A stretch of DNA of 64,000 nucleotides. Origin: a bacterium. Its GTDB lineage: Bacteria; SAR324; NAC60-12. Location: the NCBI GenBank assembly GCA_965233585.1, contig CBDDTI010000746.1, positions 384,001-448,000 on the forward strand, in the 5' to 3' direction. The position numbers were made by a program, and so were the translations under genes. Positions 1 through 64,000 of this stretch are shown here, in pieces (position 1 is the stretch's first letter; every line of letters starts with the position of its first letter). A model generated the notes under the pieces. The model was not told the origin of the DNA. It searched no databases and worked only from the letters and a program-made list of their open reading frames with translations.

Positions 1-897
1 TTCCTCATAAATGGCATTTGCCACGTCGCTGACTTCTGCACGTGTGGGCATTGGGTTCTCAATCATAGACTCAAGCAAATGTGTTGCAACGATGCTGCGC
101 TTGCCTTTTTTAGCACACTTGGTGGCAATTTGTCTCTGGATATATGGAAGTTGTTCAGGGGGAATTTCAATTCCCAAATCACCCCTCGCAATCATCACTC
201 CATCAGCAATATCAATGATTTCATCAACGTTGCCCAGACCCTCCACATTCTCAATCTTGGCATACACTTGGCATCTTCTGACATGCGGACCAAGAATTGC
301 CCTTGCACGATCAATGACTTGAGCAGAACGGACGAATGACAACGCAAAAAAATCAAAATCGTGTTCTCTCCCAAATTTCAGGTCTAAAACATCTTGTTCT
401 GTGATAGAGTCAAGGTTGACTTTGATACCGGGTAAGTTGACGTGTCTGTATCCCTTAACGAAGCCACCATGTTCTACCTGACAAGTGATGGTCTGGTCTT
501 GTTGGCTCATGCTTAAAATTTTCAGATGAATCAGTCCATTGTCCACCAGAATTGTATTGTCAACAGCAACATCGTGGATTAAATCGGAGTAGTCAATAAA
601 CAGGGTATTCGGGGCAGGTTCTTTGAGAGTGATGACGATTTCTTGACCCTCTTTCAGGTCCATAGAATTTGAACCTGTTCGGATTTCAGGTCCTTTGGTA
701 TCAAGCAATAGTCCAAGAGGAGTGGAAAGCTCTTCATTGACTGCTTTGATGGTATCAATCACTTTGCGATGGTCATCATGGGTGCCGTGAGACATATTGA
801 TTCTAGCAATGCTCATACCTGCATCATGCAATTTGGTCAGCATTTCTGGAGAAGAGCTTGCAGGACCAATGGTGCAAATAATTTTTGTATCTTGCAT
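1..897 (-). CDS. pyk: Pyruvate kinase, runs off the window start (absent from the ORF track)
   Basis: Manual translation from ATG at 897: MQDTKIICTIGPAS...ARINMSHG...LLDTKGPEIRTG...VMIARGDLG...ATQMLESM...PTRAEVSDVANA. Confidence 0.95.
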   Translation of the reverse strand, partial: MQDTKIICTIGPASSSPEMLTKLHDAGMSIARINMSHGTHDDHRKVIDTIKAVNEELSTPLGLLLDTKGPEIRTGSNSMDLKEGQEIVITLKEPAPNTLFIDYSDLIHDVAVDNTILVDNGLIHLKILSMSQQDQTITCQVEHGGFVKGYRHVNLPGIKVNLDSITEQDVLDLKFGREHDFDFFALSFVRSAQVIDRARAILGPHVRRCQVYAKIENVEGLGNVDEIIDIADGVMIARGDLGIEIPPEQLPYIQRQIATKCAKKGKRSIVATHLLESMIENPMPTRAEVSDVANAIYEE

Positions 898-938
898 AAA
901 TTCACCTTTTAAAATAGAAGATTTGGAAAGCAGTTATT

Positions 939-1793
939 ATGATAGTAAATCAAAAATTAAAAAAGAGTCTCTTTTTCAAGATGTTTTCATGTGGGTTGAT
1001 TTTCTATTCGTTTTCAGGGTATGCAGAGACGCTTTCGTTGAAGGATCTTAGGCAGATTGCTAACCAAACCAACTGGGTTTATCAACAGTATTTGCAAAAG
1101 CAGATGCAACTTTATATCAGAAATCAGCTAGACTTGCCACAACGTTTGTGCCAGCGAGATGACCAGACCTTTGGTTGCACAACGTATCAAAAACAAAAAA
1201 ATACATGGTCTATTCAACTCACACTAAAAGAAGCCTTGAGAGTGAAAGCATTAGATTTTGGTCAACTTTGGTTGTTGCGTCAGGGCAATGGACAGAGAAA
1301 ATTGGTAGCCAAAAACCAAAGTAATCAATCTCTTGAGTTTTCTTTTGATGGTCCAAGTCTTTCAGGTTGGCAAGTCAAAAATAAGCAAAGAACTTTGACC
1401 AACAGACAACTTGAAGCCTTGAAGCAAGATGCTGCATTCATTTACAGAGACCAACTCAAACGGGCGATGATTCAGTACCAAAATCAACAAATTGCATACC
1501 CGACAGACCCTTGTGACGCACGTATGCTGCGTCTGGGGTGTGTGTCATTTTCACGCTTTCAACATCATACTCAAATGACCATCGTGCTTTCAAAAGAGAA
1601 AAAGCAAACATTTCTTGGATTCCACAGTCTTTTATACAAACGTCAAAATGACGGAAGTGGTATGATTCAATTCCGTGACTCACAGCAATTCAATGAGTCT
1701 CAACAATCTCAAATTTTTATTCCTATTGTGAACGACCAAATGCAATCTTTGCATACTTTGGTGAATCAAACATTTGACTCATGGGACGACTAA
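939..1793 (+). CDS. Hypothetical exported protein with two internal Cys-pair repeats
   Basis: 284-aa ORF with a signal-like N-terminus (GYA/ET) and two similar halves, each with C-x7-GC. Confidence 0.6.
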   Translation: MIVNQKLKKSLFFKMFSCGLIFYSFSGYAETLSLKDLRQIANQTNWVYQQYLQKQMQLYIRNQLDLPQRLCQRDDQTFGCTTYQKQKNTWSIQLTLKEALRVKALDFGQLWLLRQGNGQRKLVAKNQSNQSLEFSFDGPSLSGWQVKNKQRTLTNRQLEALKQDAAFIYRDQLKRAMIQYQNQQIAYPTDPCDARMLRLGCVSFSRFQHHTQMTIVLSKEKKQTFLGFHSLLYKRQNDGSGMIQFRDSQQFNESQQSQIFIPIVNDQMQSLHTLVNQTFDSWDD

Positions 1794-2275
1794 CAGATTT
1801 ACTTGTTGCCAGAGGCATCATTAAAGATGCTGAAAGCGACCAAACCCCAGCCATTGCAGAAGAAGATATTTTAAGACTGACTGATGTCTTTGAAGAAGAG
1901 AATATCTCCCAACAAATCAAAGAAACTTTTCAAGAACAACAACAAACTCCTTTAGGTAGGAATAAACGTCTACTTTTTGGAAAACTTCCCTCCATTGGAG
2001 AATTTTTTATCCCCAAATCCATGAACGGACGACTGCTGGACTGCCCTGATGTTTTGTTTGTAGAAATGCAAAATGCCACGCCAACACTCAAAGCCAAAGC
2101 CTATGCCTTTGATGGTGATGAGCTTAGTTTTATCTACTATGACTCTCAAAGCAAGATGTTACAAACAGGGACGTTTACAGAATATCCAACTGACGCTTAT
2201 GGTGCCAAAATGGGACGCATTGGCGTTTATCACAAGACACTCATCTGGATTTCTAAAGTTTCTGATTTGATTTGA
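1781..2275 (+). CDS. Hypothetical protein
   Basis: 164-aa ORF overlapping the upstream stop; no family recognised. Confidence 0.55.
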   Translation: MGRLTDLLVARGIIKDAESDQTPAIAEEDILRLTDVFEEENISQQIKETFQEQQQTPLGRNKRLLFGKLPSIGEFFIPKSMNGRLLDCPDVLFVEMQNATPTLKAKAYAFDGDELSFIYYDSQSKMLQTGTFTEYPTDAYGAKMGRIGVYHKTLIWISKVSDLI

Positions 2276-2492
2276 AAGTGTTTGATTGAATTTGAAAAAT
2301 CCTAGTTTCTAAAAAACACAAAACTTTTTTGGGTTGAGAGATGAAAATAGGACAAAACAAAACTACTTGAGCAGAGAAAGAACCCCCAAGACTGCTCTTA
2401 TGCACAAGGCATCATTCATTTTTTGAAGAAAGTGAAAAAGTTCTGTGTAGGAAAATAGTTGTCAAAAGTGAAGGAAAGCCAGCAAACCTCCC

Positions 2493-2612
2493 GTCATTCC
2501 GTGCCTCTCTTAGTCATTCCGCACTTGATGCGGAATCTCAAAGACAAGAGAGAGATTGCGGGTCAAGGTGAGCAATGATGGAGTAGGGACAGACACGTTG
2601 GTCTGTCGCTAC
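2493..2612. repeat. Composite REP-like palindrome cluster 1
   Basis: GTCATTCCGCACTTGATGCGGAATCTC (2513-2539), an inverted partner GAGATTGCGGGTCAAG..., and a GTAG-type hairpin GTAGGGACAGAC...GTCTGTCGCTAC (2583-2612). Confidence 0.8.
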
Positions 2613-2616
2613 AAAA

Positions 2617-4236
2617 CTACCTCCCAAACTTGATTAAAAATATGTCATCGCTTCCTTGATTGGTCTCTCCACCAAAATTTCCTGCAGAGAATCCTGCCAC
2701 GTAAACATTGCCTGCTGAATCCACACTTACTCCTCGTCCTCTATCATTTGTGCTAGTGCCAAGTAGTCTTGACCTCTGTTTGACACCTGAACTGTCATAC
2801 TTGATTAAAAACATGTCGTCACTTCCTGAATGGGTGTGTCCATCAAAAGCTCCTGCAAAGAATCCTGTCACGTAAACATTGCCTGATGAATCTACACTCA
2901 CTCCTTGTCCTCTATCAAAATTGCTAGTTCCAACCAACTTTGACCACTGCTTGACGCCTGAAGTATCATACTTCACTAAAAACATGTCTTCTTTTCCTGA
3001 ATTGGTCTTTCCATCAAAAGCTCCTTCAGAATATCCTATCACGTAGGCATTGCCTGAAGCATCCACACTCACTCCTTGTCCTCTATCATCACTGCTAGTG
3101 CCAAGCAATTTAGACCACTGCTTCGCTCCTGAAGTGTCATACTTGATTAAAAACATGTCCTCATTTCCTGAATTGGTCTCTCCACCAAAATTTCCTTCAG
3201 AGTATCCTGTCACGTAAGCATTGCCTGCTGAATCCACACTCACTCCCTCTCCTGTATCATTACCGCTAGTGCCGAGCAACTTAGACCACTGCCTGTTGCC
3301 TGAAGCATCATACTTGATTAAAAACATGTCCCTACCTCCTGAATTGGTCTTTCCATCAAAATTTCCCGCAGAATCTCCAGTCACATAGACATTGCCTGCT
3401 GAATCCACACTCACTCCAAATCCTTGATCAGTACTGCTAGTGCCAAGCAGCTGAGACCACTGCTTGTTGCCTGAAGTATCATACTTGATTAAAAACATGT
3501 CCCTACCTCCTTGATTGGTCTGTCCATCAAAATTTCCTGCAAGCGATCCTGTCACATAGACATTGTCTGATGAATCCACACTCACTCCACTTCCAAAATC
3601 AAAATTGCTAGTGCCAAGCAATTTAGACCACTGCTTGGCACCTGAAACATCATACTTGATTAAAAACAAGTCAGCATTTCCTTGATTGGTCTTTCCATCA
3701 AAATTTCCTTGAGAGAATCCTGTCACGTAAACATTGCCTTTAGAATCCACACTCACTCTACTTCCAAAATCAAGCCTGCTAGTGCCAAACAGACGAGACC
3801 ATTGTTTAGCCAAGTGTTCAGCAATGGCTTGGTTGTAGCAACTCCAATCAGAAGCAGGCGTATTACCTGATGCTTTGACACGAACGCAGAGCTTGCCTGA
3901 TGCAACGGCATCGTCTCCAAAAGCAAAAGGGCTGTTGCAATTAGTTGCAGTTGTTCCGCCATCTTTGGAACATTCGTAACTTTTGCCTGACTCTTCAGTA
4001 AAAGTGAATGTTCTGGCTGACACTGACAATCTAGTTGATGGTTTTGGTGGCTTTGGTGAGACAGAGGCAGTGTTTTCATCTGATGGACTACGTTTGTCAG
4101 TGCAGGCAACAAGGACACTGAAACCAAGCAGGATTGAACATTTCTTCAAAGAAGAAGATTTAAGAAACGATGCAAAAGCATCAGTGCAGGAAACAAGTGC
4201 TTTGATAAATACTTTGATTGTACGACATGCAAACAT
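2617..4236 (-). CDS. SBBP-type seven-bladed beta-propeller lipoprotein
   Basis: Seven 60-aa repeats (VSVDSxGNVYVTG...DMFLIKYDxSGxKQWS); lipobox LVAC at Cys45; start set at ATG 4236 by homology with the neighbouring gene's leader. Confidence 0.85.
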   Translation of the reverse strand: MFACRTIKVFIKALVSCTDAFASFLKSSSLKKCSILLGFSVLVACTDKRSPSDENTASVSPKPPKPSTRLSVSARTFTFTEESGKSYECSKDGGTTATNCNSPFAFGDDAVASGKLCVRVKASGNTPASDWSCYNQAIAEHLAKQWSRLFGTSRLDFGSRVSVDSKGNVYVTGFSQGNFDGKTNQGNADLFLIKYDVSGAKQWSKLLGTSNFDFGSGVSVDSSDNVYVTGSLAGNFDGQTNQGGRDMFLIKYDTSGNKQWSQLLGTSSTDQGFGVSVDSAGNVYVTGDSAGNFDGKTNSGGRDMFLIKYDASGNRQWSKLLGTSGNDTGEGVSVDSAGNAYVTGYSEGNFGGETNSGNEDMFLIKYDTSGAKQWSKLLGTSSDDRGQGVSVDASGNAYVIGYSEGAFDGKTNSGKEDMFLVKYDTSGVKQWSKLVGTSNFDRGQGVSVDSSGNVYVTGFFAGAFDGHTHSGSDDMFLIKYDSSGVKQRSRLLGTSTNDRGRGVSVDSAGNVYVAGFSAGNFGGETNQGSDDIFLIKFGR

Positions 4237-4364
4237 TTGATTGACTCCATTTAGAGGTTGGACAAAAAGACAACACCCAACGGGTGCTTTCGTGGGAACA
4301 ACTCTTGGCTTGAAAAAAATCATCTGATTTTCAGGGGAAAGAGTTGAATAAAAAAACAAAGCCT

Positions 4365-4394
4365 ATACTATGCAAGTACAAAAAAAAAATACAA
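4365..4394 (-). promoter_or_regulatory. Putative sigma70 promoter containing a T10 tract
   Basis: TTGTAT-18 nt-TAGTAT on the minus strand; aligns with the promoter at 7562-7590. Confidence 0.45.
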
Positions 4395-4467
4395 GCCACG
4401 ACTTAGAATTTTAAGGGAATTTTTTGGTTTTTAAGGAATTTTGAAGATTTTTCAAAAATCTCTCTTG

Positions 4468-4675
4468 GTCATTCCGCACTTGATGCGGAATCTCAAAAAC
4501 AAGAGTGAGATTGCGGGTCAAGCCCGCAATGACAGTTTTCAAAGTGAGCCATGACGAAAAGGCAAGCCATGAGGTCACAACGTAGGGACAAACCAAAGTT
4601 TGTCCTGTGTTTGAAGAAAAACAAAAGAGATTGCGGGTCAAGCCCGCAATGACATTTTTCAAGGTGAACAATGAC
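4468..4675. repeat. Composite REP-like palindrome cluster 2
   Basis: GTCATTCCGCACTTGATGCGGAATCTC (4468-4494), GAGATTGCGGGTCAAGCCCGCAATGAC twice (4507-4533, 4627-4653), and a GTAGGGACAAAC...GTTTGTCC hairpin from 4582. Confidence 0.85.
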
Positions 4676-4753
4676 GAAAGAACGAAGTGTTTCAATTTCT
4701 CTCCTTTGAAAGGGTGCTTGTTCAGGTCAAACAGTGTGGTTTTTCCAGAATAA

Positions 4754-7456
4754 TCAAGGTTCAAATGCCCAGACATCGTTTTGACCATCTCCAACATATC
4801 CCCCTAGCACCCAGACTTGATTATTGAGCATCACACTTGCATGACCTGAACGTCCAGACCAACGAACCTGACCTACTGGGATTTTGTGTTCTGTCCAATT
4901 TACACCATCAGAAGAACTCCAAACATCGTTTCTGCGGTTCCCGTCATATCCTCCTAGCACCCAGATTCTGTTGTTAAACACTAAACTTGCATGATCCTCA
5001 CGTCCAGACCAACGAGTTTGACCTGCTGGAATCTTGTGTTCTTTCCAAGTGACCCCATCAGAAGAACTCCAAACATCGTTTTTGTGGTATCCACCATCTG
5101 TGCTATATCCTCCTAGCACCCAGATTCTGTTGTTAAACACCAAACTTGCATGATCCTTCCTTGCAGACCAGCTTGCATCTGTGGCTTTTGTCCAATGTGT
5201 TCCATCTTGGGAACTCCAAACATCGTTTTTGTGTTCGTCATTTTTATCATATCCCCCCAGTACCCAGATTTTGCCATTGAACGTCACGCTTGCATGCTCC
5301 TCCCTTGCAGACCAACGAGTGCTGCCTAATGGGATTTTGTGTTCTTGCCAATTTTTCCCATCTGCCGAACTCCAGACATCATTTTGATAATAAGGAAAGC
5401 CATTACCTCCGCCCATGACCCAGATTTTGTTATTGAACACGACACTTGTGTGATTATAACGTCTTGCCCAACGTGTTTGACCTGCTGGAATCTTGTGTTC
5501 TTGCCAATTTTTTCCATCTGCCGAACTCCAGACGTCGTTTGTGCGGCTTCCAGCAATTCCTCCGAGCACCCAGATTTTTTGACTGAACGCTAAACTTGTA
5601 TGATTCCAACGTGCCGCCCAGAGATTCTTGCCTGCTGGAACTTTGTGTTCTTGCCAATTTTCTCCATCTGCGGAACTCCAGACATCATTTTTTAAGCGGA
5701 TGGAACTTTCATTTCCGCCTATGACCCAGATTTTGTTATCAAACACAACGGTTGTATGATCATTACGCCCAGACCAACGAGTATTGTCTGACGGGATTCG
5801 GTGTTCTGTCCAGTTCACGCCATCTGGAGAACTCCAGACACCGTTTGTGTAGGCTCCACTATATCCCCCTATGACCCAGATTTTTTTGTCAAACACAACG
5901 GTTGTATGACGATAACGAAGAGACCAACGAGTCCTGCCCGGAATCCGATGTTCTGTCCAATTCACACCATCTTGGGAACTCCAGACATCGTTTTTGAGGC
6001 TTCCGTCAACTCCGCCCAATACCCAGATTTTGTTATCAAACACAACGCTTGTATGATCCTCACGCCCAGACCAATCTGCTGAATCAGTCTCTTTTGTCCA
6101 ACTGACTCCATCTGAAGAACTCCAGACATCATTTTTGTATTCGTCGTTTTCATCAACTCCTCCCAATACCCAGATTTTTTTGTCTTTGACAACACTTGTA
6201 TGGCTATGACGAACAGACCAGCCTGCTGAATTTGTGACTTGCGTCCAACTGACTCCATCTGAAGAACTCCAGACATCATTTTTGTATTCGTCGTTTTCAT
6301 CAACTCCTCCCAATACCCAGATTTTGCTATCAAATACAACGCTTGTATGATTGTCTCTTGCAGACCAACGAGTGCTGCCTGATGGAATTTTGTGTTCTGT
6401 CCAAGTGACGCCATCTGCGGAACTCCAGACGTCGTTTGTGCGTTTTCCATCAGTCCCCCCCAATACCCAGATTTTGCCATTGAACGTTACACTTGTATGT
6501 TCCTCCCTTGCCGCCCAACGATGCCTGTCTTTTGCCTTCCAAGTAAATCTGGAAGTGTCAATAGATGGGGTGGGAGAAGATGGCTTGTCAGAAGGTTTTG
6601 GTTTTGGTTCAGAATTGTCAGGAGATGGCTTGTCAGAAGGTTTTGGTTTTGGTTCAGAATTGGAATTGGAAGATTGAGAGATGAGGACTTCGTCAAAGTG
6701 ATTAACAATAGTAGAGTGATTGAAGCTGTCAAAGAGAAGCCCCGCAGTCTGCCCCCAAGAATTACCTTGAGCATTGAAATTCACTTGGTCAGTGCTTTCT
6801 TCACAAAGTAATTGGCTATTGACAGATTTCTTGACTTTTTTGGCAGAAAAATCAAATTCCATTTGAAACCTCACCCACTTCCCAGCAGACACTTGACTTG
6901 TTTCTCCTCCCTTGCAAACGACAACAAGTTGACCACTACCTTGACGAGCAATGCCAAGATGTCCTGCCTCCCCTGCTTGGTTCTTTAACCCGATGCCTCC
7001 AAGATAGTCATTGCCATTTGCTTTCATAAACTTCATATTTGCCGAAATGGTGGTTTTTTGTGGAAAATCATTGGCAAAGTCTTTGCGGATTGAAGCAACC
7101 CGACCAGACTTTCCAGCCACTCTTAAATAACGATTCCCTTCAGATTCTTCTACCCGCTGCTGTGCTGTTCCCAAACCATTATAGATGACCTTGTAGCCTT
7201 CAGGCAGTGTGTTGACACTCACAGATTCAAAATCTTGGCTATAAATGGTCTCATTATTGGAAGAAGGCGTTGGGTCAGGATTGTCAGGAGATTGATTGTT
7301 AGAAGTCTCGTCGTCTCCCGCACAAGCAACGAGAACCGTGAGACACAGCAAGAGTGAACCTTTTTTAAAAAAAGAAGGTTTCAAGAAAAATCTAAAATTC
7401 CTGACAAAAACCACAAGTTCTCGGGAAAGAGAATTGTTTGTATTCAATGTAAACAT
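4754..7456 (-). CDS. Kelch-like repeat lipoprotein: N-terminal beta-sandwich-like domain, Pro/Ser/Lys linker, 12 blades
   Basis: Twelve repeats WSxRxxHxSVVFxxKIWVLGG...NDVWSSxDGxxW; lipobox LVAC at Cys45. Confidence 0.85.
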   Translation of the reverse strand: MFTLNTNNSLSRELVVFVRNFRFFLKPSFFKKGSLLLCLTVLVACAGDDETSNNQSPDNPDPTPSSNNETIYSQDFESVSVNTLPEGYKVIYNGLGTAQQRVEESEGNRYLRVAGKSGRVASIRKDFANDFPQKTTISANMKFMKANGNDYLGGIGLKNQAGEAGHLGIARQGSGQLVVVCKGGETSQVSAGKWVRFQMEFDFSAKKVKKSVNSQLLCEESTDQVNFNAQGNSWGQTAGLLFDSFNHSTIVNHFDEVLISQSSNSNSEPKPKPSDKPSPDNSEPKPKPSDKPSSPTPSIDTSRFTWKAKDRHRWAAREEHTSVTFNGKIWVLGGTDGKRTNDVWSSADGVTWTEHKIPSGSTRWSARDNHTSVVFDSKIWVLGGVDENDEYKNDVWSSSDGVSWTQVTNSAGWSVRHSHTSVVKDKKIWVLGGVDENDEYKNDVWSSSDGVSWTKETDSADWSGREDHTSVVFDNKIWVLGGVDGSLKNDVWSSQDGVNWTEHRIPGRTRWSLRYRHTTVVFDKKIWVIGGYSGAYTNGVWSSPDGVNWTEHRIPSDNTRWSGRNDHTTVVFDNKIWVIGGNESSIRLKNDVWSSADGENWQEHKVPAGKNLWAARWNHTSLAFSQKIWVLGGIAGSRTNDVWSSADGKNWQEHKIPAGQTRWARRYNHTSVVFNNKIWVMGGGNGFPYYQNDVWSSADGKNWQEHKIPLGSTRWSAREEHASVTFNGKIWVLGGYDKNDEHKNDVWSSQDGTHWTKATDASWSARKDHASLVFNNRIWVLGGYSTDGGYHKNDVWSSSDGVTWKEHKIPAGQTRWSGREDHASLVFNNRIWVLGGYDGNRRNDVWSSSDGVNWTEHKIPVGQVRWSGRSGHASVMLNNQVWVLGGYVGDGQNDVWAFEP
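6578..6662. repeat. 45-nt tandem repeat encoding the NSEPKPKPSDKPS linker
   Basis: AGATGGCTTGTCAGAAGGTTTTGGTTTTGGTTCAGAATTG at 6578 and 6623. Confidence 0.9.
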
Positions 7457-7561
7457 TTGATTGACTCATTGAAAGATTACAAAAAACAACACCTCCAATG
7501 GATGCTGCAGTGGCAAAAACTCTTATCTTAAAATAAATTTATATTTTAAAGACAATGACCC

Positions 7562-7590
7562 ATGCTAACCACTTACAAAAAGAAAGGCAA
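7562..7590 (-). promoter_or_regulatory. Putative sigma70 promoter of the kelch gene
   Basis: TTGCCT-17 nt-TAGCAT on the minus strand. Confidence 0.45.
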
Positions 7591-7689
7591 GCGAATGCTT
7601 GTAAATTTTTATAAAAATTCTGCAAAACAGTTTGACGGCGGATTGAAGCCAAAAAAAGATACTTGAAAGGGGGGCGAACAATCAAAAGA

Positions 7690-7781
7690 CAAGCCCGCGA
7701 CCTCTCTTAGTCATTCCCTGCTTGATGCAGAATGACAGAGAGTGTTTGAGATTCCGCATCAGGCACTCAAATGACAAGAGG
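7690..7781. repeat. Degenerate REP-like cluster 3
   Basis: CAAGCCCGC; CCTCTCTTAGTCATTCC...CTTGATGCAGAATGAC; GAGATTCCGCATCA...AATGACAAGAGG. Confidence 0.7.
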
Positions 7782-7895
7782 ACAGTGTCTTGCTATTGAG
7801 ACCTGTTTGACGATAGGAAGCGAACCGATTGCCAAATGGTCAATTCGCATGGTAAACTGACAACGTTTGTTTAAATTCCTTCATCTTATGAGGCA

Positions 7896-8234
7896 TTGAT
7901 GCCAAAGCCTTCTGTTGTCTATCGTGTGACATTTGTGAATGACGGCAAAGTGTACGAAATCTATGCACGTTCTCTTTACCAAGCAGATTTGTTTGGATTC
8001 ATTGAGGTCAAAGATTTTCTGTTTGGTGAAAAATCAGAGTTATTGATTGACCCAAATGAGGAGAAGCTCAAAACAGAATTTAGCGGAGTTGAAAAATCTT
8101 ATATCCCTTTGCACTCTGTGATTAGAATTGATGTTGTCAAGAAGCAAGGAAAGGCAAAATTAATCCCGCTGCCTACCAAGAAAGAAGAAGGAATCAAAGC
8201 ACCGATTTATGTCAAAACTCCCTCACAAGACTAA
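7896..8234 (+). CDS. DUF1820-family protein
   Basis: YRVTFVNDGKVYEIYA...FGFIEV...IDPNEEKLKTEFSGV...IPLHSVIRID pattern. Confidence 0.8.
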   Translation: MMPKPSVVYRVTFVNDGKVYEIYARSLYQADLFGFIEVKDFLFGEKSELLIDPNEEKLKTEFSGVEKSYIPLHSVIRIDVVKKQGKAKLIPLPTKKEEGIKAPIYVKTPSQD

Positions 8235-8249
8235 CCAACCTTTTCAGTT

Positions 8250-9515
8250 ATGATAGACCTCAAATATCTCCGAAACCATTTAGATGAAGCGAAAATCAAC
8301 TGCCAACGGCGCCATAGCCAAGCAGACCCAGAACAGTTACTTGTCATTGATGAAGCTGTCCGCAAGATTAAAAGCGAGCTTGATGAGCTGAGGTGTCAGA
8401 GAAATGAAATCAATACCAAAATGAAAACTCCACTTTCTGAGGAGGAACGTGGGCTTTTGGTGACAAAGTCCAGAAAGATGAAGGACCAAGAACAGGCTCT
8501 TGAACAAAACTATGCAAAAACCTTTCATCAAAGGCAAGAGTTGTGGCAAGCTGTTCCGAATTGGACACACCCTGAAAGCCCTGATGGTAAAGATGACACT
8601 GCTAACTGTGTTTTGAAAGAAGTTGGCAAAAAGCCTCAATTTGATTTTGCCCCGCAAGACCATATGACTTTGATGAAAAAACTAGACTGGCTTGATTTTG
8701 AAAGTGGTGCGAAAGTAGCAGGAAATAAATTTTATTACCTCAAAAATGATGCCGTGTTCTTGGAGATTGCATTAGTCCAATTTGCGATGCAATTACTGAC
8801 GCAAAAGGGCTTCGTGCCTTTTATAACTCCAGACCTTGCAAGGTCTGAAATTGTGGAAGGATTAGGCTTTCAACCGAGAGGAAACGAAACACAAATCTAT
8901 TCCATTGAAGATTCTGATTTGTGTTTGGTCGCTACTTCTGAAATTACACTGGCAGGACGCCTTAAAGATGAATTGCTACACGAAAGCGATTTGCCACTTA
9001 AACATGCAGGGTTTTCTCATTGTTTTCGCACAGAATCAGGGTCAGCAGGCAGAGAATCTAGGGGGCTGTTCCGTGTTCACCAATTTTCTAAAGTAGAGAT
9101 GTTTATCTTCGCAAAGCCTGAAGATTCAGACATGATGCACCAAGAATTATTGGAGATAGAGGAAGAGATTTACCAGAAGTTAGAGCTTCCCTACCGTGTG
9201 GTTGATGTGTGCTGTGGTGATTTAGGCGCCCCTGCTTATCGCAAATATGATTTAGAGGCGTGGATGCCCGGACGCAATGAGTGGGGAGAAATTACATCTG
9301 CTTCCAACTGTACCGACTATCAGTCAAGACGTTTGAACATTCGCTACAAAGACGCTCAAGGGCATAACCATTTTGTTCATCTACTCAATGGAACTGCGAT
9401 TGCTGTTTCAAGGGTTTTAGTGGCACTGATTGAAAACAACCAGAAAGCAGATGGCTCAATTTCCATTCCCCCTTCTTTGATTCCATTCATGCCTCAACTT
9501 GAAAAAACGATATAA
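8250..9515 (+). CDS. serS: Serine--tRNA ligase
   Basis: N-terminal coiled coil; ATSE, FRTESG, RVHQFSKVE, EITSASNCTDYQSRRL, LNGTAIA. Confidence 0.97.
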   Translation: MIDLKYLRNHLDEAKINCQRRHSQADPEQLLVIDEAVRKIKSELDELRCQRNEINTKMKTPLSEEERGLLVTKSRKMKDQEQALEQNYAKTFHQRQELWQAVPNWTHPESPDGKDDTANCVLKEVGKKPQFDFAPQDHMTLMKKLDWLDFESGAKVAGNKFYYLKNDAVFLEIALVQFAMQLLTQKGFVPFITPDLARSEIVEGLGFQPRGNETQIYSIEDSDLCLVATSEITLAGRLKDELLHESDLPLKHAGFSHCFRTESGSAGRESRGLFRVHQFSKVEMFIFAKPEDSDMMHQELLEIEEEIYQKLELPYRVVDVCCGDLGAPAYRKYDLEAWMPGRNEWGEITSASNCTDYQSRRLNIRYKDAQGHNHFVHLLNGTAIAVSRVLVALIENNQKADGSISIPPSLIPFMPQLEKTI

Positions 9516-9524
9516 ACCGATGAT

Positions 9525-11228
9525 ATGAGTTATTGTCAAGAACTTCTCAATTTGTTGGTTGACAAATACACAGTTGACCATGCCAAAATCAATCCTCAAC
9601 GGCAAGAATTAGAAAGCCAACGAGACTTGACAGAACTCAAAGAGCTTTTGGTCAACTCCAAAGCCTTAACTGATGACACGTTTCAAAGAGCTGTTTCAGA
9701 ATTCTTTCAGCTAGACTACCTCCCTTCTCTTTCTGCAACTGAATTTACCAACGATTTCAGCAACAAGATTCCTTTGCGTTATGCCAAACGGTATATGTTC
9801 TTTCCCCTAAAAATTGATGAGTCTCATATTGAGCTTGCTGTTGAAAATCCCTGTTTTTTTGAGGCAATAGACGACATCAGTAGGCAGTTTCAAAAAAAAC
9901 CGCTTCTCTACATTTCCAACCGTCAGTCTATCTTAGACCTCATCAATCAGGCATATGAACGAAAAGACACGCACAAAGAATCTATTGCCAATTTAGATGC
10001 CACAGAGACAACCACTGTGAACTTTGAAGAAGTGGAAGATTTGCTTGAATCCACTGACGAAGAGCCAGTCAAAAGGTTGGTCAATAACATTTTATGGAAG
10101 GCGGCAAGAGAAGAAGCCAGCGACATTCACCTCACACCAAATGCCAAAGAAACCACTGTTCGTTACAGAATTGATGGAATCTTGTATCAAGAACTCACTG
10201 TGCCTAAATCTGCACACATGATGGTTGTCAACAGAATTAAGGTCATGTCCAAGCTGGATATTGCCCAAAAAAGCATGCCACAAGATGGTCGGACAATGGT
10301 CATTATTGCGGGAAAAAAGATTGACATTCGTGTCTCCACTGTCCCCACAGTGAATGGAGAAACGATTGTCTTGCGTCTGTTGTATCAAAATGAAGAAGCG
10401 CGTTCGCTGTCCGACATTGGTTTGCAACCCCTCATCTTTGAGCGATTTACCAAAATGGTTGAGTCCACAGGCGGAATGATTTTAGTTACTGGTCCCACAG
10501 GAAGTGGAAAGACCACAACACTTTATGCAGGTTTAGCCAGCTTAGACTCTGATACCAATAACATCATTACAGTAGAAGACCCTGTTGAATATCGCTTGCC
10601 GGGTTATTCACAAATTGAAGTACACACCAAAGCAGGTTTAACCTTTGCTGCTGCTTTGCGTTCTGTTTTAAGGCAAGACCCTGACATCATCATGGTTGGT
10701 GAAATGCGGGACCGCGAAACTGCCGAAATCGCTGTCCAGTCTGCATTGACAGGGCATTTGGTGTTTAGTACAGTCCACACTAACAATGCAGCTGCAACCA
10801 TTACAAGACTGATTGACATGGGAATTGAACCCTTCTTAGCCGCATCAACCATCATCGGAATCCTTGCCCAAAGACTAGTCAGGCAAATTTGTGCAGACTG
10901 CAAGACGACCTATGAACCCACTGAAGAAGAACTCATGGAAGTTGGATTGACACATGAAGATTTGAAACAAAATCAAGGGATGCTGTTTCATGGAAAAGGC
11001 TGTGAAACTTGTCGTAATACAGGGTTCAAAGGCAGGCTGGGAATCCATGAGCTACTGACGATGAGCAACGGCTTGAGAAGGCAGATTGTCCATTCCAACG
11101 ATGAGAATTTTTTAAGAAACATTGCACTTGATGAAGGTATGATCTCTTTGCGAATGGACGGAGCATATAAAATTGTGCAAGGTTTAACTACTATTGAAGA
11201 AATTGTATCTATCACACGAGAAAAATGA
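9525..11228 (+). CDS. GspE/PilB-family assembly ATPase
   Basis: ASDIH, PQDGR, GPTGSGKTTT, TVEDPVE, LRQDPDIIMVGEMRD, two CxxC motifs. Confidence 0.93.
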   Translation: MSYCQELLNLLVDKYTVDHAKINPQRQELESQRDLTELKELLVNSKALTDDTFQRAVSEFFQLDYLPSLSATEFTNDFSNKIPLRYAKRYMFFPLKIDESHIELAVENPCFFEAIDDISRQFQKKPLLYISNRQSILDLINQAYERKDTHKESIANLDATETTTVNFEEVEDLLESTDEEPVKRLVNNILWKAAREEASDIHLTPNAKETTVRYRIDGILYQELTVPKSAHMMVVNRIKVMSKLDIAQKSMPQDGRTMVIIAGKKIDIRVSTVPTVNGETIVLRLLYQNEEARSLSDIGLQPLIFERFTKMVESTGGMILVTGPTGSGKTTTLYAGLASLDSDTNNIITVEDPVEYRLPGYSQIEVHTKAGLTFAAALRSVLRQDPDIIMVGEMRDRETAEIAVQSALTGHLVFSTVHTNNAAATITRLIDMGIEPFLAASTIIGILAQRLVRQICADCKTTYEPTEEELMEVGLTHEDLKQNQGMLFHGKGCETCRNTGFKGRLGIHELLTMSNGLRRQIVHSNDENFLRNIALDEGMISLRMDGAYKIVQGLTTIEEIVSITREK

Positions 11229-12478
11229 GTACAGTCAGAAACTTTTTTGCCCGTCATTCCAACGGATATTATGGGCAATATGGCGGAGCATTTGTTCCTG
11301 AAATTCTTAAAAGCACCTTAGATGAATTGACTGCCGCTTTTGAGGAAGCCTATCAAGACCCATCATTTTGGCAAGAATACTGCGACATTTTACAAAGCTA
11401 TTCTTGCAGACCAACTCCCATCACTCCTTTGACGAACCTTTCTCAAAAGCTGGGAGGTGCAGACATTTATTGTAAACGTGAAGACTTGAATCAAACGGGT
11501 GCGCACAAGATCAATAACGTCATAGGACAAGGTCTATTGACTAAGAGAATGGGCAAGACCAGAGTCATTGCAGAAACAGGAGCAGGACAGCATGGTGTGG
11601 CAATGGCAACGATGGCAGCAAGGCTTGGTTTGGAATGCACCATTTACATGGGGGCTAAAGATGTTATTCGGCAGAGACCCAATGTTTTTTGGATGGAGCA
11701 ACTCGGAGCTTCTGTTGTGAGCGTTTCTGATGGAAGTGCCACGCTCAAAGATGCCATCAATGAATCCATGAGAGACTGGACTCAATCCATGAACACAACC
11801 CATTATGTGTTAGGCACAGCCTGCGGACCTCACCCTTTTCCCCAAATGGTTTCGTGGTTTCAGTCTATCGTTGGACAAGAAAGTTTTGCACAAATGAAAG
11901 AACTGACGAATCAAGCACCTGATGCTATTTATGCTTGTGTTGGAGGGGGTTCAAATGCGTTGGGTATGTTTCTGCCATTTTTAGATGAACCATCAGAATT
12001 GGTGGGAGTAGAAGCAGGAGGGCATGGAATTGCTTCAGGTCAGCATGCGGCAAGAATGTCTGGCGGAAGTGTTGGCATTGCACAAGGTTACAAAACCTAT
12101 TTCCTTCAGAATCAAGAGGGACAAATGAACTCCACCCATTCCATTTCCGCAGGTTTGGACTATGTGGGAATCAGCCCTATCCTAAGCTGTTTACACGATA
12201 CAAGACGAGTACGTTTCATTCATGCCAAAGATGAGGACACTATAGCCGCAACAAAATTGCTTATTGAAACTGAAGGCATCATTCCAGCCCTTGAAAGCGC
12301 ACATGCCTTTGTCCCTGCCATTCAAGAAGCCCCTCACGCTAAAGGTCAAACCTTCCTAATCAACTTGTCAGGAAGGGGAGACAAAGACATCTTCAATGTT
12401 GCCAATGCCATGCAAGATGAAAAGTGGAAGGAGTTTATCTGCCAACAAGCCAAAGAATTTGCATCAGTCTCACTTTGA
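11225..12478 (+). CDS. trpB: Tryptophan synthase beta chain
   Basis: KREDLNQTGAHKINN, AETGAGQHG, CVGGGSNA, SISAGLDY, NLSGRGDKD. Confidence 0.95.
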   Translation: MSTVRNFFARHSNGYYGQYGGAFVPEILKSTLDELTAAFEEAYQDPSFWQEYCDILQSYSCRPTPITPLTNLSQKLGGADIYCKREDLNQTGAHKINNVIGQGLLTKRMGKTRVIAETGAGQHGVAMATMAARLGLECTIYMGAKDVIRQRPNVFWMEQLGASVVSVSDGSATLKDAINESMRDWTQSMNTTHYVLGTACGPHPFPQMVSWFQSIVGQESFAQMKELTNQAPDAIYACVGGGSNALGMFLPFLDEPSELVGVEAGGHGIASGQHAARMSGGSVGIAQGYKTYFLQNQEGQMNSTHSISAGLDYVGISPILSCLHDTRRVRFIHAKDEDTIAATKLLIETEGIIPALESAHAFVPAIQEAPHAKGQTFLINLSGRGDKDIFNVANAMQDEKWKEFICQQAKEFASVSL

Positions 12479-12696
12479 CAGAGTCTTTAATCTTTTGGAA
12501 AGCACAAAATGCTTGACAACCTCACGTTTATCATTCACACTACCCAACCAATTCAGAGTGAATTTTTGAGTTGCTTGCTAGTATTCTTTTTTCTTTTGAA
12601 TTGAGAATGCTGATTCTGCAAGGATTGGATTGCTAAAGAATCTTAGTCGCCCAAGCCTTGTTCTTTTTATCAACCTTATTATTTTGGAGATATTTT

Positions 12697-13941
12697 ATGA
12701 TGAAAAAAATAGTGAAAAGAAGTCTTGGAACAGCTTTGGCTGTTGGAATGAGCTTGTCAGCAAATTTGGCGTTTGGTGGTAAGTTGGTGATTAATTCAGA
12801 TACGTCAGACCCTGCCCCTAAAAAGGCGATGCAATACCTTGTGAGTGAGTTTGAAAAAGCTCACCCTGACATTGAAGTCAAATGGAATGTGTTTGACCAT
12901 GAAGGGTTTAAAACTTCTATCAGAAACTTTTTAAGTGCTGATGCACCAGACATTGTGACTTGGTATGCAGGAAACCGAATGTTACCTTTTGTCAAAGCAG
13001 AATTGTTTGCACCGATTGACGATGTTTGGGACAAAAACAATTTTCACGAATTGCTAGCTTCTTCTGCAGATTCTTCTACTGTCAATGGTAAAAAGTATGC
13101 TGTGCCTTATTCTTACTATCAATGGGGAGTTTATTATCGCAAGGATATTTTCAATAAGCACAACATTCCAGTACCTAAAACTTGGGCAGATTTTATCCAA
13201 GCAGGTGAAGTCTTAAAAAGTAAGGGTATTACACCAATTACGATTGGAACAAAATTTTTGTGGACAGCCGCAGGTGTCTTTGACTACATCAATTTGAGAA
13301 CTAATGGTTATGAATTTCACATGGACTTAACCAATGGGAAAGTAGCTTGGACTGACAAACGTGTGAAAGACACGATGAACAACTGGAAAGAATTGATTGA
13401 TAGAGAGTTTTTTATCAAAAACCACACAACTTACAGTTGGCAAGAAGCTCTTTCTCCAATGGTCAAAGGAGAAGCAGCAATGTATGTGATGGGTAATTTT
13501 GCTGTTGCCCCTTTAAGAGAAGCTGGCTTGAATGACGACCAAATCGGGTTTTTTCAATTCCCCATCATCAACGGAAAAGTTTCATTGGCAGAGGAAGCAC
13601 CTACCGAAACGATGCACATGCCTATGCGTGCTAAAAACAAAGAAGAAGCTAGAAAGTTCCTTGCTTTTCTGGGACGTGCTGAAGTTCAAGCTGGAATGAA
13701 TCAAATTTTAGGGCAACTGCCTATCAATAAAAATTCAGAAGTCGCTGATGACCCATTCATCAAAGCTGGCTTTCAAATGCTTTCCAACACCAAAGGAGGG
13801 ATTGCACAGTTTTTTGACCGTGATGCCCCTGCTAATATGGCAAAACCTGCAATGGAAGGGTTTCAACAATTTATGGTCAAACCTGAAAGAGTGGACGGCA
13901 TTTTGAAAAAATTAGACAAAGCCCGCAAACGAGTTTATTGA
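12697..13941 (+). CDS. Sugar ABC transporter substrate-binding protein
   Basis: Signal peptide and SBP family 1 features; first gene of the sugar operon; GGAGA RBS before ATG 12697. Confidence 0.9.
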   Translation: MMKKIVKRSLGTALAVGMSLSANLAFGGKLVINSDTSDPAPKKAMQYLVSEFEKAHPDIEVKWNVFDHEGFKTSIRNFLSADAPDIVTWYAGNRMLPFVKAELFAPIDDVWDKNNFHELLASSADSSTVNGKKYAVPYSYYQWGVYYRKDIFNKHNIPVPKTWADFIQAGEVLKSKGITPITIGTKFLWTAAGVFDYINLRTNGYEFHMDLTNGKVAWTDKRVKDTMNNWKELIDREFFIKNHTTYSWQEALSPMVKGEAAMYVMGNFAVAPLREAGLNDDQIGFFQFPIINGKVSLAEEAPTETMHMPMRAKNKEEARKFLAFLGRAEVQAGMNQILGQLPINKNSEVADDPFIKAGFQMLSNTKGGIAQFFDRDAPANMAKPAMEGFQQFMVKPERVDGILKKLDKARKRVY

Positions 13942-13961
13942 TTGTTGGATTTCGTTTCAAT

Positions 13962-14001
13962 AAGGCAACCTTCAAAGCCTTTGACCTTTGGAGGTTGCCT
14001 T
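13962..14001 (+). terminator. Intercistronic stem-loop after the SBP gene
   Basis: AAGGCAACCTTCAAAG...CTTTGGAGGTTGCCTT inverted repeat. Confidence 0.65.
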
Positions 14002-14023
14002 CTAATCATAGTTATCAACTCCT

Positions 14024-14914
14024 ATGCTCTCCTCCTCCTTTTTCAGGAAAAACCGCCTAAAAATATCTCCATGGCTCTTTCTAGCCCCTGCCTGTTTGAT
14101 GTTTTTGGCTTACGTGATTTTTCCCATTTTTGAATCTATCACAATCTCTTTTTACAAATGGGACGGTTTAGGTGAAAAAACGTATATTGGGCTGTCAAAT
14201 TACGTAGAATTGTTTGAAGATGAAGATTTTTATACTTCACTCAAAAACAATGTCATCTGGCTTGTTCTCTTCCTACTCGCTCCCCCTCTTGGCTTGTTCA
14301 TCGCCTTATTTTTAAACCAAAATGTTTATGGGATTCGGTTTTACAAATCTTTGTTTTTCTTCCCTTTTGTGATTTCTCAAGTTGTAGTGGGATTGGTGTT
14401 TTCGTGGTTTTATGACCCATCTAACGGCATCTTGAATTTGATTTTAAATGCTTTAGGATTTGAGACTATTTCTATTTTGGGTAATGAAGACTTGGTAACT
14501 TATGGAATTGTTGCGGCTGGTCTTTGGCCCCAAATTGCTTATTGCATGATTCTTTATCTCACAGGGTTAAATGCTGTCAATCCTGAACAAATAGAGGCGG
14601 GTAGATTAGATAATGCAAAGGGTTGGAGAATGCTTTGGTACATTATCCTGCCCCAGCTCAAACCTGCAACTTTCATCGCAGTTGTTGTCACAGTGATTGG
14701 TGCTTTAAGGTCTTTTGATTTAATTTCTATTATGACCGATGGTGGACCTTGGGGGTCTAGTCGGGTCTTGGCTTTTTTCATGTATGAACAAGCCTTGTCA
14801 GAATATGGATTCCGTATGGGATATGGCGCTGCAATCGCCGTCATTCTCTTCTTAATCATGTTGGTTTATATAGTTGGCTTCTTAGCTAAAATGTACCAAG
14901 ATGAAAAATCTTAA
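14024..14914 (+). CDS. Sugar ABC permease 1
   Basis: About 6 TM segments; EAGRLDNA EAA-loop variant. Confidence 0.92.
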   Translation: MLSSSFFRKNRLKISPWLFLAPACLMFLAYVIFPIFESITISFYKWDGLGEKTYIGLSNYVELFEDEDFYTSLKNNVIWLVLFLLAPPLGLFIALFLNQNVYGIRFYKSLFFFPFVISQVVVGLVFSWFYDPSNGILNLILNALGFETISILGNEDLVTYGIVAAGLWPQIAYCMILYLTGLNAVNPEQIEAGRLDNAKGWRMLWYIILPQLKPATFIAVVVTVIGALRSFDLISIMTDGGPWGSSRVLAFFMYEQALSEYGFRMGYGAAIAVILFLIMLVYIVGFLAKMYQDEKS

Positions 14915-14947
14915 AAATATGCAGAATTAATCAATGCCTTTTTAAAT

Positions 14948-15799
14948 ATGTTCCCTACTCCCATTCAAAGAACCTCACTTTTCACACAAAAGACTTACAA
15001 AATTATTCTACCAATGACCTTGTTGATTTGGTTGCTTCCCTTGATTGCCGTCATGCTGACGTCTATTCGTTCATCGGGAGACATCATTTCAGGCAATTAT
15101 TGGGGGATTCCAACGACTTTCAACTTGGTTGAAAATTACACAGCAATTTTTGAAAGTACTCCGATTGGAAGGTACATACTCAATAGTTTTTATGTCACTA
15201 TCCCAACAGTTTTGGGGGCAGTGGCTCTTTCGTCTTTAAGTGGTTTTGCGTTGGGGGTGTATCGTTTTAAGGGCAATTTATTCATTTTCTTCATGTTTAT
15301 TGCAGGCAATTTTATTCCTTTCCAAATTTTGATGGTACCTGTCCGCGACATGAGTGTCAGTTTGGGATTGTATGACACCTTTGCTGGTTTGATTTTATTT
15401 CATATTGCGTTTCAAACAGGATTTTGCACTTTATTCATGCGTAATTTTATCAAGGCGTTACCTTTTGAATTGATAGAAGCGGCACGTGTTGAAGGTGTGA
15501 GTGAACTCAGGATTTTTGGGTTTATCGTATTGCCTTTGATGCGACCAGCCATCGCCGCTCTTTCTGTCTTGATTTTTACTTTTATTTGGAATGATTACTT
15601 CTGGGCAGTGACTTTGACTCAAGGTTCAGATACTCAACCGATTACTGCAGGTCTTCATTCTTTGAATGGGCAGTGGCTTGCAAATTGGCATTTAGTCTCT
15701 GCGGGTTCTATCGTTGCCGCATTGCCTCCTGTTTTAATGTTCTTCTTAATGCAAAAACATTTTATTGCAGGGCTGACTCTTGGAGCAGTGAAATCTTAA
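14948..15799 (+). CDS. Sugar ABC permease 2
   Basis: ELIEAARVEG loop, IWNDYFW. Confidence 0.92.
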   Translation: MFPTPIQRTSLFTQKTYKIILPMTLLIWLLPLIAVMLTSIRSSGDIISGNYWGIPTTFNLVENYTAIFESTPIGRYILNSFYVTIPTVLGAVALSSLSGFALGVYRFKGNLFIFFMFIAGNFIPFQILMVPVRDMSVSLGLYDTFAGLILFHIAFQTGFCTLFMRNFIKALPFELIEAARVEGVSELRIFGFIVLPLMRPAIAALSVLIFTFIWNDYFWAVTLTQGSDTQPITAGLHSLNGQWLANWHLVSAGSIVAALPPVLMFFLMQKHFIAGLTLGAVKS

Positions 15800-15811
15800 A
15801 CTTTAAAAAAT

Positions 15812-15935
15812 ATGAAAAAATTTGGTCTTGTCCAACCACAACATCATCAAAAACACGTTCAGCAGTTCATGCGCCAAGGTGATCTTGATTTCCAAGACTT
15901 TCGCCATAGCTTTTATAAAAGTGTTGAAAATGGAC
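15812..15935 (+). pseudogene. Internally deleted beta-galactosidase remnant
   Basis: VQPQ fused to HQKHVQQFMRQGDLDFQDFRHSFYKSV; matches IQPQ and YQKHAQQFMRQGEPDFQDFHHSLYKSV of the gene at 16735. Confidence 0.8.
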
Positions 15936-16005
15936 ATTCACACATTTACAGTGTAAACCTTTTATATAATTATAATTTTCATAAAGATACAGAAAGGAAA
16001 ATCCT

Positions 16006-16563
16006 ATGTTTACATACCATGAAATAGATACGGCACCAGAAGAATCAAAGGCATTGATGGAAAAGTCTGCTGCTGCTTTTGGCAGAGTCCCCGACATGCA
16101 CAAAATCTTAGCCGAAGCCCCTGCAGCATATGAAGCCTATTTAACCACGATGGAGTTATTTGGCAACAAAAGTACTTTTACCCCCACGGAACAGCAAGTA
16201 GTGTTTATGACCATGAACTTTGAAAATAAGTGTCATTACTGCATACCCGGGCATACGGTATTGATGAAAATGCAAAATATATCTGACGATATTATTGAAG
16301 CATTGCGAGAAGGTACCCCCCTAGCCGATGCGAAACTGGAAGCCTTGCGGACATACACTAGGGAAATGTTTAACACCCGTGGTCGTATTGGTGAAGACGG
16401 ATTAAAAGCGTTTCTGGATGCAGGTTACACCCAACGGCAATCCTTGGAAGTGTTGGTGGGTATCGCTGCAAAAACAATTTCTAACTTCACCAATGCCCTT
16501 GCTGATACCCGCCTAAATGAGGTGGTATCAAAATACGCTTGGACACACCCAGACGACAGATAA
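16006..16563 (+). CDS. AhpD/carboxymuconolactone decarboxylase family protein
   Basis: ENKCHYCIPGH CxxC motif; DAKLEALR, FLDAGYT, KTISNFTN. Confidence 0.9.
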   Translation: MFTYHEIDTAPEESKALMEKSAAAFGRVPDMHKILAEAPAAYEAYLTTMELFGNKSTFTPTEQQVVFMTMNFENKCHYCIPGHTVLMKMQNISDDIIEALREGTPLADAKLEALRTYTREMFNTRGRIGEDGLKAFLDAGYTQRQSLEVLVGIAAKTISNFTNALADTRLNEVVSKYAWTHPDDR

Positions 16564-16580
16564 CATTTTAGTTATTTTTT

Positions 16581-16623
16581 ATAAAAAGCCTTATTTATGC
16601 ACATGACAAATAAGGCTTTTTAT
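16581..16623. terminator. Rho-independent (likely bidirectional) terminator
   Basis: ATAAAAAGCCTTATTT...AAATAAGGCTTTTTAT followed by Ts. Confidence 0.75.
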
Positions 16624-16734
16624 TTTTCAATAAGTTGAAATGACAACGCTATACCATTTTTACTGTTGTCAGTATGTGAATGAGTTGATATGACGGAAAA
16701 GATTGGTATGACAAAACAATAAAAAAGCCTTGAC

Positions 16735-18690
16735 ATGACTGAACGAATAAAAAAATATGTTCCTATCCAACCACAGCTAGGGGTTTGTTACTACCCTGAA
16801 CACTGCTCTTCTCAGTTGTGGCAATCTGATGCCCAACGCATGAAAGAACTCGGTTTGCAATGGGTGAGAATTGGAGAGTTTGCATGGAGTAGGCTTGAAC
16901 CCCAAAAGCAGAAGTTTCAGTTGGAATGGCTTGACGAAGTCATTGAGATTTTAGGGAATGCCAATTTAAAGGTGATTCTAGGGACTCCTACTGCCACTCC
17001 CCCAAAATGGATTCTTGAAGAATATCCAGAAATGTTAGCAAAAGACAGTCATGGTCAAGTCAGAAAATTTGGTTCAAGAAGACATTACTGTTTTTCGCAT
17101 GAAGGTTATCAAAAAGAGTGCAAACGCATTGTAGAAATACTTGCCAAACGTTATGGCAAGAATCCTCATATTTCAGCATGGCAAATTGACAATGAGTTTG
17201 GTTGCCATGACACAACCCTGTCTTACAGTGATTCTGCATTGCATGCTTTTAGACTTTGGTTACAAGAACGTTATGAGGCCATTGAGAAACTGAATGAATC
17301 TTGGGGGAATGTGTTTTGGTCTATGGAATATCAAAATTTTCAGCAAGTTGAGCTGCCTCATCAAACAACCACAGAGGCAAACCCTGCCCATTGGCTAGAT
17401 TTTAGAAGATTCTCATCAGACCAAGTCATTCGTTTTAATCGTCTGCAAGTTGAAATTTTGAAGCAACACACGCAAGCCCCAATTTTGCATAACTTCATGG
17501 GGAAAGAGCTGGGATTTGATCATTTTAAAATAGGCAAAGACTTAGACATTGCCAGTTGGGATAGCTATCCGCTCGGCTTTCTATCAACATTTTTTGGACG
17601 ACAAACACGCTATCAAAAACATGCTCAACAATTCATGCGACAAGGAGAACCTGATTTTCAAGACTTTCACCATAGTCTTTACAAAAGTGTTGGAAGCGGA
17701 AGATGTTGGGTCATGGAACAACAGCCCGGTCCTGTGAATTGGGCATCGCACAATCCAATTCCCTTGCCGGGCATGGTGCGTTTGTGGACAATAGAAGCCT
17801 TTGTCAGTGGTGTAGAAGTGGTGAGTTACTTCCGTTGGAGACAAGCAAGATTCGCTCAAGAACAAATGCACACAGGGCTTTTGTATTTTGACAATACCTC
17901 CTCTCCCGTTTTGGAAGAAATCAAACAGGTCACCCAAGACCTTCAAACCTTAAAAACGATTGAGCCTCGTCAAAATCCTGTGGCAATCATCTTTGACTAT
18001 GAATCAGCGTGGGCGTGGCAAACTCAACCACAAGGAGCAAATTTTGACTACTTTAGCTTAGCCTTTGAGTTTTACAAAGCACTCAGGTCTTTGGGAGTCA
18101 ATGCCGATTTGGTTTCTACCGAATGCACAAATTTAAAAGATTACAAAATGCTCATTGTCCCTGCCTTGATGCAGCTTAAAAAAAACTTTAAACAATCTTT
18201 GTTAGCGTACGATGGTATTCTGCTCATGGGACCACGGACAGGTTCTAAAGATGAGTGTTTTCACACAGCACAAATGCCTTTAAATGATTTTGGAATTGAT
18301 GCTGAAATTGGCTGGGTAGAAAGTTGGGGTGATGAGGCTAACCTTCCTTTGCAAAATGGTGGTCAAGTGGTGAAATGGTTGGAACATATCAGAGTCGGTC
18401 ACCAGTTGAAGCCAGAACAAATCATAGAGACTACACAGTGCCAAAAGCCTGTTTTATTGGGAAGTCAAAATCGGTTTTACCTCACAGGTTGGTTAGATGA
18501 AAAAGCCCTCAAACGCATTTTAAAAGAGTTGTCTCAAAACATTGGAATCCCCTTGTATGATTTGCCAGAAGGGTTAAGAATGACAGAAACAGCCACGCAT
18601 CGCTTCCTTTTCAATTACAACGCAACTCCTATAACATACCAACAGCACACCATTCCATCTGCTGACTTTCTCATACAACCTCTTGACTGA
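16735..18690 (+). CDS. GH42 beta-galactosidase
   Basis: GVCYYPEH, RIGEFAWS, GTPTATPPKW, WQIDNE (acid/base), VMEQQPG (nucleophile), AQEQMH. Confidence 0.95.
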   Translation: MTERIKKYVPIQPQLGVCYYPEHCSSQLWQSDAQRMKELGLQWVRIGEFAWSRLEPQKQKFQLEWLDEVIEILGNANLKVILGTPTATPPKWILEEYPEMLAKDSHGQVRKFGSRRHYCFSHEGYQKECKRIVEILAKRYGKNPHISAWQIDNEFGCHDTTLSYSDSALHAFRLWLQERYEAIEKLNESWGNVFWSMEYQNFQQVELPHQTTTEANPAHWLDFRRFSSDQVIRFNRLQVEILKQHTQAPILHNFMGKELGFDHFKIGKDLDIASWDSYPLGFLSTFFGRQTRYQKHAQQFMRQGEPDFQDFHHSLYKSVGSGRCWVMEQQPGPVNWASHNPIPLPGMVRLWTIEAFVSGVEVVSYFRWRQARFAQEQMHTGLLYFDNTSSPVLEEIKQVTQDLQTLKTIEPRQNPVAIIFDYESAWAWQTQPQGANFDYFSLAFEFYKALRSLGVNADLVSTECTNLKDYKMLIVPALMQLKKNFKQSLLAYDGILLMGPRTGSKDECFHTAQMPLNDFGIDAEIGWVESWGDEANLPLQNGGQVVKWLEHIRVGHQLKPEQIIETTQCQKPVLLGSQNRFYLTGWLDEKALKRILKELSQNIGIPLYDLPEGLRMTETATHRFLFNYNATPITYQQHTIPSADFLIQPLD

Positions 18691-18702
18691 ACACCTCTTC
18701 TG

Positions 18703-19773
18703 ATGAAACCAAAAATGTCTGGAATACAGTTAAATCATCTTTTTAAGAATTTTGGAAAAACAGCAGTGATTCAGGGGGTTGAGATTGAGATTGAGGAGGG
18801 AGAATTTTGTGTTTTTGTCGGTCCTTCTGGCTGTGGAAAATCTACCTTATTGCGAATGATTGCAGGTTTGGAAGAGATAGACGATGGGGATATTTTGATT
18901 GACGGCTTAAAAGTCAATGATGTTGAACCAGCACAGCGGGGAGTTGCAATGGTTTTTCAATCCTATGCTCTTTACCCACATATGAACGTTGAGCAAAACA
19001 TGGGATTTGGTTTAAAAATGAACAAAGTCCCTGCAAAAGAAATCTCTCAAAAAGTGCAACGTGCCGCTGAAATCTTGAGGCTGACACCGTATCTGAAACG
19101 GAAACCCAAAGCACTCTCTGGTGGACAGAAGCAACGTGTGGCGATTGGTCGTGCCATTGTCAGAGGTTCTAAAGTCTTTTTGTTTGACGAACCCTTGTCT
19201 AATCTTGATGCAGAGTTGCGCGTGGAGATGCGGACAGAATTAGCCAGATTGCACAATGAACTCCAAATCACCATGATTTATGTGACCCATGACCAAGTGG
19301 AAGCCATGACGTTAGCAGATAAAATCGTGGTCTTGAGAGGCGGGAAGGTAGAACAAACTGGCTCTCCAATGGAGTTGTACAAAAATCCAGACAATCAGTT
19401 TGTTGCAGGCTTCATTGGCTCACCTTCAATGAACTTCATTAAAGCCTTTCAATATCTTCAAGGGGTTACAATTCCTGCCTTCTCCAATCAAGAAATCACA
19501 ATGAACCTCTCCCAGTGCGAAGAAAAACGGGAAGTGACCTTTGGAATGAGACCAGAACATTTAAGCCTGACCGAAGGCAATGACTGGACTGTAGAATTGA
19601 TAGAAAGATTAGGCGGTGTGGGTTATGTTTATTTGGTTTCCAAAACTCAGGAACGAATTACTGTGGAAATCAAAGGAGAAAGTGATGTGCAAAAAGGGCA
19701 AAAAGTGGGAATACTCCTGAATCAAGAGCATGCTTTTCTCTTTGACCCAAAGACTGAAGCACGAATCCGATAA
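18703..19773 (+). CDS. Sugar ABC ATP-binding protein (MalK/UgpC family)
   Basis: [33 protein letters not shown]. Confidence 0.95.
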   Translation: MKPKMSGIQLNHLFKNFGKTAVIQGVEIEIEEGEFCVFVGPSGCGKSTLLRMIAGLEEIDDGDILIDGLKVNDVEPAQRGVAMVFQSYALYPHMNVEQNMGFGLKMNKVPAKEISQKVQRAAEILRLTPYLKRKPKALSGGQKQRVAIGRAIVRGSKVFLFDEPLSNLDAELRVEMRTELARLHNELQITMIYVTHDQVEAMTLADKIVVLRGGKVEQTGSPMELYKNPDNQFVAGFIGSPSMNFIKAFQYLQGVTIPAFSNQEITMNLSQCEEKREVTFGMRPEHLSLTEGNDWTVELIERLGGVGYVYLVSKTQERITVEIKGESDVQKGQKVGILLNQEHAFLFDPKTEARIR

Positions 19774-19856
19774 AATAAAATTATTTCCTTCAAATATCCT
19801 TCACTTAGTTTGATTGAAACTTCAATAAACTCTGTTCCTAAGAGTGAGCTTTGACA

Positions 19857-20714
19857 ATGGTTAAGTCCAATATTGTTCATACACTTGATGTTTTAAAATT
19901 CCTTGAACGTCTCAAAGGGGAGAGTCTATTTGATTTAATCATCATAGACCCGCCATATAACATTGGTCAAGATTTTGGAAACAATCAGGATCATCTATCC
20001 ATCAATGACTATGTGGATTGGAGTCTCAAATATCTTAAAGAATGCTTTAGGCTGATTAAGCCATCTGTTCCTATTTATGTTTATGGTTATCCTGAAATTT
20101 TGGCTCATATTGCAATCCATTATCCAATCAGTCACCAGCGATGGCTTGTTTGGCATTATACTAATAAAACAGTGCCTTCCAGTCGGTTTTGGCAACGAAG
20201 CCATGAAAGTCTTTTGTGTTTGTGGAAAGATGATAAACCTAAACTCATGGTAGATCGCATCAGAGAAGACTATACAGAAAATTTTTTAAAGAATGCTGCT
20301 GGTAAAGTTAGAAAGAGCAAAGACTGTAGATACAGTAAGGGACGTTCGCAAACGATCTATCAAGCACATCAAAACGGAGCATTGCCGAGAGATGTCATCA
20401 AAATTCCTGCTCTGGCAGGTGGTTCAGGTGTAGAAAGAGTGTCCTATTGTAAAAGCTGTAACAAGATTGTTTTAGGGCAAGAGAGGCATCAGCATACCGA
20501 TTGCGAAACAATCAGACATCCAACTCAAAAACCAACTAAATTAACAGAAAAGCTGATCAAAGGTAGCAATCCTCATAATCTATTGATCCCCTTTGCAGGA
20601 ACGGGATCGGAGTGTGTTGTTGCTAAAAAACATGGAGTCACCTTCTATGCAACTGAGATTAACCCTGAATATGTCAACATGGCAAATCAATGGATACAAA
20701 CAATATGGATATGA
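19857..20714 (+). CDS. Beta-class N6A/N4C DNA methyltransferase
   Basis: DPPYN near the N-terminus; HPTQKP and PFAGTG near the C-terminus. Confidence 0.92.
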   Translation: MVKSNIVHTLDVLKFLERLKGESLFDLIIIDPPYNIGQDFGNNQDHLSINDYVDWSLKYLKECFRLIKPSVPIYVYGYPEILAHIAIHYPISHQRWLVWHYTNKTVPSSRFWQRSHESLLCLWKDDKPKLMVDRIREDYTENFLKNAAGKVRKSKDCRYSKGRSQTIYQAHQNGALPRDVIKIPALAGGSGVERVSYCKSCNKIVLGQERHQHTDCETIRHPTQKPTKLTEKLIKGSNPHNLLIPFAGTGSECVVAKKHGVTFYATEINPEYVNMANQWIQTIWI

Positions 20715-21388
20715 ACAAGCTAGAAGAATTTAATCAATTTTTATCAAAAATTGACTTGAAAAAGTATAGGGATAAATATTCAAAAATAAAACTGGTTGAG
20801 TTAGATTTACCAAGAGACATTCAAGCCATTCCATTTTTATACAAACATTATTGGGAGGAGTTTAAGTTACTTGATTATGATGATTTTTATCAAAATTATA
20901 TGACTTCACTAGAAAGAAAGTTAGAAGAATTTAGACGAAGGCAAATGTTTAGTGAAGAAACTTTTTATAGAGGGCTACCAGCTAGAATATACAGAACTTG
21001 GGCTTCTTTGCTCACACAAATTCAAGGTGGTTATGTTGCTCAATCTATCTATCCACGAGTAGAAATGTCAGCGGAATTAGATTATAACGGCATTGATATG
21101 AGAATATATCCTGAAGGGAATCCTGAAAGTTATATCAACATACAGATAAAGAAAGAAACTGTCAGTAGGGAGGTCAGGACTGCATGGGTTGGACTCAAAA
21201 GAGGTGAACAAATCACTAATATTACTTACGAAGTCACACCTTATTCGAGTTTGACTCCAACAGGCAAAGAGTGTATGCCTTATAAAAGGTGGCAAGAACG
21301 TTGGAAAAACAAATTAATCAAACTAGATAATGGATTTATTATTTTTTTACCAGAAATGTTTTATATAGATTACATCAAAACTGCTTAG
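20690..21388 (+). CDS. TaqI-family type II restriction endonuclease
   Basis: Colinear with recalled TaqI motifs: FL..IDL..Y..KY..IK.VE.DLPR, LY.HYW, L.ARIYRT, ELD..GID, IQIKKET, L.NGFIIF. Confidence 0.85.
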   Translation: MDTNNMDMNKLEEFNQFLSKIDLKKYRDKYSKIKLVELDLPRDIQAIPFLYKHYWEEFKLLDYDDFYQNYMTSLERKLEEFRRRQMFSEETFYRGLPARIYRTWASLLTQIQGGYVAQSIYPRVEMSAELDYNGIDMRIYPEGNPESYINIQIKKETVSREVRTAWVGLKRGEQITNITYEVTPYSSLTPTGKECMPYKRWQERWKNKLIKLDNGFIIFLPEMFYIDYIKTA

Positions 21389-21468
21389 CCTCTCTCATTC
21401 TTTTTTGAATTTTTATAAAAATAGTTGTTCCTCACCACCCTCAATCATAAATCATACGAAGGTCAGTC

Positions 21469-22575
21469 ATGGCAACACTTCAATTAAAAAACATTCACAA
21501 ATCGTTTCAAGGCACTGATGTCATTCGTGGCGTAGATTTAGACGTCAAAGACAAGGAATTTGTTGTCTTTGTAGGACCTTCAGGTTGTGGGAAATCCACG
21601 CTGTTGCGTATGATTGCAGGTTTGGAAGATGCCACCAGCGGAGAAATTTGGATTGATGGCGAGTGTGTCAATGAACTTGCCCCCATCAAACGTAAGATTG
21701 CTATGGTGTTTCAATCATACGCACTTTATCCGCACATGACCGTCTTTGACAACATTGCTTTTCCACTAAACATTGAAAAACGACCAAAGTCAGAGATTAA
21801 GGGAAAAGTAGAAGAAGTGGCAGAATCTTTAAAACTGACAGACCGCCTTGCACACAAGCCCGGTCAACTTTCAGGGGGACAACGTCAAAGAGTGGCGATT
21901 GGAAGAGCGATTGTCCGCAAACCTAAAATTTTCTTGTTTGATGAACCTCTTTCTAACTTAGATGCCGCTTTGCGAATTGACATGCGTCTTGAGTTGCAGG
22001 AACTCCATGAACGTCTGCAATCTACCATGATTTACGTGACCCATGACCAAGTAGAAGCCATGACGATGGCAGACCAAATTGTTGTCCTGAAAGATGGCAT
22101 TGTGGAGCAATCTGGCTCTTCTATGGAACTTTATCATCAACCTGCAAACCAGTTTGTTGCCACCTTCATTGGAGCGCCAGCTATGAATTTGATAGAAGGC
22201 ACTTGTACAGAAGTCAAGTCAAACTCTGTCAAAATCCGTTTAGATGACATAGGAGAATGGGATTTGCCTGTGGATTCGCAAAAGGTACAAGTTGGAGAAA
22301 AGCTGACTTTAGGGATTCGCCCTGAAAATGCAGGACATTCATCAGGAGAATGTCAGCTTCAGTTCAATGTTGGAATTTTAGAACGTCTGGGGTCGCACAC
22401 GGTTTGTCATGGGACACTTGGAAAGACGACCCATAAATTTTGTGCAGTGTTAGAAACCAGCGATCGTGTCAAAACAGGAGAGGACATGAACATTTCCTTT
22501 AAACCAAGTGATGCTCATCTTTTCAACAAATCGGGACAATCTTTGACACGATTGGAAGTTCCAATTTCTTTGTGA
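21469..22575 (+). CDS. Second sugar ABC ATP-binding protein
   Basis: Walker A/B and signature motifs; C-terminal TOBE-like region. Confidence 0.95.
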
Positions 22576-22591
22576 AAAACTTCACATGACC

Positions 22592-23449
22592 TCAAAATAA
22601 GTCTTCAATCACTTGCATCGTGTCAAGAGCATGTTGCAGTGCGTTGGGATGAGTCAGCAATTTTTTCCAAGTTTTTTTTTCTACTTCGTTGATTTGATAC
22701 TTGCCTGAAAGGCTTACAGACAATTCACCATACTGACCTTTTAACCCATCATCAAGATTGTATTGAATCTCTAATATTTTCATTTTGCTGTCAAAATATT
22801 TTTTTGCCACTTCTTCAAAAAAGGGCTTCACGGCTGCATAATGTGTGCAAGCAAGCAAGCCATAGATCACCTGACCATGCGTTGACTGATTGAAGCCTGT
22901 CATTTTCTGCTTGGTCAACTGCATTGCCTCATCAATCTTTGCTTTGATTTTTGTTGAATCTCCTGCCGATATACAGCTTGCTAAACCTTGACATGCAATA
23001 GAAATGACCCTTTCTTCTGTGATTCCAAATGACTCTAACATGCTTGGGTAAATCCCTTCATTTGCGGTGGTTTCTGTGGAAAAAAACACAGCAAGAGCAT
23101 CAGAGTTTTCTTGTAATCTAGGAAAAATGTGTTTCGTCCCTTCTTCAACAACACTCCAAATGATTTTTTGATTAAATTGCAGTTGGACATGCGGGAGTAA
23201 AGCGGCAAGAGAGTTACATGCTAGCAAGATGCGTGTTGGCTGATAACGTGCAGCGACAGCATTGAGGGCATTTTCAAAGGTTTGAACTTGAACGTGGCGT
23301 GGCATCTGGTTGTATCCTTGTTCGTGTGAGGGAGCAAGATTGACATACTGGACGCATGCCCCTGCGTTTAGGTTTTGTAATTGTGTCATCACACTTGCTG
23401 TAATGAGCAACCCTCCCCAACCTGAATCTATGATGAGAACTTGTGGCAT
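22592..23449 (-). CDS. murI: Glutamate racemase-like protein
   Basis: IDSGWGGL, LACNS and LACTHY catalytic Cys motifs. Confidence 0.75.
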   Translation of the reverse strand: MPQVLIIDSGWGGLLITASVMTQLQNLNAGACVQYVNLAPSHEQGYNQMPRHVQVQTFENALNAVAARYQPTRILLACNSLAALLPHVQLQFNQKIIWSVVEEGTKHIFPRLQENSDALAVFFSTETTANEGIYPSMLESFGITEERVISIACQGLASCISAGDSTKIKAKIDEAMQLTKQKMTGFNQSTHGQVIYGLLACTHYAAVKPFFEEVAKKYFDSKMKILEIQYNLDDGLKGQYGELSVSLSGKYQINEVEKKTWKKLLTHPNALQHALDTMQVIEDLF

Positions 23450-24204
23450 GATTTTTTTTGAGACTTTGCAAGCTGTTCTTCTACACGAGCCAAGTCTTCA
23501 GGAGTATCTACTCCGATCGTGTCTTGTGTTGCTACCGTGCAAAAAATATCCAAATCATTTTCCAAAAACCTGAGCTGTTCCAGTTGTTCAGTTTGTTCAA
23601 GATGAGAAGGAGACCATCTAGCATATTGCTTCAAAACGTCTTGATGATAACAATAAACCCCAAAATGTTTGTAAAGGAACGGGGCAGGATTTCTTTGAAA
23701 TGGAATTGCAGAACGTGAAAAATACAATGCCCGATTTTTCAAGGACAACACAACTTTGACAACATGGGGGCTTTGAAGCTCTTCTTTTGATTGAATAGGG
23801 TAAATCAAAGTTCCCATCATGGGCTGACCAGAAGACTGGAATTGATGTAAAGTTTGTTCTACAAGTGATTGTAAATCTTGGGGAGAAATGAGAGGTTCAT
23901 CGCCTTGTACATTGAGTATCCAATCGGCTTGGTAACGTTCCATGACTTCAATCATACGTTCTGTGCCAGAGACACAATGGGGGCTGGTCATCTCTGCAAT
24001 GCCTCCAAAATCCTTGACAGCCTCAGCAATTTCTTCTGTATCAGTTGCCACAATGACTTGATTTTGATGTTGCGAAAACAAAGGCACTTGCCTGACACGT
24101 TCGTAAACGTGTTGAATCATCGGCTTGCCCAAAATAGTCTTCAAAGGTTTGCCCAAAAAACGCGTGGACTGGTAACGTGCAGGAATGACAGCAATGATTT
24201 TCAT
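23428..24204 (-). CDS. kdsB: CMP-Kdo synthetase
   Basis: IPARYQSTRFLGKPL, SGTER, NVQGDEP, ALYFSRS, EQLEQLRFLEN. Confidence 0.95.
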   Translation of the reverse strand: MKIIAVIPARYQSTRFLGKPLKTILGKPMIQHVYERVRQVPLFSQHQNQVIVATDTEEIAEAVKDFGGIAEMTSPHCVSGTERMIEVMERYQADWILNVQGDEPLISPQDLQSLVEQTLHQFQSSGQPMMGTLIYPIQSKEELQSPHVVKVVLSLKNRALYFSRSAIPFQRNPAPFLYKHFGVYCYHQDVLKQYARWSPSHLEQTEQLEQLRFLENDLDIFCTVATQDTIGVDTPEDLARVEEQLAKSQKKSCHKFSS

Positions 24205-24686
24205 ATTTGGTATGGTTTGGGAAACACTTTTACAAAATACTCTAGCACCAGTTCTGAATTTTCATCAAATGCAATCCCCATGTTCTTTGCTTCATTTTTG
24301 AAAAAATTGATGTGTGATGTTCTCCACCACTCATAAGTCCCATCACCTTCTCCTTCCAACGTAGCAAATTCAGGAGGCACTTCATTAAATTGACAAATTT
24401 TGACATCAGTTAATTTCACAACACAAACAGGACTTTGCTCCCAGTTCAAAACAACAATCAGGTCATTCACTTTTGGAATAGGCTGATTTTCAATGTCATA
24501 CACAGCTTTCAGACCACAAGAGGCTTGTTTAACTTCATGGTCAATGAGTTTTGCACACTCGTTTGCATTGTCTTCATCATCGCAAAAATGTTCTGCGACC
24601 ACTTTTGAAGATGAGAAAGTGCCTTGTTCTTTGAAATTCAATGTCTTAAGGTAACAATGCAAAAATTCTTGTTGTTCTGGAGTCAT
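24201..24686 (-). CDS. ASCH-domain protein
   Basis: KQASC...PKV..L.VV, FATLEGEGDGTYEWWRTSH..FF. Confidence 0.88.
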   Translation of the reverse strand: MTPEQQEFLHCYLKTLNFKEQGTFSSSKVVAEHFCDDEDNANECAKLIDHEVKQASCGLKAVYDIENQPIPKVNDLIVVLNWEQSPVCVVKLTDVKICQFNEVPPEFATLEGEGDGTYEWWRTSHINFFKNEAKNMGIAFDENSELVLEYFVKVFPKPYQI

Positions 24687-24728
24687 CTTGTTGACTGGTT
24701 TAGAAAGGCAATTTGCAAAATTGACATA

Positions 24729-26906
24729 TTATTTTGAATTGAAACTTTCAGGCATCAGCCAATTCTTTTGTTCAAAAATAGTTTTGGGGAGGTAAAAAGT
24801 TTGTTGAGTTTTGAGCTTGGGCTGACTAATGACTTCCTCCCATGAAATGGAGTCAATGAGAAAATAAGGTAAGGTTCTATTCGGCTGAAGGTTCTTTTGT
24901 TCCGACTCAAAGGGTGTCCCCTTGCAATCTAACTTTCCTTGACACAGAAGACCTAATAAATCAGCATTACTTAAAAAAGAGTTGTCTTGTCTGAGACTTC
25001 CTTGACCTCCTGCACGTTTCACCATCATTAACGCATTCATTCTGGAAAAGTCAGGGTATTCTGAATCTTTCCAACGGTCTGATTTCATATCTTTCCCTGT
25101 CCCTTCTAGTCCATGGTCTGAAAGGATGATGATTTCTGTATTGTCATAAATGTTGTTTTTTTGAAGCCACTGAATCCACTGAAGAATTGCTAAAAAGCTA
25201 CATTGAGCCGCATAGTAGGTGTTCTTGCCACTACTAAAATTGGTAAATTGGGGGTCAGGATATTGAGAAAGCAAAGGAATACAATCTTGACTCATAATAT
25301 TGGGAACATGAGTTAAATTATTCTGAAAAAACTTAAAAGTTTTGCCAATTTCTTTGATTTTAGGTGTTTGAGAAAGTGACTGCAAAAATGCCCAACTTGC
25401 AGAACGTGACCTGTAATGACCTGAAAACTTTCTAATCCCAAGCCACTTCCCGTGATTGTAAATTTGTTCTTTCCAGACAAAAGGGGCTACCCGAAACAGA
25501 GCTAAAGCCACCAAAATTTGTGCTTCATTGTATTCAGGTATTTCTTGCCTGTCTTTTTGTTGATTCCAAAAACTTGAGTAATCTTCTTCAAGTTGGCAAG
25601 CAACGCCTTTTTGCCTCATCTGATAGCAATTTCCATCAGAGGCGTAGTAATACTGAGGTCCTACAAAAGAAATTTCGTAGCCTTTTTGCTTCAAAGAATC
25701 AATCAACGTGTCATAAGCATCATTTAATGTGTGAATCAATGTTTGTTCAGTTTGAAGTTGGTTGACCTGTTCTGGTGTATATTGCCAGCCTCCAACTAAA
25801 GAACCAATGCTTCCAAGAGTGGTGTCTGAAATAGAAAGAGTTTGAGGGTACCACACAAAGCCTTGTAATTCTTCTTTCCAACTCGGATGATCATTTAAAA
25901 CCTCAAGGAACAAACCACTTGAAAGCATGTCAAGCATCAAGACAACGACATTCGTTTCATCTTTAGAAAAACTGATGATTTGCTCATGGTCTTGAGGTAA
26001 AAAACTTGGGGAATCTTCAACCTGTTGAATTGGAATGGGAGAGTAATTGACCAAAGCCCAAGCCGTTTGCCAAATGGTAGAGACGTGAAACACAATCAAA
26101 ATGATGAGAGCAATATGAGCTTTGAATCTTAGCAAAACGCAACTAGCATAAAACAAAATGACGACAACACACGCCTCCAAAATATAAAACAAAGAGCTTT
26201 TATGAAGTGCCTGTAAATTCAGTATAAACAACTGGTCTAAACCACCAAAGTTTTCCTTGAAAAGAAAAGCATAGAAAAAAACAACAAACGCACAAAAAAC
26301 ACTGACTTTGGATAAAAAAGCACGATAGGTCAAAAAACAACACAGGACAAGGGTCAAAATAATTCCAAAGCCAAACAAGTTGGAAACGATGACTTCACCT
26401 AAACTTTTCTGAAACTCATAAGGAGAGGAAAGATAAAACCAAATAGGCAAGTGGATAAAAATTAAGCTCACAACATAAGTCACTGACAAGACAATCAGGG
26501 CTATTTGATGATGAAAGATGACTTGCTTGTTTCTAATTGATTTCACCAAGAGAGGCATCAACAAAAATGCTCCAAGTAATTGAAGGATAAATAATTTTTC
26601 TCTTAAAATGAATATCGCAGAAAGCATGTTCAATATTCTACTGCCAACTAAAACGATGGACAGAACGTAAAGACCAATGAAACTCAATCCAATCAATCGG
26701 ATGTACTTCTTTGAAATTCCCTGTTTCCAAAGATAGAACAGTGTCACAAGATTCAGAATTGTCAATACAAGTAAAGCAAAGTTTAAAACTTCCCAAATCG
26801 TCGGCTTAGCAATATTTGTATATGCCGCAAAAAGAAAAAGAAGCACGCCATACACTCCAAGCAGAAGATGAGGAATAATTTTGTTGAATGGGAGAGTCAT
26901 CTTCAT
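24729..26906 (-). CDS. Multi-TM membrane protein with a C-terminal alkaline phosphatase/sulfatase-like domain
   Basis: About 9 TM segments, then VVVLMLD, T..S, THVP, IIILSDHG. Confidence 0.7.
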   Translation of the reverse strand: MKMTLPFNKIIPHLLLGVYGVLLFLFAAYTNIAKPTIWEVLNFALLVLTILNLVTLFYLWKQGISKKYIRLIGLSFIGLYVLSIVLVGSRILNMLSAIFILREKLFILQLLGAFLLMPLLVKSIRNKQVIFHHQIALIVLSVTYVVSLIFIHLPIWFYLSSPYEFQKSLGEVIVSNLFGFGIILTLVLCCFLTYRAFLSKVSVFCAFVVFFYAFLFKENFGGLDQLFILNLQALHKSSLFYILEACVVVILFYASCVLLRFKAHIALIILIVFHVSTIWQTAWALVNYSPIPIQQVEDSPSFLPQDHEQIISFSKDETNVVVLMLDMLSSGLFLEVLNDHPSWKEELQGFVWYPQTLSISDTTLGSIGSLVGGWQYTPEQVNQLQTEQTLIHTLNDAYDTLIDSLKQKGYEISFVGPQYYYASDGNCYQMRQKGVACQLEEDYSSFWNQQKDRQEIPEYNEAQILVALALFRVAPFVWKEQIYNHGKWLGIRKFSGHYRSRSASWAFLQSLSQTPKIKEIGKTFKFFQNNLTHVPNIMSQDCIPLLSQYPDPQFTNFSSGKNTYYAAQCSFLAILQWIQWLQKNNIYDNTEIIILSDHGLEGTGKDMKSDRWKDSEYPDFSRMNALMMVKRAGGQGSLRQDNSFLSNADLLGLLCQGKLDCKGTPFESEQKNLQPNRTLPYFLIDSISWEEVISQPKLKTQQTFYLPKTIFEQKNWLMPESFNSK

Positions 26907-27666
26907 TGAATGCCAAAGTGTTCAGAATATACAGCACCTGCGGCATACAAGCCGTAAGCGGGGGCAGTCCTTCCACTTTGAGAACGGTCTTGACTTGCAA
27001 TCATTTGAGGAATAGATGCAACTGGAATCTTGCCTAAACCTACCTCAACCATGTGCCAACCATGATTCGCACCATGTGTTGTAAAAAAGAATTGGCTTGG
27101 ATTTCAATCGCATGTGTTGCAAAAGGGTGATGTGCTAATGGCTCAAGCCTGACATAGTCAATCTGTTTTAATGTTGAGGGAGAAGAACAGGCAGCAGCAC
27201 GAAATGCAGAACAATCATAACTTCCCTCAAGAAGTGTTGTTGCTTTTTGCATCAAATCAAAATCAAGGCGTTGTGAAAGATGCCAAGCATATTTCAGGCT
27301 GAAAGGGTTGGCGATTGGGGAGTTTTGAATCAGATAGCAATAACGTTTCTTGAGCGAGCTATGGCGTGCATGGAAATCATCGCTCACTTGCTTTGTTTTT
27401 TGAATGCGTATTGCTTGAGGTAGCAACCCATTGAGGGCATGAGACCACTTTTCTGGGGAAAGTGATTTTGTAGAGTGAAAGTTGGCATAAAAGAGTCTGG
27501 CATGAACTTGGGCGTCAGTACGCCCCGACCCATTGACTCTAATACGTCTCTGATGAATGGCAAAGAGAGCTTGTTCTAACTCTCTTTGAATGGTAGGAAC
27601 GTTGGGTTGAATTTGCCAACCGTGGTAATCAAAACCATCAAACGTCAAAGAAATCAGCCAGTTCAC
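26903..27666 (-). pseudogene. truA: tRNA pseudouridine synthase A with an apparent 1-nt deletion near 27051
   Basis: GSGRTDAQVHA and FLQHMVRIMVGT; the missing C-terminus VEVGLGK...DRSQSGRTAPAYGLY continues in another frame to TGA at 26903. Confidence 0.8.
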
Positions 27667-27983
27667 TCACCTACTGAGTTTTGAACAAGCTCCTTGATTT
27701 TTTGGGGATTATTACCTGTCAACGTTTCTATCACCTCCCCATTTTGAAACAAAATCACGGTTGGGATTCCTCTGATGCCAAATTGCGCTGCAGTCTCTTG
27801 GTTTTGATCTACATCAATTTTACAAACTTTGACACGCCCATCATAGCTTTCTGCAAGTTCGTCAATGACAGGAGATAACGCCCGACAAGGACCGCACCAC
27901 TCTGCCCAAAAATCTAACAATACCCAACCTTCTTTAGTCTCTTCAGAAAAACTATCATCGGTCACATGTACAACTTTGCTCAT
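27663..27983 (-). CDS. trxA: Thioredoxin
   Basis: DFWAEWCGPC. Confidence 0.95.
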   Translation of the reverse strand: MSKVVHVTDDSFSEETKEGWVLLDFWAEWCGPCRALSPVIDELAESYDGRVKVCKIDVDQNQETAAQFGIRGIPTVILFQNGEVIETLTGNNPQKIKELVQNSVGE

Positions 27984-28157
27984 TGTTTCGCCTTAAATCT
28001 AAAATTTGAAAAAACCAACCATTCTATCCCAATTTAAAACAAACTGCAACAAACTTGAATTTTGTAAACAATGGAATTGTTATTGTCTCAATTTGTAAGC
28101 TATAATGTCATGCTTGTCTTGAGTCATAATTTTTAACTCTCTTTATCAAAGGTATTT

Positions 28158-30446
28158 ATGGTTGTATCTCACAGCGTAGGCTTCCCAAGAATTGGAGCTA
28201 ATCGTGAAATGAAAAAAGCAGTAGAGTCATATTGGAAAGGTCAGACTTCCAAAGAAGAGCTGGTCGGAGCTGGTAAAAAAATCCGTTCAGTCAATTGGCA
28301 AACACAAGCTGATGCAGGTTTAGATTTTGTATCAGTTGGCGATTTTGCATGGTATGACCATATTTTAAACTGGTCAGCGACTCTCGGAGTGGTACCACCA
28401 CGTTTTAAAGCTCAAGGGACAGAAGTAGATTTGGATACCATTTTCAGAATGGGACGAGGACGCGCCCCAGTTGGTGAAAGCACTTCAGCATGTGAAATGA
28501 CAAAATGGTTTGACACGAACTATCACTACATCACCCCAGAATTGCAAGACAAGCAGGAATTTGCATTCTCTTATCACGCCATCATAGATGAGATTAAAGA
28601 GGCGTTGAACGCAGGTTACAAAGTGAAACCCATCATTCCTGGACCCATGACTTACTTGTGGCTTGCTAAGTCCAAAGCTGGAAATTTCAACAAACTTTCC
28701 TTGCTTGGTGATTTACTTTGCGTGTATCTGGAAATTTTGCAAAAAATTCAGTCGCTAGGGGTGGAATGGGTACAGCTAGATGAACCCATTTTGTGCCTAG
28801 ATTTACCAAGTGTCTGGAAAGCAGAATGTGTTCTTGCATACGAAAAACTCAGAGTAGAAGGACTCAAAGTGATGATTGCCACCTATTTTGGAAAATTGGA
28901 AGACAATTTAGAAACAGCACTGGATTTGTCTGTTGATGGATTACATGTGGACGCCATCAGAGGTCAAGATGAGTTGAAAGTGATTGCAGAAAAAATTGAC
29001 CCCAATCAAGTTTTGTCTGTGGGAATTGTCAATGGTCGTAACATTTGGAAGAACGATTTGAATGCAAGCCTAGCCACCTTAAAGGAAGTCCAAAATCTCT
29101 ACAAAGGTCAACTTTGGGTGTCCTCCAGCTGTTCTTTACTGCACTCTCCTGTTGATTTAGATTCTGAGAAAAAGCTGGATAGTGAACTCAAGTCATGGCT
29201 CGCATTTGCAAAACAAAAATGTGTAGAAATTGCGGTACTTTCCAAAAAATTGAAAGGAGAATCTAGCCAGCAGATTGACCAGATTTTTCAAGAAAATGAA
29301 CAAGCCATTCAAAGCAGAAAACTCTCCTCCCGTGTCCACAAAGACGGAGTCAAACAACGAACCAATCAAATAGATGACTCCATGTTCACACGTCAGTCAG
29401 AATACACAGCACGTGCTGAAATTCAAAAAAAAGCATTAAACTTGCCAGACTTTCCCACTACAACCATAGGTTCTTTTCCTCAAACTGCAGAGATTAGAAA
29501 ACAAAGACGGTCTTTCAAAGACAACAAAATGAGTGAAGATGACTACACTCACTTTATGAAAAAAGAAATCCAGCAGGTCGTCCAAAAGCAAGAAGGTTAC
29601 GATTTAGATGTTTTAGTTCACGGAGAACCTGAACGAAATGACATGGTGGAGTATTTTGGAGAATTACTTGACGGTTTTGCATTCACTCAATACGGCTGGG
29701 TTCAAAGCTATGGGTCTCGTTGTGTCAAGCCTCCTATCATTTATGGAGATGTGCAACGTCCTGAACCTATGACAGTAGAGTGGTCAAAATATGCACAATC
29801 ACTCACTCAACGTCCAATGAAAGGCATGTTGACAGGGGCATTGACCATTCTTTGTTGGTCTTTCCCAAGAGATGACATGGAACGTTCTGAAATTTGTATG
29901 CAGATTGCTCTTGCTCTGCGTGATGAAGTCCAAGACCTTGAAAAAGCAGGAATCACAGTCATTCAAATTGATGAACCTGCCTTTAGAGAAGGCTTACCTC
30001 TACGGCAAAAAGATTGGCAAAATTATTTAGATTGGGCAGTCAAAAGTTTTAAGCTCTCTGCGTCAGTCGTCCAAGATTCAACGCAAATTCATACGCACAT
30101 GTGTTACAGCGAATTTAATGATGTCATTGAATCTATTGCGGCAATGGATGCTGATGTCATTACCATTGAAACATCACGTTCTGATATGGAATTGCTAGAT
30201 GCCTTTGAAAATTTTTCATATCCCAATGAAATCGGACCTGGCGTTTACGACATTCATTCTCCCAATGTTCCTACTGTGCAATGGATGGTTGACCTCATGC
30301 GTAAAGCGGCAGACAGGATTCCCTCCCAGCGACTTTGGGTCAACCCAGACTGCGGACTCAAAACTAGAGCTTGGGAAGAAACTGATGCGGCATTGGTCAA
30401 TATGGTAGATGCTGCAAAACAACTTCGCCAAGAAGGTCAGGTTTGA
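28158..30446 (+). CDS. metE: Cobalamin-independent methionine synthase
   Basis: GFPRIG, MTKWFDTNYHY, HGEPERNDMVEYF, HTHMCYSEF, WVNPDCGLKTR. Confidence 0.97.
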   Translation: MVVSHSVGFPRIGANREMKKAVESYWKGQTSKEELVGAGKKIRSVNWQTQADAGLDFVSVGDFAWYDHILNWSATLGVVPPRFKAQGTEVDLDTIFRMGRGRAPVGESTSACEMTKWFDTNYHYITPELQDKQEFAFSYHAIIDEIKEALNAGYKVKPIIPGPMTYLWLAKSKAGNFNKLSLLGDLLCVYLEILQKIQSLGVEWVQLDEPILCLDLPSVWKAECVLAYEKLRVEGLKVMIATYFGKLEDNLETALDLSVDGLHVDAIRGQDELKVIAEKIDPNQVLSVGIVNGRNIWKNDLNASLATLKEVQNLYKGQLWVSSSCSLLHSPVDLDSEKKLDSELKSWLAFAKQKCVEIAVLSKKLKGESSQQIDQIFQENEQAIQSRKLSSRVHKDGVKQRTNQIDDSMFTRQSEYTARAEIQKKALNLPDFPTTTIGSFPQTAEIRKQRRSFKDNKMSEDDYTHFMKKEIQQVVQKQEGYDLDVLVHGEPERNDMVEYFGELLDGFAFTQYGWVQSYGSRCVKPPIIYGDVQRPEPMTVEWSKYAQSLTQRPMKGMLTGALTILCWSFPRDDMERSEICMQIALALRDEVQDLEKAGITVIQIDEPAFREGLPLRQKDWQNYLDWAVKSFKLSASVVQDSTQIHTHMCYSEFNDVIESIAAMDADVITIETSRSDMELLDAFENFSYPNEIGPGVYDIHSPNVPTVQWMVDLMRKAADRIPSQRLWVNPDCGLKTRAWEETDAALVNMVDAAKQLRQEGQV

Positions 30447-31288
30447 TGGGAGTTGACTTCAGTTTTGAGGTGTTTCCTCCAAAGAATATTATGAATCAAT
30501 TTTCACTTTGGAGGACAATCAATTCTTTTTTGGGGTTAAATCCCAAATTTATCTCTGTCACTTATGGTGCAGGGGGCAATCTGCCTTCTTTTACTTTGGA
30601 AACAGCAGAGGCGATTAGCTCCAACAAAAATACTTCTGTTGCCGCTCACATGTGTTGCATCAACTGTCCCAAAGAGCAAATTGAGGAAATGGCTCATCAG
30701 TACTGGGAAAAGGGGATTCGTCATATTGTTGCATTGAGAGGAGACATTCCCAAAAACTTGCAACATTTAGAACACCATGATTTCAAGTATGCTTCAGATT
30801 TAGTTGCCTTCCTGAAAACTTTACATGATTTTGAGATTTCTGTTGGAGGCTATCCTGAAGTCCACCCTGAAGCCCAGTCATTAGATGAGGATTTAGCAAA
30901 TCTAAAGCAAAAAGTTGAAGCAGGAGCAGATCGCGTGATTACCCAATTTTTCTTTGACCCTGAAGTATTTCTTAGATTCAGAGACCGTGCAACTGCGATT
31001 GGGGTCAACGTCCCAATCATTCCCGGTATTTTGCCAATTCTCAATTTTAAAAAAATGGTATCCTTTGCAGGCAAATGTCAAACTCAGGTCCCAGACTTTT
31101 TGCATGAAATGTTTGGTAACCTAGACTCCAGAAGTCTGGAACATCAGCTTTTAGCCATGAATATTCTCACACATCAAGTGACAAGACTGATTGATGAGGG
31201 CGTTGATTTTTTCCACTTCTACACATTAAATGAAACCATTGAGACCTATCACATCTGCCGTTGGCTTCGTGCCGCATTTCCAGTTTGA
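30446..31288 (+). CDS. metF: 5,10-methylenetetrahydrofolate reductase
   Basis: SFEVFPPK, SVTYGAGG, ALRGD, YPEVHPEA, ITQFFFD, HFYTLN. Confidence 0.95.
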   Translation: MGVDFSFEVFPPKNIMNQFSLWRTINSFLGLNPKFISVTYGAGGNLPSFTLETAEAISSNKNTSVAAHMCCINCPKEQIEEMAHQYWEKGIRHIVALRGDIPKNLQHLEHHDFKYASDLVAFLKTLHDFEISVGGYPEVHPEAQSLDEDLANLKQKVEAGADRVITQFFFDPEVFLRFRDRATAIGVNVPIIPGILPILNFKKMVSFAGKCQTQVPDFLHEMFGNLDSRSLEHQLLAMNILTHQVTRLIDEGVDFFHFYTLNETIETYHICRWLRAAFPV

Positions 31289-32247
31289 CATCAGTGCAAG
31301 CTCCTAAATTAGCCACGATTCACTATTCATCTTCCTATAAAAAACGTTCTGCCACCGCTAAAAAATTCAAAAGAGACTTCAACTACTGGCTTCTCAAAAA
31401 TGGTTTTTTACTAGGTTCTACTCTACCTTTAAGCTGGTTACAGTGTTTGGGTAGAAGTCTCGGGAAGCTGGCATTTTTGCTTTTAAAACGTGAACGAAAG
31501 ATTGTCAAAGATCAGCTCAAAATGGCATTTCCTGACATTCATTCAGCACAAAGAGACATTTGGACGTATGAATGTTTTCAGCACTTTGGAAGTTTGTTAT
31601 TTGAAGTTTTGGCAACTCGTCAAATTTGTCAAAATCTGAATCAATATTTGACGGTTTACGGTGAGGAATATCTTGAAGAAGGATTTCAAAGAGGGCGTGG
31701 AACTATCATTTTAGGCATTCATCTTGGAAATTGGGAGGCATTCATCTCCTATTTTTCTCAAACTCCTTATCGCTTAAAAGTTGTTGCAACACAAATGTAT
31801 GACGACCGCTTGAATCAAATCTTAGAAAACTTACGAAAATCTTCAAATACAGTCTCGCTCCCCCGAAACCAAGAAGGAGGTTGGAGAATGATCCTAGACT
31901 CTTTCAAAAAAAATGAGTGTTTTGCTGTCTTGATTGACCAAGATACCAATGTTCCCAGTTGCTTTGTTCCCTTTTTTGACCACCTTGCAAAAACGCCAAC
32001 GATTGCCGCACGGCTTGCCCTCAAAACAGGAGCATTAGTTGTCAGCTCAAACATTGTGAGGCAATCTGATGGACACTTCGTCCTTGAACTAGAAAGGGTG
32101 GGGGCTTTTGATAAACAACATGATGATGTTGAAAGTGTAACAACAAAATTCAACCAACATATTGAGACGATGATTAGGAGAACTCCAGCACAATGGTCAT
32201 GGTTTCACAGACGTTGGAAGTCAAAGCCTGAACAAATTGAAGCATGA
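31261..32247 (+). CDS. Lipid A acyltransferase (LpxL/HtrB family)
   Basis: HLGNWE, LIDQD, PAQWSWFHRRWK; start uncertain. Confidence 0.88.
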   Translation: MASCRISSLTSVQAPKLATIHYSSSYKKRSATAKKFKRDFNYWLLKNGFLLGSTLPLSWLQCLGRSLGKLAFLLLKRERKIVKDQLKMAFPDIHSAQRDIWTYECFQHFGSLLFEVLATRQICQNLNQYLTVYGEEYLEEGFQRGRGTIILGIHLGNWEAFISYFSQTPYRLKVVATQMYDDRLNQILENLRKSSNTVSLPRNQEGGWRMILDSFKKNECFAVLIDQDTNVPSCFVPFFDHLAKTPTIAARLALKTGALVVSSNIVRQSDGHFVLELERVGAFDKQHDDVESVTTKFNQHIETMIRRTPAQWSWFHRRWKSKPEQIEA

Positions 32248-32930
32248 ACCAGACTTATTGCGATTTAGGTTTTGCAAAAATAGACTCCAGCCGTCAGACA
32301 CGCAAAGGGTTTCCAGAAGTGATTTATGGTCAAGGAAAGACACTAGAGCAGTTGACAAAAATTTTAGAGTTGTATCAAAAAAACCAAACAAACCTTTTCA
32401 TCACACGCTTGCCTGAACACTTTGAACCAGTCATCAAAAGTGAATGGAATTTTGGACATTATAACTCTGTTGCCAAAACCTTCACTTACACTCCAATACC
32501 TGTTCAAGCCTTTGGTGATGCTGTGATTATCAGTGCGGGAACGTCGGACATTCCTGTCGCTGAAGAAGCAAAAGAGACCTTGGCAGTGATGGGCAATCAT
32601 GTTGAGGTCATTTATGACTGCGGGGTCGCAGGTTTGCATCGTTTGTTAGACTGTGTGGAACGATTGAGGCAGGCTCGTGTTGTGATTGTCATCGCTGGAA
32701 TGGACGGGGCATTGCCTTCTGTTGTGGGTGGTTTAATTTCAACTCCGATTATTGCTGTTCCAACATCAGCGGGCTATGGTGCATCTTTTCATGGTGTTTC
32801 TGCATTGCTTGCCATGTTGAACACCTGTGCGCCGGGGGTGGTCGTTGTCAACATTGACAATGGATTTGGTGCAGGGTATTTTGCCAGCTCTATCAATCGT
32901 TATGATGCACCCGTTCAACAAAGTTCTTGA
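32244..32930 (+). CDS. larB: Nickel-pincer cofactor biosynthesis protein LarB (AIR carboxylase-like)
   Basis: RKGFPEVIYG, AGTSDIPVAEEA, AGMDGALPS, VPTSAGYG, VVNIDNGFGA. Confidence 0.9.
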   Translation: MNQTYCDLGFAKIDSSRQTRKGFPEVIYGQGKTLEQLTKILELYQKNQTNLFITRLPEHFEPVIKSEWNFGHYNSVAKTFTYTPIPVQAFGDAVIISAGTSDIPVAEEAKETLAVMGNHVEVIYDCGVAGLHRLLDCVERLRQARVVIVIAGMDGALPSVVGGLISTPIIAVPTSAGYGASFHGVSALLAMLNTCAPGVVVVNIDNGFGAGYFASSINRYDAPVQQSS

Positions 32931-33733
32931 CTATGCCTGTTGCATTATTTCAAAAACAAAAAGTTCACTTTCAGGTAGAAGGAGACCATGGGGCTTGGAT
33001 TATGTTGTACCCTCCACTTGGTGAAAGCATACAGAACTGGTACCGCCAATCTTTTGTCAAATCCCTTGCCAAATCCTATCGCTTAATTTTGATTGACCCT
33101 CTAGGACAAGGTTTAAGTGACTGCCCTGATGAGCCTTATTTTTATACGCTTGCACATCGTTCAAAACAAATTGTAGAAGTACTACGAGAATTGAGAGTGA
33201 CTCATGCTTATTTTGTTGGCTTAGGTTTAGGTTCACAAACAGGCTTTGCACTGGCAGACCGCCTTCCTAAAATTTTGCGTTCTCTAATCATTATGAAGTC
33301 GCACCCCTACCCTATCACGATTGGTGCGCCAGAAATTCAAAACTTGGCTGAACGCATTCAAAAGAAAGGCTCGCAAGCCTATTGTCAATATCTGTCAAAA
33401 GGCACTTCTCTTGATAAAGCAAGGGAACAAGACATTTTGCAAATTCCGCCTCATGCTTTAATTCATGCTTTACAGGCACTTTGTCAATGGCAAGGTTTAA
33501 GCGTCCCTTTAGAAGAGTTTCAAAGTTCAGGCATGTTTATTATTGGTAGAAATGAAGAGCAGTTTGCAACGATTCGTGATGCCTCCAACAGAATGCCCAA
33601 GTTCCGCTATCAGATTTTGTCTCATTTAGAATTTGTGCAGGGGTGGCCTGACCATCACGTTTTAGTCCCTGAATTGACCAACTTTTTTGAACGTAGAAGA
33701 ACATCACGCATTGAACCAGTTGATGAACCTTGA
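32927..33733 (+). CDS. Alpha/beta hydrolase-fold protein, probably lacking the catalytic Ser
   Basis: LIDPLGQGLSD motif; nucleophile elbow reads G-L-G-L-G. Confidence 0.7.
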   Translation: MTMPVALFQKQKVHFQVEGDHGAWIMLYPPLGESIQNWYRQSFVKSLAKSYRLILIDPLGQGLSDCPDEPYFYTLAHRSKQIVEVLRELRVTHAYFVGLGLGSQTGFALADRLPKILRSLIIMKSHPYPITIGAPEIQNLAERIQKKGSQAYCQYLSKGTSLDKAREQDILQIPPHALIHALQALCQWQGLSVPLEEFQSSGMFIIGRNEEQFATIRDASNRMPKFRYQILSHLEFVQGWPDHHVLVPELTNFFERRRTSRIEPVDEP

Positions 33734-33736
33734 GAC

Positions 33737-34732
33737 ATGAAATGGTTGCTTTTTTTCACCATTGCCTATTGCAGTCATGTATACGCACAAAGTTTGATTA
33801 AAAATCAAAATGCACCGGGTGTTTTGACACAGTTGTCGGGCAAAGTAGAAGTCATCAAACAAGATGTTCCTGACCCTATCAGGGCAGAAGAAGGGACGTT
33901 GCTTTACATAGGAGACCAGCTTCAAACTTCTGAAACGGCACAAGCTACATTGCTTCTGCGTGGCGGTTCAGTCATTCGGCTTTATGCAGGAACTCAGCTA
34001 AGCCTTGATGAATCCATTGAAAACCAAGAGTCTCAAGCCCGTTTTTTTCATCATCAACTTCGTTTGGTCTCCGGTGAGTTATGGGCAAATTTTTTGCCTT
34101 TTAGACAATCATTGAAAATCCATCTTTCGCAAGTTGCTGTTGATGTTTGGTCTGGAATTTTACGTTTTCAGGAGGCTCAACAAGCAAGCTCTGTTTTAGT
34201 TGCAGAAGGCTTAGCCTCTGTCTCAAACTCAAATTCTCAAACTAAACTTTCTGCTGGACTCTGGCTTCCTCAAGTCAAAAAAGAAGATGATTTAAAGCAA
34301 AAAACAAAACCCATTCCATATCATCTAAAATTGTTTACTGAAGATCACAGCTTTCGCCTCCAGTCATCTGATGAGGTGTTTTTTAGACTTGGTTTACAAC
34401 TGGTCAAAACAGAAACAGGAGAAAACCTGCATCGCTCTATGAAAGTTTATTTGGATTCTGATTACTACCACCTCACTTTTCCTAAAGAAGTGGAGTTAGA
34501 CCAATATGGTTTTGCAGTGGTGTTGCTTTCTATCAAAGCGCCTAGATTTGATGACAAATCATTCAATGGTCAGGTGATTATCAGGGCAGGAGTCCATCAA
34601 CTCGGGGGATATGATCAAGGTGATGGAAACCTTTTGTTAAACATCAATGCACTACCACAATTCAAAAGATTTCGTAGTCATGCCCAAACGGGCAAATTGA
34701 CCCAAGAAGATAGATTGCGTAGCCTATTTTAA
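33737..34732 (+). CDS. Exported FecR-domain protein
   Basis: Signal peptide; G..L..GD.L.T...A.L...GS.IRL...T.L pattern. Confidence 0.7.
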   Translation: MKWLLFFTIAYCSHVYAQSLIKNQNAPGVLTQLSGKVEVIKQDVPDPIRAEEGTLLYIGDQLQTSETAQATLLLRGGSVIRLYAGTQLSLDESIENQESQARFFHHQLRLVSGELWANFLPFRQSLKIHLSQVAVDVWSGILRFQEAQQASSVLVAEGLASVSNSNSQTKLSAGLWLPQVKKEDDLKQKTKPIPYHLKLFTEDHSFRLQSSDEVFFRLGLQLVKTETGENLHRSMKVYLDSDYYHLTFPKEVELDQYGFAVVLLSIKAPRFDDKSFNGQVIIRAGVHQLGGYDQGDGNLLLNINALPQFKRFRSHAQTGKLTQEDRLRSLF

Positions 34733-34826
34733 TTCATCATTAATGGCAAAAGACTTTGGAGTACAAATTGTCTATAATGATTAACTTAGATTTCATTTTT
34801 CGTTTTAATTGATTAATTTTAAATAC

Positions 34827-35915
34827 ATGAAAGCATCGTTAGTTTTAAAAAGTGGTTTAGTGTTTGAGGGCGTTTTGAGGGGGGCGATTCGCAAGGTTTC
34901 AGGCGAGGTTGTTTTTAATACAGGAATGACAGGTTATCAGGAAGTTTTAACTGACCCATCGTATGCAGGGCAAATTGTGGTGATGACTTATCCTCATATT
35001 GGCAACTATGGAATCAATGATGCAGATTTTCAGTCTAGGCAGGCTTTTCTTTCTGCATTGGTTGTGAGTGAATTAAACGACATTCCAAGTAACTGGCAGT
35101 CCTCGCAATCACTGGAGACATGGCTTGTTTCCCAAAACGTCCCATTGTTAGAAGGCATTGACACCCGTGCTTTAGTCCGTGCCATTCGCAATTCTGGAGC
35201 AGAGCCTGCTGTGCTGATTCCCCACGATTCAGAAGATGCAATGCAGTCTTTGCATCAGGAGTCTCAGAATTTGTTGAACATGGAAGGCATGAACCTTGTC
35301 AGCCAAGTTTCTACTTCCAAAGTCATTCAACACAAACTCAACGCCCATGCCAAGTACAAAATCATTGCCTACGATTTTGGAATCAAACGCAACATTATTT
35401 CACTTTTAGAGCAACAAGGTATGCAACTCACCATTGTCCCTTGGGACTACTCTGCTGAAAAAGTGTTGCAAGCCAAACCTGATGGAGTCTTTCTGTCTAA
35501 CGGACCCGGAGACCCTAGTGCTGTAACTTGTGCCATTGGAAATGTGAAAGCGTTGCTTGGGAAAGTGCCAATTTTTGGAATTTGCTTGGGACACCAAATT
35601 TTATCATTGGCATTAGGTGCAACGACCTATAAATTGAAGTTTGGGCATCATGGTTCAAACCACCCTGTGATGGATTACACCACAGGCAAGGTTGAAATCA
35701 CCAGCCAAAATCATGGTTTTGCAGTCACAGAAGAATCTTTGACAACCATCGCAAAAGTCACGCATAGGAACTTAAACGACCAAACCATTGCAGGCATAGA
35801 GTCTTTAAAGTATCCTGCGTATTCAGTGCAGTATCACCCCGAAGGTGGTCCTGGTCCAAATGATTCTCACTATCTATTTGAACGTTTTGCACAACTGATC
35901 AATCAATCTTCCTAA
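34827..35915 (+). CDS. carA: Carbamoyl-phosphate synthase small subunit
   Basis: GEVVFNTGMTGYQE, SNGPGDP, GICLGHQ, SQNHGF, VQYHPE. Confidence 0.97.
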   Translation: MKASLVLKSGLVFEGVLRGAIRKVSGEVVFNTGMTGYQEVLTDPSYAGQIVVMTYPHIGNYGINDADFQSRQAFLSALVVSELNDIPSNWQSSQSLETWLVSQNVPLLEGIDTRALVRAIRNSGAEPAVLIPHDSEDAMQSLHQESQNLLNMEGMNLVSQVSTSKVIQHKLNAHAKYKIIAYDFGIKRNIISLLEQQGMQLTIVPWDYSAEKVLQAKPDGVFLSNGPGDPSAVTCAIGNVKALLGKVPIFGICLGHQILSLALGATTYKLKFGHHGSNHPVMDYTTGKVEITSQNHGFAVTEESLTTIAKVTHRNLNDQTIAGIESLKYPAYSVQYHPEGGPGPNDSHYLFERFAQLINQSS

Positions 35916-36115
35916 AAAGAAATTTGATGATTAGTGAGCAAACCTTGACCCTAAAATTCCCAATTTGAGCATTGAGCAAGAATGCCCTGAAATTGGAAAA
36001 ATCTAGTTTTCACGCATTTTAATCTTTAATCCTAACCTCTCTTCAGGCAGGCGTAGAATCTCGCCTTCACTCCAAATGACAAAAACTCAAGAGCCTTTGA
36101 AAACATTTAAAAAAC

Positions 36116-39100
36116 ATGTATTTCCCTCAATCTTTTATAAAAAGTGAAAACATTCCTCTTTGGATTCCAAAGAAAGTTCAAAAACATTTTGAATATTCTG
36201 ATGAAACAGAGGATGAACAATATTTGTTGGAATGTATCAGAACAACTGATGATCTGAGCAATCAGTCAAGTGAATTGGTCAGTCAAGTGAGGGCTTGGTC
36301 TTCTGAATACCATTTTTCACTCCGAAGGAGCAACCTGCTACGTCCCCTGAAGCTCAACAAAAATCATTCTATACTAGAACTCGGTGCTGGTTGTGGAGCA
36401 ATCACACGTTACTTAGGGGAAACTTGCAAAAGTGTCGTTGCTATTGAAGGTAAGCTATCAAGAGCAACGATTGCCGCAAATCGTTGTAGAGATTTGGACA
36501 ATGTCAACGTTCTTTGCAATGATTTTTTTGATGTTCAAATGGAACAAAAGTTTGATATTGTGACCTTGATTGGAGTTTTAGAACATAGTCAAACTTTTGC
36601 CAAACATCATTCCAATCCTTATGAAGCAACGATTAAAATTGCCCAAAGTTTTCTCTCTCCAAATGGAATACTAATCATTGCTATTGAAAATAAGTTGGGT
36701 TTGAAATACTTCAGTGGTTGTGTAGAAGACCACACAGGTCTTTTATACAAGGGATTGGAAGGATACGATCCTCATAGTCAAGTCAAAACTTTTGGTAAAT
36801 ATGAATTGCAACAACTTTTAAAAAAGGCAGGCTTCGCCTCACAAGAATTTCTTTACCCCTTTCCAGATTACAAGATTCCTTCTTGTGTTTTAAGACTAGA
36901 TCACTATGATTCCTCGCAAAAGCCATTTTTTTACCAGTGGTTAGATTTTGGTAATTGCATTGAACACACTTACAAAAGAACGCATTTTTTCCAAGAATAT
37001 CTTGTCGCAAAAGAGTTAGAAAAAAATTTTTTATTGGCAGATTTTGCTAATTCTTTTCTAATCGTTTCATCTGCGAATCAAACGAACATTGAAAAGCTTT
37101 TTGAAAAAGAATGGCTCGCTAAAAAGTACAGTGTCTTGAGAAAAAAGAAATACACGACCGAAGTTTGTTTATCATTAGAAAATGATCATTTTTTTATCAA
37201 AAGAAGTCTCCTATATCCACAACAAAGTTGTGTTGAAGAATCTAAAAAGCTGATTCAACATCAGTTGGTAGAAAATCAAGAATTTATAGAAGGTACTTTA
37301 TTGATTGAAGATTTGATAAGAGAACTCAAAACAAAAGGGAAAAATCTTACACTAATCTTGGGAGACTGGTACCATTTTTTAAATCAAAATCTTAATGAAA
37401 ATGGAAAGTTAGACGGAAAATATTTTGATTGTTCTCCTTGGAATCTTATGAGGGACAGTCAGGGGAACATCCATTTTTTTGATCAAGAATGGTGTTGTGT
37501 CAAGGACATTGACCCAAATTTTGTCATAGTGCGTTGTCTAATCGGGCTTTATTCTTCTTTAGAAGATTTAATTCAAAAATATCTTGAATTTCAAGGTTGT
37601 CAGCAGACATGTTCTCATTTTATCAAGCATTGTTTTCAATCTTTAAAAATCCCTCCTTTGAGTAATAGACAGATTCTTGATTTATTAGACCAAGAATTTA
37701 ATATCCAAAAAGAAATCCATCACGGAGAAGTCCTTGATAAAAAAGACTTTATGGGCTTGTTCTTTCCAGAGTACGATTCTTTACAAAAACAACATTCTAA
37801 AATAGACAATATTTTTTCTAAAATGAAAAATAAGATCTTTAAAAAAATCAAATCATGGAGGGAGATTCCAAATAAAAATAAAATTGATTTTATTTTTAAA
37901 GACATTTGTAGTATTGCTTACCATAAAACAAGAAACTTGACGCTCCCAATCGTAACTAAAGGGGTCATCGTTTTAGATCAAATCATTTTCAAAAATCAAT
38001 GGGGCATTCCTATTTCAAGAGAGTGGGGATATCAACAATGGTTGCTGCAGTATTATCCCAAAATGGGAGACTTAAATACGATGAAGGTGAGACAAAATGA
38101 GTTTCAATACAGACCTAAAATCAGCATCATTGTCCCTGTCTATAACACGCCTAAAGATTTTCTGACTAAAATGTTAGATTCTGTATTAAATCAAGTTTAC
38201 ACAAACTGGGAGCTTTGCATTGCAGATGATTGTTCAAACCAACCCCATGTGAAGAAAATTTTGGAAGAATACATCAAAAGAGACCAGCGAATTAAAGTAG
38301 TGTACCGAGCAGAAAACGGACACATTTCTGCTGCTTCAAATTCTGCCATAGAGATTGCCACAGGTGAGTTTATTTCTTTGTTGGATCATGATGACGCAAT
38401 CACACTGCATGCACTGTATAAAGTTGTGGAACTCTTAAATCAGTTTCCTGAGGCAGACATGATCTATTCTGACGAAGACAAGATTGATGAAAATGATATT
38501 ATCAGTCATCCTTTTTTCAAACCAGATTGGTCTCCTGATTATTTTCTCAGCACCATGTACACCTGCCATTTGGGGACTTACCGCAAGTCACTGGTTGACA
38601 AAATTGGTGGTTTTCGTATTGGCTATGAAGGGTCACAGGATTATGACTTAGTACTAAGATTGACAGAAGAGACAGACAAAATCTTTCATATTCCAGACAT
38701 TTTATACCACTGGAGAATGCACGAAAACTCAACAGCATTAAATTCAAATTCAAAACTATACGCTTATGAAATCGCTTTAAAAGTCGTTGATGATGCACTT
38801 AAGAGAAGAAACGAATTGGCAACAGTCCATCACGTGCAAAATTATCTAGGAGACTATCGTGTCCGTTACATAATCAGAGAATACAAACTTGTCAGCATCA
38901 TTATTCCTACAAGGGATCGTAGCGAGATGTTGTCAAATTGCTTAAAATCCATTTTTAACAAAAGCTTCTATCCAAACTTTGAAGTCATCATCTTAGACAA
39001 TGGTAGCAAAGAAAAAGCAACACATGATTTATTTGAAAAGTGGAAACGACAAGAAAAAAATAGATTTAAGGTGGTGTCATTAGATGAGCCTTTCAATTAT

Positions 39101-39808
39101 TCTGCAGTGAATAATCATGCTGTCAGATATGCAGATGGAAAATACTTGTTATTTCTGAATAATGATATAGAAGTCATTTCCTCTGACTGGATTGATGCAA
39201 TGGTAGAACAAGCTCAAAGACCAAGTATTGGTGCGGTGGGAGGATTGTTACTTTATGCTGACGATACAATACAACATGCAGGGGTTGTGGTAGGTTTAGG
39301 CGGAACTGCGGCACATAGTCATCGTGGTTTAAACAAAAATGATGCTGGATATTTTGGACGGGTGGTTTGCATCTCTAATTGTAGTGCTGTGACGGGTGCA
39401 TGCCTAATGTGCCGCAAAGAAGTCTTTGAGGAAGTTGGAGGGTTTGAGGAAAAGCTAGCCGTCAATTACAACGATGTGGACTTGTGCCTGAAAATGCTGG
39501 AGAAGGGTTATAGAAATGTTTACTTACCTCACGTTCAGTTATACCATTACGAGTCACAAACAAGAAAAACTGTGGGAGACAGCCATCAGCAAGAAAAAGA
39601 TTTTTTAATCAAAAAATGGGGTCAATATGTTGAAAACGACCCCTATTACAACCCTAATCTCAGAAAGGACAACGAACATTTTCTTTATCATAAAGCCCCA
39701 CATATTTCATTAGCTAAAAAAATTTATAACTGGTTTTATTTACGGAAAGGGTCAACTCTGTTAGAATATTTGAATGATTTTTGTTTTGCCATCAAAAAAC
39801 GAATTTAA
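36116..39808 (+). CDS. SAM-methyltransferase / double GT2 glycosyltransferase fusion
   Basis: LELGAGCG; ISIIVPVYN...ADDCS...LDHDD...YSDED; VSIIIPTRD...LNND...AVTGACL. Confidence 0.88.
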   Translation: MYFPQSFIKSENIPLWIPKKVQKHFEYSDETEDEQYLLECIRTTDDLSNQSSELVSQVRAWSSEYHFSLRRSNLLRPLKLNKNHSILELGAGCGAITRYLGETCKSVVAIEGKLSRATIAANRCRDLDNVNVLCNDFFDVQMEQKFDIVTLIGVLEHSQTFAKHHSNPYEATIKIAQSFLSPNGILIIAIENKLGLKYFSGCVEDHTGLLYKGLEGYDPHSQVKTFGKYELQQLLKKAGFASQEFLYPFPDYKIPSCVLRLDHYDSSQKPFFYQWLDFGNCIEHTYKRTHFFQEYLVAKELEKNFLLADFANSFLIVSSANQTNIEKLFEKEWLAKKYSVLRKKKYTTEVCLSLENDHFFIKRSLLYPQQSCVEESKKLIQHQLVENQEFIEGTLLIEDLIRELKTKGKNLTLILGDWYHFLNQNLNENGKLDGKYFDCSPWNLMRDSQGNIHFFDQEWCCVKDIDPNFVIVRCLIGLYSSLEDLIQKYLEFQGCQQTCSHFIKHCFQSLKIPPLSNRQILDLLDQEFNIQKEIHHGEVLDKKDFMGLFFPEYDSLQKQHSKIDNIFSKMKNKIFKKIKSWREIPNKNKIDFIFKDICSIAYHKTRNLTLPIVTKGVIVLDQIIFKNQWGIPISREWGYQQWLLQYYPKMGDLNTMKVRQNEFQYRPKISIIVPVYNTPKDFLTKMLDSVLNQVYTNWELCIADDCSNQPHVKKILEEYIKRDQRIKVVYRAENGHISAASNSAIEIATGEFISLLDHDDAITLHALYKVVELLNQFPEADMIYSDEDKIDENDIISHPFFKPDWSPDYFLSTMYTCHLGTYRKSLVDKIGGFRIGYEGSQDYDLVLRLTEETDKIFHIPDILYHWRMHENSTALNSNSKLYAYEIALKVVDDALKRRNELATVHHVQNYLGDYRVRYIIREYKLVSIIIPTRDRSEMLSNCLKSIFNKSFYPNFEVIILDNGSKEKATHDLFEKWKRQEKNRFKVVSLDEPFNYSAVNNHAVRYADGKYLLFLNNDIEVISSDWIDAMVEQAQRPSIGAVGGLLLYADDTIQHAGVVVGLGGTAAHSHRGLNKNDAGYFGRVVCISNCSAVTGACLMCRKEVFEEVGGFEEKLAVNYNDVDLCLKMLEKGYRNVYLPHVQLYHYESQTRKTVGDSHQQEKDFLIKKWGQYVENDPYYNPNLRKDNEHFLYHKAPHISLAKKIYNWFYLRKGSTLLEYLNDFCFAIKKRI

Positions 39809-40020
39809 AAAATATGCAAAAAAATAATTCAACCATCTTTTACCGTCTTTTGTTTTTTCTGACCATAGCTAAAAAAATTTATAACTGGTTTTATTTACGG
39901 AAAGGGTCAACTCTGTTAGAATATTTGAATGATTTTTGTTTTGCCATCAAAAAACGAATTTAAAAAATATGCAAAAAAATAATTCAACCATCTTTTACCG
40001 TCTTTTGTTTTTTCTGACCA
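39711..40020. repeat. 155-bp tandem duplication
   Basis: 39711-39865 repeated at 39866-40020 with no difference seen. Confidence 0.95.
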
Positions 40021-40895
40021 TGTTTCTCCTTCCTTTTATGGCTTCAGGTTGCCAAAGCTGTCAAGAAAAATCAGGTTCATCTTCAGATTTAGCTAGATGT
40101 ACGGGGAACATTTTTAGACCAGAAGAAACAGACAATGACATTAAAGATTTAGTTGATGATATTGACAACATTGAAAGCCCCGCAGAAGTCAGCATTTCAG
40201 AAGAAGGTACGGAGTTTGACGTCTTCAAAACAGAAGTCACCAATAAGCAGTTTGCATCTTTTCTTCGTGAAAAAAATACAAAAGAAAGCGAAAAAGATGA
40301 TGGTGAAACCAATGACTGCAATTTAGATGATGACGAATCCGCTTTGTGCTACCAATTCAATGGAGGAGGAAGTGACGGCGAGGCTGAATCCAGAATCAAT
40401 TCAGACTATTCTGTTGATTCAGGTCACGATGACCACCCTGTTAATTACGTCTCTTGGTATGCCGCTGATGCTTATTGTAAAGTCCTTGATAAAAGATTGC
40501 CAACAGCGGCAGAATGGAAATTGATTGCCAAAGGTAATAACTCTGATGTTTATCCTTGGGGAAGTAGTGCAGATTGTGCTTCTGTGAATGCCAAAGTGAA
40601 CGATGGTGATTTTTGTTCCGACAAAGGAATCACTTCTGCCAATGGTGCAAAAGGAGTTGCAAATCACGATGATGGTGATGTGCTGCACATCTCAGGCAAT
40701 GTTGCAGAATGGGTTTCTGACAAAGTTGGTGATGATGACGACGATGACGAAACAGAAGACAAAGACAAGAAAAGGCTTGCCAAAGGAGGTTCTTGGGATA
40801 GCAATGCTGATTCTCTGAAAATAGAGGCATCTGGACGAGAGCTGACCCCAAGTGCAACTGACCATAACATAGGCTTCCGATGTGTCTCTGATTAG
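39969..40895 (+). CDS. FGE-sulfatase (SUMF1, C-type lectin fold) domain lipoprotein
   Basis: ASGC lipobox; TEVTN, HPVNYVSW, RLPTAAEW, YPWG, SGNVAEW, GGSW, IGFRC. Confidence 0.88.
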   Translation: MQKNNSTIFYRLLFFLTMFLLPFMASGCQSCQEKSGSSSDLARCTGNIFRPEETDNDIKDLVDDIDNIESPAEVSISEEGTEFDVFKTEVTNKQFASFLREKNTKESEKDDGETNDCNLDDDESALCYQFNGGGSDGEAESRINSDYSVDSGHDDHPVNYVSWYAADAYCKVLDKRLPTAAEWKLIAKGNNSDVYPWGSSADCASVNAKVNDGDFCSDKGITSANGAKGVANHDDGDVLHISGNVAEWVSDKVGDDDDDDETEDKDKKRLAKGGSWDSNADSLKIEASGRELTPSATDHNIGFRCVSD

Positions 40896-40907
40896 GCATT
40901 TACAAAA

Positions 40908-43163
40908 TTGGGTAGTAACGGAGAGATGCTAGAATACTTTGAACGACCTTTTTTGGAAAAACGTCTTCATTCCAATGACAAAAGAATCCAAATGTGGTCA
41001 GCTTATCATCTGGCATTATTTTGGGAAAAAGAAGCCCCCCAGTTTGTTCAAATCCTACTTCATTCCAAAGTCCCTGAAGTCTCTGAAATTGGTATTTTTT
41101 TAGTTGAAAAACATCAAATTCATCAACTCGCATTTGCCGTCTTCCGCTTGTTTACCTCCACTTCTGACAGAACTTTAAAGTTTGTCTGTGCTAACACATT
41201 GGTTCATCTTCAGTATCAAGAGTCCGTCTCACACATCCAAAAATGGCTCACGTACGAGATTGAACCGCTGGAAGTCCAAACATCTGAAATTCAATGTATT
41301 GTTGAAAATTTACTACTGCTCAATCCCCGTAAATATTGGTCTTTTTTAATACAAAAACTGATTCACTCCGAATCGTTTCCCATCAAAACGTTGAACATCT
41401 TCCGTGAATTAGTCAAAGCCTCTTCTTCCAACGAACAACTTCAAGATTTGCTACATCATTATTGCCGTTATCGTCATTTATTTCACGATGTGCATTTCTT
41501 GTATGCTTTTTTCCCGTTGTTTGACAATCAAAAAACTCTCAAGCACCTTGAAAATTTAAAAGCGAGCCAAATCCCTATTTCACAAACTTATACGCAACTT
41601 TTGGCAATGCTTCAAATTTCACAAACGACACAGCAATCCAAAGCATTGCAGAAGCTGGCACAAAATCAGTTTGACCGTGAGGCATTGGGACAATTCACCT
41701 TGTCTTTAGAAGAAGATTCACAAGAGTTTCTTTTTTTCCAAACACTGACAGAAGTAGAAAAGCAAAGCCAAAAACCTATCTTGAGAGTCCAAGAACAAGA
41801 ACACCTGTTTTTACTTTCATTGCCAGTTGTGATGATGCTGAATTTGAGGAAATCAGAAATTTTGGGAATGTCTGAAGAGTGGGGAGAATTGATTGCGAAG
41901 GTGTATCATTCCCCATTTTTAAGTGATTCATTCATGTTAAAAATTGCCAATCAACTTCACCAAAAATTAAAAGGGAATCAAAAGGAGATGCCAGCGCTTT
42001 CTGACCCCAAATATGACACACCCCACGATGCCATCTGGAAGGTGATTGTTGGATATGAAAACTTTGAACACTATCCTTTTTCTTCGGTCTTGCCCAATCC
42101 TGAAAAATATTCTGAACTTGCGTTTTTACTTCCTAGTCTAGTCCAAATTCACAAAGCCAAATTTGAAACCTTAATCTCACAAAATCAAAAAGAAGAAGTC
42201 AGCTATGCTTTAAAACTTTTTTGTCGTCAACCTGATGAGGAGGTGATTCAAATGCTTCTGAGTCACTTTCATACACTCATCCATCATCATTTTTATACTT
42301 TTTTTGAGTTTATTGAGCATGTTCCAGACCCTCAATTTGTTCCTAAACTAGAAGATTATTGTTGTTATGGTGAGCATGAGGTGTATCAGCTCATTCTTTC
42401 TATTTGTGAAATTCACCAAATCCAGCCTCCTCCATCTCTCAATGAACATCAAAATGAACATCAGTTTGACTCGGCAAGTTATAACGTTCGTTTGTCTTGT
42501 CAAGAATGCGAACGCACCTATCATTACTCTCTCCAAACAGTCTATTTCAACCCTGAAGTTTTGGAGCAAAGACGCCTGTTTGCACCCCATGAATTGTGGC
42601 ATCGTGAGCCGTTGTCATGCAAGAATTGTGGGGCAGAAGTCCCTTTTGACACCCCCGAAAGTTTTCGTGCCAACATCTATGCTGATTTGCTTACCTCAAA
42701 AATCACTTCGCTAGAAGGGCTTCAACATTTAAAGATTTTTAAACCTCTTGAAGTCCCCCGCCTTCATGGTGAGAAAATTCCCTTTGCAGAATTTCAAGAA
42801 TACGCAGAAAATAGACTTGCACAAGACGGATTATTGCCCCAAGAACGATTAGAGACTTTGTTAGAAATTGGCAAATTTTGCTTCTCCCTCTCTGATTTTG
42901 CAAATGCCAGAAAATACTTTTTACAAAGCCTGACGTTAGAGCGGCATCTTGCTGTTGCTTTGTTTCACCTTGGTATGATTGCCTTTCAAGAAAAGAACTT
43001 GCGTGACACCAGAATTTACTTTTCCCCTCTGCTTGAAATGGAGACGACAACCGACCAAGAAAAGGAGTGGAAAACATTGGCAAAACACTACATGAATATT
43101 TTGGACACTCCAGATTTTAGAAGGGCGTCATTCAAAGTGATCCCATCTTCTCGTCAGTTTTAA
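40908..43163 (+). CDS. Helical-repeat protein with a 4-Cys Zn-ribbon-like motif and C-terminal TPR-like helices
   Basis: 751-aa ORF; CQEC...CKNCG; ALFHLGMIAF. Confidence 0.6.
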   Translation: MGSNGEMLEYFERPFLEKRLHSNDKRIQMWSAYHLALFWEKEAPQFVQILLHSKVPEVSEIGIFLVEKHQIHQLAFAVFRLFTSTSDRTLKFVCANTLVHLQYQESVSHIQKWLTYEIEPLEVQTSEIQCIVENLLLLNPRKYWSFLIQKLIHSESFPIKTLNIFRELVKASSSNEQLQDLLHHYCRYRHLFHDVHFLYAFFPLFDNQKTLKHLENLKASQIPISQTYTQLLAMLQISQTTQQSKALQKLAQNQFDREALGQFTLSLEEDSQEFLFFQTLTEVEKQSQKPILRVQEQEHLFLLSLPVVMMLNLRKSEILGMSEEWGELIAKVYHSPFLSDSFMLKIANQLHQKLKGNQKEMPALSDPKYDTPHDAIWKVIVGYENFEHYPFSSVLPNPEKYSELAFLLPSLVQIHKAKFETLISQNQKEEVSYALKLFCRQPDEEVIQMLLSHFHTLIHHHFYTFFEFIEHVPDPQFVPKLEDYCCYGEHEVYQLILSICEIHQIQPPPSLNEHQNEHQFDSASYNVRLSCQECERTYHYSLQTVYFNPEVLEQRRLFAPHELWHREPLSCKNCGAEVPFDTPESFRANIYADLLTSKITSLEGLQHLKIFKPLEVPRLHGEKIPFAEFQEYAENRLAQDGLLPQERLETLLEIGKFCFSLSDFANARKYFLQSLTLERHLAVALFHLGMIAFQEKNLRDTRIYFSPLLEMETTTDQEKEWKTLAKHYMNILDTPDFRRASFKVIPSSRQF

Positions 43164-43188
43164 ACAACTTTATGAAAGGCTTAGAAAA

Positions 43189-44064
43189 ATGGAAAAAATT
43201 GCTTTTATTGGTCTTGGTGTGATGGGCTTCCCCATGGCAGGTTTTTTAAAAAATGCAGGATATGAAACGACTGTTTACAACAGGACAACTGTGAAGGCTC
43301 AACGGTGGCAAGAGAAGTATCAAGGTCAAGTGGCTTTGACTCCTTGTGACGCAGCAAAAGACTGCGATTTGGTGATGGCATGCGTGGGATCAGACGACGA
43401 TTTGCGTGAAGTCACACTTGGTGAAACAGGTGCTTTTGCAGGTATGAAACAAGGTGCAATCTTTGTAGACCATACCACTACCTCAGCAACCGTTGCCAGA
43501 GAACTCCACACAGAGGCTCAAAAACAGGGTCTTGCATTTGTTGACGCTCCTGTCTCAGGCGGACAATCAGGAGCAGAAAATGGAACTTTGACCATCATGT
43601 GTGGTGCAGAGCAAAACATCTTTCAGAAGGTCAAACCTATTTTGTCAAGTTATGCCAAAAGCATTGTGCGAATCGGTGAGGTTGGAAGTGGGCAACTTTG
43701 CAAAATGATGAATCAAATTTGCATTGCAGGCTTAGTACAGGGTTTGAGTGAAGCTGTCAATTTTGGTCAACGTGCAGGTCTTGACCTTGAGGCAGTTTTT
43801 GATGCCATTTCTCAAGGAGCGGCAGGCTCATGGCAGATGCAAAATCGCTTTCACACCATGTCTCAAGACAAGTTTGACTTTGGCTTTGCCGTAGATTTGA
43901 TGCGCAAAGACTTAGGGCTTTGTTTACAAGAAGCCAAACAGATTCAAGCAAGACTTCCTGTGACTGCATTGGTGGATCAATTTTATGCAGAAGTGCAAGA
44001 CCGAAGCGGTGGTCGTTGGGACACTAGCAGTCTGGTGAGACTACTCCAGTCTTCTAAAACTTAA
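43189..44064 (+). CDS. 3-hydroxyisobutyrate/tartronate semialdehyde reductase family dehydrogenase
   Basis: FIGLGVMG, DAPVSGG, GSGQLCKMMNQ, KDL. Confidence 0.92.
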   Translation: MEKIAFIGLGVMGFPMAGFLKNAGYETTVYNRTTVKAQRWQEKYQGQVALTPCDAAKDCDLVMACVGSDDDLREVTLGETGAFAGMKQGAIFVDHTTTSATVARELHTEAQKQGLAFVDAPVSGGQSGAENGTLTIMCGAEQNIFQKVKPILSSYAKSIVRIGEVGSGQLCKMMNQICIAGLVQGLSEAVNFGQRAGLDLEAVFDAISQGAAGSWQMQNRFHTMSQDKFDFGFAVDLMRKDLGLCLQEAKQIQARLPVTALVDQFYAEVQDRSGGRWDTSSLVRLLQSSKT

Positions 44065-44128
44065 CCCCACCTCAAAATTCGCCCTTGTTTTTTGATGAGG
44101 TAGGCATTAGACTATTGCGTTTGCTTGA

Positions 44129-44205
44129 CGGGGTATAGCGCAGTTTGGTAGCGCACCTGCTTTGGGAGCAGGGGGTCGCAGGTTCAAATCCTGCTACCCC
44201 GACCA
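44129..44205 (+). tRNA. tRNA-Pro (TGG)
   Basis: Acceptor CGGGGTA/TACCCCG; anticodon arm CCTGC-TTTGGGA-GCAGG; T-arm GGTTCAAATCC; encoded CCA. Confidence 0.97.
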
Positions 44206-44245
44206 TTTCTAATCATCGTTCTTGTCTCACTTCCCTAAATCAAAT

Positions 44246-45175
44246 ATGAAAATTGAACAGCTGAATTATCATGGCTGGGAGAATAGCTATTGTTTGAGCA
44301 ATGACTATGTAGAGCTTGTCATCTTGACTGATGTTGGTCCAAGAATCATGCACTTTGCCAAAAAATTAGACAACCAAAATGGTCGCAACTTCTTCAAAGA
44401 ATTTGCTGAAGTACTTGGCACAACAAATCATCGTCATTGGGTGAATTATGGAGGACACCGCCTTTGGCATGCTCCTGAAGACAAAGAACGTACCTACATG
44501 CCAGACAACGACCCTGTTCACTTTGAAACAACAGCAAACTCTGTGACTGTCACCCAGATTCCAGAGCTTGTGACGGGGGTTCAAAAGCAAATCAAAGTCA
44601 TCTTGCAACCAAAAAGTGTCAAGGTGGTTCATCATGTTTTCAATAAAAATTTATGGGAAGTTGAGCTTGCTCCGTGGGCGATTTCTATGATGGCTCAAGG
44701 TGGTTCTATTCTGATGCCAACCACTCAAAAGCAAGAAGGTCGCCTTCAAGCAACTCATTCACTGAACCTTTGGGAGTATTCAGATTTAAGTGATTCAAGA
44801 TGGGAATTTGGAAAACATTGCATCTTACTGCATCAAGACTCATCAAAAGAGACTGCCGAAAAAGGGGGGGTGAGTTCAGCATCTTGGGGAGCGTACTTTA
44901 GAGGCACTGAAGTTTTTTTAAAGGTTTATGCTTTGATTGACAATCAAAACTATCCCGATTTTGGCTCTGCTTTAGAAGCCTATTCTCACAAAGATTTTAT
45001 GGAACTTGAAACTCTTGCACCTTTGCAAAAAATTGCTCCTCAAGGTGTGGCAACCCATGTAGAAGAATGGCATGTTTTTGATTTGGAACAAAAACCCACT
45101 TCACCAAACGAAGCGTGGGAAATGATTTCCCCACTTGCCGAGGAAGCTGTCAACCAATTTGACACAACTTTTTAA
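44246..45175 (+). CDS. Galactose-mutarotase-like (DUF4380-like) protein
   Basis: VGPRI, YGGHRLWHAPE, YPDFG, MELETL.P, HVEEW. Confidence 0.65.
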   Translation: MKIEQLNYHGWENSYCLSNDYVELVILTDVGPRIMHFAKKLDNQNGRNFFKEFAEVLGTTNHRHWVNYGGHRLWHAPEDKERTYMPDNDPVHFETTANSVTVTQIPELVTGVQKQIKVILQPKSVKVVHHVFNKNLWEVELAPWAISMMAQGGSILMPTTQKQEGRLQATHSLNLWEYSDLSDSRWEFGKHCILLHQDSSKETAEKGGVSSASWGAYFRGTEVFLKVYALIDNQNYPDFGSALEAYSHKDFMELETLAPLQKIAPQGVATHVEEWHVFDLEQKPTSPNEAWEMISPLAEEAVNQFDTTF

Positions 45176-45202
45176 CTTCAACCTTTAGCTTTTTAAAAAA
45201 TT

Positions 45203-46534
45203 ATGTTCACTCGCCTCTTTTCATTCCTCTTCTCTATTTTTATGCCTATGATGATTTATGCTGATTTGAAGGAAGGACTTTATGCTAAGTTAGAGACTTC
45301 CAAAGGAGACATTACTTTTCAACTCTTCTATGACAAAACCCCAAACACTGTTGCCAATTTTGTTGGTTTAAGTGAGGGAACTAAAACATGGTATGACCCC
45401 ATCACTCAAGAAGAGAAAAAAAGTAAATTTTACGATGGGCTTTTGTTTCATCGTGTCATTGCAGATTTTATGATTCAAGGTGGTGACCCGCTGGGCAATG
45501 GCACAGGTGGACCGGGTTATCAATTTGCCGATGAATTTCACCCAGATTTAAAGCACGACCAAGCAGGTATTGTGTCTATGGCAAACTCTGGACCTGGTAC
45601 GAATGGAAGCCAGTTTTTCATCACACACAAAGAAACCCCGTGGCTTGATAACAAACACTCTGTTTTTGGTAAAGTCGTAGAAGGTCAAGAGGTGGTTGAT
45701 GCTATTGTGCAAGGCGACGTCATCAAACATGTCACCATCATCAGAATTGGCAAAAATGCTGAAGATTTTGACCCTGCCAAGATTTCACAAAAACTGGAAA
45801 AAGAACAAGCCCAAAGGAGAGAAAAGAACAAAAAGGTGATTCCCAAAGCATCAGGGAAAATTGACAAATCTCGTATCCCTCAAGACAATCAAGCCATTGC
45901 AAATGAGGCATCTGCTAAGGTCTTAGTGATTGCTTATCAAGGGTCAAATTCTTCTAAGTCTGACATTTATTACGACAAAACAGGTGCTTTGGAAGTGGCA
46001 AAACAATTAAGCAACCTTGCAAGGCATGAAAAGACAAATTTTGACGACTTGATTGAACAATTTAGTGATATGCCAGAACAAGCCCTTCTGCCTTTGATTA
46101 AAAAAGATGATGCAAGACTGCCCCAGTTTCTTAAAGAAGGGGCGTTGTCTTTAAAAGAAGGACAAATTAGCGACCCTGTGGATTCTCCTTTTGGATACTT
46201 GGTTTTTCAACGGATTACTTTGGAGACTGCAAAGGCAAGGCATATTCTAATTGCTTATCAAGGGGCTGCGAGGTCAACACAATCCCGCAGTCAAGACGAA
46301 GCAAAGAAGCGAGCAGAGGAAGTCCTTAAAAAAGCTAAAGCAGGGGAAGATTTTGCAACACTAGCCGAACAATTTTCTGATGGTCCTACCAAAGAACGTG
46401 GGGGGGATTTGGGTGAATTTCCACAAGGAGTGATGACTCCAGAATTTGACGAGGCTGTTTTTTCTATGAAAGCAGGAGAGATTAGCAACATTGTTGAAAC
46501 TCCCTTCGGGTTTCACATCATTCAAAGATATTAA
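45203..46534 (+). CDS. Cyclophilin + parvulin fused peptidyl-prolyl isomerase
   Basis: [30 protein letters not shown]; then ARHILI...GGDLG...ETPFGFHII. Confidence 0.92.
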
Positions 46535-46569
46535 ACCAAATAAAGACCCTCAATCAAAGTCAACCAAAA

Positions 46570-47577
46570 TTAAAGTTCAAAGATTTCATCAACTTGAGGC
46601 GGTCTGTATAAAAGTTCGTCAATTTGCACTGCCTTGTGTCCTTTGTAACTTCCTTGAAAGCCTGTAAATTTTTGCTCTCCATTGACCAAAATTTTAAGGG
46701 GTTTGTTCTTTTCATGGTTAAGCATAATCACTTCTCCTTGAGAAAGCCTTAAAAATTCCTTCACCGTTGCTGAACACCTGCCTAATTCTACGACCATTTC
46801 TACTGGCGTTTGGTCTAAATTCTTTTTAAAACGATTGCTCCATGTGTTGTCTTTTTCATCTTGCTCACTTTGAAAACCTGCATTCAGTTTGCCACGAATA
46901 GGTTCAATCATAGAATAAGGAATGCACAAAGTGATAGACATGGGAGCGCGTCCCAGCTCAATGTCAAAAGTCACAACAATCACAATCTCACTATGAGGCA
47001 CAATGGCAACAAACTGAGGGTTGACTTCATTCCTTGTGTAGTTGACTTGCAAAGGAAACACAGGTCTCCATGAGCTTTGCAGGTCTTCCAGTCCACTGAT
47101 GACCACACGTTTGATCATACGTTGTTCAATCTCTGTAAAATCCCGACCCTCTGCCTTCACTTCTAATTCTCCTGTCCCTCCAAAAAATAAATCAATCAAT
47201 GTAAACACAAGCCGTGTTTCCAGCACCATGATTCCATTACCACGCAGGGGGTTCATACGGAACAAATTGAGAGAAGACGGCACAGGCAGGGTTTTCAAAA
47301 ACTCTCCAAATTTGATCAATTCCATAGAACGAACACTAATGTCAGCAACTTTACGTAACGCACTTGACACTGTGAGGCGGAACAGACGAACAAAACGGTC
47401 ATGGATGATCTCCAATGTTGGCATTCTTCCCCGAATGATACGGTCTTGAGCAGTCAAGTCAAATGGAACGACCTCATCGGGGTCATATTCTGTCTCATCT
47501 TCTCCGACGCCAAAATCATCTTCGCTAATTCCACGCAAGAGCGCATCTACTTCATTTTGCGAAAGTACTTGTCCCAT
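46570..47577 (-). CDS. fliM: Flagellar motor switch protein
   Basis: VLSQNEVDALL CheY-binding peptide, GRDFTEIE, NPQF, SpoA C-terminus. Confidence 0.95.
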   Translation of the reverse strand: MGQVLSQNEVDALLRGISEDDFGVGEDETEYDPDEVVPFDLTAQDRIIRGRMPTLEIIHDRFVRLFRLTVSSALRKVADISVRSMELIKFGEFLKTLPVPSSLNLFRMNPLRGNGIMVLETRLVFTLIDLFFGGTGELEVKAEGRDFTEIEQRMIKRVVISGLEDLQSSWRPVFPLQVNYTRNEVNPQFVAIVPHSEIVIVVTFDIELGRAPMSITLCIPYSMIEPIRGKLNAGFQSEQDEKDNTWSNRFKKNLDQTPVEMVVELGRCSATVKEFLRLSQGEVIMLNHEKNKPLKILVNGEQKFTGFQGSYKGHKAVQIDELLYRPPQVDEIFEL

Positions 47578-47602
47578 AATTGATTCCCTTTCTTAAAAAT
47601 GA

Positions 47603-48118
47603 TTGATTAAATTTAATTTCAAATTCATACAACGTGGCGTTTGGTCTATTTTATGCTTTTCTTTGACATTTTGTTCATCTCTTTCATTTCTTGTGTTTAT
47701 GGAATCACTTCTACTCAATTTCACACTGTTTTCTTTTTCATTTGCCAGTGTTGCTGTCATCGCAGAGCTAATTAAGGACTACTTAAAAAGAAAGCGTCTG
47801 AAACAACCAAATCAAATTGGGTCAGCACTGCAAGCCATCAAGCCGATTGTTCAACCATCAGGCACTGTCAAAACCCCTCACAAAAGCAAGCTGTTTCTTT
47901 TAGATGAGAAGCTGGCTCAGATGGGTTACGTCTCAACAGAGCAACAACTCGGATTCATCAACTGGGTTTTGAACAGTCGTTTAAGGAGTGTGAACGAAGT
48001 AGATGCCAAAGAGATTCAATATCTTTTCCGAACCATCAAACGTTACGCTCCTGCTTCAATAGATAAACCTGTGAGTGATGCCAATGTTGCTGCGATTGTC
48101 AAAGCATTTGCAGTCTAA
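47603..48118 (+). CDS. Hypothetical membrane-anchored protein
   Basis: ORF fills the gap; hydrophobic N-terminus; true start may be ATG 47699. Confidence 0.55.
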   Translation: MIKFNFKFIQRGVWSILCFSLTFCSSLSFLVFMESLLLNFTLFSFSFASVAVIAELIKDYLKRKRLKQPNQIGSALQAIKPIVQPSGTVKTPHKSKLFLLDEKLAQMGYVSTEQQLGFINWVLNSRLRSVNEVDAKEIQYLFRTIKRYAPASIDKPVSDANVAAIVKAFAV

Positions 48119-48121
48119 AAT

Positions 48122-49609
48122 TTAGTAGGGGCAAAACTCAAATTGTTCATGATGAAACGACACTTGAGAGTTGCAAGTCAGTTGGATTGACATGTGCTTC
48201 TGCTTTTCTTCTATGAGATTGGTTTGATTGGCTAAGTAATCATGGACGTCAGGGTGAACAAGGATAGAAAGTGAGCCGTTTTGATGTTCAGGTTTATAAC
48301 GTTCTAACTCACGCATAATCTCATGGCTGACAGTGGCTGGCGATTTAATCACACCATTGCCGTCACAATGAGGGCATGGGTTAGATAAATATCTAGTGAT
48401 ATTTTCACGGTCTCTCTTGCGCGTCATTTCCACTAATCCCATCTCGCTAATCTGCAAAATACGGCTCCGAGTCTTGTCAGATTTTAATTCTTCCTTCAAT
48501 GCACGATACACACGATCTCGGTGTTCTGGTGTATTCATATCAATAAAATCAATGATAATGATGCCCCCAATGTTCCTTAATTGAATTTGGATGACGATTT
48601 GTTCCACTGCCTCAAGATTCGTTTTAAGAATCGTTTGTTCATGGTTTTCTTGCCCAACAAAACGACCTGTGTTGACATCAATGGCAGTCAAGGCTTCTGT
48701 TTGGTCAAAGACTAAAAACCCACCTGATGGCAGGCTGATTTTACGACTGAGAATGGAGTCAATCCCATATTCCACACCATAATAATCAAAAATAGGTAGA
48801 GGTCGTTTGTAAAGAGACAAGATAGGCAAATAGCGGGGCATGTATTTGCTAAAAAACAATTTGAGCTTTTCAAACTGCATGGAATCATCAATGACAAGCT
48901 GATCAATGTCTGGTGAAAGTGTGTCTCTGACGATACGAAATAGAATATTTAAATCTTCATGGAGCAATGCAGGAGCTTGCATGTTTTTAGAGTTGTATTC
49001 TACCTCATGCCATGCAGAAACCAAGTAATTGAGGTCAGTTTGGATGTCTTCTTCAGACCGAGACTCTGCAACGGTGCGAATGATGACTCCAGAAGGGTCA
49101 GGTTTCTTTTTTTGAACGAATGTTTTAAGTCGGTTGCGTTCTTCTGCAGAAGAAATATAGCGTGAGACACCTATCATATCTTCTTGGGGCAAAAAGACTA
49201 AATTGCGCCCAGCAAATGAGATGCTCGTCGTGACTCTTGCCCCCTTGGTACCAATAGCGCCCTTAGCAATTTGAACAAGAATTTCTTGTCCTTCTTTGAT
49301 TAATTTTTGAATAGAGGGTCTTTCAGAATCTCTCGTGAGGGCGTGTTCTCCCAACTCAATCATCGCATCATATCCAGAACGTTGAGGCTGATACAGGTCA
49401 TCAATGTACAAAAATGCAGAACGTTCACTACCAATGTCAATAAACGCTGATTCCATACCCGGTAAGATTTTTTGAACGACTCCTTTATAAATATTTCCAA
49501 CATGACCTTTGTCTTGTGGACGTTCATAAAATAATTCCGTGACACGTTTGTCTTCAATCACAGCAACACGTGTTTCATAAAAAGCACAATTGATAACAAT
49601 AGATTTCAT
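48122..49609 (-). CDS. rng: Ribonuclease G/E family
   Basis: GNIYKG, AFIDIG, IDVNTG, GGIIIIDFIDM, CPHC; no long RNase E tail. Confidence 0.9.
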   Translation of the reverse strand: MKSIVINCAFYETRVAVIEDKRVTELFYERPQDKGHVGNIYKGVVQKILPGMESAFIDIGSERSAFLYIDDLYQPQRSGYDAMIELGEHALTRDSERPSIQKLIKEGQEILVQIAKGAIGTKGARVTTSISFAGRNLVFLPQEDMIGVSRYISSAEERNRLKTFVQKKKPDPSGVIIRTVAESRSEEDIQTDLNYLVSAWHEVEYNSKNMQAPALLHEDLNILFRIVRDTLSPDIDQLVIDDSMQFEKLKLFFSKYMPRYLPILSLYKRPLPIFDYYGVEYGIDSILSRKISLPSGGFLVFDQTEALTAIDVNTGRFVGQENHEQTILKTNLEAVEQIVIQIQLRNIGGIIIIDFIDMNTPEHRDRVYRALKEELKSDKTRSRILQISEMGLVEMTRKRDRENITRYLSNPCPHCDGNGVIKSPATVSHEIMRELERYKPEHQNGSLSILVHPDVHDYLANQTNLIEEKQKHMSIQLTCNSQVSFHHEQFEFCPY

Positions 49610-49642
49610 ATAAAAAAGTGTAGAGAAGTTTTGAGAAGAATG

Positions 49643-50374
49643 TTAGACGTCTGAAATCAATGTGAGCATCTCTTGGACAGCATGAGAAACCCCTTTGATG
49701 AGTGAATAGCTGACAATACTGTGTCCGATATTGAGTTCTTTCAAATGGGGTAGTTCGCAAACTGCTTGTACATTTTGATAATCCAAGCCATGTCCTGCAT
49801 TGACCTGTAACCCGTGCTGGTGTGCCTCTAATGCTGATTCTTCCAGTGCCTCCAGTGCCTGCAAACGTGTGAGTGTGTCATGTGCTTGTGCATAAGTCCC
49901 TGTGTGGAGTTCAATCTGGTCGGCATGCACCTCATGGGAGGCTCGGATTTGCTTGACATTGGGGTCAACAAACAAACTCACTAAAATTTGATTTTGTCTT
50001 AAAGTTTCAATGGTCTGTTTCAGTTGGTCAGATTGTTGAATGAGCGTCACAACATCTAATCCTCCTTCAGTTGTCAATTCTTCTCTTCTTTCAGGAACAA
50101 GTGTCACCATGTCAGGTTGGACTTCCAAAGCAAATGCCAACATTTCTTCAGTTGCTGCTATTTCCAAATTCAAGCGAGTTTGCACTTGATGACGCAAATT
50201 GATGACATCTTGGTCTTGAATATGGCGTCTGTCCTCCCGAAGATGCACAGTGATTCCATGAACCCCTGACTGTTCTGCAAGCTCTGCATATTTTAAAGGA
50301 CAAGGCTCAACACCTTTCCTTGCCTCCCGCAATGTGGCAACATGGTCTATGTTGACATGCAAACAAATTGTCAT
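49643..50374 (-). CDS. pdxJ: Pyridoxine 5'-phosphate synthase
   Basis: VNIDHVATLR, HLREDRRHI, ELHTG, NAGHGL, ELNIGH. Confidence 0.97.
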   Translation of the reverse strand: MTICLHVNIDHVATLREARKGVEPCPLKYAELAEQSGVHGITVHLREDRRHIQDQDVINLRHQVQTRLNLEIAATEEMLAFALEVQPDMVTLVPERREELTTEGGLDVVTLIQQSDQLKQTIETLRQNQILVSLFVDPNVKQIRASHEVHADQIELHTGTYAQAHDTLTRLQALEALEESALEAHQHGLQVNAGHGLDYQNVQAVCELPHLKELNIGHSIVSYSLIKGVSHAVQEMLTLISDV

Positions 50375-50514
50375 AATCTCTCTTCTTTCATCTTAAATTT
50401 TGATTTCAATTTCCTTGGGCCAGCACTGAACAATGACCTTTTGATTTTTTGGTTTAAGCCAGTTGACCAAGTTTTTTATAAAAGGGAAGTATTTTATCAG
50501 AAACTCCGTCAATC

Positions 50515-51285
50515 TCAAGCTGAAGACCAGACCTGTTCTTTCCAAACCAGTTTGTTGATTCTTCCATCTGGTGCAATAGCCAACACAGATTTAGAAGCAA
50601 GCCAGTCTGGGACAACTCTCATTTTGGCAATGCCTTGAGAATTAGACACGACACGGTCTTGGTGAAAATGTCCTACAAAATAAGTTGTGAATTGGTCAGG
50701 CAGTTGGTCTGCAAAAGACTGGCATTGTTGTTCAGGAAAGCAGATTTTAAAGGCTTGGTCTGTTTTGGCTAATGTGGACTCTCCTTTCATTGCAAGTTTT
50801 TGGGCATAAAATGTAGGAATCTGCCGAATCAGCCATTCTGTAAGAGGGTGTCGGATCAATTTCTTCCAACGCAAATATTGCTTGTCTTGCTGATTGATTT
50901 CATCGCCATGTGTGAAGCCAAAAAAAGAGGTTGCCCACCTGATTTGCAGTTCGTGATGTGTGATGTGTGTGAAATACTTGGCTTGTGCAAAGATGGCAAA
51001 CTTTGAGGTCAATAAATCACGATTGCCCACTGTGAAACAAGTCACGATGCCCCGTTGAGTCAGTTCTTTCCAAGTTTCCAAAAGCAGACGTTGCGAGGCA
51101 TTCCAAAATTTTTCTTCTCCAAGCCAGATGTGAAATAAATCACCTAAACAAACAATACAATGAGCATCAGGTAATTTTTGGAGTGCCAAAGCAAGCTCTT
51201 CAGCAGGGGCGTTGGGAGACCCAATATGAGAGTCTGCAATCAGATACAAAAAGCCACGGGTTTCAGACAAGTCAATCAAAGACAT
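50515..51285 (-). CDS. lpxH: UDP-2,3-diacylglucosamine hydrolase-like metallophosphoesterase
   Basis: ADSH, LGDLF, GNRD, HGD, GHFH, PDW. Confidence 0.75.
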   Translation of the reverse strand: MSLIDLSETRGFLYLIADSHIGSPNAPAEELALALQKLPDAHCIVCLGDLFHIWLGEEKFWNASQRLLLETWKELTQRGIVTCFTVGNRDLLTSKFAIFAQAKYFTHITHHELQIRWATSFFGFTHGDEINQQDKQYLRWKKLIRHPLTEWLIRQIPTFYAQKLAMKGESTLAKTDQAFKICFPEQQCQSFADQLPDQFTTYFVGHFHQDRVVSNSQGIAKMRVVPDWLASKSVLAIAPDGRINKLVWKEQVWSSA

Positions 51286-51287
51286 GA

Positions 51288-51920
51288 CTACATTTGAAGC
51301 GAAAGCATCGTCAGACTTTGACCTTGTGAAAAAATCCAACGCAGAGGCTGCCAACCGGGAATCATAAACTCAGCCAAAATCATTGCAGCAAGTGCAAAAG
51401 TCCCCCATTTTTGATTCCAGTAAATGTAAGGGATTCTGGCAAATTTGGGCAGAATGAAAGGCAAGACAGAAGCACCATCAAGGGGACCGAGTGGAATCAT
51501 GTTAAACAAGAATAAGACAACATTGACTAAAATCAGAACAAACACAAGCGTCAAAAGAGTGTCATTGTAAAAACCTGTCATGTAAAAAACGTTGACCATG
51601 AAGAGACTCACAATGACAACTAACACGTTCATCATAGGTCCTGCCAGGGCAACGTAGAGGTATGCAAAACGACTTTGCAAATTTCTTGGCTCAACAGGCA
51701 CAGGTTTTCCATAGCCGATGCCAATCAAAATAATCATCGCCGCACCCACTATGTCCAAATGAGACAGGGGGTTGATGTTCATTCTGCCTTGGTCTTTAGC
51801 AGTAGAATCCCCGCAAAGGTAGGCTACATAAGCGTGACCAAATTCATGCACACATAGTCCAAAAATCAAAGCAAGCACTTGCAAAATGGCAACTTTGGGA
51901 TTGTCTAACAAAAATAACAT
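51288..51920 (-). CDS. Site-2 protease (M50) family
   Basis: HEFGH, AGP, FNMIPLGPLDG. Confidence 0.92.
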   Translation of the reverse strand: MLFLLDNPKVAILQVLALIFGLCVHEFGHAYVAYLCGDSTAKDQGRMNINPLSHLDIVGAAMIILIGIGYGKPVPVEPRNLQSRFAYLYVALAGPMMNVLVVIVSLFMVNVFYMTGFYNDTLLTLVFVLILVNVVLFLFNMIPLGPLDGASVLPFILPKFARIPYIYWNQKWGTFALAAMILAEFMIPGWQPLRWIFSQGQSLTMLSLQM

Positions 51921-51926
51921 AAGCGA

Positions 51927-53201
51927 CTACCAAATCCTTTCTATATTAATGGTTTCTTCCCTTTTAGACCCCAAAGACAGAATCGCAATCGGCACGCCAA
52001 TCAATTCTTCTATCCTCCTCATGTATTGCAATGCTTCTTCGGGCAGTGTTTCTATGGAGGTACATTTTGTAATGGAACAATTCCAGCCTGCCATCTCTTC
52101 ATAGACAGGTTCTAGGTCTTCAAATTGGGAAAAAGGAGCTTCTTCGTGAATGACACCTTGTGGGTCTCGGTAATGTGTGGCAATTTTAAGAGTATCTAAA
52201 AAACCTAACACGTCAATTTTTGTCAAAACAATCTGGTCAATGCCATTCAACCTGACAGCCTGTTTGACCAACGCCGCATCAAACCAACCGCAACGTCTTG
52301 GACGCCCTGTTGTTGCACCAAATTCTTGACCCTGTTCACGCAATGTTTCTCCTATTTCGCCATGCAGTTCAGAAGGGAAGGGACCATCACCAACTCTTGT
52401 CGTATAGGCTTTGACAATCCCAACCGTTTTAGACAAGACTTTCGCACCAACTCCTGAACCCACAGACGCATAGCCTGCTAAAGCATTTGATGAAGTGACG
52501 AAAGGATATGTTCCATAATCTATGTCAAGGAACGTCCCTTGCGCACCTTCAAATAAAATGTTCCCTCCTGCTTCTGCAATGCTTTGAACTAACAAAGAGC
52601 TATCAGCTATCAAAGGCTCAACCTCTTCAAAATAAAGACGATATTCCTCAAAAATCTCTTGAGGAGAAAACTCTTGGTCTGCCCCTAGATATTTGAGAAT
52701 GGCATTTTTGTAAGGGACAATGATTTCTAAGGTCTTTTTAAATTTTTGTGGATTTTTGAGGTCAATCAAACGGATCCCATGCCTTGCAAATTTGTCTGAA
52801 TAGACGGGCCCAATACCGTTTTTGGTTGTTCCTATCTTTTGACTGCCAGCTTCAAATGCCTGATCCATCGCATGATGATATGGCATGATGATATGGCACA
52901 GACCACTGACTTTCAGCAACTTTCGCACATCAAGACCATGACCTTCAAACTCACGAACTTCTTTTAATAACGCCTTGAGATTCAGAACAACTCCATTGCC
53001 AATCAAACAAATTTTCTCATGTAAGATTCCAGAGGGAATCAAGTGTAAAATGCGGGTTTCCTTGCCAAATTTGACAGTATGCCCTGCATTATTCCCACCC
53101 TGATAACGCACCACCAGTTCTGCATCTTTGGTGAGAAAATCTACAATCTTCCCTTTCCCTTCGTCGCCCCATTGAGCGCCAACCACTACAACACCTGCCA
53201 T
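51927..53201 (-). CDS. purA: Adenylosuccinate synthetase
   Basis: GAQWGDEGKGK, GGNNAGHT, EGAQG, GATTGRPRRCGW. Confidence 0.97.
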   Translation of the reverse strand: MAGVVVVGAQWGDEGKGKIVDFLTKDAELVVRYQGGNNAGHTVKFGKETRILHLIPSGILHEKICLIGNGVVLNLKALLKEVREFEGHGLDVRKLLKVSGLCHIIMPYHHAMDQAFEAGSQKIGTTKNGIGPVYSDKFARHGIRLIDLKNPQKFKKTLEIIVPYKNAILKYLGADQEFSPQEIFEEYRLYFEEVEPLIADSSLLVQSIAEAGGNILFEGAQGTFLDIDYGTYPFVTSSNALAGYASVGSGVGAKVLSKTVGIVKAYTTRVGDGPFPSELHGEIGETLREQGQEFGATTGRPRRCGWFDAALVKQAVRLNGIDQIVLTKIDVLGFLDTLKIATHYRDPQGVIHEEAPFSQFEDLEPVYEEMAGWNCSITKCTSIETLPEEALQYMRRIEELIGVPIAILSLGSKREETINIERIW

Positions 53202-53372
53202 AAAATTAATAGTATAAAGTTCATCACTTGCAGTGCTAAAATGACCTTGAAACCTAAACAGGTGACGATGTGAAAACCTATTTTGTGATTTAGCAGTAGC
53301 ATTTGTAGCACAAAACTCCAATTCTAACATATTCACCTCAAAGAAACAGACCCAAATTACTTTTAAATTTTT

Positions 53373-53858
53373 ATGACAACAAGGTTGTTGTTTGTCTGTC
53401 TTGGCAACATCTGTCGCTCTCCTGCTGCAGAAGGAATCATGCAGACGCTTGTCAAAAAGAATGGATTGGAATCAGAAATCAAATGCGATTCGGCAGGCAC
53501 TTATGGTCATGTAGGAAGTCCCCCAGATGCGAGAATGCAACAGCATGCACAAAAGAGAGGCTACGTTTTAAACTCACAAGGCAGAAGATTTGACCCCAAA
53601 CGAGATTTTGAAGCATTTGACCTCATTTTAACAATGGACGAAGGAAACTTGAGAGACATCAGACAAATGGACTATCTGGGAGTCTATCAAGATAAAATTC
53701 AACGTATGTGTCATTTCTGCTTGGTGCATTCTTGTTTGGAAGTACCAGACCCCTACTATGGAGGAGCGAAAGGGTTTGAGAACGTCTTAGACCTATTGGA
53801 AGATGCGGCACAAGGGTTGTTAGAGCAACTCAGAAAAAACGGAGTGGCTTCTCAATGA
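53373..53858 (+). CDS. Low molecular weight protein-tyrosine phosphatase
   Basis: VCLGNICRS, DSAGT, DPYY. Confidence 0.95.
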   Translation: MTTRLLFVCLGNICRSPAAEGIMQTLVKKNGLESEIKCDSAGTYGHVGSPPDARMQQHAQKRGYVLNSQGRRFDPKRDFEAFDLILTMDEGNLRDIRQMDYLGVYQDKIQRMCHFCLVHSCLEVPDPYYGGAKGFENVLDLLEDAAQGLLEQLRKNGVASQ

Positions 53859-53966
53859 AACCTCAAAATGAGGTCAAAAACTATAACGATTTGAAAATTA
53901 AAAACTTTTCTTTTTAGCAATCTATTGTGATAATTAACGCTATTTGAAATTTTGACTTAAAAAACT

Positions 53967-54557
53967 ATGGCAGAATTAAAAGTTAAAACGGTAGACCGAA
54001 CTGATGGTTTCAAGGAGTCTTTGTATTTACCTGCAATTTGGAGCGGGTTGAAATTGACTGTCTCCCATCTGTTTTCTAATTTTTTTGGCAGTCGTCAAAC
54101 GGTTACCTATCAATACCCTGAACAACAAAGACCTGTCTCTAAAAGGTGGCGTGGCAGACATCGGCTGACTCGCAAAGATGATGGCTTTTTAAATTGCACT
54201 GCTTGTTATATGTGCGAGACCGTTTGCCCTGCACAATGTATCCACATAGAAGCAGGAGACCACCCCGATTTGTCCATTGAAAAGTATCCTGTCGTTTTTG
54301 ACATTGATGAACTCCGTTGCGTTTTTTGTGGACTGTGCGTGGAAGTTTGCCCCAAAGAAGCAATTCGCATGGACACAGGCATTGTTGCCATGTCTTATTC
54401 TTCACGAAACCGCTTTGAATTTACAAGAGATTTGCTTAAAGACTCATATAGACCTAATAAAGATACTAAATACTTGGATATTCCTAGCCCTAAAAACGTT
54501 GATGAAGCCTTGCCTAATTCTCGTGGCATTCCTGCAACTCACCAACCTCATGCTTGA
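53967..54557 (+). CDS. nuoI: NADH-quinone oxidoreductase subunit I
   Basis: YPE, RGRHRL, two CxxCxxCxxxCP motifs. Confidence 0.88.
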   Translation: MAELKVKTVDRTDGFKESLYLPAIWSGLKLTVSHLFSNFFGSRQTVTYQYPEQQRPVSKRWRGRHRLTRKDDGFLNCTACYMCETVCPAQCIHIEAGDHPDLSIEKYPVVFDIDELRCVFCGLCVEVCPKEAIRMDTGIVAMSYSSRNRFEFTRDLLKDSYRPNKDTKYLDIPSPKNVDEALPNSRGIPATHQPHA

Positions 54558-56141
54558 ATGTCAGACAAACTAACCCCAGAAGAGTTGCAGAAACTCCAAC
54601 CTTTTGTCTCTAACCTTGATGGCAACATCTTTGTTTTAAGAAACCTTCCTGAGGTCGTCAAGGGTGCTTTGTTTTCAAGATATTCTAGGAGTTCATTGGG
54701 CGTTAGAAAACTCTTGGTTCAAGAATTTTTACCACAAGTGAATCAGGTTTTAGATGGAGAGTCTGAAGAATTAGCCAAGCAAGCTGTAGAATTTTATGAC
54801 CGAGTGCTAGATGGATATGGTGATGATTCTATTGGCGAGCTAGGGGGTGCGCATTTGGCTTTGGAAAATATTTCTATCTTGGCAACAAAAGTCATTCAAG
54901 ATGCACGAATTGGCGGTTCTCCGCTGGAAAAATCAACGCGTTATGTGAACTTTGCCAAACAAATCAACGGAGACTTTCCATTCTATAAACCTTGCAAAAT
55001 CCTACAATCAGATTTGCAAGCTCAATATCTCAAAGTGTGTCGTTTGCTTTTTGAGACCTATCAAGAACTTTTTCAGCAACTTTTTGCAAAACTCTGTCAG
55101 TATCCCTCCAAGCAAGACTTTGGTCAAAACTCTGTCAAAGCACTAGAGCGAGCGGCAAGAGCAAAGACGTATGACCTTGTCCGTGGACTGCTACCTGCGG
55201 CAACTTTAACCAACATGGGTGTTTTTGGAAACGGACGTTTTTTTGAAACGCTTTTGATGAAGATGCAATGTTCCAAACTGCAAGAAGTTCAAGGCATTGC
55301 TCAAACCTCTTTTTTGGAGTTAAACAAAACCATTCCCTCTTTTGTCAGACGTGCGGACGGCTCGCATCGCCATTTTGTTAGCTTTCAAAACTTCCACGAA
55401 GCATCTCAAAGCCTCCTACAAAAGTTTGCAGAACGTCAAGGTGTTGTGAAAGCTATTGTTTCCGAACCTCAAAATGATGTGAAATTGATTGATTACGATG
55501 CCAATGCAGAGGAAAAGATCATCGCTACTCTACTTTTTCCAAAATCTCACAGAAGTTTTCATCAGGTTTTGGAGGTTGCAAAGTCTTTGTCTGAACAAGA
55601 GCGGATTAAGCTGATTGAGGAACTGAAGGAGGCTAGGCAGGATCGCCGTCATAAGCTCCCCAGAGCTTTGGAGATGGCAACGTACACTTTTGAGATTGTG
55701 GCAGATTATGGTGCATACCGTGACCTCCATCGGCATAGAACGCTGACACAAGAGAGGCAACTCTTGTCAACACATCTTGGCTTTGAGACTCCCAGTGAGT
55801 TGACCGAGCCAGATGTCGTCAATCAGTATTCTGATGCCATGCAGTTTGCAGGAGAAGTGGCTACTCAAATTGCAAAAGAACTTCCCGAAGAATCGCAATA
55901 TGTGGTCCCTTTGGGGTATCGGATTCGTTGGGTGATGCAGGTCAATTTGCGTGCATTGTGTTGGTTGATTGAGTTACGTTCTCAACCTCAGGGGCATACA
56001 AGCTACCGCTTCATTGCTGCTGAAATGTACAGGCAAGTTGCAAAGGCGCAACCCAACCTTGCAACATTCATCAAGTTTGTTGACTTAAACGAATACGAAC
56101 TTGGTAGAATGTCTGCAGAAGCTAAACAACATCCTCTTTGA
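54558..56141 (+). CDS. thyX: Flavin-dependent thymidylate synthase, tandem-domain type
   Basis: ALFSRYSRS, GYGDDSI, EKSTRY, RDLHRHR, IELRS. Confidence 0.85.
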   Translation: MSDKLTPEELQKLQPFVSNLDGNIFVLRNLPEVVKGALFSRYSRSSLGVRKLLVQEFLPQVNQVLDGESEELAKQAVEFYDRVLDGYGDDSIGELGGAHLALENISILATKVIQDARIGGSPLEKSTRYVNFAKQINGDFPFYKPCKILQSDLQAQYLKVCRLLFETYQELFQQLFAKLCQYPSKQDFGQNSVKALERAARAKTYDLVRGLLPAATLTNMGVFGNGRFFETLLMKMQCSKLQEVQGIAQTSFLELNKTIPSFVRRADGSHRHFVSFQNFHEASQSLLQKFAERQGVVKAIVSEPQNDVKLIDYDANAEEKIIATLLFPKSHRSFHQVLEVAKSLSEQERIKLIEELKEARQDRRHKLPRALEMATYTFEIVADYGAYRDLHRHRTLTQERQLLSTHLGFETPSELTEPDVVNQYSDAMQFAGEVATQIAKELPEESQYVVPLGYRIRWVMQVNLRALCWLIELRSQPQGHTSYRFIAAEMYRQVAKAQPNLATFIKFVDLNEYELGRMSAEAKQHPL

Positions 56142-56229
56142 CAAAAGTTATGAAGTCATTCAATTTTTTGGTAGAGAGGACATAACAATTTTTATTTTCT
56201 GATGTTTTATATTTTATTGAAGGAGAACC

Positions 56230-57240
56230 ATGCAAGAATCTAACAACAAGGACAATCAACCTAAATGGTTGAAAGAAATCTTTTCAGTCAAAGGTCTTTT
56301 AGTGGGAGTCATTCTGTTGATGGGCTATTGGATTTTTTTTGACAATTCTAAGGAGACGACAGATTTTTCAAATCTGGTAGGAGTTGGGCAAGCCATCAAT
56401 TCTGAAACTGCCAAACAGCTGAATGTGGACTTGTCCCAATATTTAGACCCCCAAATTGTGCCTGCCATTGTGGAGGAATCTTTGAAAAACGTCGCTCAAT
56501 CAGGGGCAACAGAAGACGCCTTTGTGCAAGGTTTTGTCAATGAAGTCTCTGCACGCCTGCAAAGTGTCAGCACCATAGATTTAAATGCTGACGGCATAGC
56601 AGACCCATTGCTTGTGATTCCAAAACAGGTGGCAGAAGGAGGAGAACACATGACGTTGTCTATTCGTGTGCCAGATTTTTCAGAAGTCAAGACGCTACCT
56701 GAAGGCACAGACCAACAGGCATGGCAAGACATTGCTGACAACAAATCGCTGGAAATTATGACAGCCTCTGCAGTGAAGTCTCAAGCAGACCAAATGACTG
56801 TGCAAGCTGCTGCCAATCCACAAACCTATCCTTCGCACCCACCTTATTATTCCAGTAGCTTTGGGTCAGTTTTTATGACAGCCATGATGGTCAACTGGAT
56901 GATGACCCCACGTGTCTATCCTATGTATGGGGGCTACGGCGCACCTCCGCGTCAAGTCTCTGACGTTCAAAGAAACCGAGCCTCAAACTCCTCCCAATAC
57001 AACCGTTCTACTGGGACAAGCAATGCGGCAAGAACAGCATCAGGACAATCTATTGCCTCTAATAAATTCTCCAAAATCAAACCAACTGCGATGAATCAAG
57101 TGAGGTCATCAGAATTTAGAAAACGTTCTCAATCTTCTGTCCGTTCAGGGGGTTTTGGTCGCTCTGTGCAAAAACCTCAAGTTCGTCAAAGCAGACGTTC
57201 TACCGCACCAAGAAGAAGTTTTGGACGCAGAAGACGTTGA
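56230..57240 (+). CDS. Hypothetical membrane-anchored protein with a Ser/Arg-rich tail
   Basis: One N-terminal TM, DLNADG loop, tail ...RSGGFGRS...SFGRRRR. Confidence 0.65.
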   Translation: MQESNNKDNQPKWLKEIFSVKGLLVGVILLMGYWIFFDNSKETTDFSNLVGVGQAINSETAKQLNVDLSQYLDPQIVPAIVEESLKNVAQSGATEDAFVQGFVNEVSARLQSVSTIDLNADGIADPLLVIPKQVAEGGEHMTLSIRVPDFSEVKTLPEGTDQQAWQDIADNKSLEIMTASAVKSQADQMTVQAAANPQTYPSHPPYYSSSFGSVFMTAMMVNWMMTPRVYPMYGGYGAPPRQVSDVQRNRASNSSQYNRSTGTSNAARTASGQSIASNKFSKIKPTAMNQVRSSEFRKRSQSSVRSGGFGRSVQKPQVRQSRRSTAPRRSFGRRRR

Positions 57241-57448
57241 GCTTTCAAAAAGACTCACAAGACTTCCAAGACCTGTCCCTTTCTCAAGACTGGTCTTGGA
57301 AGCCCTACTTCCCTCTTGTCTCAATGATGTCAACTTCTTTTCCTAAGGCAGTCAAGTTTCTGATGAGATTAACAAATGACAGGAGGGACTGCAGTCTCTT
57401 TTGATGAGAACAATTCTAGCCAAAGCTCCAAGGGTTTAATACCAAACC

Positions 57449-59548
57449 ATGAAACTAAATTATTATTTTTTCTCAATCCTTTTTCTGACAGATTTAGTTT
57501 TGAATGGACTCAGCTCAGCTTTGGGTGAAAGGCTATTGTTGCGTGAAGAAAAAAAATACACGGTTCAAACACAGCATTTGAAATTTTTGAAAGACCCCAG
57601 CCACGAACTCAGCATCATTGATATTTTGCAGAGGTCAGAAGAGTTCCAAGATGCTCTTTCTGTACCTTTAAACTTTGGCATGAGCCAGTCCACTTATTGG
57701 CTGAAAATAGACCTTAGTAATCTGGTGGGAGGCATGGAAGAAGTCAAATGGGCTTTGGTGCTTCAAAACCCTTTTTTGAAGGAGGCATCAGTTTTCTTAG
57801 AGAACGGAGAACAACTGTGGGGTTCAGGTGATTTGATCAAATTCCGCGGGGTGGACCGTAAGCTCGTTGACTACCGTTTCCCCTCAGTCGTTTTAGACCT
57901 TAAATTAGCTGAAGAAACGACAGCTTATGTCCAGATCCAAACAGACCTTGAGGCTTATTACCCTGTCTATTTAATCCCTCATCATCAGCTGACGACTCTT
58001 TCACGCAACGAAAGCAGCATCTTTGGTATCACCATAGGTGCCGCTGTTTTAGTGGTGGTCTCCTCACTTTTTTTGTTCTTCTCCACTAAAAAACCTGCGT
58101 TTTTGTGCATGATTTTATATTCAGCAATGATCCCCGCAACGAGTTACACGCAAGTGGGATATGTGCAATTCTTTTTACCAAATTCTTGGTATGGGGAGGG
58201 TGATGTGTTGTTTACTTTGATGGTCGCTTTGGTTGTGCCAGTTTTTTGCCTGTTTATCATTGTTTTTCTAGAGCTACCAGAGAATTACCCTAAACTGAAT
58301 CGTTTGTTCAAAGGTTGCAGCATCTTTTCTTTGATGTGTGGTTTCATTCCGTTTGTTGATGTGCAGATTTCAATGATCATAGGGATTATGCTTTCAATTG
58401 TGATGGTGATAGGCGTGGTCATTACTTGTGTTCATGTTTACAGGTCTCACGCTCCAAATCGTAAGGAGGCAATCCGTTATCTGATTACTTGGTGTCCTAT
58501 CGTTGCAGCAATTCTTACTAAAATTACAGTGACTTTAGGGATTCCTGTACCGGGGGTCATTTTAGAAAACAGCATGTCTTTTGGAATCTTGGGACATGTG
58601 TATTTGGTGATGTTCCTGCTTTTGATCTGTGTCAAAGCGATTGAGCAAGATAGAATCAGGGCAAACGAAGAAGTGGCTACACTCTTAGATGCCTTCAAAG
58701 TCTTTGTCCCTGCAAAAGTTTTAGATAAGACAGGACACGGTGCGACTTCTGCCAACATCAACCAATCTTACGAGGAGTTCATCACTTTGTTTTTTGCTGA
58801 CATGCGGGGATTTACCAAAATTTCAGAATCCATGACACCGGGAAGTTTAATGAGGTTTCTTAACCTTTACTTTGAAAGGTTTCACAGAGTCACTGCCAAA
58901 CATGGAGGAGTGATTGACAAATACATTGGGGACGCCGCGATGGTGATTTACAGCCTACACAATGCACTACCTTCTGAGTCTGCCAGTGCTGCCTTAGCAT
59001 CTGCTGTGGGATTGCAAGACAAGCTACAATGTTACTCAAAAAAATGGGGGGCAAAGCATATTCCCCAAATGGGTGTTGGCATTCACAGCGGTCAAGTCAT
59101 CATGGGAACAGTTGGCTCAAAAAATAGAAAAGACTTCACAGTCATTGGGGACGCTGTCAATGTTGCCGCAAGGCTAGAATCCCTAACCAAATACTATGGT
59201 GTCAAAATGTTACTCACTGACACAACTTACGAACTTTTGAACGACAAAAATTATATTCGTTTTGTAGATCACATTGCTGTTTACGGAAAAACAGAACCGA
59301 CAAAGATTTATCAAAGACTCATTTATGAAGAAATTGGAGAGTTTGAAAAGATTCAAATACTCTACCAAGAAGCCATAAATGACTACTACCAACGAAATTT
59401 CAAGGAGGCTCTGGAGTCCTTCCAAAACATGCAACAGCTCTCGCCAAATGACCAAGTCTTGAACGTCTTCATTCAAAGATGCCAACACTTCCTCCAATCA
59501 CCACCCAAAGCAGATTGGGATGGGGTGTTCTACCTAAACTCTAAGTAA
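57449..59548 (+). CDS. 7TM-DISM-type sensor class III adenylate cyclase, copy 1
   Basis: NFG...YWL extracellular domain, about 7 TM, FADMRGFT, DKYIGDA, TVIGDAVNVAARLE, WDGV tail. Confidence 0.9.
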   Translation: MKLNYYFFSILFLTDLVLNGLSSALGERLLLREEKKYTVQTQHLKFLKDPSHELSIIDILQRSEEFQDALSVPLNFGMSQSTYWLKIDLSNLVGGMEEVKWALVLQNPFLKEASVFLENGEQLWGSGDLIKFRGVDRKLVDYRFPSVVLDLKLAEETTAYVQIQTDLEAYYPVYLIPHHQLTTLSRNESSIFGITIGAAVLVVVSSLFLFFSTKKPAFLCMILYSAMIPATSYTQVGYVQFFLPNSWYGEGDVLFTLMVALVVPVFCLFIIVFLELPENYPKLNRLFKGCSIFSLMCGFIPFVDVQISMIIGIMLSIVMVIGVVITCVHVYRSHAPNRKEAIRYLITWCPIVAAILTKITVTLGIPVPGVILENSMSFGILGHVYLVMFLLLICVKAIEQDRIRANEEVATLLDAFKVFVPAKVLDKTGHGATSANINQSYEEFITLFFADMRGFTKISESMTPGSLMRFLNLYFERFHRVTAKHGGVIDKYIGDAAMVIYSLHNALPSESASAALASAVGLQDKLQCYSKKWGAKHIPQMGVGIHSGQVIMGTVGSKNRKDFTVIGDAVNVAARLESLTKYYGVKMLLTDTTYELLNDKNYIRFVDHIAVYGKTEPTKIYQRLIYEEIGEFEKIQILYQEAINDYYQRNFKEALESFQNMQQLSPNDQVLNVFIQRCQHFLQSPPKADWDGVFYLNSK

Positions 59549-59816
59549 TTTCTTCATCAGTTGCCCAACGTTGCAAAAGAGAGTCTTCTGATTCTTGATT
59601 GAAAGGTTTGGTCACAGAAGACATTGAGCTTTCAAAAAGACTCACAAGAGTTCAAAGGCTCATCTTTAAATCCACTTCTCTTTTGATCTGAGTCATGGTA
59701 AGCTCCCTATCCAAGACCATGAGATTTCTGATGAGGTCAACAAATTGCAGGGACACCAGAAATCTGTTTTGGTAGGAAAAGCTGTACTCAAAATTCAAAA
59801 GATTGAACACGAAACA

Positions 59817-61910
59817 ATGAAACTCAATTCTTATCTTTTCTCAATTCTTTTTCTGGCAATTTTACTTTTGAATGGATTCGGCTTGGCTTTTGGCGAGACG
59901 TTGTTGCTGCTAGAAGAAGCAAAATATCCAATCCAACAACAGTATTTAAAATTTTTGGAAGACCCCACCAACCAGCTCAGTATCATAGATGTTTTGCAGA
60001 GGTCAGAGGATTTTCAAGATGCTCCTTCTGTACCTTTAAACTTTGGCACGAGTCAGTCCACTTATTGGTTAAAAATAGACCTCAGTTTGGTAGGAGTCTC
60101 TGAAGAAATCCAATGGGCTTTAGTAGTTCAAAACCCTTTTTTGAAAAAGGCATCAGTTCACTTGGAACAAGGAGTACAACTATGGAGTTCAGAGGATTTG
60201 GTCAAGTTTCGTGGCTTGAGCCATCGTCTCCCCAACTACCGCTTCCCTGCCACCATTTTAAACCTCAAATTCTTTGCAACAACGACAGTTTATATCCAGC
60301 TTCAATCACAACTTGAGGCTTATTATCCTGTCCATTTAATCCCTCATCATCAGCTGATGAACCTTTCACGCACCGAAAACACCATCTTTGGTATCACCAT
60401 AGGTGCTATTTTTCTGGTGATGTTTTGCTCACTTTTTTTGTTCTTTTCCACTAAGAAACCTGCGTTTTTGTGCATGGTTTTATATTCAGCTCTGCTCCCC
60501 ACAGCAAGCTACATGCAAGTGGGATATGTGCAATTCTTCTTACCAAATTCTTGGTATGGGAGGGGTGATGAATTGTTTGCTTTTACAGTCTTTCTGGCTA
60601 TATCAGGCGTTTGCCTGTTTACAATCTTCTTTCTGGAGTTACCAAAGTGGTCTCCCAAGCTGACATCTGTGTTTAAAAGTAGTGTCATCTTTTCTTTAGC
60701 ATTTAGTACTGTTCCATTTTTTAATGTGCAGTTTTCTGTATTTTTGGGAATTTTTGGAGTAGTGATGATGTTGATACAGGTTGTGACTGCTTGTCTTCAT
60801 ACTTACACAAAAGTCCCAAATCGTCAGGAAGTCATCGGTTATTTACTCACTTGGTGTCCTATCGTGATAGCAATTCTTGTTAAAATTGCAGTGGCTGCAG
60901 GAGCCTTTGTGCCAGAGATTTTTGTAGAAAACAGTATGTCTCTTGGAGTCGTAGTTCATGTGTATTTGGTGATGTCCCTGCTTTTGATGCGTGTCAGAGC
61001 TATGGAGAAGGACAGAATCCGAGCAAATGAAGAAGTCGCTACACTGCTAGATGCCTTCAAGGTCTTTGTCCCTGCAAAAGTTTTGAACACTGCACAACAC
61101 AGCTCTACCACTACCAACCTTCATCAATCTTACGAGGAGTTCATCACCTTATTCTTTGCTGACATGCGGGGATTTTCCAGAATTTCAGAGTCCATGGCTC
61201 CGGGCGTTTTGATGAAGTTTCTCAATCTTTACTTTGAAAGATTTCACAGAGTCACTGCCAAACATGGAGGAGTGATTGACAAATACATTGGGGACGCCGC
61301 GATGGTGATTTTCTCACACAATGCACGACCTGCAGAGTCTGCCAGTGCTGCCTTAGCATCTGCTGTGGGATTGCAAGACAAGCTCCAACGTTACCAAGCA
61401 AAATGGGGAACGAACTACCTGATTCCTCAAATGGGCGTTGGCATTCACAGCGGTCAAGTCATCATGGGAACAATCGGCTCAAAAAATAGAAAAGATTTCA
61501 CAGTCATTGGGGATTCTGTCAATGTTGCCGCAAGGCTAGAATCCCTAACCAAATACTATGGTGTCAAAGTGTTACTCACTGAAACCACTTACCGACTTTT
61601 GAATGACAAAAACTACCTTCGTTTTGTAGATCACATTGCTGTTTATGGAAAAACTGAGCCAACAAAGATTTATCAACGACTCATTTATCAAGAAATAGAT
61701 GAGTTTGAAAAAATCCAAATGCTCTACCAAGAAGCAATAGATACCTACTATCAACAAAACTTCAAAGCTGCTTTGGAGTCCTTCCAAAATATGCAACAGC
61801 TCTCACCAAATGACCAAGTCTTGAATGTCTTCATTCAAAGATGCCAACACTTCCTCCAATCGCCACCCAAAGCAGATTGGGACGGGGTGTTCTATCTAAA
61901 CTCTAAATAG
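59817..61910 (+). CDS. 7TM-DISM-type adenylate cyclase, copy 2
   Basis: Paralog of copy 1; start MKLNSY set by alignment. Confidence 0.9.
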   Translation: MKLNSYLFSILFLAILLLNGFGLAFGETLLLLEEAKYPIQQQYLKFLEDPTNQLSIIDVLQRSEDFQDAPSVPLNFGTSQSTYWLKIDLSLVGVSEEIQWALVVQNPFLKKASVHLEQGVQLWSSEDLVKFRGLSHRLPNYRFPATILNLKFFATTTVYIQLQSQLEAYYPVHLIPHHQLMNLSRTENTIFGITIGAIFLVMFCSLFLFFSTKKPAFLCMVLYSALLPTASYMQVGYVQFFLPNSWYGRGDELFAFTVFLAISGVCLFTIFFLELPKWSPKLTSVFKSSVIFSLAFSTVPFFNVQFSVFLGIFGVVMMLIQVVTACLHTYTKVPNRQEVIGYLLTWCPIVIAILVKIAVAAGAFVPEIFVENSMSLGVVVHVYLVMSLLLMRVRAMEKDRIRANEEVATLLDAFKVFVPAKVLNTAQHSSTTTNLHQSYEEFITLFFADMRGFSRISESMAPGVLMKFLNLYFERFHRVTAKHGGVIDKYIGDAAMVIFSHNARPAESASAALASAVGLQDKLQRYQAKWGTNYLIPQMGVGIHSGQVIMGTIGSKNRKDFTVIGDSVNVAARLESLTKYYGVKVLLTETTYRLLNDKNYLRFVDHIAVYGKTEPTKIYQRLIYQEIDEFEKIQMLYQEAIDTYYQQNFKAALESFQNMQQLSPNDQVLNVFIQRCQHFLQSPPKADWDGVFYLNSK

Positions 61911-62114
61911 TTCTTTGTCCTGTCCTTCTGTCGGTTGGTGCTTGAGTTTGCTCTGTGCAAAACTCAACTCACTTTTACTTTTTATCTGAGGCATGGTAAG
62001 CTCCCTATCCGAGACAGTCAAATTTTGGGTCAGGTCAACAAGTTGTCTTGACGTTAGCAGTCTATTTTGGTAGAGGGAGCTTCAGCCAAAGCTCAACAGA
62101 TTGAACACGAACTC

Positions 62115-64000
62115 ATGAAACTCAATTATTATCTCTTCTCAATCCTTTTTCTAATCAGCTTCGTTTTAGATGGATTCAGTCTAGCTTTTGGTGAGAAGTT
62201 GTTGTTGAAAGAAGAAACAAGGTATCCGATTGAAAAACAGCATTTAGAATTTTTGGAAGACCCCAGCAATCAGCTCAGTATCATTGATGTTTTGCAGAGG
62301 TCAACAGACTTCCAAGATGCCCCTGCAACTCCCCTTAACTTTGGCTTAAGCAAATCTACTTATTGGCTGAGGATAGACCTCCAAAATTTTATAGGAACTG
62401 CTCAAAGAACAGACTGGGTTTTGGTGATTAGAAACCCTTTTTTGAAAAAAGCATCGGTGTATTTGGTAGGGAGGTCTTTATGGGGTTCAGGTGATTTGAT
62501 CAGTTTTCGTGGCTTAACCAAGCATCTCCTTAACTACCGTTTCCCCTCTGTCATTTTGGATCTCAAAATCGCTGAAGAGAATACACTTTACATTCAAGTC
62601 CAATCACACGGTGAGGTTTATTATCCTATCTATTTAACATCCCATCATCAGCTGATGGACCTCTCACGCACCGAAAACACCATCTTTGGTATCACAGTAG
62701 GTGCTGTTCTTTTGGTGATTGTCTCCTCATTTTTTCTATTTCTTTCCACTAAAAAATCTGTCTTTTTGTGCATGATTTTATATTCAGCTCTCATCCCTGC
62801 AACAAGTTATATGCAAGTAGGATACATGCAGTTCTTCTTGCCAGATACTTGGTATGGACAGAGTGGTGTTTTGTTTACTTCCCTAGTTTTTCTGGCGATG
62901 GCAAGTATTTACCTGTTTGCCATCGTCTTTTTAGAGTTGCCCAAGCAGTATCCCAAACTCACACTCATCTTCAAAGGCTTCCTCATCCTGTCTTTGGCAT
63001 TTAGTGTCATTCCATTTTTCAATCTACACTTTTCGGTGGTTCTAGCGGTTGTGACTTCGTCCTTGATGATTGTGAATGTGACGGTGACTTGTCTTCACAT
63101 CTTCAGGTCTAAAGCCCCAAATCGTAGGGAGGCTATCCGTTATCTGGTCACTTGGAGTCCCATTGCTTCAGTCATTGTAGCCAAAATTGTAGTGCTTGTA
63201 GGGATTCCTGTGCCGGAGGTGATTATAGAAAACAATACGTCTTTTGGCATCTTAGTTCATGTGTATTTAGTGATGTTCCTGCTTTTGATGCGAGTCAAAG
63301 CAATGGAAAGAGATAGAATCAGGGCAAACGAAGAAGTGAATAAGCTGCTAGATGCCTTCCGGGTCTTTGTCCCTGCAAAAATCTTAGACACTGCAGAACA
63401 TCACTCTGCCTCTATCAACATCAATCAATCTTACGAGGAGTTCATCACCTTGTTTTTTGCTGACATGCGGGGATTTACCGAAATTTCAGAGTCCATGCTT
63501 CCGGGTACTTTGATGAGATTCCTCAACCTTTACTTTCAAAGGTTTCACAGAGTCACTGCCAAACATGGAGGAGTGATTGACAAATACATTGGCGATGCTG
63601 CCATGGTGATTTATGGCTCACACGATGCACGACCTTCAGAGTCTGCAGGAGCCTCTTTAGCATCTGCTGTGGGCTTGCAAGACAAGCTCCAACGTTACTC
63701 AAGAAAATGGGGTTCAAAGCATCTGATTCCCCAAATGGGCATCGGGATTCACAGTGGGCAAGTGATTATGGGAACAGTTGGTTCAACAAATAGAAAAGAT
63801 TTTACAGTCATTGGGGACGCTGTCAATGTTGCTGCAAGACTAGAATCCCTCACCAAATACTATGGTGTCAAAGTGTTACTCACTGAAACAACTTACCGAC
63901 TTTTGGATGACAAAAACAACATTCGTTTTGTAGATCACATTGCTGTTTATGGAAAAACCGAACCCACAAAGATTTATCAACGACTCATTTATGAAGAAAT
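62115..64000 (+). CDS. 7TM-DISM-type adenylate cyclase, copy 3, runs off the window end (absent from the ORF track)
   Basis: ATG 62115 MKLNYYLF...; same cyclase motifs; frame consistent to the window end (...QRLIYEE). Confidence 0.88.
   Translation, partial: MKLNYYLFSILFLISFVLDGFSLAFGEKLLLKEETRYPIEKQHLEFLEDPSNQLSIIDVLQRSTDFQDAPATPLNFGLSKSTYWLRIDLQNFIGTAQRTDWVLVIRNPFLKKASVYLVGRSLWGSGDLISFRGLTKHLLNYRFPSVILDLKIAEENTLYIQVQSHGEVYYPIYLTSHHQLMDLSRTENTIFGITVGAVLLVIVSSFFLFLSTKKSVFLCMILYSALIPATSYMQVGYMQFFLPDTWYGQSGVLFTSLVFLAMASIYLFAIVFLELPKQYPKLTLIFKGFLILSLAFSVIPFFNLHFSVVLAVVTSSLMIVNVTVTCLHIFRSKAPNRREAIRYLVTWSPIASVIVAKIVVLVGIPVPEVIIENNTSFGILVHVYLVMFLLLMRVKAMERDRIRANEEVNKLLDAFRVFVPAKILDTAEHHSASININQSYEEFITLFFADMRGFTEISESMLPGTLMRFLNLYFQRFHRVTAKHGGVIDKYIGDAAMVIYGSHDARPSESAGASLASAVGLQDKLQRYSRKWGSKHLIPQMGIGIHSGQVIMGTVGSTNRKDFTVIGDAVNVAARLESLTKYYGVKVLLTETTYRLLDDKNNIRFVDHIAVYGKTEPTKIYQRLIYEE

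Follow-up and report, generated by a model that had tools for sequence, protein, structure and literature searches.

Near-absence of TCGA from a SAR324-type genome that carries a TaqI-family endonuclease gene beside a beta-class methyltransferase gene

Background

TaqI of Thermus aquaticus is the prototype of its family and cuts T^CGA; its partner, M.TaqI, is a gamma-class methyltransferase. The recognition sites of orthodox type II systems were reportedly found by Gelfand and Koonin in 1997 to be avoided in host genomes, and Helicobacter pylori and filamentous cyanobacteria are known for genomes rich in restriction-modification systems. Rusinov et al. (2015) set the threshold for avoidance at an observed/expected ratio (O/E) of ≤0.78 with at least 15 expected sites, and their model ties site avoidance in orthodox type II systems to the system's lifespan (PMC4687349).

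The gene pair described here lies in a window of 64,000 bases (the whole stretch of DNA that was analysed). Its endonuclease is like the TaqI family (PF09573) in matching 218 of the 229 profile positions, and TCGA is the most depleted 4-mer near members of the family; the protein is shorter than the prototype, however, with 232 aa versus the 263 aa given for TaqI in the abstract of PMC5587805, and its partner is a beta-class N6_N4 enzyme, not a gamma-class enzyme of the M.TaqI type. The case resembles the orthodox type II avoidance described in PMC4687349: endonuclease and methyltransferase would act independently of each other, the genes are chromosomal, and the 4-bp palindrome has a ratio well under 0.78. 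It goes beyond that in degree and breadth, with an O/E of 0.04 for two 4-mers (TCGA and, depleted alike genome-wide, GGCC), and with 12 palindromes below 0.3 and 28 below 0.78 among the 53 evaluable ones of 6 bp in one 3 Mb genome, these being Markov-based values and so not strictly comparable with Karlin values. The genome is like those of Helicobacter pylori and filamentous cyanobacteria in combining dozens of methyltransferase genes with small size and many avoided palindromes; unlike in those, all of its approximately 23 methyltransferases belong to one family (PF01555) with no C5-cytosine type found, and the host is apparently an uncultured, marine-type bacterium of the SAR324 type. This placement is based on named relatives of its RuvB at approximately 67-71% identity, with one further RuvB at 90%; a comparison of AspRS gave no usable taxon.

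Gene pair and genomic context

The interval 19857-21388 comprises a methyltransferase gene and an endonuclease gene, rather than the endonuclease gene alone. The features of the locus are as follows (window coordinates).

12658..19773, plus strand: sugar-uptake operon, upstream context (Pfam scan)
19857..20714, plus strand: DNA methyltransferase gene, beta-class N6/N4; 285 aa from ATG 19857, with an in-frame TTG at 19851
20690..20714, plus strand: overlap of the methyltransferase 3' end and the endonuclease 5' end; 25 bases, read from the sequence and the ORF list
20690..21388, plus strand: TaqI-family type II restriction endonuclease gene; 232 aa from ATG 20690, Pfam RE_TaqI
21245..21248, no strand: sole TCGA of the window; spans codon 186 (TCG, Ser) and the first base of codon 187 (AGT, Ser)
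21469..22575, plus strand: second MalK-like ABC ATPase gene, downstream context; Pfam ABC_tran 1.7e-36, OB_MalK

The upstream operon encodes a solute-binding protein, two permeases, one unassigned ORF, a GH42 beta-galactosidase and a MalK-like ABC ATPase (18703-19773), and the restriction-modification pair is thus wedged between two MalK-like ATPase genes, all on the same strand. Endonuclease and methyltransferase are encoded by separate, adjacent genes, as in the orthodox type IIP layout. The public gene call for the endonuclease starts at ATG 20705 (227 aa), which shortens the overlap to 10 bases; an overlap of either length would suit translational coupling. A promoter and terminator scan of 19600-21600 returned nothing beyond chance, with five promoter-like sites compared with 6.1 in shuffles.

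The endonuclease matches PF09573 (RE_TaqI) with E=6e-37 and 127.7 bits (cut-off 26.1) over profile positions 1-218, which bears out its first-pass assignment to the TaqI family; the whole-genome Pfam search for RE_TaqI matched the same single gene, and PADLOC assigned it to REase_II (3.6e-32). A total of 457 homologues were found, and PF09573 was present in 120 of 120 among the matches listed; one homologue is 80% identical. Residues D126, D131, Q147, K149 and K150 are invariant in a 24-sequence alignment (A1), the numbers being alignment positions and not TaqI numbering. In NCBIfam, the endonuclease falls into no family and the methyltransferase matches stay below threshold, and a profile search of solved structures with alignment A1 gave 0 matches for the endonuclease family.

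The methyltransferase matches PF01555 (N6_N4_Mtase) with 4e-32 and 112 bits (cut-off 26.7) and PADLOC MTase_II; its motifs stand in beta-class order, DPPY (residue 33) ahead of FAGTG (residue 248), and its closest relatives of solved structure, M.MboIIA and M.RsrI, are enzymes that methylate adenine. Judged by these motifs and relatives, it probably acts on the adenine of TCGA. An M.TaqI-like (gamma-class) enzyme was considered and rejected: at E≤0.1, Pfam yields PF01555 and two sub-threshold families, and both the motif order and the nearest structures are those given above. Searches of the literature for SAR324 with restriction-modification (titles and abstracts), and for the TaqI family with N6_N4_Mtase, found no account of the pair or of the purge; a TaqI-family endonuclease partnered by a beta-class methyltransferase merits an entry in enzyme catalogues if not already listed.

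Scarcity of TCGA in the window and in the genome

The first-pass annotation described TCGA as essentially absent from the window except for one copy, and its neighbour words as common. Both observations hold on exact counting: TCGA occurs once, at 21245-21248, compared with 84 copies expected under a second-order Markov model, 146 +/- 11 in shuffles that preserve dinucleotides (100 of 100 of which had at least one), and 233 from base composition, whereas the neighbours occur 63 to 721 times each (TCGT 143, TCGC 103, TCGG 63, ACGA 215, CCGA 87, GCGA 88, TTGA 656, TCAA 721). Several other words that had been overlooked are also rare in the same window, i.e. GGCC, as scarce as TCGA with 5 copies versus 114.5 expected, and the 6-mers GAATTC (1) and ATGCAT, GAGCTC and GTGCAC (0 each).

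The 12 Mb assembly is a mixed bin of which approximately 9 Mb are foreign. Per-contig word counts confined the depletion to seven contigs (2.99 Mb) that carry L2, RecA and 16S markers and have a coding density of approximately 0.86. The TCGA ratio of the whole assembly (O/E 0.89) is therefore misleading, and a naive whole-assembly count would wrongly 'refute' the depletion because the assembly is a mixed bin; statistics taken over the whole of such a public assembly conceal an avoidance signal. One contig (C745) is chimeric, with word density switching abruptly at approximately 581 kb. Its 40-kb tail was considered as a recent TCGA-bearing island and this was rejected in favour of a chimeric join, given the abrupt switch and only two ORFs of at least 150 aa beyond it.

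Across approximately 2.95 Mb of true genome, the Markov-corrected count that had been proposed as a check in the first-pass annotation gave 155 TCGA versus 3862 expected (O/E 0.040). All genome O/E values are relative to second-order or maximal-order Markov expectation, not Karlin's, and on that basis TCGA lies deep within the avoidance range of Rusinov et al. in ratio as well as in the number of expected sites. The 6-mers that contain TCGA have an O/E of 0.8-1.1 given their 5-mers, hence the avoided unit is the 4-mer TCGA itself.

The depletion is real and evolved, and it operates through synonymous codon choice. At codon boundaries before GA (xTC/GAx), 42 occurrences were counted versus 4554 expected; the share of C-ending codons for Phe, Ile, Val and Leu is 25-50% elsewhere but 0.2-0.9% ahead of Asp/Glu, so that they are nearly banned there and codon-pair usage has been visibly rewritten, and the dipeptides concerned have a normal O/E of 0.89-1.17. 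Similarly, TCG before A accounts for 0.07% of Ser codons versus 3.9-8.2% in other contexts, and CGA after T for 0.35% of Arg codons versus 12-16%. The rRNA operons are spared, with approximately 15 residual TCGA in the first 10 kb of the two contigs that hold both operons.

TCGA in loci with the pair and in relatives

Related loci were collected with alignment A1, which yielded 80 loci; a query with the single endonuclease sequence found none. At 77 of the 80, a homologue of the methyltransferase (44-70% identity) lies within 1.5 kb of the endonuclease gene, and by record titles the pair spans Proteobacteria, Patescibacteria and small archaea. In these loci, pooled over many phyla, TCGA is the most depleted of the 136 strand-symmetric 4-mers (O/E 0.46), followed by GATC and GGCC (0.67). 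By locus, the median is 0.35 (74 loci with the pair); 50 of the 74 fall below 0.5, and nine lie above 0.7 and are thus not depleted. The family-wide depletion fits the first-pass proposal of TCGA as the target of the endonuclease, and the specificity of this particular enzyme would accordingly be TCGA, as read from its family.

RE_TaqI was absent from all 40 relatives searched. The first-pass annotation had named equal depletion in relatives that never carried the system as an argument against its reading. All 20 sampled relatives of the same family, taken as 20-kb regions and without the enzyme, have normal TCGA (1333 versus 1336 expected). Two genomes of the same order (G027 and G032) are depleted, with 26 versus 103 and 30 versus 193 expected (80 kb each). 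They carry 21-22 methyltransferase genes, but RE_TaqI is not matched in either, and close homologues of the methyltransferase described here are lacking too; the avoidance of TCGA within the order is therefore not confined to the TaqI family, and some previous or other TCGA system may have had a part in the purge seen here.

Origin of the depletion

The reading that we favour, with a probability of about 0.8, is that of an orthodox type II pair and a purge of TCGA over long residence, driven by selection against self-cutting. If both genes are active, the beta-class, probably adenine-N6, methyltransferase would protect TCGA and the TaqI-family endonuclease would cut unmethylated TCGA, the methyltransferase gene coming first and the predicted endonuclease start overlapping its end. 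Both enzymes would act independently, hence any lapse of methylation would expose the chromosome to cutting, and over a long residence such lapses would have led selection to remove nearly every dispensable TCGA. In coding sequence, the removal would have proceeded by synonymous changes, leaving no TC-ending codons before Asp/Glu, TCG unused before A-starting codons, and CGA unused after T-ending codons; surviving sites would be found mainly under constraint (rRNA) and in a small number of local clusters. Many other resident systems of the lineage would have had the like effect, which would make TCGA one of more than 20 purged words. Long cohabitation had already been offered in the first-pass annotation as a cause of the near-total loss, and it is favoured by the synonymous purge, by the normal TCGA of the enzyme-free family relatives and by the lifespan model (PMC4687349). 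Self-protection of this kind is a known phenomenon, here unusually extreme and extended across many other cutting sites, and the locus offers a clean natural case of a resident restriction enzyme reshaping its host genome, with a 4-base word at 4% of expectation.

The purge might instead be older than the cassette or independent of it, left by a lost or non-homologous TCGA system or by repeated exposure, with the pair a later arrival in a site-poor genome. The two depleted genomes of the same order point in this direction, as does the recognition of avoidance as a trace of lost systems by Rusinov et al. (PMC4687349); the cassette, moreover, sits in the sugar operon like an insertion, is lower in G+C (0.355 versus 0.402 +/- 0.034 in the genome, P=0.09), and has a normal GATC density unlike the host (6 versus a mean of 1.75 in the genome, P=0.03), and its low G+C and extra GATC hint that some of the purge could have preceded it. 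However, it is as free of strongly avoided host words as random genome segments (2 versus a mean of 1.45, P=0.37), which fits long residence; TCGA is also the top depleted word in the pooled loci wherever the gene pair occurs, the 20 sampled same-family relatives lack any depletion, and no candidate for a second TCGA system was found, the last point carrying little weight since most endonucleases have no Pfam family. An older purge is thus unlikely. Erosion of methylated TCGA to TTGA/TCAA without selection, which the first-pass annotation had also raised, finds some agreement in the replacement of xTC/GAx by xTT/GAx (O/E 1.29), the product of C-to-T change, but for Phe and Ile the step from xTC to xTT is the chief synonymous alternative, so that selection would be expected to produce it as well. 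The remaining two frames have CGT/CGC in place of CGA and TCC/AGC in place of TCG, which are not transition products; the methyltransferase is of the N6/N4 type with DPPY, pointing to adenine, and a C5-methyltransferase was not found in the true genome, five weak fragments being confined to foreign contigs. With TTGA/TCAA at an O/E of 1.02 and TCGA retained in rRNA, we regard erosion as highly improbable. An artefact, in which TCGA had been lost from the consensus through miscalled bases at methylated positions or through assembly or binning, would suit the poor quality of the bin and its chimeric contig. Miscalls would strike all frames, though, giving stops (CGA to TGA) or exchanges of Asp/Glu to Asn/Lys, whereas coding density and dipeptide frequencies are normal, rRNA keeps its TCGA, and more than 20 different words are affected, several of them matching resident enzymes. 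In addition, Logan contigs from four runs of one study, possibly the source data and hence not independent, cover 19000-23000 or large parts of it with 0 differences and with the TCGA site present; no RNA run was among the runs listed. The chance of an artefact is negligible.

The one TCGA of the window lies in the endonuclease gene itself, and the first-pass annotation suggested a self-limiting or methylation-read control site, which would act through cutting of the gene or by making endonuclease expression depend on methylation. Methylation-controlled promoters are known for some systems, e.g. CfrBI; the chance that one site in 64 kb lands in a 699-base gene is approximately 1%, TCGA is present in 3% of random 699-base genome segments, and at the 80 loci the endonuclease genes have a TCGA O/E of 0.71 versus 0.36 for the methyltransferase genes and 0.46 for the flanks. 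Against such a role, the coincidence was spotted after the fact, and TCGA is present at the aligned codon pair in 0 of 77 orthologues. The site involves a freely changeable Ser codon in a variable loop ('TPYSSLTP'), and in place of the conserved promoter or regulatory location of a CfrBI-type control site it occupies the 3' third of the ORF, 140 bases ahead of the stop codon and outside any promoter. Recurrent TCGA in orthologues are Phe-Asp or Phe-Glu codon pairs in one related clade only, and shared ancestry explains the recurrence. A functional site is thus very unlikely, and since it is conserved in none of the orthologues, the lone TCGA is best read as chance, i.e. as a synonymous site that was left over or has newly arisen, without any particular function.

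Other avoided words and the methyltransferase complement

TCGA is not special in this genome, but one of more than 20 purged restriction-type words. The approximately 23 methyltransferase genes, all PF01555, divide into 14 with SPPY/F and nine with DPPY/F. This breadth, in words as in methyltransferase genes, had been missed in the first-pass annotation.

It is conceivable, though quite unlikely, that this SAR324-type lineage is among the most 'restriction-proofed' of cellular genomes (with 0.04 for two 4-mers and less than 0.3 for a dozen 6-bp palindromes, imposed by codon-pair choice over the proteome), with an arsenal for N4-methylcytosine and N6-methyladenine from a single family, and that TaqI-family genes systematically retain their own site (0.71 versus 0.36 and 0.46), a possible self-limiting feature of a selfish pair.

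Word avoidance predicts specificities for uncharacterised systems in an uncultured lineage; TCGA, GGCC, GWGCWC, ATGCAT, GAATTC and CCWGG are candidate motifs for methylome work, and for the genetics of SAR324-like bacteria the list of avoided words indicates the sites to strip from incoming DNA. Two of the resident endonuclease-like genes lack a corresponding avoided word (AGATCT 0.73, GCSGC 1.12). Endonucleases of the EcoRI, CfrBI, BsaWI and DpnII types are also resident, and the words that we take to be their targets from the prototypes are purged, i.e. GAATTC for EcoRI (O/E 0.089), CCWWGG for CfrBI (0.22-0.43), ACCGGT for BsaWI (0.40) and GATC for DpnII (0.31).

TCGA avoidance and genome properties

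TCGA occurs once in the 64,000 bases of the window (at 21245-21248), exactly as the first-pass annotation had claimed; the expected number is 146 ± 11 in dinucleotide-preserving shuffles, 233 from base composition and 84 under a second-order Markov model. Words one letter away are indeed common (TCGT, 143; ACGA, 215; TTGA, 656; TCAA, 721). The rarity is not confined to TCGA: GGCC is found five times (114.5 expected; positions 14526, 17277, 33645, 50418 and 52807), and GAATTC, ATGCAT, GAGCTC and GTGCAC are present in 0 or 1 copies each.

The public assembly (12.0 Mb, 747 contigs) is a mixed bin, which explains a TCGA observed/expected ratio (O/E) of 0.89 over all contigs, a figure that taken at face value would wrongly argue against depletion. 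Per-contig counts separate seven depleted contigs (C747, C746, C745, C295, C729, C723 and C109; 2.99 Mb; TCGA O/E 0.02-0.18) with a coding density of about 0.8-0.9, on which the marker genes for ribosomal protein L2, RecA and both 16S genes are located. The remaining approximately 9 Mb consist of short contigs with ordinary frequencies of TCGA and other words and, in many, low coding density; some (C352, C102, C313) have CpG at 0.02-0.06 of expectation and look eukaryote-like. Contig C745 (620,666 bases) turns abruptly, at about 581,000, to ordinary densities of TCGA, GGCC, CCWGG and GAATTC for its final 40 kb, which hold only two ORFs of at least 150 aa; this tail is probably a chimeric assembly join, the abrupt change and near absence of ORFs speaking against a genomic island. 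Since only these seven contigs combine markers and avoidance, and with the tail removed as chimeric, the true genome comprises about 2.95 Mb. The nearest proteins to its RuvB are named 'SAR324 cluster bacterium' (about 67-71% identity).

In the true genome, 155 TCGA sites face 3862 expected after Markov correction (O/E 0.040), so that the depletion noticed in the window holds genome-wide. About 15 of the leftover sites fall in the two rRNA operons, and others cluster in a few local patches. Hexamers containing TCGA occur at 0.8-1.1 given their 5-mers, hence the bare 4-mer is the unit avoided.

Avoidance is present in all three reading frames of 1521 long ORFs:

TCGA by reading frame in long ORFs (slash, codon boundary)
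TCG/A..: observed 10, expected 649
.TC/GA.: observed 42, expected 4554
..T/CGA: observed 29, expected 909

Before Asp or Glu, 0.2-0.9% of the codons for Phe, Ile, Val and Leu end in C, against 25-50% elsewhere, while the dipeptides concerned have O/E 0.89-1.17 and the matching Asn/Lys dipeptides are not enriched. Similarly, the CGA share of Arg codons is 0.35% after a T-ending codon versus 12-16% in other contexts (the main substitutes being CGT and CGC), and the TCG share of Ser codons is 0.07% before an A-starting codon versus 3.9-8.2%. Selection has thus acted on the DNA word itself, by way of synonymous codons; an artefact of base calling would instead have yielded stop codons and amino-acid changes, and is ruled out by the synonymous pattern. 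Other codon-pair biases were also seen, i.e. CGG after C-ending codons (0.37%; CCGG) and CGC after G-ending codons (2.9%; GCGC), and T/A at codon junctions is strongly avoided in general (.TT/AA., O/E 0.44 in true-genome coding regions).

The gene pair

The interval 19857-21388, annotated at first pass as a TaqI-family endonuclease gene, was assigned to the correct family; it spans, however, two genes that overlap by 25 bases, the endonuclease 5' end lying within the methyltransferase 3' end.

Genes of the cassette
19857-20714, + strand: DNA methyltransferase, 285 residues (Pfam N6_N4_Mtase, PF01555, 4e-32)
20690-21388, + strand: TaqI-family endonuclease, 232 residues (Pfam RE_TaqI, PF09573, 6e-37; 127.7 bits, cut-off 26.1)

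The methyltransferase motifs (DPPY at residue 33, FAGTG at residue 248) are in beta-class order, and M.MboIIA and M.RsrI, both adenine methyltransferases, are its nearest solved relatives; PADLOC labels the endonuclease REase_II. The cassette is flanked on both sides by genes for MalK-like ABC ATPases, which close a sugar-uptake operon that otherwise contains a solute-binding protein, two permeases, one unassigned ORF and a GH42 beta-galactosidase; no promoter or terminator signals exceeding chance level were found around the cassette. Compared with random genome segments, its G+C content is lower, at 0.355 (0.402 ± 0.034, P=0.09), and its GATC count higher, at 6 (1.75, P=0.03), which counsels caution in naming it the cause of the avoidance; it shows no excess of strongly avoided host words (2 versus 1.45, P=0.37).

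Other avoided words and restriction-modification systems

GGCC is as depleted in the true genome as TCGA (249 versus 5298 expected, O/E 0.047). Further avoided words are GATC (0.31), GCGC (0.37), CCGG (0.47), CCAGG (0.12) and CATCC (0.23), and the 6-mers GAGCTC, GTGCAC and GAGCAC (0.03-0.06), ATGCAT (0.04), TCTAGA (0.08), GAATTC (0.09), GTATAC (0.10) and GATATC (0.11); among 53 evaluable 6-bp palindromes, 12 have O/E below 0.3 and 28 below 0.78. PF01555 is matched 26 times (E<=1e-10 for 23), always on a true contig, and a few of the matches contain stop codons; 25 methyltransferase ORFs were examined for motifs (SPPY/SPPF in 14, DPPY/DPPF in nine). No real C5-methyltransferase and no GGCC-specific endonuclease family were recognised in the true genome, and protection of GGCC would therefore have to be by N4-methylcytosine.

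A Pfam scan of 106 of the 188 ORFs neighbouring methyltransferase genes detected EcoRI (6e-115), CfrBI, BglII-like and BsaWI families, an NgoFVII C-terminal domain, a DpnII fragment, an HNH nuclease and three type III modification subunits. For the EcoRI, CfrBI, BsaWI, DpnII and TaqI families, an avoided word matches the prototype target of each; AGATCT (0.73) and GCSGC (1.12), the words for two other resident endonuclease-like genes, show no matching avoidance. At C745:206,500-210,700 (L142:4025-8176), one complete cassette directly adjoins another:

Adjacent cassettes on C745
Cassette one: CfrBI-family endonuclease and SPPY methyltransferase with N-terminal HEAT-repeat region
Cassette two: EcoRI-family endonuclease (6e-115) and DPPY beta-class methyltransferase (GAATTC O/E 0.089)

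Link between cassette and avoidance

No RE_TaqI match was found in 40 relatives (24 of the same family, 16 of the same order). Twenty relatives of the same family, sampled over 20 kb around recA, show no depletion: TCGA occurs 1333 times versus 1336 expected (GGCC O/E 0.94). As a caveat on causation, TCGA is also avoided in two methyltransferase-rich genomes of the same order, G027 (26 versus 103, 0.25) and G032 (30 versus 193, 0.16), which have neither RE_TaqI nor a close homologue of the window's methyltransferase; it is not avoided in the relatives G029, G015 and G005. G027 and G032 are single contigs of 1.6-1.7 Mb with 22 and 21 PF01555 genes, and GCGC is also depleted in G032 (0.13). These methyltransferase counts, and that of G029 (24), resemble the count in the true genome, whereas 13 of the 40 relatives have none at E<=1e-10.

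An alignment of 24 endonuclease homologues retrieved eighty orthologous loci, among them loci of Gammaproteobacteria, Patescibacteria and small archaea. A methyltransferase homologue (44-70% identity) lies within 1.5 kb of the endonuclease gene in 77 of them, in tandem order in the closest loci, most of them proteobacterial, and in convergent order in more remote ones, chiefly from Patescibacteria and small archaea. When the loci are pooled, none of the 136 strand-symmetric 4-mers is as depleted as TCGA (O/E 0.46, median 0.35), GATC and GGCC coming next (both 0.67; AGCT, 0.95); of 74 evaluable loci, 50 are below 0.5, ten below 0.2 and nine above 0.7. This pairing and ranking indicate a widespread cassette linked with TCGA avoidance, and support TCGA specificity, short of proof for the present member. 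The present host is at the extreme end of the depletion, one other well-sampled locus, L053 (3 versus 51), being comparable.

The single TCGA of the window comprises codon 186 (TCG, Ser) and the following AGT (Ser) in a variable loop (TPYSSLTP) of the endonuclease. A self-limiting or methylation-read control site, one possibility raised at first pass, is not borne out by conservation: TCGA is missing at the aligned position in all 77 orthologues. The location in this gene is a mild coincidence, since 3% of random 699-base genome segments hold a TCGA, and it was noticed post hoc. Across the 80 loci, relatedness being ignored, TCGA is less depleted in endonuclease genes (100 versus 141.8 expected, O/E 0.71) than in partner methyltransferase genes (0.36) and flanks (0.46); positions at which it recurs are Phe-Asp or Phe-Glu codon pairs confined to distant orthologues (41-45% identity), and thus probably reflect shared descent. 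The site is read as chance, and a function for it is improbable. It is reproduced in Logan contigs from four runs of one study, possibly the source data. Overall, the first-pass observation stands and its interpretation is supported in part.

Rusinov et al. (PMC4687349) link site avoidance to residence time of the system and self-toxicity; they report that about half of 1774 cases show avoidance (threshold 0.78), with figures of up to 100% among systems of long residence. The present case fits this model, and is an extreme new instance of a known phenomenon; it contributes an extreme O/E value, a view of the purge at codon level, and a beta-class methyltransferase as the partner of TaqI-family endonucleases instead of an M.TaqI-type one. 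Literature searches on SAR324 restriction-modification and on this pairing brought up no earlier description.

Several restriction-modification cassettes lie within or directly beside ABC-transporter operons (L132, L141, L142, L143 and window 18703-22575), with permease, ATPase or FecCD genes as neighbours, which may reflect a favoured insertion context, or may be coincidental given how many transporter genes the genome has. Furthermore, an 851-residue protein with TIR domain and STAND NTPase regions is encoded directly 3' of a type III modification subunit (C747:109,472-112,024; L130:9472-12024), and is likely a further, predicted defence gene.
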